Shown here: piece after piece, positions 1 to 64,000 of the stretch | How the letters are laid out: every line of letters starts with the position of its first letter | Numbering within the stretch: the stretch's first letter is position 1 | Source: the human T2T-CHM13v2.0 reference genome, Homo sapiens | DNA length: 64,000 bases | Reading direction: 5' to 3' (one strand) | Assembly (NCBI RefSeq): GCF_009914755.1 | Contig: NC_060939.1 | The notes under the pieces: generated by a model | Databases searched by the model: none | The model's input: the letters and a program-made list of their open reading frames with translations, nothing else | Told to the model about the DNA's origin: nothing | Program-made: the position numbers and the translations under genes

Positions 1-1815
1 AACAGAACAGAAGGTCCAGAAACAGACTCATACTTATCTAGTTAATTGATTTGTAAAAGTACCAAGATAACCAGTGATAGCCTTTTCAGCAAAAGATGCT
101 GGAATAATTGGATATCCATAGGGGAAAAAAATAAACTTTGACCCCCTACCTCACACCACACACAAAAATGAAGATGGATCATTTGAAGATGGATCAAAAA
201 TGAAGATGGAATGTAAAAGCTAAAATGATAATGCCTCTAGAAGGGAACATGGGAAAAAATATCTTCACAACTTTGGGATAGGTAGAGACTACTTAGACAA
301 GACAAAAATGTGCTAACTATAAAATAAAAAAAATATGGACATGTTGGACTCCATCAAAATCAAAGACTCTGCTCTTCAAATGACATTCCTGAGAAAATGA
401 AAAGGCAAGCTACAGGTGGGGAAGGAATATTTATTTACATATATCTGACAAATAATCCATATTTAGAGTCTATAGAAAACAACAATAACTCAATAATAAG
501 GCCAACAATCTTATTAAAAAATGGGCAAAAGTCCTAACAGATACTTCACAAAGGAAGATATATGAATGGCCCTGAAGCATATGAAAAAGTGTGCAACATC
601 ATTGCTCATCAGAGAAATGCAAATTAACACCCACTGGAACAGTTAAAATTAATGTGCCCAACAACACCAAGTGTTGCAGAGGATGTGCAGCAACTGAATA
701 CTTTGCTGGCATGACAGTAAAATGATATGACTATTTTTGGAAACAGTTGAGCATTTTCTTAGAAATATACACCAACCTCATTGTGATGGTCATATTTTGT
801 GGCAACTTGACTGGGATCAGGGATGCCCAGATAGCTGATAAAACTATTTCTGGGTGCATCTGTGAGGGTGTTTCTGGAAGAGATTAGCATTTGAGTCAGT
901 GGACTGGGTAAAGAAGATCACCTTCCTCATTGTGGGTGGGCACCATGTAGTTGGCTGAGGGCCTGGATGGAACAAAAAGATGGGGGAAGGGTGAATTCTC
1001 TCTTTCTCCTTGAGTAGGGACATCCATCTTCTCCTTTCCTCGGGTATTGAAGCTCCTAGTTCTAAGCCTTTGAAATCTGGGACTTGTACCCATGGGCACC
1101 TCTCCCCACCCACTCCCCCTTCCCAGGAATTCAGCCTTGGACTGGGAGTTACACCATTTGCTTTTCTGGTTCTCCAGCTTGCAGAGGCATATCATGGCAC
1201 ATCTCAGCCTCCATAATTGCATGAGCCAGCTCCTCTTGTACATCTACATATAATCCTGGAGAACCCTTACAAATACACCCATGACTCAGCAATTTTACAG
1301 CTAGGTATTATTTACCCAAGAGAAAAGAAGCATATGTTTACAAAAAGACTTGTACAGATGTATTCATGATAGCTAAAACTGAGAACAACACAAATTGCCA
1401 TTAACCAGAGGATGCATTAACAAATTGTGATACATCCATGCAATGGAATATTACTCAGAAACAAAAAGGAATAAACTGATGTATACGGATATATGTAACA
1501 TGTATGAATCTCATAGAAGTTTTGATGAATGAAAAAAGCTAGACACAAATATACTGAATGCTTTCATTTTATGCAGTAGTAGAAAAGCCATAATTAACCT
1601 ATAGTGATAGAAATCAGACAGTGGTTGCTGAGAGCAGCAATGGGGGTAGGGTGTGACTTTCAAAGGCACAGGAAGAAACTTTTGGGGGTATTAGAATATT
1701 CCATGCCTTCACTGGGGTGGTGGTTACATGAGTATGTACATATATCAAAATTCATCAAATTGTACATGTAAAATCTATGCATTTTATTGCATGTAAATTA
1801 TACCTCGGTAAAAAC
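1..1815 (+). mobile_element. Old L1M (L1MC/ME-like) ORF2 end and 3' UTR, split by MLT2
   Basis: Degenerate L1 motifs (ataattggatatccata, atcagagaaatgcaaattaa, catccatgcaatggaatatta). Confidence 0.8.
782..1277 (+). mobile_element. MLT2 (ERVL) solo LTR
   Basis: TGTGATGG start, ...AATACA end; near-TSD CTCAT/CCCAT. Confidence 0.85.
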
Positions 1816-2239
1816 ACATGTCTATAAAGAATTCATTATCAAATGCAACATTCCTCTACATAGGCTGATGTATTGTTGTTGTCATGATTTCAACACAAAT
1901 CTTGGGTGACATAACTCATTGACTTAGAACAGGCTGTTAAGGGAGCCAGGAGAGATGCTGGTGGGGTCATGAATTTGATCCTAGTGAGTGCAGGCAATTT
2001 ACATTGCTCGGTCTTGAAGAGCCTTGCATTTAGGTCCAGCCCTAGTCTTGGGTGGTCACCCATGTGCTATGATTTTGTGGTGACCAGAAGTCAACCCATT
2101 CCAAATTCCTTTGCATACTGGAGTCTGAAGCCAGTTGGGTGAAGCCCTGCCTTTTCCCTGTCTTCTCTTCATGAAAGGAGTGGCAAGATGCTGAAACCCC
2201 ACTTGGAGGTATGAGTGACTGTATCAGAAGCTGTCCACC

Positions 2240-2356
2240 CAGGGCTGGCTACATAATTTGCAGGGCCCACTGCACTATAAACATGCAGGACTCTTGCATG
2301 TTTCACAATGAAATAATGAATTTCACGATGGTGTCAGCAGAATATTAAAACAAGCA
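2240..2356. mobile_element. MER45A-like hAT-Tip100 fragment
   Basis: cagggctggctacataatttgcagggccc terminus. Confidence 0.7.
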
Positions 2357-2792
2357 TGAGTCAAGGAAATTGGGTACACTGGAAAAGGGTGAAGACACTC
2401 TACCAGTTTCAATGCTATTTTGGGTTGACCTCTGATGTGACCAGGAGGTGGACATAAGCATATGGCACAGGGCGAATCTTCCTTCTACAGACCTCATTCG
2501 TGTGCATCCAGACTTCTTTGCATACACTATGCTGGCCCTGTGCTCAGCCCTGGAAATAAGAGAAGCCATGGGTCCTGCTTTCTAGGAACTCATGGTCTCA
2601 TAGGAGAGGGTCACCCAGGAACATGACAAGCTTCAATATGTGGTAGAGAGCCCTCATTGTCACCAGAGAGGCACAGATGGTGTCATATCCAGATTGGGAG
2701 TAGTGGAGGCAGTCAGGGAAGGGCTCCTAGAAGAGGTGGTATTTGATTGGGTCATTTGAAGGTTGATCCAACTGGCTATAAGAAGTGAGGGC

Positions 2793-3265
<473 letters not shown>

Positions 3266-4006
3266 CTACCTGGACCACAGTGATGGGGCTGCAGAAAGAG
3301 GCCATGCTTGGTTGGTTGGCTACTCCCACCTGGGATGGGGGGGTGAGGAGACTGATGTGAGAGTGTGGGCACATTTAGATATTATTCATGGAGGCTGTGG
3401 GGCTGCTGAATGGTGGAAAGTGGCCAGTGGTAGAGGCACCAGCAGTGGTATTCTGGCTGGACAGTATCTGGACATGCATGACTTTAATCTCTGCCCTTTG
3501 CTGGTCAGCCTCCCTGGCCTTCCTATCGATTCTATGAGCTCCCCGGTGTCCTCCTAGTAGATTATTTCTGGCTTAAGTTAGCCATGGTCACTTTCTATTG
3601 TTGGCAACCAAGAACCCTGATGCAGGATGGTCAGCTGGGGTCAGATGATGAGAGACTTTAATGTTGGCATGAGGAGGATGGCAGACAATGGGGAGCCATG
3701 GGAGGTGCATGAGTGAAGCAGAGCCTTGATCCACAGATCCAGGAAGAGTCACTGTAGAATGAAATGGGGAGGAACAAGACTGTGGGGGGTGGCGGGCAAG
3801 CTGAACCAGGGCAGTCACAGTGACAAAGGAGGAAATGACACTGAGATAAGGGGCTCAGGATTGACAGGATTTTGCAATGGGCTGGATGTGGCAGGACAGC
3901 AGGGAGAACTTTTTACAGAGAATATACATCATGGCGTGTTTCCTCTCTGGTCTTCTGAATAACCGGCTCATCTGTTTTAACTATGGATTTGGGGGAGGTT
4001 ATTGGC

Positions 4007-4335
4007 CAGGGGTCCCCAACCCCTGGGCCACAGACTGGCACAGATCTGTGGCCTGTTAGGAACGAGGCTGCACAGCAGGAGGTGAGTGGCAGGCCAGTGA
4101 GCATTACCACCTGTGCTCCACCTCCCGTCAGATCAGCAGCAGCATTAGATTCTCACAGGAGTGTGAACCCTATTGTGAACTGTACGTGCAAGGGATCTAG
4201 GTTGTGTGCTCCTTATGCCTGATGATCTGAAGTGGACCAGTTTCATCCTGAAACCATCCCCCACCAACTCCCGTCCGTGGAAAAATTGTCTTCCACGAAA
4301 CCAGTCCCTGGTGCTAAAAAGGTTGGGGACTGCTG
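4007..4335. mobile_element. MER1B hAT-Charlie element
   Basis: TIRs caggggtccccaac...gttggggactgctg. Confidence 0.85.
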
Positions 4336-5106
4336 TTCTAGACCAAGGGGTGCTGGCCTGCCTCTCCAGCCTCAGCTGGGAGGTGCCTTCCCCTCAGAGC
4401 TGTGCTCTGGAGTGAGCAGGCAGGAGGGCTTAGGAGCGATTAGTTTCTAAGGGGAGGGAAGTGAGTGACCCTTAATTCCTCTTTAATAACATATGTCAGT
4501 AGGTAACGTTTTCAATATGTCACTGTGTCTGCAGCTCTGGTCAGCAGGTTGCTATCATTTTTGAGCAATAAACAAAAGACTGCTTTTAATTACTTCTGTG
4601 AAATTGCCCGACCCATGCATGATTAAATATTCATAATGTAGAACGAGGCATTTTCTTTGTATATAGATCCATATTAAATTTAGCTGGCAACCCGCTGACC
4701 GAACAGCACTAATAAATTTCTGGTAATGGGCCACAGCTTTTCCTGATTGCTCCATCTCTTCCCTCTCAGTCCCTCTCTACATCCCTGTCGCTGTCCTGGC
4801 CTGGCTATCTCTGTTCCTTCCTTTTGGAAATTGAAGTGAAACTTGTCCTGGCCTAGCTATCTCTCTTACCTTTTTAGGAAATTGAAGTGAAATGTACACA
4901 ACATACAATTAACCATTTTAATAGGTACAATTCAGTGGCATTTAGTGAATTTACAATGTTGTGCAACCACTACTTCTTCCTAGGTTCAAAACTTTTTCAT
5001 CACCCCAGCAGAACACTCCATACCCATTAAGTAACCACTCCTCATTCCTCCTCCTTCCATCCCCTGGCAATCACTAATCTGTTTTCTGTCTCTACAGATT
5101 TGCCTA

Positions 5107-5429
<323 letters not shown>

Positions 5430-5884
5430 GAGAATTCATACAATATGGGATCTTTTGTGTCTGGCGTATTTCATGTAGCATAATGTTTTGGGTGTTAATC
5501 CATGTTGTAGCATGTATCAGTACTTAATTCCTTCTTATGGCTGAGTAATATTCCATTGTATGGATATACCAATATTTGATTATCCACTCATCAGCTGATG
5601 GATCCTTGAATTGTTTTCACCTTTTGGCTATTATGAATTATGCTGCTATGAACATTCGTGTACCAGTTCCTATGTGGACATATGTTTTCGTTTCTCTTGG
5701 GTATGTACCCTAGAAGAGGAATTGCTGAGTCATGTGGTAATTCTATGTTTAGCACTTTGAGGAACCACCATACTGTTTTCCACAGCTGCTGTACCATTTT
5801 ACATTCCCACAAGCAATGTTATGAGGGTTCCTATTTCTCCATACCTTCACCAACGCTTGTTATTTTCCATTTTTAAAACTTGTT

Positions 5885-6189
5885 GGCTGGGTGTGGTGGC
5901 TCACGCTTGTAATTCCAACACTTTGGAAGGCTGAGGTGGGCAGATTACTTGAGCCCAGGAGTTTGAGACCAGCCTAGGGGACATGGCAAAACCCTGTCTT
6001 TACAAAAAATAGAAAAATTAGCTGGGTGTGGTGGTGTGCACTTGTAGTCCCAACTACCAGAGAGGAGGAATTGGGAGGATTGTTTGACCCTGAGAGGTTG
6101 AGACTACAGTAAGCCATGATTGCACCACTTCATTCCAGCCTGGGTGACAGAGTAAGACACTATCTCAAAAAAAACAAACAAAAAAAAAA
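5885..6189 (+). mobile_element. AluJ
   Basis: ttgagcccaggagtttgag J-type diagnostics. Confidence 0.88.
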
Positions 6190-6258
6190 CGTAGCCATTC
6201 TGCTGGGTGTTAACTGGCATTTATTTCATCATGGTTTTGATTTGCATTTCTGTAATAA

Positions 6259-6680
<422 letters not shown>

Positions 6681-8335
6681 TAAGGGTTCTTTATATATTC
6701 TGAATACTAGATCTTTATCAGATATACTATTTGCAACTATTTTCTCCCATTTTTTATATTGCCTTTTCACATTCTTGTTACTGTCTTTTGGTGCACAAAA
6801 AATTTAACTTTTATGAAGTCAAATTTACCAGTTTTTATTTTGTTGTTCATGTATTGGGTGTAAAATCTAAGATTCCATTGCCAAATCCAAGGTCATAAAG
6901 ACTTACCCCTATGTTTCCCCTAATAGTTTTATAAAGCTTTAACTCTTTCATTTAGGTCATTGATCTATTTGAGTTAAATTTTGAGTATGGAGTGAGGTAA
7001 GGGTTCAACTTCACTGTTTTGAGTGTGGCTATCCAACTGTTCCAGGACCATTTGTTGAAGAGACTCTTTCTTCTTTTGTTAGAGACATTCTTTCCCCATT
7101 GAATGGTCTTGGCACCCTTATTGAAAATTCTGTCATCTTTGTCTCATTCAACTTCCCTGTCTCCGTCTTTCTCACTTTTTGTAGACTTATGCTGACATCC
7201 ACATTCCTTACCTGTTGTCTTGTGGTTGCAGCATTCCCCAGAGAAGGGAAATGATGGAATTTGGGGTAGGCCTGGGGAAGTACTCAGTCAAAGGAGGGAT
7301 GCTATGGAAGGAGTGAGGCTGTCATCAGTTGCCAGCCAAGTGCTTTGACACACAGTGGCAGAGGGGGCTCAGGGCTGGCAAGGGAGTAAGAGTAGGACTG
7401 ATCTTTCCTTTTAACACCAGATCAAGGCTATTGTAAATATTTGAGCAATATTTCATTACACTCGGAGTCCACATCTTGATTTTCCATTTCCATTAGACCT
7501 TGTGGAAAATTAACTGTATTAAATTAATATATGATTCTAATTTTTTTGAGTTTTTTTTTTTCTCATTCCCTCTATTTTCCCTCTCCCTTAACTAACTCAT
7601 TATTCCATGGTGACCACATAGCATTTTGAGCAGCTGAACTGGAATTCATTTTAATCCACACCAGGTATACTATTTACTAGCTTAGCTAGGGGCAAGGAAC
7701 ACCAGCTTTCTGGGATTCAGTTTTCTCATTTGCAAAATGAGGAATGAATGTGAAAGTATTTTACAAACTGCAGCACAAGGAGTTATTTTTATAATAATTA
7801 TATTACAAGTAATTTATTATTGTTTTAAAGGCACAGAGGTGGAGAACTCAGAGCTTCAGGAAATCACAGGGACTTTTTTGTCAGTGATCTATAATGCTGC
7901 AGAGCAGTGATGTGGATATGACCTGAAGCTGAGACCCTCACCCCATTCAGGCCCTAGCGACTCTGTGCCTGCACAACCTCTGACTTCCTTTATGCTCAAA
8001 GGGCTCTCGAGATTATCAAGTTCTACCTGCGTATTTTACAGGGGAGGAAACTAAGGCCCATGGAAGGGATTGTCCAGGGTCCCACAAGCATCAGTGATGA
8101 AGCCCATCTTCCCATCCAGAGGCCTGACTCCCAGCTCAGGGCCCCCATCTTCCTCTTTAGACACGCTGTGGCTGCATTGCTTATTCTTAGGCAGCATCAC
8201 CTTCCTGGGAAGCTGGTATCTCCCAGGGTGCAGAAAAGAGATGGGGCCACTGTAGGTCCAGTGAGCTCAGTAACAGCCCAAAGACTACCCACCCCCTGCC
8301 AAACTCCAATTATAGCTGGAGGGGAGTTACTTTAG

Positions 8336-8725
<390 letters not shown>

Positions 8726-8856
8726 TAAGAAACAAACAGGAGAAAATGAACTCAGCAAAGTTGCAGTATACAAAATCACAAAAATTAGTCACATTTCTAT
8801 ACACTAATAATAAATAATCTTAAAAAATTTGAGAAATTATGATAGCATAAAAAATA

Positions 8857-9123
8857 CAGTGATGAGCCACATAATGACGTTTTGGTCAATAACAGATTGC
8901 ATATGTGAAGGTGGTCCCATAAGATGATGACACTGTTACTACAGTAACATGCTGTACAGGTTTGTAGTCTAGTAGCAACAGGCTATACCATATAGCCTAT
9001 GTGCGTAGTAGACCATACCATCTAGGTTTGTGTAAGTACACTCAATGGTGTTTGCACAATGACAAAATTGCCTAATGACACATTTCTCAGAACATAGCCC
9101 CATCATTAAGAGATGTATGTCTG
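8857..9123. mobile_element. Tigger3-type TcMar non-autonomous element nested in L1
   Basis: TA|CAGT...CTG|TA; excising it restores the L1 sequence aaaatacttaggagtaaac. Confidence 0.85.
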
Positions 9124-10446
9124 TACTTAGGAGTAAACTTAACCAAGGAAGTGAAAGACTTATACACTAAAAACTCCAAGATGTTGCAGAAAGAAATTAA
9201 AGGAGACATAAAGAAATAGAAAGATGTCATGTGTTCATGGACTGGAAGACTTAATGTTGTTAAGATGTCAACACCACCAAAAGTGATCTACAGATTCAAT
9301 GTAATCCCTACCAAAATTCCAATGACATTTTTTGCAGAAATAGAAAAGTCCATCCTAAAATTCATATGAAATCTCAAAAGACTCCTGATAGCCAAAGCAA
9401 TCTTAAAAAAGAAGAACATTGCTATCCAAGAAGATGTTAAATATATAATTAAATTAAAAAAAAGAAGAACAAAGGTGGAATTCTCACATTTCCTGATGTA
9501 AAAACTTAATACAAAGCTATAGTAACTAAGTCAGTGTGGCACTGGCGAAAAGACAAACATATAGACTATTGGAATAGAAGGGTGAGCCCAGAAACAAACC
9601 TTCACATATACAGTCAAATGATTTTTGGCAAGGGTTCCAAAACCATTCCATAGGGGAAGAACAGTCTTTTCAACAAATGGCACTGGGGACACTGGATATC
9701 CACCTGCAAAAAAAAGATGACATTGGACCCTTGCCTTACATCATATACAAAAATTAATTCAAAATGGATCAAAGACATAAACATAAGAGCCAATATAAAA
9801 CTCTTGGAAGAAAATATAGGGAAAAGCTTCAAGACATTGGATTTGGCAGATTTCTTGGATATGACACCAAAAGCACAGGCAACGAAAGAAAAAAATGATA
9901 ACGTGAACTTCATCAAACTTAAAAACTTTTCTGCATCAAAGGACACTGTCAACAGAGTGAAAAGGCAACCCACGGAATGGGTTTGCAAATCACATTTCAT
10001 ATCTGCCAATTATATATCTGAGAAGGAACTGATAACTAGAATGGATAAAGAACTCCTGCAACTCAACAATACCAACAACAAAACAGCCCAATTAAAAAGT
10101 AGGATGGAGACTTGAATAGATAAATCTCCAAAAAAGGTATACAACTGGCCAATAAACACGTGAAAAGATGCTCAATATTACTAATCATTAGGGAAATGGA
10201 AATCAAAACTACAATGAGATAACTTGTCATACCCAATTGGATGGCTACTATAAAAAAACCCCAGGAAATAACAAGTGTTGGTGAGGATGAGGATATGGAG
10301 AAATTTGAATCCTCATGTACTGCTGGCAAGAATGTGTAATGGAGCAGCTGCTGTGGGAAACAGTATGATGATTCTTCAAGAAATGAAACATAGAATTATC
10401 ATATGTTCCTGCAATCCTACTTTGGGTGTAAAACCAAAAGAAGTAA

Positions 10447-10800
<354 letters not shown>

Positions 10801-11690
10801 TGAACCATTTAGTTTTACAACCAAAATGTGGAAGCAACCCAACTGTCCATTGGATGAGTAAACAAAATATGGTGTATCCATACAATGGAATATTATTCAG
10901 CTCTAAAATAGAGGGAAATCCTGACACTTGCTACAACATGGATGAATCTTGAAGACATTATGTTAAGTGAAGTAAGCCAGGCACAAAAGGACAAATACAT
11001 GATTCCGCCTATGTGATGTACTTAGAACAGTCAAATTCACAGCAGCAGAAAGTAGGATGGTGGTTGCCAGGGGATGGAGGTAGGGGTAATGTGGAATTAC
11101 TGCTTAGTGGGTAGAGACTTTCTGTTCTACAAGATGAAATGGGTTCTGCAGATGGCTGGTGATGATGGTTGCACAACAATGTGAATATACTTAATTCCAC
11201 TGAACTGTACACTTAAAAATGGTTAAATAATAAATTTTATGTTATGCATATTTTACCACAATTTAAAAAATGATAAAAGAAAGAAGCAAGGGAGGAGTCC
11301 ATTCTTGGATCGTGGTGTCCTCTCTACGATATTCTTCAGGAGCTTATGGACATGAGGGTTGGCTATGACAGTAGTGCTTGCTGGGGAAAGTGAGTCTGGA
11401 GGCTCCTGCAGAAGGGATCAAAGGCTTTTGAGAAGGTGTTGCCTCCCCTGGCAATCCCAGGGAAATGTAGGGTCTGTTGGGCCTCCCTGGCCCCAACTCT
11501 AACCTCTCAGCAGAGTTCTCTAAGGCTTGGCTGGACTGTAATTCCTATTCTTGTGTCCCCACTACAAGCTTTTTGAAGCCTTCCTACCCTCAGAGTATTA
11601 TAGGAAGATATGTTGAGAGGGTCTCGGTTTCTTGCCACCCACAGCATGCAGACCAGAAGAGCTGAGTAGTGAGAGGAATCAGGGTGGGAG

Positions 11691-11694
<4 letters not shown>

Positions 11695-11740
<46 letters not shown>

Positions 11741-11759
11741 TGACAGAGAGAGAGAGAGA
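11695..11759. repeat. Compound microsatellite (TG)21 + (GA)n
   Basis: Direct reading. Confidence 0.95.
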
Positions 11760-11954
11760 ATTCAGAGGGTTTTGGAGACTGTCCCAACTCCTGTGAGCCC
11801 ATAGAGATTTGTGGATCTTTCTTCTGTCCTATCCTATGGGTTAGGTCTTGAGTGAATTTAAGGGAGGTAGCTGCAGGCCTTGTAAATTTGGAAGTGGTTG
11901 GGGAGTGGACACACATCTCTGGATTATTCCTTACCAAGACAGGAAGACAGGGAC

Positions 11955-12765
11955 CACCGCTGTGTTTTCCTATACAGCAGGCACTAGCCACATGTGGCTG
12001 TTGAGCACATAGAATATGGCTAGTGAGACTGAGGAACTCAATTTTAAACTTTATCTAGCTTTAATATATGTTTAAAAACTAATAGCCCAGTTACTGGAAA
12101 ACTTTTAAACACGTTTGAAACAATTTGTCTATGTGAGTTTACTCCCTCATCAAGAAGTATCCTCTTGGTCCAAATACAGATCAAGTATTTCCAGTGAGAA
12201 TGTAGTGTCTGAATTGAGATGTGCTGAAAGTGTCAAATATACATCAAATTTGGAAGACTCAGTTTGAAAAAGAGTGCAAAATATCTTGATAAGTTTTTAT
12301 ATTGATGACATGTTGACATGATCATGTTTTGAATATATTGGATTAAGCAAACTATTGTCAATATTGATTTCACCCATTAAATTTTTTTTTAAAGGCAACT
12401 GGGCTGGGTGCAGTGGCACATGCCTGTAACCCCAGCACTTTGGGAGGCTGAGGTGGGCAGATCACTTGAGCCCAGAGGTTTGAGACCTGCCTGGGAAACA
12501 TGGCGAAACCCCATCTCTACTAAAAATACAAAAAATTAGCCAGGTGTGGTGTCATGTTCCTGTAGTCCCAGCTATTCAGGAGGCTGAGGTGTGAGAATCA
12601 CCTGAGCCCAGGAAGTCCAGGCTGCAGTGAGTCATGATTGCTCCATTGCACTCTAGCCTGGGTGAAGGGAGTGAGACCTTATCTCAATAAATAAATAGGC
12701 AGCTATTAGAAAACTTAAAATTACATGTGTGGCTCACATTATGTTTCTCTTGGATTATGTTGGAC
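11955..12765. mobile_element. hAT-Charlie element of the MER3/MER33 group, split by AluJ
   Basis: ctagccacatgtggct motif at left, aaattacatgtgtggctcacattat at right. Confidence 0.75.
12402..12697 (+). mobile_element. AluJ
   Basis: Alu dimer with J-type features. Confidence 0.88.
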
Positions 12766-13199
12766 TAGAGCGACCCAGGGAATCTTAGGTTCAGATCAGT
12801 TGGGAAACTTGCATAGCTAATAAATGGCAGAACCAAAATTTCAACCTAGTTTTCCAAAGAGGTAGTGCTTTCTTTTTTGGTTAATTGGAAAACAGTGGGT
12901 TTGATCTAGGACCTCTAACAAGCCCCATCTGGGAAGGAGGCCGTGGTTCTCACCCTGGGCTCTGTGACCAACGCACTGCTCCAGGAAGGGGAGGCCTGAG
13001 AGAGGCTGGTGGGCAGGGCTAGAGCTCCCCCACCCCTTGTCCCTTGCCATACAATCACCAACCAATTCCATCAGAGAGCTGTGCTTTTATTGTTTCTCTT
13101 ATACACGGGACCTGAGATTTCATTTGAGAATGCAATTTCTACTTAAAAAAGATGGAAAATCATCTGTGAAGAGGGAAGCCTTTAGACTCAAACAGACCA

Positions 13200-13350
13200 T
13201 ATACTTATGAATTCTTTGTGAGTTCACTACTTGGGGCCTCAGTTTCATCATCTGTAAAATGGGTGTTGGTGATACCTGTCCTGAGAGATTATGATGGTAA
13301 TGAGATAATGGAGGATCTAATGCACGGCTCATAGCAGGTGTGCAATGAAT
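13200..13350 (+). mobile_element. MIR
   Basis: cctcagtttcatcatctgtaaaatggg core. Further MIRs near 7.7, 14.0, 15.4, 18.2, 19.2, 23.1, 26.7, 27.7, 34.6, 40.4, 43.3, 49.7, 52.5, 58.4, 59.1 and 63.6 kb. Confidence 0.8.
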
Positions 13351-15961
13351 GCAACTCTTCTCTCTTTTCCCCTCAAGACTGGCCTTGGACTCAGTTCTGA
13401 CTCGTGTGTGTGTGTGTGTAGGTGGTGAACTTTCCCTAGGAGTTTCTTGCCTCATATTTTCCTTATTCCTGGAATGATTTGCTTTCAGTGGTAGTTTCAT
13501 ATTCATCTATAGACAGGGAAGGACATGGCAGAATGAGATAAAATGGGGGATGAATGCTGCTAAATACTGCCTTTGTGATTGTATTCAATTACATGGGCTT
13601 TTTCTTTGCCTGTTTGATGAGAAAGGTGATGAGAAAGGCAGGCCTGCAGGGGGCAGCACATGGCCAGTACTTCACTCATGAGGGACTGGCTCATGGGACT
13701 CCTGGCTTTGCAAGAAATCAGAGCCTTCCCAGGCATAGGGGAGCCTTGGAGATTTCTGCAAGGAGCCTCAGTTCTGGTGTTGAGATATTTATTATGCCCT
13801 GCAAGTTACTGATGCTGGTGGAATTAGGTCCTTGGGCTTCTTGGTCTCCTGGCCTCTGTGGTCCAGCCAGCCTCTTCCCCTATCCCTCAAGGATTACTTC
13901 TACGATCTCCGAACTTCAGGGCTGAGAGGGACTTAAATGGTGATCTAACCCTAACACATCATGTTACCAATACAGGAGGCAACCAACCTTGCAAGGTGGG
14001 GATGTGTGTATCTCCCATCTTACAGGAGAGAAAACAGAGGCTCAGTGAGGTTAAATGACTTTCACCAGGTCCCACAAGTAAGAAGTGATAGATTAAAGCT
14101 CTTTTGTTTGCAGGCATCAGAAATGTCTAGTCAGTTTAAGCAAAGGAGAGGAACATGGATCCTGGGGGGATTTCACAGAATGGCAAGAAAATCAACTAAT
14201 TTGGCCTCCATGGGTGGGGCCCGGGGTAGCTCAAGATTGGCAGCAACAGTCTGTGGCTCTTTCTGTCCTGAACCTGCTCTCAGGGATGAGCACTAGCCCC
14301 AGTCCAGCCCAGACCCTGTATCTCTCAGGTCTAAAATTCAGGTTGCTGGGATAGAGGTTCTAGATGGACCCCTTGGATCACTCAGCAGTGGTCAGAGGTC
14401 AGGGGGTTACTAGCATAGTTATGGAGGATTTGTTTTGAGTCCTGTAGTGAAGCCCTGACAAGAACACCACAGGTGTCAACACCTGGTCGATGTGGGTCTT
14501 CCAAGGCTCAGCCGGGGCCTCTGTTCTGTCGCACAGTCACACAGTCTGCTCTCCAGTAGCTGCAGGCTAATCCCAGCTGTAAGGTCAGCCGAGGAAACGG
14601 AAGGTGCTGTTTGCATTTTAATAAGGAATCCAAAAGACCAAAGGCCTCTGGGTCCTAAAAGACTGGTTTTCTCAAATGGTGCAAAGTCCAGGTATTGTAA
14701 CTGATGGGGCACCAGGGGTAAGGAGCCCTCCCTGGTACTTCCCGTCACACCCACACAAGTGTGCCTCCAACTTATAAAGTTCACCTGTTTATCTTGCTGC
14801 CGCTTGTTCCCCCAACTCCTTTCCATCTCCCTCTCCAAGGATTCAGTAATATGTTGTCTAGACACTACTGCTGCTGTTTCTCCTCCATTAATCCATTTTA
14901 ATTGGAAAGTTATCATAATGCAAACTCTCTTTGGTATTATTTGCGGCTCTGCATTATTAGAACCTCACCAACTCGCTTTCCCAGCAAATTAAACTTGCTA
15001 TGGAAGCAATGAGATCAGCTGCTCATATTAAATCAGGCCGCACGTTGTTAAGTGGGGCTGGGAATGGGGCTTCCTCAGCTGGGTGGGGCGCAATCGCTGG
15101 AGGCGTTTACAATGGCACCACTGTTTTTATGCTGGGGATTTGGCCTCTGTGCTCAGTTCTCCTCTTTTTTTGGCACTGTGTATTGGAAATTAGAGATGGA
15201 AAGAAAGAGGGGACAAAAAACCCTCTGGTGGTATTTGGCCTCTCACCCCAAACCCAGGGCAAACAGCAATGATCAGAATGCACATGGCCTTAACCCCAGA
15301 TGAATTACAAAGCATATTCCAGTAGTCCTAAGAGCCTTGTGAAGTAGCGATGATCATCCCCTGTGTATGCAGCTGGAAACTGAAGCTCAGAGAAGGTACT
15401 TCTAGGGGCTGCACAGGCAACACATAGTAGACGCGGACTCTAAGCCGAGTCCTCTGAGTCTAAAACCAGACGGCCCGAAGGGATGAAACGCCAACCACAG
15501 TGAGCAGACCCTTTTTACAGAGCAGATCCTGGAACGGATTCATTTCTAGCTGATAGTATGGAAAGCAGTTAATAAATGACCAGGTTTCCTATTTGTGGAT
15601 TATCACCACCTCAGCATCTAATTTTTCCCAGTTACCCACTCAATAGAACAACATGGCTGACACTCCTGCCCACCCACCCAACGGCCATTTCCCCCTACTC
15701 CCTTGCTACCCGAAACCTAATTTTGTTAAGTCAGAAATGTGCCCAATCTCAGAGGAAGACTCATGATTGGTCTAAGCCAGCCATGGGCGTCTGTTTCCCT
15801 TGTCAGTGATTGGTCTAGAGGTAAGCATGTGACTCATTTCTGGCCAATTACACCTAAGGGAAAGACTGCCGATGACTTCTGGGAAAAACTTTCTCTCCGA
15901 TGGCGGCAGAGCAGGGAGGAAACTTTTGCTTGAGTTTCTCTCTTCCAGTGTGGGCACTATT

Positions 15962-16508
15962 TGTTATAGTTAAAAAGTCCCCCAATTCTTTGACCTTGCT
16001 TCCAAAGGTGGAGCCCATTTCCCCTCCTGCTGAGCGTGGGCCACACTTAGCGACTGGCTTTCAATGAAGAGAATGTAACAGAGGTGAAAGTGTGTGACAT
16101 TCGAGGAAAGGCCGTAAAAGACATTGGTGCTTCAGCTTTGCTCTCGCGGCTGTCTGACTCTGGGGGAAGCCAGCCACCACGTCATGAGGACACCCAAACA
16201 GCCTACGGAGAGGCCCACGTAGGGAGGAGCTGAGGCCCCCTGCCAGCAAGCAGCCCTAGCCCGCCAGCTGTGTGAGTGAGCGAGCCTTTTTGGAAGTGCA
16301 TCCTCCCGTCCCAGTCCAGCCCTCAGATGGCTGCAGCCCTGCTAGCATCTTGACTGCCGCCTCATGAGGGACCTCAAGCCAGAACCAACAGCCACGTGGT
16401 GCCAGAATTCCTCATCTGCAGCAGCCGTGTGAGATCATAACTGTTTATTGCCTTTTTAAGCCACTGAGTTTTGGGGTCGTTTGTTACTCAGCAGTAGATG
16501 ATTAATAT
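15962..16508 (+). mobile_element. MLT1F-like MaLR LTR nested in an older MLT1 (~15640-16735)
   Basis: ggggaagccagccaccacgtcatgagg...ttttaagccactgagttttggggtcgtttgtta. Confidence 0.8.
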
Positions 16509-17280
16509 GCTGTCATGCAGCTGTCTTGGAACCAGGAGGGGCAAGACTGAGGGCAGAAGCCACTGTGGTGAAACTGGCAGAGACATGGAATCTGGATTCC
16601 TGGTGATGTGAGCTAGTGAGCTGCCCAGCCAACCCTGGGTTGCCTATTTTGGGACTTTTTGTTACATGAGCTGATAAGAACCCTTAATTCATTGTTAGTC
16701 TGGGGTTCCATTATTTGTAAACAGCTTTTTACTGCCTCAGCCTTGGGGAGATACGTGATCCTTCCAATCACATTTCATGGCTAGCAGAGGTCACATGGTC
16801 TCCACCCACAGTCACATTGGGATGGAGAGGAGGGAGAGAGGGCCCTGCTAAGGGGCTTAAATGCTGCACGTACATTTGCATGTTGAGATTTAATAGAGGC
16901 CTTCTGGAGACACAATGCTTCCTCCCAGGGAGGGCCTAATTGCAGAAAGTCGGGCACTGTGATGGGCCTGGGGGCTCTTGTGACCCTGGGTAGGCGATTG
17001 TCTGTGTGACAGTTGAAGTGATGGTATGTTAATAGCTTCTCGATGAAAGGCTCAATCTCAAGGGGTTCATGTTTCTCAGCAGCCAAGACAGCGGGTTTCT
17101 GCAGCAGGTGGTTCACAAACGGCATCCTATCAGCATGGCCCCAAAGTAACTGAAAGCTGCTCAGACTGTCCCGCCCTCCCCAATGCCCCCCACCTAGGTG
17201 AATTCCAAAGGAGGAGGAACCAATGGGTCTGTGATGGATATTACCCTTCCCCATTAACTCTACAAGTTAGTTTTCTTCTT

Positions 17281-17624
<344 letters not shown>

Positions 17625-19497
17625 TAGGCACAGTCACACCACAAAGGCAGCAGTGTGGAGTTCCTGGCAGAACTGCCAGAGGTTCAAGGGTTCTCAAGAG
17701 GGTATCCCAAGCACACAGATCTAGGGAGGGATCTGTGACATCAAGCCTCTGGGGGAAGGGCCTGGGGTCAGCATTTTCCTATACACTCTCCAGGTTATCC
17801 CGACCCACTTTGCATGTTTGAGAGCCACTCAATGATCCTGTCTGTCCCCTAGGACAGCTGTCGCTGTAGGCAGGGCAGTGAGAATGACCCATATGGGGAG
17901 CTAAGGAAGCAGAGGCACAGTCCTGCCAGCACCCGAGGACAGGGTCGGGGCTGGAATCTGATTACCTGTCTCTTTTCACTGTCTGTAGTGTTGTTTCTCA
18001 CCCTCCTAGAAGGGGGCAGGAGAGAAGGGACCCCAGGAAACCCAGGATCAAGGAGGGTTCATAATTGGGGGAAGCAGGAGCCCTCACTCATTCCATTCAT
18101 GGCTGTCAGCTCCCTGCTGTCCCCTAGCCCATATTCCTGGTTCTGGGAATATAAACAGAAAATGAAAAGCGTTTGTATAACACTTCATATGTACCTGCAC
18201 AATGCCTTAAGCACTTTACATCTACAAACTCAATGAATGCTCACAATTACCCTATGAGATAGGCACTATTATTATCCCCACTTTACAGATGAGGAAACTG
18301 AGGCACACAGTAAACACTGAAAGTCCATCCAGATTCTCAGCCCCTAAAGCTGCTGAGTGGGCATTCCCTTGGGATACTTCCAGTTCAAGCCCTTTATTTT
18401 ATAGAGAGAAACCGCTCGGTGAGAGAAGGGCCATTCTGAATCATACACGTCCATGGCAGGGCTGGGCCAGGTCCCGGGTTCTGGCCACTGGGCCATGCTG
18501 CCTACCTCAGAAAGGGGTGCTTCTGGGCTCTTGCGACCACAGGGCTCATTACCGATGCTGCAAATTGAATGAAATAGCTGCTCAGTTACATATTAATAAC
18601 AGATTTGTTTGTCATTAAGGCAGCATTGTTTAATAAAATTAGTTTAGCTGAGCGTAATTACCTTCATATAAAATTCCCCCTTAAAAATTACTTTGATAGA
18701 TGTAAGCCAGTTAGGTGGTGTAAAGACTGGGGTGTGTGGGGTTTGGCTCTGAGCTTTGGTTGGGTCCTTAAAGTGACATTCCCGGGTTGGGAATTCAATT
18801 GCCAAAGACCTTGGGTTATCCCTCTGTGGACCACTTGAAGGCCCAGTGGAGAACACGTAACTCAGCCTCTCCAAGGCAAAACTGCAGACAGCCTTGGATG
18901 GTCCCTTTTGCTAAACTCAAAATAGTGTTCCTCCTACCGAGGCCCTGCGTTCTCTTGCCACCCTGCCAGCTTTTCACATTCCCTCCTTAACTCTGGGGCT
19001 TTCAAGTCATTTCTCTGCTTGTAGACTTTCAACAGCTCCTGATTGCCCATAAGCTATGATTGCGAATCTTGATCTTATTATTCAAGGCCCTGCAAATCTG
19101 GCCTCATGGTAATTTAGCGAAAATGATAACCAAATTGGGGATCAGGAGACTGAGGTCTTAGACCGAACTCTGGCCCCAGCTCATGCTGGATGTTCTCAGA
19201 CAAGCAGCCTTACCTTTTTAGGCTCCCTTTTACTTATCTGTAAAATGGGAAGCATAATATTTTCCTTCCTAGGCGGTAGTGGGGCACTCAGGAGATCATG
19301 GCTTTGGTGCTTTATAAATCGCAGACCCCCATCCAGGCCCCACTCCCACTCTCTCCACCTCCTCAGCAGCCGTCTGCATTCTCAGCCTGGCCACTCAGCC
19401 TACAGTGACTCGGAATTGACTCTGGGTCCACCTTATTGCTGGGACCACACAGCCCTTTCTGGAACATCTGTCCTGCTCCTTTCTGATTAGTTGGCTT

Positions 19498-19780
<283 letters not shown>

Positions 19781-20442
19781 TTGGCTTGGTTTTGAAGGTC
19801 CAATCAATACCTTCTCTCCTGTCAGCCTCCCCTGACTGCTCTTCAGGCTCCGAGCCTTCTCCCTGTCGGTCCCCTGAGCTTGCCTCTGAGAATATGTCCC
19901 CAGACAGGGGTGGGGAGGAGTGTATGGAAATCACACCCTACATGGTTAACTTCCAGGACTGTCTTTCTGCTTTTACAATTGGATTCTAGTTTTATGTCAT
20001 TGTTTCTTTAAACAACTCTCCGTGAAAATCTGCTCTAGAATCAAAAGATGCTTGTGCCTGCCCTGGATGGAATCTCAGAGATTAGCAGGCCCAACCTCCT
20101 CTTTTACAGATGGAGAAATGGAGTCACAAAGCCACTGAGTAGCAGTGCCAGGTCTGGATCTCCCATCTCCTCACTTCCAGGCTGGAGCTTATCCCCAGCC
20201 TGTGTTTTCCATTGATTTCTGCTTTGCTGCAACCCCCGTTGGCCCTTCCTGAGACTGTTGGTCATTTCCTGAACAATACTCTGTTTTTACCAGATGCCTG
20301 AATTTCAGCCCCGAGGAGGTGGTTAAGGGGAGTTATTCAAGCAGAAAAGCTCAGGTTAGATCCATACATCTTTGCTGCACAACTTATAGTCCCAGTCCCC
20401 AAATGGCCCTGAAGGAAGCCAGTGGAAGGAAAGAATGCTGAG

Positions 20443-20544
20443 TAGGGCGTAGTGCTGTATAACTCCAGGGGACGCCATTCACAGACTGCAACACCTCTGG
20501 CATTGCACAGTGTACAGCCTGCACAGCTGTACGCTGTGCCCTGG
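20443..20544. mobile_element. MER91-like hAT-Tip100 fragment
   Basis: aactccaggggacgccattcac...tgcacagtgtacagcctgcacagctgta. Confidence 0.6.
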
Positions 20545-23500
20545 AGCTGAGGATCAGGAAAGACCTAGGCAGGCATGTAGGAAAAGAATCCAGCTTAAAC
20601 TGCAGGGAGGTGGCTGAGACACAGAAGGAAGTGGGGCAGACACTCAGGTGGCAGAGGACAGCCCCTTGTCATAGAAACCTCTGGATCCATCTGGCTTGTC
20701 ATGAAGAACAGCTGGGTCTTCAGGCCTCAGTTTTCTCATTTGTAAAATGGTGAAAACAACCTGTACTTCATAAATGCATGTAATAAGAAAATAAATGTCA
20801 ATGTGCTTCAAAAGTAGAAAGTGAAATCCGAAAGCTGGGGTGATGTTAAAGCAATGACTGGATGTCAGAGCACAGGGTGTCTGGGAATGGGGAGCCTCAA
20901 GGAGCCCCTCCCCTCTGTTCCAGCCCGAAGCCCTGGCTGATGGCCTGGGAGGAGAAGACCCCGTTTATGGGTGGAATTCCAGCATCCACCCAGGAAGCCA
21001 GAGCTTTGGTGACAGCGGTGTGTTGAGTGTTGTGGGGGTGGCGGGAACACTGGCCTTGCTTCCTCTGCAGAGAGAAGGGAGGACATGCCCCATTTCCCTC
21101 AGTTTACCCTGATGCTTTCACATTCCCAAGACTCATACTGCCAGGGTGGCCCCTCCTGAAAGGCTTCATCAGTCACCCAGCCAGTGGGCTTGGGCAGGGG
21201 AGGGGGCTCAGAGACAGCAGCACACACAGACTGGAAAGTTCTAAAATGCGCCTCCTGAGCACTGGCCCCCTCCTCGGTCCCCCAGCTCCCTCTAAAGCCC
21301 CTTTTGAAGGGGACCTCGGAGCTCTAATGAGTTGAGAGCTTTTATGGGAGCCCAGGCAAACCAATTAGGTTTGCTTAAAAATATTGTATTCATTAGCATG
21401 AAAATAAAGCTGAACTTTTTAGAGATAATTGCATCTTTTAAAATGTGGTAGTCTTTGTCTGGGCTTGTCTCATAAATATGCATGCTGCATAATCCTTTTG
21501 GAACCATGGTCGCAATCATGAGTAACACACAAATGCATCCAGGGTGTTAATATTCTGACAAGAGTGGGGCCTCTCGGGCAGGGGGTGCCACCGGCGGCGG
21601 CCTCCAGAGGCGTCCCTGTAATCCCCAGCTGCAGCCTGCACAGCTCACGGGAACAGAGCCCAGTCCGGGCTCCCTGATACCATAGACCAGGGCTCCAGTT
21701 CTAAATCGCTCCCTTTTATGCCGCTGCCTCCAAGGGTGGGCTGGAGGATTCTGAGGCTTTGCTCAAAATGCCAGGAATGGTGGCACAGAGGTCGAGCTCG
21801 ATTTACAGCTGGGGAAATGGAAGCCCCGGGGGGTTAAGTGGGTTGCCAAGGTCACCCCGCATGGATAGGGCCAAGATGAAGCCCGGTTTGCCATGGCAGA
21901 CTGATGCTTGTTATCTGAAGTCAGGCAAGGGCCCCTGCCAGGGAAAGGACTGCGTTTACATTTAGCAGGGAAGGGATGCATTCCAGCTTGGTTAGCCTGG
22001 GTGGTTGGGGGAAGGGTTGGCATCTCTAGCCCCACCCACTGCCTTTCTATCAGCTAACCTCTAAGCCTCCCCAAATAACATGCCATCTAAGTTTAAGGAG
22101 TGAGCTTGCTACATCGGTGCAGCTTCAAGACAAGTCCTCAGTTCCACTTTTCCAACCAATAATGCCCCTCAGCCCTTCTGGGTAGAGATTCCTCAACTAC
22201 CACTGGTCCCTGTCCTACTGGGCTTCTTTAATTTCCTCCTACCCCACTTCCTCCCAAATGCAAAAGCTTTATAAGATTAATATCCCCCTTCTTGATGGAA
22301 CACTAGGACTGGCCCCCAGGGAAAACTATGAGCTTAGTGAAGTTTCTTTTCAGCAAACATTTTCTAAGTGCCTGCTCTGTTCAGGGCCCCAGCTAAGCCT
22401 TATGGGGCTACAGAGACTGTAAGACCAGGCACCTGCCTGCCCAAGCTCACCATCTATGGGAGGTGGGCACATTTGTCACTACTGCTGATAGAAGGCAGGC
22501 TGCTGCTTAGGCCTGAGCCCCGGGCTCCTTCCAAAGGCATGCTGTGGGGGTGTGGGGAGGGAACACATCAGTTGGGTGGGGGAAGGCTGACTGGGGCCAG
22601 GGCAGCTGCCTTTTGAAGAATGAGTGGGATTTGGGCAGGCTTTGGGGGACACCTTGAACAGAGGAAGGTGTAGGGTTTGGGGTGTGTTTGACAATATCTG
22701 AGCCTAATTTTTCTTTGCCACTTTCTCATCTCCCTCCCGAGACTCATCTGTCCTGTGGCCAGGTTCTTAGCTGTCCCCTGGCTTCTCCTGCCTAATAGCT
22801 TCTCAGGCTATGGCCAGACCTGCCAGGACTCCAGAGTTACCTTTCCTTCCAAATAGGAAACTGTCCAAATGTCACCTGTGCCTGATGGGTTGAGAAAGTG
22901 TGTCATATTTATTTGTAGCCTATCCACTTCTGTCAAAAAACTTATTACACTGAACCACATGAAACTGCCCATATTCAGCCATTTTGGAATAAAATGGTGA
23001 TTGTAGCTTCTATGGAATGCTTTTTGTGTTAGGTGCGGTATATGCATTATCTCATTTAATCAACAGGGAAAACCTATGAGGGAGATAGTGTGACTGCCTC
23101 TCCCATTGTACAGACTGGAAAACTGAGGCATAAAGAATTTAACTTTCCCTGGTCTTGTGGAGTGAGGCGTCCTGCCTAGGCTGCCTGGGCCACATGGAAG
23201 TACAATGAGACAAAAGGCACAGTGGGATGGAACCTCAAAATGCAGAAGAAAGATGAAAATCCGGAGAGGTAGCTTGGAGTAGAAAATTGCATCCAGTGAC
23301 CGACTGAGGGACATTTTGGTTGCTGAAGGCAAAATATGGTTCTGAGTGTCCTAACAGAGGAGGCAATTGGTGGTGGTGGGCGGGGAGGTGGGGTGGGGGC
23401 ATGGATCAGGGAGCAGGCTCGTTGTGTTCTCCCTGACTGTAGGGAAGAGCCTGCCTGTGCAGTGGGACTGCTCCCAGGAGAGGTCTTTAAGGTGCCGTTT

Positions 23501-23941
23501 CCCTAAGAGGCATGATGAATAGCGTAAGGTACACATCATTGGCCCCAGTTTTTAGAGAAAGAGCAGAGGTTATATTGGTGAAGGGCAAACCATAGTGTTA
23601 AGGTCGGAGATTGGGGGAAACATTTCTGTTTAGAGGAAGGACACCAAAGGCTTGATCCCCAGAACGCAACTTCCTGGTGATCTGAGTTAACGTAGGGATA
23701 TAAGCTGGAGGACCGAGGAAAGGCTTGAAGTGGAAAGTACTTGTTCTATTGTCAGATCTGAGTTTCAATCCCTGCTCTGTAACACATTTGGTGGGTGGCC
23801 CTAGGCCAGTTAATTATGTCATTTCATACCAAGGTTAAGTGACTCTAGAGCCCTTTTCCTTCCATACTTAAATATTCCAGAAGAATTCATATTGTAATAA
23901 TAGGACTTTTTTAAACACTGAAATTGATTTCTAATTTGTGA

Positions 23942-24452
<511 letters not shown>

Positions 24453-25206
24453 ATCATGAACGTCTTTCTATGACCATATTTACAACACTGCCTCATGTTT
24501 TCTAATGACAACACAGCATTTCATGACGTGGATATATCTGATTTTTTAAAGCAATATATGTATTTTTCTGCATTTAAAAGAATTTTGTACCAACAGTTCT
24601 GTAATGATCAACATGGTACATATATAATAATTGAAAATATTGCCACAAATAACATTTTATATGATAGCATTATGTATATATATATTTTATAGTATTTGTA
24701 GAATTTAGAAGAATTGGTGCATTAAATTTATGTGCATTTAGCACGTTGATTACTCTAAAAACAAAAAAAAAGGAAAAACTGGTTTATATTTCTAACAACA
24801 GTTTTGAGGATATTTATTTCCCCAAATCCTCTACCCAAGGCTATCTACCACGTACCCATTTTTCTGCATGTTGAATCTTCTTATTAATTTCCAGGTACTC
24901 TTTGTATATTACAGATATTAACTTTTCATCAGCTATATGTGATGGTACAACTATTTTCTCTGTTCTGTCACTTTATCTTCATTTATAGATTATTTTGCCA
25001 TGCAAAAACTTTACACTTTTATGCAATTAAATCTGTAATTCTTTTCTTTTATGGCTTCTGGGTTTAATGCCTTGAATAGAAGGCATATTCCTCTCCAAGA
25101 TTATATATAAAAAAATCTTTCCTCATACTTTTCTTCAGCTTAAAAAAAATCATTGAAAATACTTTTTTTTTTTTTGTGGGGAGGGGGATGAGATGGTGAA
25201 AGTAGT

Positions 25207-25582
25207 GTGTGGTTAGTGTCCTCTTCACCAGATATTTCTGGTTTTCTTCACTTTGTAGCATGTGGTAGGATTCACATCTTGTGCTCCTTGCGGTTGGGTG
25301 GGGCCGTGAGACTAGTTCTAGCCAGAGTTGTGAGCAGAAGTGATGGGGCTTTTCAAGAACAGGCAGTTGAATGTGGATTCAGGACTTTCTGGTCTGTGTC
25401 TAGACCTTCTCTGGCAGTGTTTGAGATGGTGGCTTCTCCGTCAGCCTGGCTCCTGTGTGATTTCAATGACCAATCTCAATGAACATGTATCCTGAGCCAG
25501 AAATCAGCTTTCACTGCGGTGAGTCACTGAGACTGGGGGGATGTTTTACCACAGCATAGTGTAGCCTATCTTGGCTGATACC
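25207..25582 (+). mobile_element. MLT1 (H/I-like) LTR
   Basis: gagactagttctagccagagttgtgagcagaagtga...acagcatagtgtagcctatcttggctgata. Confidence 0.7.
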
Positions 25583-28291
25583 AGAAGGGATCTAACTTTT
25601 GCTTTTTCCCATATAGATGGCAGGTTATTGACTTTCCTTTTTTTAAGCAGCCCATCTTTCCCTGCTGATATAAAATGCCATGTTTATCATGTCCCCAGTT
25701 CTCATAAATACACAGGAATATATATCTGAACTCTTTATTCCATCAACCAGTTACCTATTCTACTTTAATACTAATTGATGAAGCTTTATGACATATTTTC
25801 ATATTTAGCAGAGCATGTTTCAAGCTTATCTTGTTTATCCTTATGAACTTACTCTTCAGACAAACTTTAGAACTAGTTTTTCAAGTTTCATAAAACCTCA
25901 TTAGGATATGGGTGGGAATTACATTGAATTTCTATATTAATTGGAGACTTTCTGTCTTTACATAGCAAATCTTCCTCTTATTTAATTTCATATGTTAATT
26001 AATCCTCTTATACTGCTCAGAAAAATTTTTCTGAGCTCCTACTGTACACCAAGCATTTTTCTAGCACCAAGGATAAAAGATACAATCCATGCCACCTGGT
26101 GCTCACATCTAGGGGGAGATGGACAAGACCATTGACAGTGGTCCTGAGGGAGGAGGCAGACAGCGCTGTGGGAACCCAATGACAGGATGCAGCAAAGCTC
26201 GGTCTGACAGTCTGAAGACAAGTTGCCCAGGTTGACAGGCAGGCAAAGGCCCCTTTGGGCCATACCAAGCAGCTGGAAGTGCGTGACTAAGAATTCCAGG
26301 GGGGGACATGGCAGGAGAGGAGGAGGAAGGTAGGGGCCGGTTCATGGACTTGATCTCCAGAACAACAGGGCGCTGCTGAAGGGTTTTAACTGATCCTGAC
26401 ACCATAGCCTTAGTGTAGCATATATCTGGGGTACGATCTGCCAGTTTAACTGGGAAGAAGAACCCTGTAATTACCATATTTAATCAATTAACCAATTTGG
26501 AGCATAAACCAAGTCAAAGGATATCAAATCAAATGGTTAAGAAAAAAAGGACTGAAGTCTAGAAACTAACATTTATTGAGTGCCTACTGTGTGCCAAGAA
26601 TTTTTATAGGGTAGTGTTCATGTTGTCAGTGTATTGTCAGATATTTTTACATAATATAAAACCTCAGAATAACCCCGTTGTGCAGGTATGATTTCTACTT
26701 ATAGATGAGAGAAATGAGGTTCAGAGGGTTTTAGGTGATTTGCCCCAAGTCCAAAAGCTACTTAGAGGCAGAGCTGGGATTGTGCTGCAGATTTTGTGTT
26801 TCCAAATCTGGGAGTCTTTCTGCCTCTCTACAGCTGTGTGTCCTTATAAAAAGGATATAGTTCCCAGCCTGGGGAAGAGAGGGAAGGCTCGTTCTTGGCC
26901 AAGTTTCATTTAATTTTCCATCAGTAGGTGTCAACTGTGAACTAGTCAGAAATGCTAAAATAACAGCTTAAAAACATAGGAACAGAAATGGAAATGTAAT
27001 TTTAGCGTGCTTTACCAGCCCCTCCTGAAGATAAGTGCTGCTTATGGAGTATCTGTTACAGAAATGTAACACTTAAGGACTAAACTCACAGGAGTTGCTG
27101 GCGATGTGCAATTTAGCAACTTGGGCTGTTAAAGAAGGGAGGAAAAAAAAAAAGAACCAACTCCACAAGCAGAAAATTGAAAACAAAAGGAAATGGAGAA
27201 AAAAAGCAACATAGCATTTCTGCCTCTGGTTGTAGTTCCTCCTAATGGCCTGGGAAATAGCTTGTTGGATAAAAAAGGCTTGCCTAGGAGAAACATTAAC
27301 TCAGAGATGGCGCACTTGATAGAAGGGAGGCTGGATTTAGCCAATCAGGCATCAAGGCCTTTGACTGGTAAATTAGCAAGTACCTTTCAGCCCCTGTGAT
27401 TACCCAGGTGTGGAGCCAGGCCCAGTGGGACTCCAGGATGAGGGACAGTGGCTGGCATTCTTCCCTCAAGGGATTTGCTGCTTGAATTGGGGTGCAACAT
27501 CTCCTGGAAGCGATGAACTGATAATGCAAATACAGGACAAGAAACAGGGACGTGTGCAACAGGGACCTCACACTGCTGCTGACGGAGGGAGGGGTACAGC
27601 TCTAGCGTGGGAGGGCGCGGGAAGGTGACTTGGAGAGGGAGCGTGGGGCCACAGCTTAGGAGTGAGGATTGGCATTCCAGTCTCAGCTCTCACCCTAATT
27701 TATGGTGTGAATTGGGACAAACCATTTCACCTTTCTGAGTCTCGGGTTCTTCACACGTGGAACAGTGGAAGCTTTATCAGAAGGTTTCTAAGGCCTTTCC
27801 AGGCTCTGACACCTATGATTTTATGAATTAGAATTTGCATTAAGGTTCTTCAGTCGCCAGTGACAGAAATCCAGTTGCAACCAGTTTAATTTTAAAAGTG
27901 GCATTTATTGGTTTAGGTAATTGTGAAGCCCAGAGGTAATTCTAGGTTCAGGCATGGCTGGGTCCAGGGCCTCCCAAAGGATTCCTTGAGCTGTCTCCCC
28001 TGGTTCTGCCTTCTTCTCTCTGTGCTTGCCTATCATTCCATTGTAAAGGGATAATCTTATTTAATAGTTCCAGTGGACTAGCCCCTAGGAGCTCAGCCCC
28101 ATCCAAACCACAAGGGATAGATTTCTTCCAGAAGAGAAGGCCTCAGGCACCAGCTGAAAGGGGACAGGATTGATTTCAGGCAAAAATGACAGATGCTCTC
28201 CATATGGCCCTTGAATATATTTCAGGTCAGATAGAACAAGTAGGGGAGGGGAGGAGCATTCCAAGATCTACAGGATCAGAGTTGTGCCTTA

Positions 28292-28895
28292 GGCCTGGTC
28301 AGAACATTTGTGGGGCCCAGGGTAAGAGTACAAATGGAGGCCACAGACCATATGTCTCAATATTAAAAAGCCGTAACTCACACTAACAATCTGTTAAATA
28401 GCATAGGTTTATCTGCTTATCTGGACACATTTGCCTTCATAATGACCTGGAAGGTGGGTTTCAATTTAGAATTTTCAGAATCCTTGGAATTTTGCACCAG
28501 CATGAGATGGAGCAGAGAGAGGCTGCAGCGCATCCCTTCTCTTCCCACCCCTGACTGCATCCACACCGTGTGGACACCTCAGCCCACATCCAAGCACTGA
28601 ACACAGTTCCAGTAAACAGCTGGCCAGGGTGTGCATGGGAACCCTCTGTTCACCCTCAGCAGGGCCAGCCGGGAGGAGGTTGATGAGGGCTCTGGGAGGG
28701 GGCTGGGTCCAGCTGAGCAGTGAATCCCAGATACTGGAGCATGGTCTTCGGGTGAGGGGGTCAGTAGACTTTGGGTTTAGCCCTACAGATGCTTGTTGCA
28801 AGGTGAGGGGCACGGCTAGAGGGGGGGTCAGAATGGGGCTATTTATAGACTGGGTCCAGAGCAGGAGCCCGCTTGCCTGAGTGAGCATGGCCCAG
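28292..28895. mobile_element. MER115-like hAT-Tip100 element
   Basis: ggggcccagggtaagagtacaaatggaggcc...cttcataatgacctggaagg matches recalled consensus. Confidence 0.55.
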
Positions 28896-29429
28896 GTGGT
28901 GTCACAAAGAAGAGGGCTGGGAAATAAAACTGAAAAATAACGTTTGGGCTTAAATGAAGGAGAAATTGGACTTTAGGCTATGAGACTGGACTTGTTCCTA
29001 TGGGCAATGAGAAGCCTTGAGGGGCGGGTCTCAGCAGGTGACTGTACCCATGTCCAGAGTGGCCCCCATGGTCCTGCATTTGGGACTGCTGCCCTCCCTC
29101 ATGCCCTCTGGTACTTACAGGAGCTCCTTGGAATTAGGGCTTTTTGAGATTTAGCTTTGATGTGAGGGCAAGTCTTTCAGGGGAACCTTTCCCTGGATTC
29201 CAACTCCTGCCTCACACTCTTCCTCTCAGAGCCGCTTGGGTTCCCTTCATCACAGAGCATCATATAGTCCTGCAGTGGCTGGCTCAGTGCTGCCTCCCGT
29301 GAGCCGATCTCATTCCTCTAGTGTAGGGACTTCTACAATCAGGTCCCCCAAAAGTGTTGTTGGAAGGAAGGGGATTAATGCACGTGATTAACCCAAAGGA
29401 GGTGAGGTTAGGAGAAAGCTTTTGTAGAC

Positions 29430-30345
29430 AGTATTTTGCTTACTTAAGCCCTCAGCGATGTCTCTCCTTCAAAAATATACCTAGAACTCGACCCCTTCCA
29501 CCAGCTCTATGGTGACCGGCCTGGGCCAGCAGCTGCTGTTACTGCTGACCTGGACAACTGCTGGCCTCTCCTTAGTGCTTCCCTCCCCGCAGTCTATTTC
29601 CAACCAGCAGCCTGTTAAACGTGAGAGTGCATCATCTGCGACCGCCTTCATCTCACTCAGAGTAAATGCCGAAGTTCTCGCCAAGGTCTGCAAGGAGCTA
29701 ATGAACAGCCAGATCTCCTGGGGACCTTGAAAAATGCAGATTCCCATTCAGAAGCCCTGGGGTGGGCCTGAGAATGTGCATTTCTAACAAGCCTCCGGGT
29801 GCTGTGGGGTTGCGGGGGGTGGGGGCACGCTGTGAGTGGTGAGACGGTGAGACCCTGCAGGATGTTCACTGTCCCCCTCTTCTGACCTTATCTACCACCC
29901 TCACCCTCATGGTAGGGTGACCAGCTGTCCCTGTTTGCCTGGGGAGTGTCTTGGTTTTAACACTGAAGGTCCCATATCCCGGGAATCCCCTCAGTCCCAG
30001 GCATACTATTGCTGTCCCCTGCTCTGTGCCTCCGCTCAGCCTCACTTCCTTCAGGTCCTTTCCTGCCTCTCGGGGGGACTTGTATTCACCGCTGCCTCTT
30101 GCCCACGCTGATGTTCTCTACTCCTCTGCCCTGCTTAATTTTTCTCCTTAGCAGTTATCACCCACTAGCATACTATCTATTTTATGCATTTATCTTATTT
30201 GTTGTCTGTTTCTGTCCACCGGACAGTAAGCTCCACAAGAAGTGGAATATTTTCTCCCCTTTGTCACTGAAGGACTCCGGTGCCTACAACACTGCCAGGC
30301 ATGTGGTGAAGGCTCAGGAAAGATGGTTGCATGATGAACTGAATG
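29430..30345 (+). mobile_element. L2 3' region with nested MER5 and MER81
   Basis: L2 3' end (gtaagctccacaag...gcctacaacactgccaggcatg). Confidence 0.65.
29913..30006. mobile_element. MER81 (hAT-Blackjack)
   Basis: tagggtgaccagctgtccctgtttgcctgggg terminus. Confidence 0.75.
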
Positions 30346-31487
30346 CTCCAAACCAGGGCTTCTCAGACTTCAGTGTGCACCTGGAGACTGTTAAACTGCA
30401 GATTCTGATTCAGGGGTCTGGAGTAGGGCCTGAGAATCTGCATTTATTCCACAGATGGAGGCTCTACTTGGTGGTCCGTTTTCTTCTCCTCATTTATCCC
30501 CTCCCCTCCCTGGGAAGGAGGCAAGTTTGGACTTGGAGATGGGGCAGGGGCTCCTTAGAAGTGTGAGGAGCAGGTGGGCCATCTAGTCCCTGTGAGGAGG
30601 GGCATTCAGCACTGGTGTAGCTGGGTGGACAACCAGCTGGCCCGTCAGACTGACGGACTCAAAGATGAAAATGGCCAGGACCAAACTTTCCCTGTTCTGT
30701 GCTGGCTTTCAGAAAGAGCTGCCCCCTCCCACTTCGCTTCATGGTCCCTACAGCTGGTTCCAACAAGCAAAAGATTTCTCTCCAGAGCCGGGCTCTGTTT
30801 GGCCTTGCACCTGCTGCCGGCAGCTGTTGCCGGGGCTCCCGTTAATGGCACAAATGGAGCCTCTAATGGATGGGACCTAAGCCCTGGCTGGCAGCGGGGC
30901 TGGGAGGATGTGGGCTGTGTAGACGGATGGGAATTCTGCCAATGACTGGGATCCAGGCCGTGCTGTCAGTCAGATGAACGGCCAGACAGTGGCTAGCCAG
31001 ACCCCTAGACAGCCACACAACCAACTCAGAAGACTTCACCCTTAACAGGCAGCTTTGGGGGACTCGGGGAAGTGTGGACAGGCTCTCAGCCCTCTGGGAG
31101 TTCACGTTTTAGTGGAGGTGAGAACACTTTGAGGTAGAAAAGACTTGAAGACGGAGCCAAGGACCCTGGGTAAAAACCTGGGCCCAAGTTGTGTGTGTGG
31201 AACCCACCAGAAGAACTGCAGGAATTCTGATAAACTGGAATATGTCTTTTCTCCTAAAGATTTTGATTAACTCTAATAGAGTGTTTTAAATTTAAAACTG
31301 AGATGCTGTCTGTCAACAAATAATGTACGTACTCATGAGAAAATTGTGACATGTAAAAGCTTTTTAATTTATGGAAGCAGAATAAAATCATGAGTGGCAC
31401 TCACTGGCCATTATCTACTATTGCTAAAACTGCTTAAGGATTATAAGGGCTTGCGTTTGCTTGTGTTGCTAATTTTTGGATTTCTAG

Positions 31488-31787
<300 letters not shown>

Positions 31788-33190
31788 TCTAATTTTAAAA
31801 AATATCAATATGCTAAAATACTTACCCGCAAGTTAATGACGCTGATGTTGATGCAAGTGCTGGTAATAGTGCCTTTTTTTCTTTTCTTTTTTAATCCTAA
31901 ATGTGATAGTAAATAGTGACTTTTATTGAGAATATTTTATATGCCCAGCATGTAATCTCAATGCATCCTCATGACACCCTGTGAGATAGTGGTAGCCATT
32001 GACCATGGAGCTGCCCACGTGCTATTGGCCCTTCATCTGGTCACTGTGTCCTGATTCCCATAGAGGGGACTCCATCCTGCCCCACTGCCATTCCTTGTGC
32101 ATCTGAGAGGTGACTCTACCGCAGTGCAGAGGTGTGACATGAACTCAGGCCTGGCCCATCAGAGCATTTCCTTGGCCATTGTGGTTGATTCAGGGATGGC
32201 CACGTGACCCAAAGAGAGCCAACGATGCTTGGGAAGGTCTTACTTTCCCCTGAAGGACGTGAAGCTGAGAAGATGTAGGACCAGGAGTTTCTGCCTCCAG
32301 CTTATGCCCTCCCGAGGAGAACCTGTCTGCAAGCTGTGGGTAGGGGACGCCTACCCAGGGCAGACAGTAGAGCTGGGCCTGGAGATGGAAAGCAGGGCCT
32401 GGCGACATGTGTGCTAGTTTTTGCTTGAACAAGTGTGAGCTATTTGTTTGTTTGTTCCTTGCACCTTGGTGTCTTAGTGATATGAAGGCAAGTACCTTTT
32501 ATACTCCCACCTGCAGACAAGAAGGCCCTATCTAGAAAGAGGGGATGATAAGAGCTTGAACTGGCATCTACAGGGTGTCTTATCAGATCTGGGCAGAGCG
32601 AGAGGGTGGAAGGATGGATGATAATGCAGTTTCTGATGGGATGGCTGGGTGGATGGTGGAGCCCTTCCCTGAGAGAGCCTACGGAAGAAGAGCTGATTTA
32701 GAAGGAAGGTAATGAATTCAGTTTGTGCAATACCCAGGTGCGAATGCAGTCTGGAATTCTCGAGATTGGGTTGGAGATGGGGGTTTGGATGCAGAGCAAA
32801 ACCAGCCAACCAACCAACCAAACAAACAACATCATCCTCAACAACAACAAATCAACCATCCTGAAGAGAGCTGTGTAGTAGGTGGCATTACCCCAGCTGA
32901 TCCAGGTGTAGGGAAGTGGTCTGTTTCCTTGTGCAAGGGTTCTTTTGGGTCTCAGGTGCAGAGTGTTGAGTTATTTCTCAGGCCGTGACACCCCATAATT
33001 ACTGGTTCCTATAAGACCCTATATGTTTGTTTACTTATTCCTTTATTCCCCATTGCCCTCTCCCATTCCTATTCCACCCCCATAGATCACTGTTCTAACA
33101 TGTATTTTGTTTGTAAGTGTTCCTACAAAATGTGTTTTGTTGTTTTACCTGTGCGTATCTTTAATTGATATCAATGGACTGGTGCTATAG

Positions 33191-33650
<460 letters not shown>

Positions 33651-35489
33651 TACGGGGGAGGGAAGTTGCTGGGCCATAGGGTGTGCCTGTACAAGTTTTG
33701 ATCATGTGTGTGGTTTGGAGAATCAATATGGAAATCTGTAGCAAAGTTGCTTATTTATTTGGCCACTTCTGCATCTGGGTGGTGGGAAGGAGGTGATGGG
33801 TTCACCTCTGCATAAAGCCCTAGAAGGGTGTCAGACTCCATTAAATGCTATTGGGAAAAGATTGTCTGGGCCAGTAGACAGCATTTCCAGAGAATTCCCA
33901 AAGGATTGTCCCATACCCCAAATCCCAGGGAGCTGTCCATTGTGAGTCAGAGTACCCTAGTCCTTGCTGGGGCCAGCAAGAGGCTGGGGCCCCCTGGTGT
34001 GAGCTGATTCCTGTCCTCTGGACTGGTAGCATGATATGCTGACATAAGTGCAGTGACATTTGGCCAGGCAATTGAAGAGCTTCAATCTGCAGATAGAAGT
34101 GATGGAAATTCATTTTCTCTTATTTTCCTAATCTTTGTCTGTAAAATAGATTCCTGCAGTGTCATTTCTCTGTTCATTCCAATCTTTGTTAAGGAAATGA
34201 AGTGCTGGAGTTGGATGTCTGTTCAGAGTGCTTTAGCAATCTCCAGGTACCTGACTACTTTAATGTCCCAGGCCGTTGGAAATTGAGCTGGTCTGGCCAG
34301 ACATTTTTCCATTTCAAGTTGTGCTTCCTCTACAGGTTTTATTCACAAGGCACAACAGAGTTCCCACTGAAGGCAGAAGAGACAAGAATAGCCAACTCCC
34401 ATATAATAGCAGTAATATCCTCCCATTGCAACACCCCCTAATGCTCCTCGGATTGTATAGTGCTTTGTGATAACAAAGCTAGTATGGGGCAGGACCAAGA
34501 ATCTTACCGAAGTGACTTGCCCAAGGTCATCCCGCTAGCAAGTGCAGAGCTGGTATGACATCCCTGGGCTCCTGACCCACAGTGCTCTCTGCACTCTAAC
34601 CCTGTAGCCAAAAGAGTGTGGACTTTGGGTTTACTGAATATGGGTTCTAACCTGGCTGTGCTTTTTGCCAGCAGTGTGACCTTGAGCAAGGCATTTACCT
34701 TGGTAGAACTTCAGTTTCCACATCTGAAAAGTGAAGTGAGAAAGAGGATTTCAAGAAATTCAGGAGAGTGGGAGAAGTAGGTTCAAGGAGTAGGTGGCTT
34801 GAGTGGGAGCTATAGAGGCAGGGAGGGGTTGGATCTGCAGGCCTTGTAAGGCACACAGAAGAGTTCGAACTTTATCCTAGGGCAATGGGGAGCCATAGAA
34901 TACTGGGGAGCCAGGGGGTCAGATTTGACTCAGAAACTCGACATTCACTGCTGTGTGGGAGTTGGCGAGGGATGGCTCAGCCCTGTGCCAGGTCACATGG
35001 CTGGGTGAGTGTAGAGCAGGCTAGGTTTCAGCCCCTAGTTTCCCTCTTGAACTGGTGTCCTTGTCCAGTCCAGAAAGTAACCCACACAACTATATGTGAC
35101 ACACCTGCTTCTATTAGAAGCATTTGCTCAGACATCACCTCAAACCAAGGCAGATCTACCCCTAAGAGGGGTTCTGTGCCAGCTGTGAAGGCGCTGACCT
35201 TCCTCCACCTTGTCACATGTGTCATCCTCACCTCACCCCTAGGAGATGGAGGGATTATCTCCACTCTGTTCATGAACAGACAGACACAGAAGGTCAAGTC
35301 GCAGATCCAAAGCCACAGTAAGGGACCAGGTGGGGACTCTGACTGGTCCCTCTGAACCTCAAGTTTCTGTTCTTTCTCCCATCCTCCTGTGCCCTCCACC
35401 CATCCTTCCATCCATGTGCCTCACATATTCCTCAGCACTTCCTCATTGAACATAGAATCATCCTGTGACCCCTCAAACAAATACTTTAC

Positions 35490-36600
<1,111 letters not shown>

Positions 36601-37303
36601 GAAATTTAGTTAAAAGATGGGCTTCAGACCACACTGTGTTATGGCTTTCTTTTCAGATAAGAGTCTTCTAACTGGGGCTATGGCCTTCTCCAGAGCAAGA
36701 CCATCTTGTCTTGTCTTCATCTGTGTGAGTCCTGGTGGCTTTCAAACGAACCTCCTCCCCTAGATTTGTCTTATATTAGGGTGGGGAGTGGTTCACTGGG
36801 TGTCAGCTCTGTCCCCCTATTACCCTGGAAACTGAATTTCTTCCTTGTGGTTCAGCAGACCTGGGACAACCAGCTTTGTGGACTGAGTGTAAATAATGCC
36901 TCTTCTAGCAATGGTCAAAAGAACAGGGTTTAAGCCCCTACGTGCTCAGATTTCCTAGGAGCCTCGTCTCTCTCTCAGACCCCCTTCTCCCAAATGTCCA
37001 GGCATTTCCCAGCTTCACACAAGGTCAGTTTAGTCTGTTCCCAGAGCTGAAACAAAGTGGCAGCTGCCTGAGGCCAGAGGATGCTTCACTGGTCTGGAAG
37101 CTGCAGCACCAATGGGACCTGCCAAGTCAGGGACAGCTGGAGTCTAGGGTGGGTGCTCACAAAGATGCCCCGTCACCTGCAGCTGCTGGCCCTGGAGGGT
37201 GACATCTCTGATCAGGTCTGGAATGGGTGGACCAGGGACCCTGTGGCTGCCCCCTGCACCAGTACACACTCCAGTGCAGGATTTGGAGATCCTCAGAGGG
37301 TGA

Positions 37304-37647
<344 letters not shown>

Positions 37648-37699
37648 CAAGATCCCACTCTTAATGCCCCACCTGGCCAAGGATTTCTAAGTGCCAATT

Positions 37700-38190
37700 G
37701 GTGGGTAAACTGTTCAAGGCAAATTTGTTTGAAAGAGAGGGGGAAAAGGATTTTTTGGCTCTCACCAGTAGCTAATTCAAGGGCTCGTTTCCACATGGTG
37801 GAACCAGGGGTCAAGTGAAGTCATCAGATTCTATCTTTCTCCTCTTGGCTTTTGTGGTCTCCTGTTGGCTTTATCCTTCATACCGGTCTTTTCCATGGAG
37901 GAGGCAACATGGTGACTGGTGGTTTCAGACTCATATTGTCTCAATTCAGCAATAACAATTGAGGTCATTTTCCCTGTTACCTCTGACAGAAAAGTCCCAG
38001 GGCAGCCTCTTACTGCCTCACCAGGATCACCCATGCCTCCCTGAATTAATCATTGTAGTTTCCTTCAGAGAGTACTCTGATTGGTTGGACCTGGCACTGG
38101 ATCTTTACCAAGGCAAGGTGGGGTTGCATGATTGACAGGTCCCTCAGGACCACCAGGAATGGGGGAGCTGTGTCAAAGGAAAAGTGGTTG
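37700..38190 (-). mobile_element. MLT1J-like LTR remnant
   Basis: aaagtcccaggg, ctctgattggttggacctgg, tgattgacag motifs. Confidence 0.55.
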
Positions 38191-39279
38191 CATTACCAGA
38201 GGAGGGAGTCTTTGGTGGGCCCCAAAGACTTTGGGAACCTGAATCTATAACAAGCACCCAAGGGCTGAGCTCCCAGTGGGGCTCTTTTGTGTAGATGCAT
38301 TCTGAGGGCTCCTTTCCCAGAGTGTGGGGCTCTCCCAGAAGAGCCAGCTTGGGCCAGGTTCTGGGGTCCACAGACACACTAACCCAGAGCTCCCATTTCT
38401 CTTGAGACCACTTTGTTTTTGTTCCAGCACTCAAGAAGCCCTTCCTTCTCTGGCTGTCAAGTCTGGACTCATCTCTTGTCTTACACACGGACAGTTGTTT
38501 TAAGGAAAAGCCCCTGGTTGGACTTGCAGATTGGGCACAGCCCTGGACGTATACTACAGGTGCTCATCAAGGCTTGCCTCATCTGTTTACCCTCCAGGTC
38601 ATGCCCCTTTCTACCTCTACACCCTGTTGCATTGCGGGCATGGCCTCCGGAAAAGTCAAGCATGGCGAAAGGAAGCGTGGCCCAGAGCTGGCACGCCACA
38701 GGCAAGTGCGTGCATGAGTGAGTGAGTGAATGATTGCTTGGGTGGATGGCCGACAGTGCTCAACTTCAGAAGGAGATGAAAAAATAAGACACTATCCCCA
38801 ACAGGGTTTGGCAAAAGGCGTTTCTGGCCAACTCAAGCCTGGGATCTATCACATCCCAAATCAATTTTCAGACTTAGAACAAAAATGCATATCTATCCCC
38901 CTCCCGTTCCCTCTGCCTCCCCTCCCAAAAGAACGCGTCTGCGGGGACAGATGGCCCTGTGTCAGCGTCCCTGTGTGATATTGATGTGAACAGCGAGGGA
39001 AGGCGACGTGTCTCATGGCTGTAAAAATAGACGTGCATTAGGAATGCATGAAGTCAGACTCCTCCTCCGGCCACACCAGGCGTGCTATTCTAAATCCAGC
39101 GCTCATGGGCTTGGTATCCAACCACCCGGCAAGGCAAAGCAGTGGTCTGGAACTTGACATTTAAAGGGTTTGAAAGAAATAGAAAGAGGCACCGAGATTT
39201 CTTTTTTTAAGTCAGTCTGGCTATTTCTGAATGGGGCATGCCAATGAAGCTGGAGACCAAATCCACTGCATTTTTGAAC

Positions 39280-39540
39280 CATAGCATCTGAGAGATGGAG
39301 GGGGCTGTAGGAGCTGTTCGGTCTGGTCTCCCTCCCAATGCAGGGATTCCTTTCACAGAGCCTCTGATGGTTGTCTAGTTTCTGCTTGGATACCTCGAGT
39401 GATGGGGTACTCTTTACCTCGAGGGGCACAGTTTCATTGTTGGATGTTGTTGGATGCCTCTGGCTGCTACCGCAAAGTGCTTTTAGGAAAAGATTGAGTT
39501 GATATCTAATCTCTCTGAAATGTTCCTCCACTGACCCTGG
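39280..39540 (-). mobile_element. L3/CR1 3' fragment
   Basis: ttctgcttggatacctcgagtgatgggg...ttcattgttgga CR1 signature. Confidence 0.65.
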
Positions 39541-41260
39541 GGTTTAGGACCATTTTATGCTCTTGAAATTTATATCCACTGCTATTTGCTGGGCTCCTTC
39601 TATGTGCTCAGCCCTGCATAAGGAGCTATGGAGGATGAAAGAGAAAACATCATTTCCAAAAGCCAGCTAACACCGATCTGGGGAGATAATGAACATGTGC
39701 AGAGTAATGAGATAGGGCATGGCGACAGGAACTTATTAAATTTGACATCGTGTGATACTGCCTGTTTCCTTCCCAAAGTCAGTGGCAATTTTTGCCACCC
39801 CCATATTGGTTAATGGGAACTGTATTTTAGCAATGGCTCTGGCTGTGGGCTTGGAAAGACCTTGGTTTATTCTTACTTGCTCCAGACCCAGCCAGCCCCT
39901 CACTGCATCCTGTAGAGTGATCACTCACAAGCATCTCTCAGTGTCTCTCTCCTCCTGAGAACGCTATCATCACCGTCCCCAGCTTGGGGTCCCGGGCTCC
40001 CTTGTAGCTTGCCACTATATTGCTCCCTTTGGGCTCTGCGTTCTACTCAGCACTCCCCTTGAGCTAGCTCTAGCCGTACACTTGCACCCACAGATGACTT
40101 CTGCTTCCTCCAGTGCCTCTCCTTCTTTCCAAATGTCCAAGTTCCATTGCGTCTTTGAAGCCAGTGGCAGTTTGCCTTCTCTGTGTTCTCTGCATCTAGG
40201 TGTAAACAATTTGCCTGTTTCCCAATGGCTGCAGTTTTCTCTATAGCAAAACTACTGGCCACCCCTTGAACCCTGTCTCTTGGCTTTTAAAACTCACAGC
40301 CCCATATGACAGAAAAAAAATAATGGGTTTGGTGTCACAAGACTTGGGTTCAAATCACGACTCTGCCACTTACTAGCTGTGCTCTCGGGCACATCACAGA
40401 CTCTCACTGGTCCTCAGTATTCGCACTTGCATTGTGGGATGAATTCCACCCACCTCTTTGGGTTGCTGATTAATCAAGACAATGAATGTAGCAAGTCTTT
40501 ACCAAATACACACTGCCTTACAGGTAGTGGTTATTATCATTGTCCTGCCTTCTTTTAAAAGAGAAGGAAACTGGGCTTAGGCCCTTTTTATGTCCTTGGA
40601 ATGTGTATCAGCAAGTATTTTTGGGGCACTGGCTGTTTGTATAGCCTTGTGTGATGACCTTAGGGGGTTAAAAGCAAAGGCATGGTTTCCAGCCAGGGAG
40701 CTCACACTCTGGAGAGGTAATGAACACATGTGGAGAAATGAGCCTGTGGGATTGGACAGGGTATTATTAAACTTGACATTGTGTGATGCTGCCTGAAAGT
40801 AGCATAGGGTTCTGAGAGGGGGTTGCGGACAGCAAGGGTGACTGGGGTGGGCTTCCTGGAAGAGGTATCCTGGAGTCAGAGCATAAAGGGTGGGTGGGTA
40901 ACCTCTGGGAAGGTGGAGAGGAAGTAGGAGGGCAGTCGGCAGGGTGATTTCTCTGAAGAATGCAGCCCACCCTGGCTGCAGTTGGATGAGAGAGAGGGAC
41001 TCCTTTTCAGTCAGGTGCTGTGCTGGGCGCTTATTTGCATCTCACAACTCTGGATTGAAACCTGGAGAGCTGCTTATAGACAGTTCCTCATTTGCAGATG
41101 AGAAAACTGCAGCTAAGGGAGCTTTAGTGACTTGTCCAAGGCCCCACACCTAAGAGGGGATGGAGTGAAGGTTTTCCATCAGGTGAGCAGCAACTCAGAA
41201 AGTCTGTTAGACCCTTGTAAGCGGAAAGGCCAACTCTCAGCCCCTGTCCCCAGTCAGCCT

Positions 41261-42010
41261 TGAAACCACCTTTGCAAACATTACGACAATGAGAAAAATC
41301 TGACATGGGAAAATTATGACAGTGAAAGAAATCTGACTTAACTAACACCATCTTGCTTTTAACCTCCAAGCTGCCCTCGTTCATTCCTGGGCATAGGCTG
41401 GGTAAAGTATAGAAAGAATTTAGATTGTAGTTTAACTTTGAAACAAAGATGATAACAGCCTGTTCCTGAAATAAACCTCCTCCTTGCCTGGGAACCAGAT
41501 CGCCTGTGTAAAACTAACAAATGAGCCGCAAGATTAGAAATTACAGCTCAGAAGTCATGCAGCCAGAGGCCACAAGATTCCTAACCTCCCCACTTGCTCC
41601 TATGGATAACATCACTACTGTAAAACCTGAGATTGATGTTCTAGATATTTTTCAAACCCTGCCTTCTAATGAACCAGCTGGCACCACCCAGGTCGGTAAA
41701 CTGGCTCAACTAGTTCTGTGATCCCACTCAGGAACTGAAAGCAGCAGGAAGAACTTGCTTCAACCCTCTCTGATTTTATCCCGACCCAACCAATCATTGT
41801 TCCATACTTCCTGGCTCTCTGCCCCCCAGATTATCCTTAAAAAACCCTAGTTTCTGAATTTTCAGGGAGGCTGATCAAAGTAATAAAACTCCAGTCTCCT
41901 GTTTAGCTGGCCCTGTGTTTATTAAATTCTTTCTCTATTGCAATAACACTGTCTCAGTAAATTGGCTGTATTTTGTGCCATGGTCAAGAAAAAGCCATTG
42001 GGCCATTGCA
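41261..42010 (+). mobile_element. LTR8-family (LTR8B-like) ERV1 solo LTR
   Basis: TGAAACCACCTTTGCAAA start, ...CA end, perfect TSD GCCT (41257-41260, 42011-42014). Confidence 0.85.
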
Positions 42011-45000
42011 GCCTTGTGACTGTATCTGCCTCAGACCCGACTGACCCCAGCAGAGCAGGGAAACTGACCCATCAGCATCAATCTACAGAGTGACCAGTAA
42101 CTTAGTGTGTGGCTTGGTATGAGAAGATGGGCCAAGCAGATTCAGGCTCTTGGGAATTGGAATTAAGAAACCCAGGGAGAATAAGGCAGGTAGAATCAGA
42201 GACAGATTCTGAAATGATATCTATGGGTAGAGGCAAGGCTGCAGTTGGCCTTTTGCAGGCTAAAGCTGGGAGACCACAGAAATCATAAAGAAGCAGGAAG
42301 TGGCTCTCAGGCCTTGAGAAGGCAAGTGGGGAAGCACTGGTGCTGAGAGATCCGGTACAATATGCGGAGAGGCTACGAAGGAGAATGGCCATGCAGCCAT
42401 GCGAACAGACTGGGTTCTTGGGGTCCCTCCGACCACATCCAGTTATGATCTCCATCCACAAATGAGCTCCCTCCCATTTCCCCCCACCTTTCTTGAGGGG
42501 GAAAGGTTTATGGTTCCAAGTGCCTAACCATAAACCCTCTCGCCCCTCTGTTCTGTCTCAGGAAGAGGGCTGGAGACACACTTGCTGTTCTTTTGGGAAA
42601 AGAGGCATGGTAGTCAAACAATAGGATTGAGGAGCATTTGCAGAGTCAGCTGTCTTCTCCAGCCACAGCACGCATGTTCCACCCTAGCTGGGGCAGAACT
42701 GTGGGCTGGCCTGGCTGTGAGCCTTGTGGGACTACGAGAAGCCTCCAGCTTAGGACTCAGAGTCTCAGATGCCCCAGGAGAGAGGAGGAGACTGGAGAGG
42801 CCAGCACGCACAGTGACTTAATCCAAGAAGGTGACTTTAAGGGGTGCGGGGGTAGAAATGAGCCAAAGGGCCCAGGTGGTAGAGAGGAGGTACAGGGCAT
42901 TGAGGGCCCTTGGGCACAGAGCATCCCAGCTCTGCCTGTCACTCACCTTTGCTAAGGCAGGACCCCACATTTGGTTTTGGTTTCTTATGAAGTGGGAGTG
43001 GATCCCAAGGGCTGAGGCTAGCATCCCCTGGCCCAACCAAGAGTATGTGTGGGGAAGTGGGGATCAGAAAGGAGTCAGAGTAGGGATCAGAACAAGTCAG
43101 GATGCCATTCTCCTAACCCCAGCAAGTCAATTTAGCCCCCACAGGCTCATCCATTTCCTGTCACACATTTAACACTTACATTAAACACACCTTCCTTCTC
43201 TTTCTGCGGAAGTTTGTTAGTGGCAAGAGCGTGGGTTTGAGGCCAGGCCTGTGCTGACTTCCAGCCTGGCCACTTTGTTGCAGGAGGACCTAGGGAAAGT
43301 GTTGTCAGTGTCCTTATCTATAAAACAAGATTATCACACATCACTTAGGAGTGTGAGAGGACTAAAGGAGATAATGCACGCCTGGCACACAGTAGAAGCT
43401 CAGCCAATGGAAGCTGAGCCAGGAGCAAAGCCACCTCCCTTCCCTCCTTCTTTCTCTAGCTTTAGTCCTGAGTTTGGAAGGGTCTGTTTGAGGAGATGAA
43501 GTAGAGCCGCCGTTGGCTTTTACACCATCCTTGATGAGAAGCCAGTGATGAGGAGCTGACTTCACCTGGGAGAGCCCCAGACAGGGCCCCTCTATCCTTA
43601 TTATTCTATGCCCCAGGTCATCTGACCACCTGGACCTTCCCACCAAGGTGAAAAAACCTGAGGGATTTTTCACCCAACACCTGTAGAAGGTTTTGTTTGT
43701 TTGCTTGTTTAAATTACAGACTTTACAGACAGACTTTACAGTTCTGGAACCATTGACTCAAAAGAGTCCCAGGGGCTGGAAATGAATCAATTCTGCCTTC
43801 ACCTGCCTCTTCTTCCTTCTCTTCCTCATTTTAAGAGAAAGGCTCTTTATTGGTGGCAGTTCATATAGGTCAGTGACCCGGGCTCCTAGCCTCCCTGTGT
43901 AGTGGACTCTGCCTCCAGTGCTTGAGCTGAGAGTTTTCACGTGAGAAGCAGTGGCTGGAAGTTGTACTCCTAGGAGCTATGAGCGGCAGGTAGGCAGAGT
44001 CGTAGATTCATCCTACAGGTCAGAAAGCAGGCTGGGGAGTTCAAAGGGGAGGGGCAGGGTGCTTGCTGGTGCTAACTGGATTTGATATCCTGAGGAAAGT
44101 TATATTTTGGATCCAGCATTCTCTGATTTGTCCTCCTCTAGCTTCCCCAAGAGTCATACAAATATTGGGGGATTCACAAGCATTGTCCCCCACTGGTGAA
44201 CACCAGGAACAAGTGGGCAGTGGGGGCTGCAGAGTGTTTCTAGAGAAAGGGCTTAGGGGTGGCCCCTGCCTGGGTGGCACAGTGAGCACACTGTACTCCT
44301 AGGTAGATCGGATATTGACTTGGAGAGGTCTTGGAGAAAGGCTGATGAAGGTGATCGACAGCCTAAATCTCTGAAGCCGTCTCCTGATGCAACCTCTGAC
44401 CCAACAATCTCTGGGTCTTGCTGTTATCAGCTCCATCAGTTTTACTGGGTGAGTAATTCATTTACCTGCTGTTATTGCCAGGGTGTCATCCTTTTCCTAG
44501 TTCCTGGTGGAATTGGAGATATGCTATCGGGAGTCCTTTTAGAAAGTGCCTTGTCTCCTATCCCATCTTTATAGCCCTGCATCTCACATCTCCAGCGACC
44601 TTGGCCTGCAGCCTGTTAAGGGGATTGGTGCTGAAGGCTGCTAAGCTCACCTTGAGAGCCCGTGATAGCAAAGGCTGGGGTGATGCTCACAGCCTCCTTT
44701 GTTCTTTTATTTGCCCAGCCCTGAGCAAACAAGCCTCAATAAACTAAATGGCATTTGGATATTGAAAATGCAAAGAGAAAGTGTCTGGAAGAACAATAAA
44801 GGAGTTAGAGCAGAGGTTGCGTGCAGGAGGAGATTACATTGTCTAATTCCCCTCAAAGGCACCATGGTTTTCCAAACAAGAAGTGTTTATCTGAAGCCTG
44901 GGTGAGAGCCCAATCGGAGTTTTGCTCTAACAACATCAACCTTATTTGACTGGATGCTGACTCAGAAGCTGTGATTTTGTAGGCAGGACCTGTGCTCACA

Positions 45001-45284
45001 TCTTAGCTAGGCCCCAGGAATGATACAAAATGATGCCAGGTCGCAGAAGCCCTTGGCCTCAATGGGGAGGAAAAATGGATAAGAACAAAGCAACTGGGGG
45101 ACCATAAAGGCCTGAACCAAGAGGCAATGGCTCTTCCAGGAAGCTTCTGGCCTCTCCTGGAAATCAATTACTTCTTTCTTCCCTGTGAATCCACAGCACT
45201 TGGCTAGCGCTTCCATAATTGCACAGAATTAAGTTTCTATCTTTGCATAGTAAATTATTTATATTTTTGTCTCTCTCTTTAGAC

Positions 45285-45484
45285 CAGAGGGTCTGCAAAC
45301 CATGGCCCAAGTAGCTTTTGTAAATAAAGTTTTATTGGAACATGGCCACTCATTTGTTGATACGTTGTCCGTGGCTGCGTTTGTACTTGAAGGGCCGAGT
45401 CGGGTTATTATTGCAACAGAGATGGTCTGCAAAACTGAAGTATTTACCATCTGGTCCTTTACAGAAAAGGTTCGCGGACCTCTG
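45285..45484. mobile_element. MER58A nested in L2 3' end
   Basis: ttttgtaaataaagttttattggaac...tggtcctttacagaaaagg. Confidence 0.85.
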
Positions 45485-46377
45485 ATTAGACCATGGGCTG
45501 GTGGAGAGCAGGGACTGGGTCTTACTCATATTTCAATCCCTAGGCACAGTGCTGCGCACAAGATGGACTTCCATAAATGCTTAATTAAGGAAAGAAGTGT
45601 CCAAGCTGGAGAGAATGAAGAGCATCAAGGGGAAACAGTTAAATTACTTAAGAGCAAGAGCCAGTTTTCCTAAGACTTTAAAAGCCTTCATTTACATATA
45701 CAGAGTTGATAAGCTAATTACACAACAATCTTGTCCTAACCGTTAAATCAGCCCCCTAAGGTCTTGTTAGATAACACCTTGTTAACCTAGTTCAAGGAAA
45801 CCTGCTGTTTCTCGAAAATAATAAAAGCTCAATTTCTGCAATCCAAACTCGACTCCCCCAACCACTCCAATCTCTCTTTAGTCTGAATTAGATATTAAAT
45901 CGACATTTCCACTGAATTGGAAACGACCATGAAAATAATCAGTATTGCTCTATAAGTATGGCATTTCTCGAACTGTAGAGGCTGGCTGAGTGCAGCCCTA
46001 TTTTATCCATCCTGCACTGTAGGCCTAGTCCTCAGGGCCCACATGCTTTCCCAGGACCTAAGAAAATGATCGTGACATGGAAATTTAAAAAGTGTTGCCT
46101 CCAAAATTAACATTCCTTGCAACTGAGCAAAACCAATATGAAAAAATGTTTAATTATGAGTCTACTAAGCAAATGACATTATACCAGCTCCAACTCAACT
46201 CCTACAGTTATTTATAAATTAGATGAAATGCGAGATGTGGGTGCATGTTAAGATGTTAGTTATGATGTAAGGGTGGTGCCTCCAGATGTGAAAATGGATG
46301 CAGAGGAGGATGTGCGTTTTGGGGGTCCCAAAGCTCACACAATTTTAGGACCTTTCTTTAAGAAAATGGATGCAGCA

Positions 46378-46480
46378 CTTGAACCCGGGAGGTGGAGGTA
46401 GCAGTGAGCTGAAATTGTGCCACTGCACTCCAGTCTGAGCGACAGAGTGAGACTCCCTCTCAAAAAAGAAAAGGAAAGAA
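46378..46480 (+). mobile_element. 5'-truncated Alu (part of right arm)
   Basis: 18-bp TSD AAGAAAATGGAT(G/A)CAGCA. Confidence 0.9.
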
Positions 46481-47331
46481 AAGAAAATGGATACAGCAAT
46501 ATCTTACTTCTGCAAATTTTAGCCAAGCATATGACCAGGTGAACACTCAGTATGGGTACTTCCAGAGCTCTGCAATGACCAGTGCAGGTCATTGCACTGC
46601 ATTCAGAGAGGTTCTGAAGTCCAAGATTCCTCAGCCTGATGGTAAATACTCCCCAGGGTGGATGGGTTGTTACATCAATTATAGTAGAATGAGCTTGGAA
46701 AGTGCTGTCACCCCAGGCTTGGAGAGTCACACAATTCCTGTTAACTCTTTAAATGTTCTGAGAAAGTCCTCCAGTTCAGAAAGTTAACTTTATTTGACCC
46801 AGAGTTTTCAAAACTTGGTTTTTTTTCTTTTTCTTTTTCTTTCTTTCTTTTTTTTTTTTTTTTGCTATAGAGACCCTCTCTGGGTGAACATTTTTGAACA
46901 TCTCAGAAAGGGCTGGGAAAGGTTGACTTAGTCCCTTCTGCCTTCCGCTGCCCCCGCAATGCTCTTTCATTTTATGAAGAAGGAAACAGCAAGGACTCTG
47001 ACTTCTCTGTTATCTCAGAAAAGAGCTGAAATTATCCCTCAACCTCAACCTCAGGTTGCAGACACGGCAGGTCAGAGAGGAGTTTTTCTGCAGAGGGTGG
47101 TCAGGGAGGAGAGGGGTTAGCTTAGAGGACAGGGCCAGACCTACTCATAAGGTATTTCTAATGTAGCGAAACACTTCCTCCAGAAAAAAAAAAAAAAAAA
47201 AATTCCACACCTTTCTCTTGTTCAGAATTTTAAAAGAATGGGGCATTTTGCTTCAGATGGGGGCAAAAGTGGCTTGATGTGTGGATTCCTGTGTCTCACT
47301 TTCTCTTGCTTTCTTCTTTAAGAGTTTAGCC

Positions 47332-47507
47332 CAAGCCTGGAAACATCATTTTCAGGTCCCTGTGCAAAATGGAAATGCTGGGGCTCCCTGTTCTAGAATT
47401 ATTCAGAATTTCAAGAGAGCATTCAACCAAGTGGGGGGTGGTGCCCTTTGGAGCTCAGGCCCTGAATAACTAGCCTCATAGGTTGCGTGCCCATGAAGCC
47501 AGTCCTA
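47332..47507. mobile_element. MER45A
   Basis: gtgcaaaatggaaatg...gcccatgaagccagtcct. Confidence 0.75.
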
Positions 47508-50252
47508 GTTAGTGCATATTCGTGTTTACTTATTTCAAAGTTCAAAGTTCTGAAGATATTTAGAGTCTGTATGTAAGGCCCAGTGGCGTAAGAGCTTTTA
47601 ACATAATGAGCCAGATCTGGGCACCAGCGTGGAGATGCATTTTTACAGGGTGAATCATTAATTGGGCATTCTAAGAGTCACTCAGCCTTTTCAATGATTC
47701 ATCAGCCATGCTGATGCTGTTGTGTAGTTCATATTATTGTTGTAATTAGCTGATGCTTGTCAAATGTAAACCTGGCTCTAACCTGGGTGTTTTCAAAAAC
47801 AGCACTAGTTACTGTGTATTCAGGTAGAGGGGGTCAGCATACTGTAACTCTCTGTTTTCCTGACTTGTAATAATTAACCCCTTCTCTCAGGGGACGCACT
47901 CTCATTGTCTTTCCTGTAAACAGTTGGTAATTGTGAGTGGAGCTGTGGAGTGAGAAAGTGGGTACTGCTTTTCCTGTTTCAAGGGCCTGCATGTTCAGAA
48001 GCAGCAGTGTGGCATGGGAGATGTTATAGCAGCAGAGTCAGGGGCCAGTTCTTTCACTGCCTGATAACTTGGGCTTTCCAAGGGAAAGGGAGGGAGGTGG
48101 TCACTGCGGGTGAGACAAAGAAAGTGCTTGGTAAGGGATTTCTGGGATCCTTGAGCCCAGAGTGGATTAGATGGGATTAGAGACCCACTCTGAGCTGTTT
48201 CTACCTGCATCTTAATCCACTCCAGAGCTGAGGCTTCCTGATCCCTCTAACCAGGTGCATGTTCACTGGGCTTCCAGCTTCCAAGCCTTCTACCTGTGGA
48301 ATGCTTGGTCCAATGTCTGGGGCACCCACTCTTACTCCAAACTCCTCCAGATCTGCAGAGTGGCCCAGCATATTCTCTTCTTGAAAGGAGGTCTTTGCCT
48401 AACAGAAGTAAGTCTGTAACCCTAGGCTGATTGGAGAAAGGGGTGTGGTGTTTATGTGACCTGTTTTCTTGCCTCCAGGGCAGGTCAAGGAATCCTTCCT
48501 TGACCCTTAAAAACAGCAGTGGTTTTAACAAGTTTTCTCCTTTTTGCTTTTAACTTTTTCTTGGTTCATAGTCTGCATGCTACTGTCTCATGGAGCCAGG
48601 AGCAGAGCAGGAGAGGGGGAAAGCTGGGGTCTGATGGAGGCTGGGAACCTTGTGGCCTGTGCCTGAGCTCTGTGGGACCATGTTGGGGCAGGGATGGGAG
48701 TGCCCTAGGCCCGGAAGCAGGTTGGCCGTGGCTCAACACTCACCAAATGCACCCAACCTTAGCTAAGACTTCTCCTTATAGGGGGATCATCGATACCACA
48801 TCTTCCGGGCCCATTTTCCTTACTTAACCAGATGTTAGGCCATGCAGATTGGAGAAATATAGTTATCTCTACTTAACACGTCATAAATTACAATCATAAA
48901 TTACCCCCGTGTTTGTGTGCCCTTGTTCCGAAAGCAAAGGTTCTGAAACAACCTTAGTTGAGATGGACGTTTCCAGTGAGGGTAGGTATATCAGTAGGTT
49001 GAGACGAAGCATGCCAATGCAGGTACGATTTACTTATTTGTTTTTAATTGCTGTAGATAAACCCTAATTCATAACTATTTACTGGAGGTGAATTGGGCCC
49101 CCATCCGCTCCACTTTTAAGGCAAGCTTAAACTTCTCCCTGATAACCTGTCACTGGTTTTGCCTTTAAAGACCCAGCCTCATCAGCCCATTTTCTTATTG
49201 CCACAAAAAAACCTGTGCAGCCACTGACCTCCTCTGTGACCTCGGGCAAGTCCTTTCCTTACACTGGGCATTCACTGCCCCATCTATAAGCAGAAGGTAA
49301 TAGACCGGCCCATCTCTATGCCGGAGAACTTTGTCTTCAAACCCCACAGCCTTCTCTTTGCGCTGAGGGCAGGGCTACTGGTCGATGCAGGAGGAGGAGG
49401 CCTTGGAGAGGTCCCTCTGATGAGGAAGCCCATCCGAGCGGCTCTCATAGGCCACACACTTGAAACGAAGTGCGCGTCTCCACTTGAACGGTAAAATCTC
49501 GGTGCTGACCCAAGGCTCTGATGGTAGGTTTTCTAGGGAAGGCTGGTGGGTTTCCTCACTGGGAGCAAGGCATCCTCTGCAGTCACATATGGGCAATGAC
49601 AGCTCATTCTCACTAGGGTCTGTCCTGCTCACATCACAAAAATAACCATAAAAGTCCCTATTATTTACTGAGGGCTTATCATGGGTGAGGTGCCGCACTG
49701 AGGGGCAGTCCCTCCAGGGGTATTGTTTCCATTTCACAGGGAGAAGTGTTGTTGAAGTTCAGAGAAGTTAGGTAACCTGCCTAAGGCCTCACAGCACCAC
49801 GAGTGGCAGAGCTGGGATTCTACCCCAGGCACTTAGCTCTGAAGCCCGAGCTCCTGACCACTTTGCCTGTATCCTTTCATAAATGTAATCTTTAAGCTGC
49901 GGCTGTTCCCTGTTAAGCCCCTGTTTAAAGATCTATCAAAGTAGATGCCTCCTCTGAGTTGCAGCCTTCTCTGATTCTCCTTATCATCATGAGAGCAGAT
50001 ACCAAGAGGTAGAGATGGCCAAAAGGTTTTAAGTTCCCTCTATTCTCTTGTACAATGCAGTGCCAAGTAATACCCTGGGGTTACTCACACTGCTATGGCC
50101 TCTAGTTGAAGATAGGAGTGCTGTGGTTTTTTTCTTGGCAAGAAATTGTGGACCAGGGGTGATATCCAATCACAGTCCTCTGGCCTCATTTGGGACACAG
50201 AGGGCAAGTATTTTTTTAACCCTATTATTTTACAAAAATATTAAAAGGCAAG

Positions 50253-50572
<320 letters not shown>

Positions 50573-51199
50573 CAGCAAGTAAGCAATCATGATTTTTTGA
50601 CTTTTCAAGGAATTTGCAAACAACATGTATTCCCTTTGCCCATCTAGCTTTTGGGAAAGGACACCCAAATTCCAACAGTCACCTACCTAGAAAAATAGAT
50701 AACCACAGCCATGGTCCATTCCATTGCGACTTGGTGATGTCAGAAGGTCTCAGGCTCAGGAGGGGCATCTCCCAGGGTCTCTCAGCAAATATCCCGATTC
50801 CTTAAACTGGGACAGTGTTTTCTGTCTGCAGAGTGTGCTCCCACCTTGGAATGGGCTTGTCTGGCCTGACCCTGAATATGCCCAGCAGGGACTGCATCCC
50901 TCAGTTCATAGATACAGAGGTTGAAGGTCAGGGAGGTGAAGACAGAAGGGGCAGCCAGTCAGAGCCAGCAGCTGCAGCAGGACCCAGATTTCTTGATTCT
51001 GAGTCCAGGATTCTTTCCACTCCACCAGCTCTCTTGTATGGACAGCTCAGGGGTCAGAGAAAGCACCTTTATTTCTGAATTTCCTTCTTCTCTCCTGTAG
51101 CCTTATGACCAGTGTTCAGAAGATTTATCTCTTTCTAGCTTGGGACTTGCACCCAGCAAGTTTCCATGCAAGGCAGCTGCCTTTAAGAAGAACAGAAGA

Positions 51200-51950
51200 G
51201 TCCCAGTTGGGCTTATGGGGAATGAAATCAGTCCCAAGCCCCGATCTCTCTGAAAAGTTGTTATTAAATTCTGTGCCTGGCCCTGACCTGGATTTAAAGA
51301 TTTGCAAGAAGACAAATTCCAAACAGATGCCCATTAGGGCCGTGACAGCCGCAGCTTAAAGATAACATTTACATTCTGCCGGGGTTTGTATCTCTCTGTT
51401 CCCCACTCGGCCCCTCTCTTTCCTCCGGTGGGATCAATACCTCGGTTGAGGTTACGTGGAGGTGGCCACATTCTTTTAAGCTGTTTGCTCAGTGCTTGGT
51501 TTGCTCTGCTAACACGCTGGGCACTTCTTCCAACAGCCCTGTTTGCCCAGCATTAGGGCTGTTTGTTGAAACACCTAGCCCAATCCGAGGGGGCTCAGCT
51601 TTCTAAACAGTTGGTCCCCGAATCTGTCAATCAATAACACCAATTGGGTTCCTGATACGAACAGCAAGTGTGGCCAAGTCCAATATTTGCCCAAACACTG
51701 CCTCCTCCCCCTGCACCTGACTGTCCCCCAGCTTGACTAAAAGGACGATCACCAGGCGCATGGGCTGCTGGGAAGATACAATGTTGGCAAACAGGGAGCT
51801 GGTTCCAGGAAAGAAGGGCACATGAGCAAACATGATGGCCCCTTTATGAGAGGTAATTTACTGAAATGCACAGCGATTACCTGCTCACCCAGCCCTGATG
51901 TAATTAAAAATGGCAGGCTAGGGGCTCTGTTTCCCCCGGCTCTGGCAGAG
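51200..51950 (+). promoter_or_regulatory. Candidate DRAIC promoter / regulatory block
   Basis: Repeat-free; exact PBX-MEIS/PREP decamer CTGTCAATCA at 51624-51633 next to CCAAT (~51640); TAATTA and TTTATG homeodomain sites. Confidence 0.5.
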
Positions 51951-52036
51951 AAACCTGGGTTTCGACTTGTGAAGCTTGAGGTTGGATGTGGGAATTGGCT
52001 TGGAGTCATAGGCGATGAGAGGGACATTAGGATATT

Positions 52037-55265
<3,229 letters not shown>

Positions 55266-55278
<13 letters not shown>

Positions 55279-55599
55279 CTTGCAGTGTCTTGCAGTATTG
55301 TGAAACCAGCAACTTGTTCACAATTCTTCTGAATTTCTTGGGAAATTTGAAGTGGAGTACCTGTACCAACATGAAATGACACGAATTTAAGTGACGCTCA
55401 ACAACGAAAAGCAAAAAGAACCAAAGAGGAAGCAACTGAAACAACATCTGGATGTATTTAAAAATATACAATGCCTCCAAAATCAGGTGTCATTAATGAA
55501 AATTCTGAAGAAATGCCACCGGACATAGCCAACGCACCTACGCTGTTGTTATTCATTTCCTGCTTTTCACAGAAAACAATTTTGTTGCATGGAAGATCG
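55266..55599 (+). ncRNA. DRAIC: DRAIC exon 4 (alternative internal acceptor at 55572/55573)
   Basis: Acceptor cgttgtcctgtag|; donor TCG|GTGAGT; second strong acceptor ttcatttcctgcttttcacag|. Confidence 0.7.
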
Positions 55600-55974
55600 G
55601 TGAGTTAAAAAAAGACCTGCCCTGGGTGTCAAGCACAGTAGTTACACCGCTGGTTCTGCTCCCTCTGCTTGGGATACATGGGCAGGGTGCCCTGGTGGTA
55701 GGGCCTTGGTCACCAGCAAAGTCAGTTCCCATGGGATCCTCTTTCTGAGCTGATGCCCACTCCCCTGAAGAAGGGGCTTCTATTCAGGCCTCTTGTTGCA
55801 AGGAGCAGAAACCCACTTAGGCTGGCTCAAGTCCGCTGTGTTCCGCTGTTCAGCATCCTGTTTCACAGATGTGTCCCAGCCTCTCTTGGGGTATGACACG
55901 AGGCTGGCAGGGGAGACCCAGGGAATGTCACCAGTCCTTGGGGTTGCCTCAGCTCAAAACAGTCCTTCCTTTTA

Positions 55975-55977
<3 letters not shown>

Positions 55978-56005
<28 letters not shown>

Positions 56006-56285
56006 GAGATTGGGTCTTGCTCTGTTGCTCAGGCTGGAGTGCAGTGATGTGATTTCGGCTCACTGCAGCCTCCACCTCCTAGGCTCAAGCAATCCTCCCA
56101 CCTCAGACTCCTGAGTAGCTGGGACTACAGGCACGTGCCACCATGCCTAAGTTTTAAATTTTTTTTGTAGAGACAGGATTTCGCCATGTTGCCTAGGCTG
56201 GTCTCAAACTCCTGAGCTCAAGTGATCCACCTGACTCAGTCTCCCAAGGTGCTGGGATTATGGGCGTGAGCCACCCTGCCCGGCC
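55978..56285 (-). mobile_element. AluJ
   Basis: Antisense Alu with long T tail. Confidence 0.88.
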
Positions 56286-56665
56286 TCCTTCCTTCCACTT
56301 TTAGGTAGCTGTGTTCAGAGTGCTTCATCCAGCAGAGGCAAACAGGTACAAAATTTCTTCCAAGGCCCTGTGGGAAATTTTTATTAATTCAGTTGACAAA
56401 TATGTGTTAAGTGCCTTCTTTAAGGACAGACAATGTCAGACCTGACTCAGAGGCTGTCTTCCTTGGGGAGCTATGGCAAACATGAGCATGACCAGAATTC
56501 AAGGAAGGGCAGGACGGGGGCTCTAAGAGAGAGGGAGGTGAGTTGTTATGGGCATGTGAAGAAGGGTGAGAGAACTTCGCCCCAGGGGTCTCCAGGAAGG
56601 GCTGGGGGCCTTTGTAGAAACTGAGATGTGCCAGGAGAGAACATCTTCTAAAGAATGGCATGCTT

Positions 56666-58304
<1,639 letters not shown>

Positions 58305-59912
58305 TTATACCAGCTCTGTGACTTTGAGCAAGTCCCCCCTGCCTTCTGGGACACAGCTCCCTCCTCTGATGAAGCGGGGTGGGAGGGCCAATGGTCTGAC
58401 ATTGAAATTATGGGCTGAATGTAATGAGGATAAAGTCAGGCAATCACAGAGCGCCAGCCCCCATCCAGAGTTAAGTGCTTAATAAACGGTGACTGATGGC
58501 AGGTTCTCAGGGTGTCCCAGGAACTTCCCCTTCGCTGGTGGTTCTCTACCCTGAGGCAGAGTAGAATCAAGGACTTAACTCAGACCTTCACTCAGAAAAG
58601 GCCTTTCTGCAGGTGCTGGGCTAATTCTGGGATGTGGTTCTCTGATGAGAGAACCCAGTCCACACTTGGAATTCCCAGAGGAACAGATACCGTGGCCCTT
58701 GCACAACCTTCCTCAAATATACACTGTCTCAGTGGAGCTTTTGAGAGAAGCTAGATAGCTCTTGTAAAATATAAACCGTCATTTTTGTTGCTAATAATAA
58801 TAATGACAGTAATTCCTAGGCTCCTGCCTTGGAATCATAGCCTATCTGGAGGCAAATTTCATCATCACCCAAGGACTGGCCCAGCACCAGGAATAATAAT
58901 TTCAGCATTCCTTATGCCTCAGAGGTTCACTAGGTCTGTGTGCGTGCCTTTCTGACTCACCTCTAGATATGGTGGTCCCTGTGCTGCAGGAGAGCTTTTG
59001 CTCTTTCACTGCCATTCATGACTTTCGTGTCTCTCAGGTACTTGAGCTGTATACCTAATTTAATCCTATAGCAACCTTGTGAGGGAAGTTATCTTAGGGA
59101 TGGCTGGGATTTGAACCCAGTTCTGTCTGCGTTCAGAGCCCAAGCTCCTAAGCACAGCCTCTTTGCTGTTTGATGGAAACAATTCTAGCTCTGGGAGGTG
59201 CAGGCCAAGATGTGCACCCTGAAACAGGTTTCTCTGAAAGGAAAGAATATAAAATAAGGGCCTCGACCTAACTCAGTGAAATGTCTTATGCTCAATCTTC
59301 ACTGAGTGAGAATCTGTTAAAATCTGGTGAGTCCTGTGCTGAACTTGCCTGGAGCACTTTCCAGGTAGAGAGAAACTGGTGAATGAAGAAAATGCATCAT
59401 GATGATTGCAGGGGAAACACTTAATCTGTGGAAGATAATACCTTGTTTTGAGGCATTTGCAAATACTTTCTGAGACACCCTGTTCCATGCCAATAATGGA
59501 TGGACTAACCTCAAATTGTTCTTATTTGTTCATTAATGCAAGTCCCCCAAGGGCTTGCTATGCAACACTTTATTAGCCTGGACCGAGTAATATATTTTAA
59601 AGCAATAAAACTACATTATTTTAAAATTATTTTTTAATGTGGACTTTCCAGCCATTGACTGCCCTCTCTGATAGGTCTGAATTAGTGAGTTTTAATTGCG
59701 TGTAAAAGAGCAATGAAATCATCATTATGAAAATGATGGGGTGCCTCCTTCATGGCAGGCACTGTGCTGGGCCTTATCGCACTCAGCCTCACTACACCCA
59801 CCATGTGGGCACCCCATGCCTTCACTGCACAGACAGAACTCACGTTCTGAGGGGTTCAACTCCTTGCTAATGAATGGGGGAGCTGGGACTTAGGCCCAGG
59901 TGTGTCAACCTC

Positions 59913-60860
<948 letters not shown>

Positions 60861-61119
60861 CCTCCAAGGCCCCACTTTTTCATCAACACTCCTTGGACGC
60901 AGCAGAAGTATGAACATAATATGGTCCTGAATGAGGCTGAGTCTTTGGGCGCAGAAGACCCGGGTTAATAAAAATAGGAAGGTAAGAAAAGAAAAGAAAA
61001 ATCAAGACACATCATAGGACTAAATTCCTATTATTTATCCACTCAGGATTGACCACCCCTTTGGGCCAGATAGTTGTACCCCCATGTACCAGGTGGGCAC
61101 ATGAAGACACAAGAAGTGC

Positions 61120-61644
61120 TGTGATGGTTCATTTTGCACGTCACCTTGCGTGGAGTATGCCAACTCATTGTTTGGTCAAACACTAGTCTGGACATGGTGG
61201 TAAAGGTATTTTTTAGATGAGATTAACGCTTAAATCAGTAAAGCAGGTTACCCACCATACTACGGGTGGGCCCTGTCCAATCAGTTGAAGGCATTAAGAA
61301 CAAAGATTGAGGTTTCCTAAAGAAGATGGAATTCTCCTTGAGACTACAACATAGAAACCCTATCTGAGTTTCCAGCCTGTTGCCCTGTGGAATTCAAACT
61401 CAGGACTCCGGTCTATGGCATTAACCCTCACTTAACTTTTCAGCCTGCCAGCCTGCCCTATGGATTTCGGACTTGCCAGCCACACAATTCCTTAAAATAA
61501 ATCTCTCCGTCTCTGTCTGTTTCTCTCTGTCTATATACACACCTGCATGCATATATACATATATATATGTATGCATCTATATATTTATATCTAATCTCGT
61601 ATTGCTTATTGGTTCTGTTTCTCTGTAGAACTCTGCCTAATACA
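61120..61644 (+). mobile_element. MLT2C-like ERVL solo LTR
   Basis: TGTGATGGTT start, ggttctgtttctctgtagaac...taataca end. Confidence 0.85.
61496..61501 (+). terminator. Polyadenylation signal AATAAA donated by MLT2 LTR
   Basis: cttaaAATAAAtctctc followed by a CT/GT-rich tract. Confidence 0.65.
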
Positions 61645-63159
61645 GCTGAAGATGTATTCTCTTTAGAAAGCTTGCAATTACTGGGGAACAATCAGTACAG
61701 AAGTCGACAATTACAGAAAGGGGACTAGGGTAATATGGTGGCCAATGTCCTTGTGAGTAGTGGTGACAGAGGGCAACAAGTTAGAGACTGCCAAGGGAAA
61801 GTCAAGAGCAAGGGAAACAGAGATGAAGTAGGTTCAGCCAGGCCCCACCACCTACCCAGACTAAACCTGGAGAGTCTCTTTTCCCTTTAGTCTTTTAAAA
61901 ATATTTTATTTCTGTACTTCAATGGATGCAAGCCCCTAAGTCCTGAAGGATCTGTTGTTTGTTGTGTTACTCCAAGCAAGTATTAGCCTAGAAGGGACCT
62001 CACCTCCCAACAATGAAATGCAACTCTTACATTTTATAGATTGGGAAACCAAGTCTCTGAGAGCTTTCTATTAAAGTGACAAAGGTACTGGATCATGGTA
62101 AGCAGGAATATGTACCCAAAGGAGTAATAGCAGCTGTTCATATGCATTTTATTCTAATGCGCCTTCCTGTGATCATGTTAAATGAATTCCTGGGTTTTTA
62201 CCAAACTTGACTCTTTTGAGAAAGAACCAAAGGAGCTAAACCAAACAACTCTTGGGGATGGATCTGCAAATGTTACTCCTGAGCTATGGGGGCTCCAGGT
62301 CCACCTCACATTGCCCCCTGCAGTCACCCTCATCCAGCCCTAGCCCCCAGGCAGATTGTCCCTGCAGACTGGCAAAGTCATTTCCAGGTGTGGTCTCAGA
62401 GAACCTCTCTCTGGAATGGTAGAAGGGTTTGTAGCCATAAGAGCTGATATCAAGGGGGCTTCTAGAAATCTAGAAAATTTAATTCCCCAGAATGTGCCTG
62501 AGAGTTAGTTTCTCCTCTAGAGTCCTTTTCTTAGGAAGCACCGGAGTCCATGCTTGCTCTTATATTTTTATCCAAATATCACCTCTATTAAGGCATCAAA
62601 GTCCCGTGAGAAACACCAGCTCATGCCCTCTTGTCCTCCCCGACTCCTACTGGATAGTAGGGACAGAAAAGTGGAGATTATTCCGCATTTTATAGAAAGA
62701 GAAACCAAGGTGCAGAGGAGGGTGGAACTAGCTTCTGATCCTAGGCTACACCCCTGGCAAACTGGGAAAGGTGTGTCAGGAGGAGTTGCCACAGGCATTG
62801 GCCCCAGGAAAGCCCTGCTTTGTCACTTTGAGAGGACAGGGCACCACCTAGGCTGGCCTTGCCAATTAGAACCAGCTCTGCTGCTCCAAAGACACCCAGG
62901 CCAGTGAGGGGTCCACATGTGGACAAGCTTTAAAATCATAATTCTTCCCTCTGACAGTTCTCTGAGGTCCAAGACAACCTGTTTGGTAGTGATGCTCTGT
63001 GACCCTCTGGCTCCCTATCCCAGGGATGTGGGGTAGAGCTGCACCCTAAGTCTCTTCTTACTGTGGGCGATAAGGATTGCAGCCATTAGCCAGAGTAGGG
63101 GGGAGAGACATCATCTGCTAAAGTAGGAAGGGCATGTGGTCTGAATACCTGAAATTTAA

Positions 63160-63504
<345 letters not shown>

Positions 63505-64000
63505 TGACCTTAGATAAGTTACTGAACCCCTCTGAGTCTCAGTTTGTGCCTCTGCCTCTGTAAAACAGAAATAGTAAGAATAACTACCCCCAGGGGCTAT
63601 CAGTGACTTCACACAAAGTCATGAATGTGCTCATATTCTGTAGACTGTAAAGCACTCTACCAACATTCACTGCCATTCTTTCTTGATATGCTTTAAAGGA
63701 GATGGGGGAAAGAAAGGATCCAGAGCTGGGAAATTCTGCTTTCTCAAATCCTTTCTTGTTACAGTGAGGCCGTAGTCCAGAGAGTTTAAGCAGTCAGCTC
63801 TAAGTCACAGAGGGCAGGAGGCAGGGTTTGCATTGAGCAGTGAGGGTGGGTAGGGAATGAGGGGACTGTGCTAGCGCCCAGAGACTGGACCACGATGAGA
63901 CCCTGGAGGAACCCTGCAGGAGGGTATTAGGGCAGGGGCAGCGAGGTAGGGGGAGCCAGGTGGGCAGTGGGCTAAGGACACAGTGCTGTCGAGTGGGGAT

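What the first reader, a model, noticed from the sequence alone, without database searches (positions are those of the whole stretch)
55266..55599. Exon-4 acceptor switch: hairpin RNA versus NMD-escaping ~192-aa coding isoform
Seen: a second, stronger-looking acceptor (ttcatttcctgcttttcacag|, 55572/55573) shares the 55599 donor and gives a 27-nt frame-preserving micro-exon (reads RKQFCCMEDR with junction codons). Using it deletes both the TAA at 55276 and the 55319-55354 hairpin. The ORF then runs into the last exon: 192 aa with acceptor 60817, or 193 aa ending ...AEDPG with 60869. Inference: one splice choice could toggle the locus between an RNA-acting form and a stable, translatable form. 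This might bear on DRAIC's reported opposite roles in different cancers.
Basis: partly seen in the sequence, partly recalled or inferred. Interest (0 to 1): 0.8.

Follow-up and report, generated by a model that had tools for sequence, protein, structure and literature searches.

The report
DRAIC exon 4: candidate third acceptor
The sequence facts are right, but the splice switch that controls DRAIC's functional hairpin is already published at a different pair of acceptor sites. The extra acceptor and its "coding isoform" remain an untested idea, resting on an orphan reading frame that shows no sign of being a real protein.

Summary
All coordinates and reading-frame arithmetic hold. AG|55573 sits behind the best pyrimidine tract in the gene. 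It shares the 55599 donor, gives a 27-nt in-frame piece, and yields 192- or 193-aa ORFs.

- **Published switch.** The exon-4 acceptor switch in print is 55266 versus 55296 (exon 4a, 30 nt).
- **Published hairpin.** It is 55270-55287 plus 55306-55323, mapped from the paper's own oligos (Hao 2025, PMC12205651). It is not 55319-55354, which folds no better than shuffles (z -1.24).
- **ORF already noted.** A DRAIC ORF with weak Ribo-seq signal is already in print (PMC13399664).
- **ORF is long but orphan.** It is longer than chance (7 of 2000 shuffles for RefSeq). It has no Pfam family, homologue or paralogue, and no confident fold.
- **Start context.** Nine ATGs precede its start in RefSeq exon 1.
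- **No exon-5 tail.** No database protein carries it.
- **Untestable here.** Use of 55573 cannot be checked with these tools.

New here: exon 4, including both hairpin strands, is repeat-derived. The 55573 pyrimidine tract is missing from the two other copies that reach that point.

Verdict: a plausible but unverified extra acceptor in a known system. A coding toggle is unlikely (about 5%).

The parts
53662..53876 (+). DRAIC exon 3. Its donor is weak (GAG|GTACTG). The exon is fully open in the ORF frame.
   Evidence: annotation table supplied with the finding.
55132..55544 (+). Old interspersed-repeat fragment (family not named). It supplies the intron end, both documented acceptors, both hairpin strands and most of exon 4.
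   Evidence: Own-genome DNA searches: 3 other copies and 22 other matches at 66-90% identity. Alignment A1.
55266..55295 (+). Exon 4a, the published 30-nt 5' extension. Its acceptor is tgtcctgtag|G.
   Evidence: The probe 'Exon 3-4a-4' from Table S2 of PMC12205651 was mapped by script.
55296..55599 (+). RefSeq exon 4, the 'exon 3-4' form.
   Evidence: Annotation table; the probe 'Exon 3-4' was mapped.
55270..55287 (+). Strand A of the published IKK-alpha-binding hairpin. It contains the TAA at 55276-55278.
   Evidence: The A+B RNA sequence in Table S1 was mapped. The strand pairs with B in the MFE fold.
55306..55323 (+). Strand B of the published hairpin.
55326..55352 (+). It contains the RefSeq-isoform stop TGA at 55330-55332.
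   Evidence: -6.6 kcal/mol, z -1.24. Stop position.
55544..55572 (+). Pyrimidine tract, TGC at 55561, branch-point-like TTCAT (A at 55555) and the CAG of the candidate acceptor. About 20 nt of the tract are absent from the 2 other repeat copies that reach this point.
55573..55599 (+). Candidate 27-nt in-frame micro-exon, followed by the donor TCG|GTGAGT.
   Evidence: Its use was not testable here.
51822..52040 (+). 72-codon upstream ORF from the first ATG of RefSeq exon 1. Its TGA overlaps the main ATG (ATGA) and lies 49 nt before the exon 1-2 junction.
52037..52039 (+). ATG of the long ORF, the tenth ATG of the RefSeq transcript.
60817..60913 (+). Start of the last exon, carrying the ORF tail and the TGA (60911-60913) of the 192-aa and 183-aa forms.
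   Evidence: One search found no database protein with this tail.
60869..60968 (+).
   Evidence: Unverified.
38598..38701 (+). Upstream exon not listed in the supplied RefSeq table. It has an ATG at 38601 and a GC donor (CAG|GCAAGT), and joins exon 2 in the ORF frame.
   Evidence: Database protein P0001 (171 aa) was mapped by tblastn.

Best explanation
DRAIC exon 4 is an exonised fragment of an old interspersed repeat that offers several competing 3' splice sites to one strong donor (55599|GTGAGT).

The documented switch is 55266 versus 55296. It decides whether strand A of the IKK-alpha-binding A+B hairpin is in the RNA.

AG|55573 is a third site that looks competent by sequence, but its use is unverified. 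If used, it would cut out the whole published functional region (their nt 705-950, window 55270-55515). That would give an RNA-level loss-of-function isoform, much like exon-4 skipping.

The long ORF that then reaches the last exon is most likely an unconstrained, lineage-restricted open frame with little or no productive translation. Any consequence of the splice choice would therefore be at the RNA level, not a switch to a protein-coding mode.

Shown: the positions, the acceptor features, the repeat origin, the ORF statistics and the lack of relatives. Inferred: that 55573 is at most a minor site, and that the ORF is not a functional protein.
For: - **Published event.** The probes and the A+B RNA from the paper's supplement map exactly to 55266-55295, 55270-55287 and 55306-55323. 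Sections 4 and 12 describe only the 4a/4 event.
- **Repeat origin.** There are 3 other copies and 22 other matches. In alignment A1, the 4a acceptor and strands A and B are shared with other copies.
- **Acceptor quality.** 14 of 16 pyrimidines; 2 of 712 AG sites in the gene reach this.
- **Upstream ATGs.** Nine ATGs precede the ORF start in RefSeq exon 1. The first opens a 72-codon ORF that ends in exon 1.
- **No Pfam family.** Tested on four exon translations and on P0001.
- **No relatives.** Among 1.84 billion representatives, only the self cluster P0001 was found, plus two tandem-repeat proteins. Their pairwise alignments are 25-34 aa long with E 0.002-0.03.
- **No paralogue.** The own genome gave only the three self exons.
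- **No confident fold.** AlphaFold2 single-sequence mean pLDDT was 29.9, with 0 of 171 residues at 50 or above.
- **No exon-5 tail.** No protein of 71-2000 aa carries it (0 hits among 9 candidates).
Against: - The ORF is longer than chance. RefSeq 163 aa is reached by 7 of 2000 dinucleotide shuffles, and 192 aa by 0 of 2000.
- Exons 2 and 3 are entirely stop-free in one frame: 133 codons, reached by 33 of 5000 shuffles.
- A second, unrelated upstream exon also enters that frame from an ATG (P0001).
- One paper reports a TransDecoder ORF and a 'weak but consistent' aggregate Ribo-seq signal at the locus (PMC13399664, passages).
- DRAIC is described as mainly cytoplasmic (PMC10700117, passage).
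- The 55573 pyrimidine tract looks like a DRAIC-copy-specific gain, which could hint at selection for the site.
- Single-sequence folding and searches of mostly microbial protein libraries are weak tests for a young human protein.
Confidence: 0.6

Rival explanations
1. Use of acceptor 55573 toggles DRAIC from an RNA-acting, NMD-prone form to a stable mRNA that makes a protein of about 192 aa, and this accounts for opposite roles in different cancers.
For: - The frame arithmetic and stop positions are correct.
- The acceptor is the best-looking in the gene.
- The ORF is longer than 2000 of 2000 shuffles in this isoform.
- A weak Ribo-seq signal is reported in print.
Against: - No evidence of junction use was obtainable.
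- The only database protein for this ORF ends at the exon 4a stop (...RNLE), and none has the exon-5 tail.
- Nine upstream ATGs precede the start, and the upstream ORF ends ahead of all junctions.
- The ORF has no relatives, no family and no confident fold.
- A 27-nt exon is small for exon definition (general knowledge, not tested).
- Exon-4 skipping would give the same result.
Confidence: 0.05
2. The ORF is really translated into a young, primate-restricted protein of about 155-171 aa that ends in exon 4a or exon 4, independently of 55573. DRAIC would then be bifunctional, and the known 4a/4 choice would also change the C-terminus (RNLE versus a 12-residue tail).
For: - ORF length statistics.
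- Two different first exons feed the same frame.
- A printed report of weak Ribo-seq signal.
- Cytoplasmic location.
Against: - There are no homologues at all.
- There is no Pfam family.
- Mean pLDDT is 29.9.
- Nine upstream ATGs in the RefSeq leader.
- Both stops lie more than 260 nt before the last junction, so translation should destabilise the RNA. Yet these are the isoforms the JBC paper describes as predominant in the cell lines it examined.
- An ORF caller will always report the longest frame in an assembled transcript, so P0001 is not evidence of translation.
Confidence: 0.12
3. AG|55573 is a silent look-alike that the spliceosome never uses. The pyrimidine run is an accident of an indel in a decaying repeat.
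For: - About 0.14 such sites are expected by chance in an exon of this length (27 of 4829 AG sites in 64 kb).
- The paper that examined exon 3-4 junctions in cell lines and TCGA lung tumours describes only two junctions.
- No database ORF uses the site.
Against: - The tract, the CAG, a branch-point-like motif at -18 and a consensus donor 27 nt downstream are all present.
- The JBC paper speaks of 76 DRAIC isoforms that I could not inspect.
Confidence: 0.25

Closest known systems
DRAIC exon 4a / exon 4 alternative 3' splice site (Hao et al., J Biol Chem 2025, PMC12205651)
   Same: Same gene, same exon and same donor. An acceptor choice removes part of the functional hairpin. The authors also propose that isoform choice may explain contradictory reports.
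   Different: The published acceptors are 55266 and 55296, 30 nt apart. 55573 does not appear in the parts read: abstract, sections 4 and 12, find passages, and both supplements. The paper makes no link to an ORF or to NMD.
Candidate ORF in DRAIC with weak Ribo-seq signal (Acta Naturae 2026, PMC13399664)
   Same: It notes that DRAIC holds a long predicted ORF and may be translated.
   Different: It is based on TransDecoder and an aggregate browser track on the RefSeq transcript. In the passages read there is no isoform, splice or NMD argument.
Alternative splicing coupled to NMD, and bifunctional RNAs such as SRA1/SRAP (recalled, not looked up here)
   Same: A splice choice moves the stop codon relative to the last exon junction. 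One locus would then give both an RNA effector and a protein.
   Different: In the established cases the protein is conserved and its translation has been shown. Here the ORF is an orphan and translation is unproven.
Neuronal SRRM4-type micro-exons (recalled, not looked up here)
   Same: 27 nt, a multiple of three, a strong pyrimidine tract with a UGC close to the acceptor, and a strong donor.
   Different: Those lie in conserved protein-coding genes and are deeply conserved. This one lies in a repeat-derived exon of a lncRNA, and its inclusion is unknown.
Transposable-element exonisation in lncRNAs (general knowledge)
   Same: The exon, its acceptors and its functional RNA structure all come from an interspersed repeat copy.
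   Different: The repeat family could not be named here because no repeat library was available.

Membership tests
Published DRAIC exon 4a/4 switch | Acceptors at the ends of a 30-nt extension that share the exon-4 donor, with probe sequences matching | tested here: met
   The probes map to 53872-53876 + 55266-55300 and to 53857-53876 + 55296-55315.
   The published hairpin is 55270-55287 + 55306-55323. Only the 4a/4 junctions are described.
Functional alternative 3' splice site | AG with pyrimidine tract, YAG, branch-point-like motif and a usable downstream donor | tested here: met
   14 of 16 pyrimidines, CAG, TTCAT at -18, donor TCG|GTGAGT.
Functional alternative 3' splice site | Junction reads or cDNAs that use the site | not testable with these tools
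   No human transcript data are available here. Indirect look: no database ORF carries the exon-5 tail and no shorter forms were found.
Splicing-coupled NMD switch | The stop lies more than 50-55 nt upstream of the last junction in one isoform and in the last exon in the other | tested here: met
   321 and 267 nt upstream, versus TGA at 60911 in the last exon.
Splicing-coupled NMD switch | The ORF in question is the one ribosomes read | tested here: inconclusive
   Nine upstream ATGs precede it. The 72-codon upstream ORF stops 49 nt before junction 1 and ahead of all others. An alternative first exon exists whose leader is unknown.
Bifunctional coding/non-coding RNA | An ORF longer than chance | tested here: met
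   7 of 2000, 0 of 2000, 33 of 5000 and 21 of 5000 shuffles reach it.
Bifunctional coding/non-coding RNA | The protein has relatives, a family or a confident fold | tested here: not met
Bifunctional coding/non-coding RNA | Translation demonstrated | not testable with these tools
   Only a printed remark of weak aggregate Ribo-seq signal is available.
SRRM4-type micro-exon (definition recalled) | Length of 27 nt or less, a multiple of 3, and a UGC near the acceptor | tested here: met
   27 nt; TGC at 55561, 12 nt before the exon.
SRRM4-type micro-exon (definition recalled) | Conserved and embedded in a protein-coding gene | tested here: not met
   It lies in a lncRNA, in a repeat-derived exon, and its tract is absent from sister repeat copies. 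Cross-species conservation is not testable here.
Transposable-element exonisation | The exon and its splice sites align to dispersed copies elsewhere in the genome | tested here: met

The most novel reading that the evidence does not exclude
DRAIC is a bifunctional locus. A repeat-derived exon 4 carries three acceptors, which give three outcomes:
- an RNA with the IKK-alpha-binding hairpin (55266);
- an RNA without it (55296);
- a hairpin-less, EJC-NMD-immune mRNA for a young protein of about 190 aa (55573, or exon skipping).

On this reading, the pyrimidine tract of the third acceptor was gained specifically in the DRAIC copy of the repeat.
Probability: 0.05. Interest if true: 0.6.

Novelty: new member of a known kind. 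Interest (0 to 1): 0.27.

Why it matters
DRAIC is studied both as a tumour suppressor and as a pro-oncogenic RNA, and its 36-base hairpin is proposed as a therapeutic lead.

Anyone quantifying 'functional' DRAIC needs the right coordinates.

A third acceptor that deletes the whole active region would, if used, be another class of inactive isoform that the published 40-base probes would not count.

The coding idea, if true, would make DRAIC a splice-controlled bifunctional gene, but present evidence is weak.

The repeat origin of the hairpin suggests that sister copies elsewhere in the genome could carry similar IKK-alpha-binding structures.

Tried and rejected
- **Papers not held.** Sakurai 2015, Saha 2020 and the GENCODE Ribo-seq ORF catalogue paper were not held. 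I could not check the original coding-potential tests or whether a DRAIC ORF is catalogued.
- **Literature searches that gave nothing on the question:**
  - DRAIC with NMD or UPF1: 1 of the 12 listed papers holds DRAIC, and it is a glioma review. The listing cannot exclude others.
  - DRAIC-201 to DRAIC-206: 0 papers.
  - DRAIC plus microprotein: 4 papers, none beyond those already read.
  - DRAIC plus polysome: 9 papers. I checked only the JBC paper, where the word names a lysis buffer.
  - DRAIC plus ortholog: swamped by author names.
  - The six-term search was mostly off-topic.
  - DRAIC plus PCAT29 plus coding potential: listing only.
  - The 2022 DRAIC review has no occurrence of isoform, exon, splic-, conserved or coding potential.
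  - The 2018 breast-cancer paper and the 2023 in-situ paper say nothing on isoforms.
- **Apparent homologues rejected.** The hits P0002 and P0003 (E about 1e-5) are not homologues. They are tandem-repeat proteins whose many short matches add up.
- **Repeat family not named.** Twelve stop-to-stop frames of the chr2 copy's surroundings gave no Pfam family above noise.
- **No further copies across the 55573 tract.** The search for them was swamped by an Alu next to the chr2 copy.
- **No trained splice-site model.** None was available, so acceptor strength is a crude pyrimidine count.
- **No cross-species comparison.** No primate or mammalian genomes and no human RNA-seq, Ribo-seq or proteome data were reachable.

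Full report
**Observation**

- AG dinucleotides precede 55266, 55296 and 55573.
- All three sites share the donor after 55599 (TCG|GTGAGT).
- The piece 55573-55599 is 27 nt.

Building the spliced forms from the window gives one long ORF that starts at ATG 52037 in exon 1 and runs through exons 2 and 3. Its length depends on the isoform:

| Isoform | ORF length | Stop |
|---|---|---|
| Exon 4a included | 155 aa | TAA 55276 |
| RefSeq exon 4 | 163 aa | TGA 55330 |
| Micro-exon + acceptor 60817 | 192 aa | TGA 60911 |
| Micro-exon + acceptor 60869 | 193 aa, ending AEDPG | TAA 60966 |
| Exon 4 skipped | 183 or 184 aa | in the last exon |

Stop positions and distances were re-checked. The arithmetic is right, and the micro-exon is not needed to move the stop into the last exon.

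**Is the acceptor more than chance?**

No trained splice model was available, so I used a transparent count.
- 55573 has 14 of 16 pyrimidines at -20..-5, a CAG, and no AG in -20..-3.
- The annotated or published acceptors have 10 to 12 of 16.
- Only 2 of 712 AG sites in the gene, and 27 of 4829 on the + strand of the window, do as well.
- That rate predicts about 0.14 such sites in a 334-nt exon. The site is unusual but not significant.
- A YTNAY motif puts a possible branch point 18 nt upstream, and a TGC lies in the tract.

The site is competent on sequence grounds. Whether it is used could not be tested, because no human transcript data are reachable with these tools.

**What is already known**

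Hao et al. (J Biol Chem 2025, PMC12205651) report that an alternative acceptor adds a 30-nt 5' extension, exon 4a, to exon 4. They also report that exon 4a carries one strand of a 36-base A+B hairpin. That hairpin binds the IKK-alpha coiled coil and is necessary and sufficient for NF-kB inhibition. They suggest that isoform choice may explain contradictory reports on a lncRNA. I read the abstract and outline, passages, sections 4 and 12 and both supplements.

Mapping their oligos by script gives:
- exon 4a = 55266-55295;
- strand A = 55270-55287;
- strand B = 55306-55323.

Their '705-950' numbering includes exon 4a (701 = 55266). Their primer names '800-905' and '960-1105' fit the RefSeq numbering without it.

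If '705-758' is read on the RefSeq transcript, one lands 30 nt too far 3', at 55300-55353. I infer this as a possible cause of the misplacement.

The published region folds as A paired with B at -12.6 kcal/mol, z -0.90.

Use of 55573 would still delete the published hairpin, and indeed the whole 705-950 active fragment (55270-55515).

**The ORF**

It is longer than chance.
- Of 2000 dinucleotide shuffles, 7 reach 163 aa for RefSeq and 0 reach 192 aa for the micro-exon form.
- Exons 2+3 are stop-free throughout in one frame: 133 codons, reached by 33 of 5000 shuffles.
- Exons 1-3 give 153 open codons, reached by 21 of 5000 shuffles.

With tens of thousands of lncRNA transcripts, such cases are expected by chance, so this is suggestive only.

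The evidence against a working protein is as follows.
- The start is the tenth ATG of RefSeq exon 1. The first ATG opens a 72-codon ORF whose TGA overlaps the main ATG and lies 49 nt before the first junction.
- Pfam finds nothing for four exon translations or for P0001.
- A scan of 1.84 billion representatives with the exon 3 translation returns only P0001 and two tandem-repeat proteins. Their pairwise matches are 25-34 residues long at E 0.002-0.03.
- The own genome has no paralogue.
- A single-sequence AlphaFold2 model has mean pLDDT 29.9, with 0 of 171 residues at 50 or above. This is a weak test.

A 2026 paper already notes a TransDecoder ORF in DRAIC and a 'weak but consistent' aggregate Ribo-seq signal (PMC13399664, passages). 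DRAIC is described as mainly cytoplasmic (PMC10700117, passage).

**An indirect look at isoforms**

The word-indexed protein search with the exon 2 translation found one cluster, P0001: 171 aa, 100% identical, 8 members on 4 contigs. It consists of an upstream exon at 38598-38701, then exons 2 and 3, then the exon 4a stop. The upstream exon has an ATG at 38601 and a GC donor, CAG|GCAAGT.

This shows that a transcript with another first exon exists and that it includes exon 4a. It is not evidence of translation.
- A query with the exon-5 tail found no protein of 71-2000 aa: 0 hits among 9 candidates. That query was lengthened by 9 in-frame intronic codons to reach the tool's minimum.
- The search for shorter forms found nothing.

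Both are weak negatives.

**NMD logic**

Under the 50-55-nt rule (general knowledge), the stops at 55276 and 55330 lie 321 and 267 nt before the last junction. They would mark the RNA for decay if that ORF is read. The 192-aa stop would not.

Ribosomes that start at the upstream ATGs terminate in exon 1, ahead of all junctions, in every isoform. 'NMD-escaping' is therefore conditional on leaky scanning or reinitiation past nine ATGs, or on another transcription start.

**New observations**

Exon 4 is repeat-derived.
- The own-genome search found 3 other copies.
- With the chr2 copy as query, it found 22 other matches at 66-90% identity. The DRAIC copy spans about 55132-55544.
- In alignment A1 (4 sequences), the 4a acceptor and both hairpin strands are shared with other copies.
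- The roughly 20-nt pyrimidine run just before the CAG of 55573 is missing from the only 2 other copies that extend that far. The ACAG and the following bases are shared with the chr2 copy.
- With two comparators, the direction of this change (gain here versus loss there) is an inference.
- The family could not be named, and a search for more spanning copies was swamped by an Alu.

The 3' part of exon 5 (61114-61519) is a high-copy repeat. The ORF tail is unique sequence. Exons 2-3 are unique apart from about 70 nt at 53743-53816.

**Verdict**

The thing that is really there is a repeat-derived exon with competing acceptors. Its known switch (55266 versus 55296) already explains hairpin presence or absence. 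55573 is a good-looking but unverified third acceptor, and its use would give another hairpin-less RNA.

I rate the coding toggle at about 5%. I rate a translated young protein ending in exon 4 or 4a at about 12%, and a completely silent site at about 25%.

Searches for prior print on a DRAIC link to NMD, to named isoforms or to a microprotein found nothing beyond the two papers above. The 2015 and 2020 primary papers and the Ribo-seq ORF catalogue were not held.

Noticed in passing
38598-38701 (+): An exon 13 kb upstream of the RefSeq DRAIC start, with an ATG at 38601 and a GC-AG donor (CAG|GCAAGT). It splices in frame to exon 2 and gives the 171-aa database protein P0001. It is not listed in the supplied RefSeq table.
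   Followed up: partly
55132-55544 (+); L004, L005, L006, L007-L026: DRAIC exon 4 is an old interspersed-repeat copy (at least 22 other matches, 66-90% identity). This includes the 4a acceptor and both strands of the published IKK-alpha-binding hairpin. Sister copies might form similar hairpins. The family was not named.
   Followed up: partly
55544-55567 (+): The roughly 20-nt pyrimidine run that makes 55573 a strong acceptor is absent from the two other repeat copies that reach this point (chr2 L004, chr8 L006). The ACAG behind it is shared with the chr2 copy.
   Followed up: partly
52037-52040 (+): The TGA of the 72-codon upstream ORF overlaps the ATG of the long ORF (ATGA). This arrangement could couple termination to reinitiation. 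It may be chance.
   Followed up: no
61114-61519 (+): The 3' part of the last exon is a high-copy repeat (1438 first-look candidates in the own genome).
   Followed up: partly
53743-53816 (+), in exon 3: A stretch of about 70 nt inside the ORF matches six other loci at 78-89% identity. It is a short dispersed element of unknown family.
   Followed up: no
55270-55515 (+): The JBC 2025 paper mixes two numbering schemes. '705-950' and the A+B positions count exon 4a, while the primer names '800-905' and '960-1105' fit the RefSeq transcript without it. That is a 30-nt trap for anyone mapping the hairpin.
   Followed up: yes
55031-56367 (-): According to the supplied annotation table, the terminal exon of the predicted antisense lncRNA LOC124903517 covers all of DRAIC exon 4. 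A possible sense-antisense effect on splicing was not examined.
   Followed up: no
56305 (+): This is the only other AG site in the gene with an equally good pyrimidine tract (15 of 16, TAG). It lies in intron 4. Its use is unknown.
   Followed up: no

What the first reader, a model, noticed from the sequence alone, without database searches (positions are those of the whole stretch)
55319..55354. 36-nt stem-loop in exon 4, apparently exapted from a DNA transposon
Seen: CACAATTCTTCTGAATTTCTTGGGAAATTTGAAGTG folds as CUUC(U)GAAUUUC/GAAAUUUGAAG (11 bp including one G-U, one bulge, 4-nt loop) with CA/UG ends. Recalled: a 36-base DRAIC hairpin was reported to bind the IKK complex and inhibit NF-kB; size and position fit, but I cannot verify identity. 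Inference: it lies inside an Arthur1-like hAT fossil, so the functional motif may be transposon-derived and related copies could exist in other transcripts.
Basis: partly seen in the sequence, partly recalled or inferred. Interest (0 to 1): 0.7.

Follow-up and report, generated by a model that had tools for sequence, protein, structure and literature searches.

The report
Transposon fossil built DRAIC's IKK hairpin
The flagged stem-loop is an ordinary neighbour, not the published NF-kB-blocking hairpin of the human RNA DRAIC, but the real hairpin just upstream and its whole exon lie in a broken hAT DNA transposon, and the splice site that switches the hairpin on was likely the transposon's own.

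Summary
The 11-bp stem at 55326-55352 is real but weak: z -1.2, and 41 of 773 GC-matched 36-mers fold as well. It is not the published 36-base IKKalpha-binding hairpin. That RNA (A+B, PMC12205651 Table S1) is an engineered fusion of window 55270-55287 and 55306-55323 and shares only 5 nt with the finding.

The transposon idea holds, and covers the real A+B. Exon 4a/4 lies inside a non-autonomous hAT element of the DUF4371/ZMYM1-like type (about 53.8-55.65 kb). Window 55390-55545 is the fossil N-terminus of its transposase (E 3e-8), so both hairpins sit in the former 5' UTR. The exon 4a acceptor is kept in 6 of 8 dispersed copies and is likely the transposon's own; the rival acceptor that removes A looks derived. 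The A:B helix does not form in the copies tested or in their majority sequence, so it likely arose at DRAIC through about seven substitutions. The subfamily name Arthur1 is unverified. Verdict: a new member of a known kind (transposon-derived lncRNA domain), moderate interest.

The parts
55326..55352 (+). A weak AU-rich hairpin in the fossil transposase 5' UTR; not the published A+B
55270..55287 (+). Region A of the published IKKalpha-binding A+B (paper nts 705-722), inside alternative exon 4a
   Evidence: PMC12205651 Table S1 matched to the window
55288..55305 (+). Region C (dispensable in the paper); spans the exon 4a/4 boundary
55306..55323 (+). Region B of the published A+B (paper nts 741-758)
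55266..55295 (+). DRAIC exon 4a (30 nt). Its acceptor (pyrimidine tract, AG 55264-55265) is shared with dispersed copies and is likely the transposon's own
   Evidence: junction probes in Table S2; YAG|G in 6 of 8 copies; best of 36 YAG sites in the majority sequence
55296..55599 (+). DRAIC exon 4, wholly inside the fossil. Its acceptor AG (55294-55295) is likely derived; its donor lies in the element's right arm and is not shared by the copies aligned
   Evidence: annotation given with the finding
55371..55545 (+). Fossil 5' end of the hAT transposase ORF: ATG at 55371, an early stop, a frameshift, then residues 7-59 in one frame (55390-55545) with one stop
   Evidence: 43% over 53 aa to P0141; N-terminal profile E 3.3e-8, best of 2130 tiles
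53801..53940 (+). Left arm of the hAT fossil, part 1; holds the 3' end of exon 3 and its donor (53876/53877)
   Evidence: leave-out nhmmer E 1.5e-11
53941..54575 (-). Alu plus L1 3' end inserted into the fossil's left arm at one site (family names from sequence likeness, recalled)
   Evidence: masked stretches in the annotation; three copies of a target-site motif; the arm aligns across the excised site; SRP-like matches
54573..55265 (+). Left arm, part 2, with a candidate 5'-UTR intron of the transposon (donor-like GTAAGT at 54980 to the AG at 55265)
   Evidence: nhmmer 54573-55062 E 1e-87. The donor assignment is inferred and not unique
55544..55652 (+). Right arm of the element, ending in the right terminal inverted repeat (55641-55652)
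   Evidence: nhmmer E 1e-18; 8 of 12 matches to the family's left-end majority

Best explanation
The flagged stem-loop is likely an incidental AU-rich hairpin, while the published IKKalpha-binding A+B lies just upstream, and both sit in the former 5' UTR of a broken hAT transposase gene whose own splice acceptor DRAIC likely reuses as the start of exon 4a.

Steps. (1) Shown: an old, internally deleted hAT element spans about 53.8-55.65 kb and holds the exon 3 donor, exon 4a and all of exon 4. (2) Shown: exon 4 carries the fossil transposase N-terminus from 55371. (3) Inferred: the pyrimidine tract and AG 105 nt before that ATG was the acceptor of the transposon's 5'-UTR intron, so splicing there brings in region A. 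(4) Inferred: about seven substitutions after insertion moved the fold from two local hairpins to the long A:B helix, and one A-to-G change made the downstream acceptor that drops A. (5) Published, not tested here: A+B binds the IKKalpha coiled coil at 1-7 nM, weakens NEMO binding and lowers NF-kB output.
For: Identity: Table S1 maps A+B to 55270-55287 and 55306-55323; the A+B deletion is inactive.
Repeat: 40 other matches in the genome for 54576-55660. Profiles built without the DRAIC copy find it at E 1.5e-11, 1e-87, 7e-70 and 1e-18 across the four parts.
hAT: left and right end majorities agree at 11 of 12. An 8-bp flank duplication peaks at 14 of 24 against 0.21 for cross pairs. A profile from four fossil copies retrieves 15 proteins, 2 of which carry Pfam Dimer_Tnp_hAT, one also DUF4371 below its cut-off. 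Their full-length relatives match exon 4 itself.
Acceptor: YAG|G in 6 of 8 copies, the two exceptions being one local duplicate pair; 12 of 12 pyrimidines, first of 36 YAG sites.
Fold: the majority sequence gives the DRAIC pairs a probability of about 0, and 5 of the 7 DRAIC-specific changes create or strengthen pairs.
Against: Only 3 of 12 copies had both ends good enough for the flank test, so the permutation P is 1 of 6. The DRAIC copy's left terminus was not found: best candidate 53604, with left-end alignment reached by 277 of 1000 shuffles. No single fossil fragment hit a hAT Pfam family (0 of 21 and 0 of 12). The native-intron reading rests on motif conservation only, with no transposase mRNA seen, and the donor is one of two GTRAGT in 735 nt. 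The ancestral base at 55295 is weakly supported (A 3, gap 2, T 1, G 1 of 7). The ABC helix is not unusually stable (z -0.9), and 160 of 5000 random 7-substitution variants reach it, so selection is not shown. The IKK function comes from one laboratory's overexpression and in vitro work. A CRISPR exon screen finds DRAIC fitness-promoting through a MIR in its 'exon 5' of another exon model.
Confidence: 0.78

Rival explanations
1. The reader's stem-loop is the published 36-base IKK-binding hairpin.
For: Similar size as delimited, and adjacent. With NR_026979.1 numbering (no exon 4a), nts 741-758 would fall on its 3' arm.
Against: The published sequence and the 705-950 forward primer start at 55270. 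The overlap is 5 nt. A+B is a fusion of two separated pieces.
Confidence: 0.01
2. The reader's stem is a second, auxiliary element, for example the unmapped NEMO-binding site or an enhancer of IKKalpha binding next to A+B.
For: The paper says NEMO binds 701-905 outside A+B, and once saw stronger enrichment for 705-777, not reproduced. It mentions three well-determined structures (figure not seen). Seven of 8 copies keep 8-10 of the 11 pairs.
Against: Weak fold. No covariation above control (59 and 186 of 500 shuffles for the two helices together). The majority version folds at only -2.2 kcal/mol. 705-777 cuts the stem's 3' arm.
Confidence: 0.12
3. The A+B structure was preformed in the transposon, so other copies, if transcribed, would also bind IKKalpha.
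For: The majority sequence can form 11 of 14 A+B pairs; the chr17 copy keeps 11 of 14 pairs and 30 of 36 bases.
Against: None of 5 copies folded gives the ABC helix as MFE. Fused A+B of 8 copies folds at -1.7 to -7.4 against -8.7 kcal/mol. No covariation. Expression of the copies is unknown.
Confidence: 0.07
4. The exon 4a acceptor is a cryptic site that merely happens to be in the transposon, not its functional intron acceptor.
For: AT-rich transposon arms hold many pyrimidine tracts. Many copies end near this tract, which may simply be a deletion hotspot. No mRNA evidence.
Against: It is the strongest acceptor-like site in about 1.2 kb of majority sequence, in sense orientation, 105 nt before the transposase ATG, with a GTAAGT about 285 nt upstream.
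Confidence: 0.25

Closest known systems
DRAIC A+B hairpin (Hao et al. 2025, PMC12205651; read parts 1-6 of 9 and both supplements, figures not seen)
   Same: Same exon and locus; A+B maps to 55270-55287 plus 55306-55323.
   Different: The finding's stem is the next hairpin downstream. The paper has 0 occurrences of 'transpos', 'conserv', 'evolution' or 'primate', so its main text does not give the origin.
RIDL, repeat insertion domain of lncRNA (Johnson and Guigo 2014, PMC4114693; passages seen)
   Same: An exonic transposon fragment acts as a protein-binding domain; transposon-derived splice sites in lncRNAs are described; XIST repeat F may come from a DNA transposon.
   Different: Here the domain is mapped to 36 nt of a transposase 5' UTR, and an acceptor likely native to the element sets its inclusion. 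The fold appears to have arisen after insertion rather than being preformed.
Arthur1/MER69, hAT-Tip100 (PMC5753468 and PMC9409130, passages)
   Same: Old non-autonomous hAT with CAG...CTG ends and a DUF4371 plus Dimer_Tnp_hAT type transposase. The end sequences look like Arthur1 from recall only.
   Different: No Dfam or Repbase consensus was available. A link through mir-326 (listed as Arthur1B) was inconclusive.
ZMYM1-like hAT transposases of amphibians (P0141 Geotrypetes seraphini, P0137 Pelobates fuscus)
   Same: N-terminus 40-43% identical to the exon 4 frame; C-terminus matches longer human copies.
   Different: The DRAIC copy keeps only about 59 codons, with stops and a frameshift; it cannot encode a transposase.
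MIR RIDL in DRAIC 'exon 5' (bioRxiv 10.64898/2026.06.17.732811; passages; supplements not seen)
   Same: A transposon-derived functional element reported in the same lncRNA.
   Different: A SINE, in a 10-exon model, with a fitness-promoting effect; 0 occurrences of Arthur, hAT or hairpin in its main text.

Membership tests
Published DRAIC A+B hairpin (for 55319-55354) | Sequence equals nts 705-722 plus 741-758 | tested here: not met
   the finding is nts 754-789, 5-nt overlap
Published DRAIC A+B hairpin (for 55319-55354) | One strand lies in exon 4a | tested here: not met
   exon 4a is 55266-55295; the stem lies wholly in exon 4
Published DRAIC A+B hairpin (for 55319-55354) | Sufficient to bind IKKalpha | not testable with these tools
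   The published A+B deletion construct would retain the stem and is inactive
hAT DNA transposon | Short terminal inverted repeats | tested here: met
   family majorities agree at 11 of 12; DRAIC right end 8 of 12; DRAIC left end not found
hAT DNA transposon | 8-bp target-site duplication | tested here: inconclusive
   peak at 8 bp, 14 of 24 against 0.21, but only 3 of 12 copies usable, P 1 of 6
hAT DNA transposon | Homology to a transposase with the hAT dimerisation domain | tested here: met
hAT DNA transposon | Dispersed, diverged copies | tested here: met
   median 76% identity to the majority in 29 copies
Arthur1 (MER69) subfamily | Best match to the Dfam/Repbase Arthur1 consensus | not testable with these tools
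   no repeat library held; name recalled
Arthur1 (MER69) subfamily | Homology to a locus listed as Arthur1B (mir-326) | tested here: inconclusive
   no profile match; the best alignment of the left end falls on the precursor, but 87 of 500 shuffles score as well
RIDL (for A+B) | Exonic and transposon-derived | tested here: met
RIDL (for A+B) | Needed for the RNA's function | not testable with these tools
   reported in PMC12205651 by deletion and sufficiency tests
RIDL (for A+B) | Signs of selection on sequence or structure | tested here: inconclusive
   no orthologues available; 160 of 5000 random variants reach the fold; no covariation among copies

The most novel reading that the evidence does not exclude
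The 5' UTR of this hAT transposase mRNA already carried an IKKalpha-binding sequence. DRAIC then captured a ready-made, splice-gated NF-kB damper, and other transcribed copies, such as the chr17 copy with 30 of 36 A+B bases and an intact acceptor, form a dispersed family of IKK-binding RNAs.
Probability: 0.06. Interest if true: 0.8.

Novelty: new member of a known kind. Interest (0 to 1): 0.42.

Why it matters
It corrects a misidentification and gives an origin for one of the few lncRNA motifs mapped to 36 nt with a reported nanomolar protein partner. The paper leaves open whether sequence or structure drives binding. The dispersed copies and the family majority are natural controls: 16-30 of 36 bases shared, without the A:B fold. 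It also suggests how the splice switch arose, with an inherited acceptor that includes A and a later one that removes it. The hAT annotation itself is probably already in RepeatMasker tracks (not checked). I did not find the link to A+B in print (searches, judged mostly from listings; subscription papers and preprint supplements not covered).

Tried and rejected
Pfam on single decayed fragments: no hAT hit in 21 and 12 translations. tblastn of one fragment against plasmids: none. PDB search with a poor fragment alignment: 3 chance hits. Human ZMYM1 and a second human hAT-domain exon as references: majority sequence 21.9 bits against a shuffled maximum of 23.9, not significant; the homologue search from ZMYM1 listed only its orthologues among the best 120. 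tblastn with default settings missed the N-terminal match; it needed word size 2 without composition correction, or the profile. One genome search was swamped by an Alu in the query. Naming the subfamily through mir-326 was inconclusive. The left terminus of the DRAIC copy was not established. A conserved RNA structure across copies was rejected for both helices. Rfam gave nothing over the exon. chr8b was dropped from majority counts as an 89% local duplicate of chr8a. Only 8 copies covering the hairpin region were aligned; this is a lower bound on the family.

Full report
Observation. The 36 bases are at 55319-55354. Only 55326-55352 pairs, and the terminal CA/UG does not. The fold is ordinary. 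The z-score is -1.24, with 20 of 200 shuffles as stable, and 41 of 773 GC-matched 36-mers in the window fold as well. It is missing from the MFE of exon 4 and of nts 705-950, and has pair probabilities of 0.21-0.36 in spliced contexts.

Identity with the published hairpin. I read parts 1-6 of 9 and both supplements of PMC12205651; figures are not held. The 36-base A+B is a fusion of nts 705-722 and 741-758. Table S1 places A at window 55270-55287 and B at 55306-55323, and Table S2 places exon 4a at 55266-55295. The natural structure is a 54-nt ABC helix, which RNAfold also gives at -12.6 kcal/mol. The identification is therefore wrong.

The repeat. Searching the genome with 54576-55660 gave 40 other matches, and further searches added copies of the inner part. 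With the Alu and L1 cut out, the left arm aligns continuously. Profiles built without the DRAIC copy find it at 53801-53952 (E 1.5e-11), 54573-55062 (1e-87), 55105-55544 (7e-70) and 55539-55679 (1e-18). The DRAIC copy is 77% identical to the majority, like the median copy at 76% (29 copies), so the insertion is old.

It is a hAT. Left and right end majorities are inverted repeats agreeing at 11 of 12, and DRAIC's right end is 55641-55652. Flank duplication peaks at 8 bp (14 of 24 against 0.21), but on 3 of 12 copies only (P 1 of 6). DRAIC's left terminus was not found. Single fragments gave no hAT Pfam hit. A profile from four fossil fragments retrieved 15 proteins from 1.8 billion: 2 carry Dimer_Tnp_hAT at the matched end, 12 are short ORFs without a hAT family, and 1 is unrelated. 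Full-length relatives are ZMYM1-like transposases with DUF4371. Their N-termini match DRAIC exon 4: 43% over 53 aa to P0141 at 55390-55545. A profile of 38 N-termini ranks this tile first of 2130 at E 3.3e-8; the next tile scores 0.09. The ATG at 55371 is followed by an early stop and a frameshift. Both hairpins thus lie in the old 5' UTR. The name Arthur1 is recalled. The papers confirm only that Arthur1/MER69 is a hAT and Arthur1B is hAT-Tip100 (passages), and a check through mir-326 was inconclusive.

Splice sites. The exon 4a acceptor is a pyrimidine tract plus YAG|G in 6 of 8 aligned copies; the two exceptions are one local duplicate pair. In the majority sequence it is the best of 36 YAG sites in about 1190 nt, with 12 of 12 pyrimidines against 9 for the next. 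It lies 105 nt before the ATG, and a GTAAGT lies about 285 nt upstream at 54980 (exact in 9 of 29 copies; one of two such motifs in 735 nt). I infer a native 5'-UTR intron, without mRNA evidence. The exon 4 acceptor depends on G55295, where 7 copies show A 3, gap 2, T 1, G 1, so it is probably derived. The exon 3 donor and the exon 4 donor also lie in the fossil and differ from the copies.

Origin of the fold. The majority of 7 copies differs from DRAIC at 7 of 54 ABC positions and can form 11 of 14 A+B pairs. It prefers two local hairpins (-13.8 against -2.5 kcal/mol), and the DRAIC pairs have a probability near 0. Five of the seven changes create or strengthen pairs, but this is partly circular, because the structure was taken from DRAIC. 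Seven random substitutions reach an equally stable A:B helix in 160 of 5000 trials. None of 5 copies folded gives ABC as MFE, and covariation does not exceed control (59 and 186 of 500).

Mechanism. Most likely (0.78), DRAIC splices into the transposon's old acceptor and so includes A. A pairs with B in a helix that formed after insertion, and, by the published work, binds the IKKalpha coiled coil and weakens NEMO binding. The function rests on one laboratory's overexpression and in vitro data. A 2026 preprint finds DRAIC fitness-promoting through a MIR in another exon model (passages; supplements not seen).

Novelty. Transposon-derived lncRNA domains and splice sites are a known kind (PMC4114693, passages). 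The A+B paper does not mention transposons or conservation, and nine literature searches showed no paper making this link (mostly listings). The repeat itself is probably in RepeatMasker tracks, which I could not check. Verdict: new member of a known kind, interest 0.42.

Noticed in passing
window 53938-54588: An Alu and an L1 3' end lie side by side in the same orientation at one site, with three copies of a target-site motif (53938, 54242, 54571), so the second element likely inserted at the first one's duplication.
   Followed up: partly
window 55031-56367 (minus strand): The predicted lncRNA LOC124903517 is antisense to all of exon 4a/4, including both acceptors and A+B; it could mask the hairpin or shift splicing.
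   Followed up: no
window 56717-57365: 41-bp and longer direct repeats (families D3, D4, D6, D8) around the start of LOC124903517; they look like an LTR12-type long terminal repeat (name recalled) that may drive the antisense transcript.
   Followed up: no
G000:C17:58997659-58998179 (L034): Closest dispersed copy to A+B: 30 of 36 bases, 11 of 14 pairs, intact acceptor. Expression unknown.
   Followed up: partly
query positions 1-225: Many copies end at about the acceptor's pyrimidine tract, and two (L038, L039) join there to the right arm, suggesting a common deletion breakpoint of a shorter subfamily.
   Followed up: partly
L035:1207-1506 and 3190-3500 (chr8): An 89% identical inverted local duplicate of the inner part of the element; both copies lost the acceptor AG.
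   Followed up: partly
window 53896-53920: A short GAT-rich expansion inside the left arm, absent from the copies.
   Followed up: no
NR_026979.1 numbering: The RefSeq transcript lacks exon 4a, so the paper's coordinates are offset by 30 nt and point to the wrong bases if read on it.
   Followed up: yes
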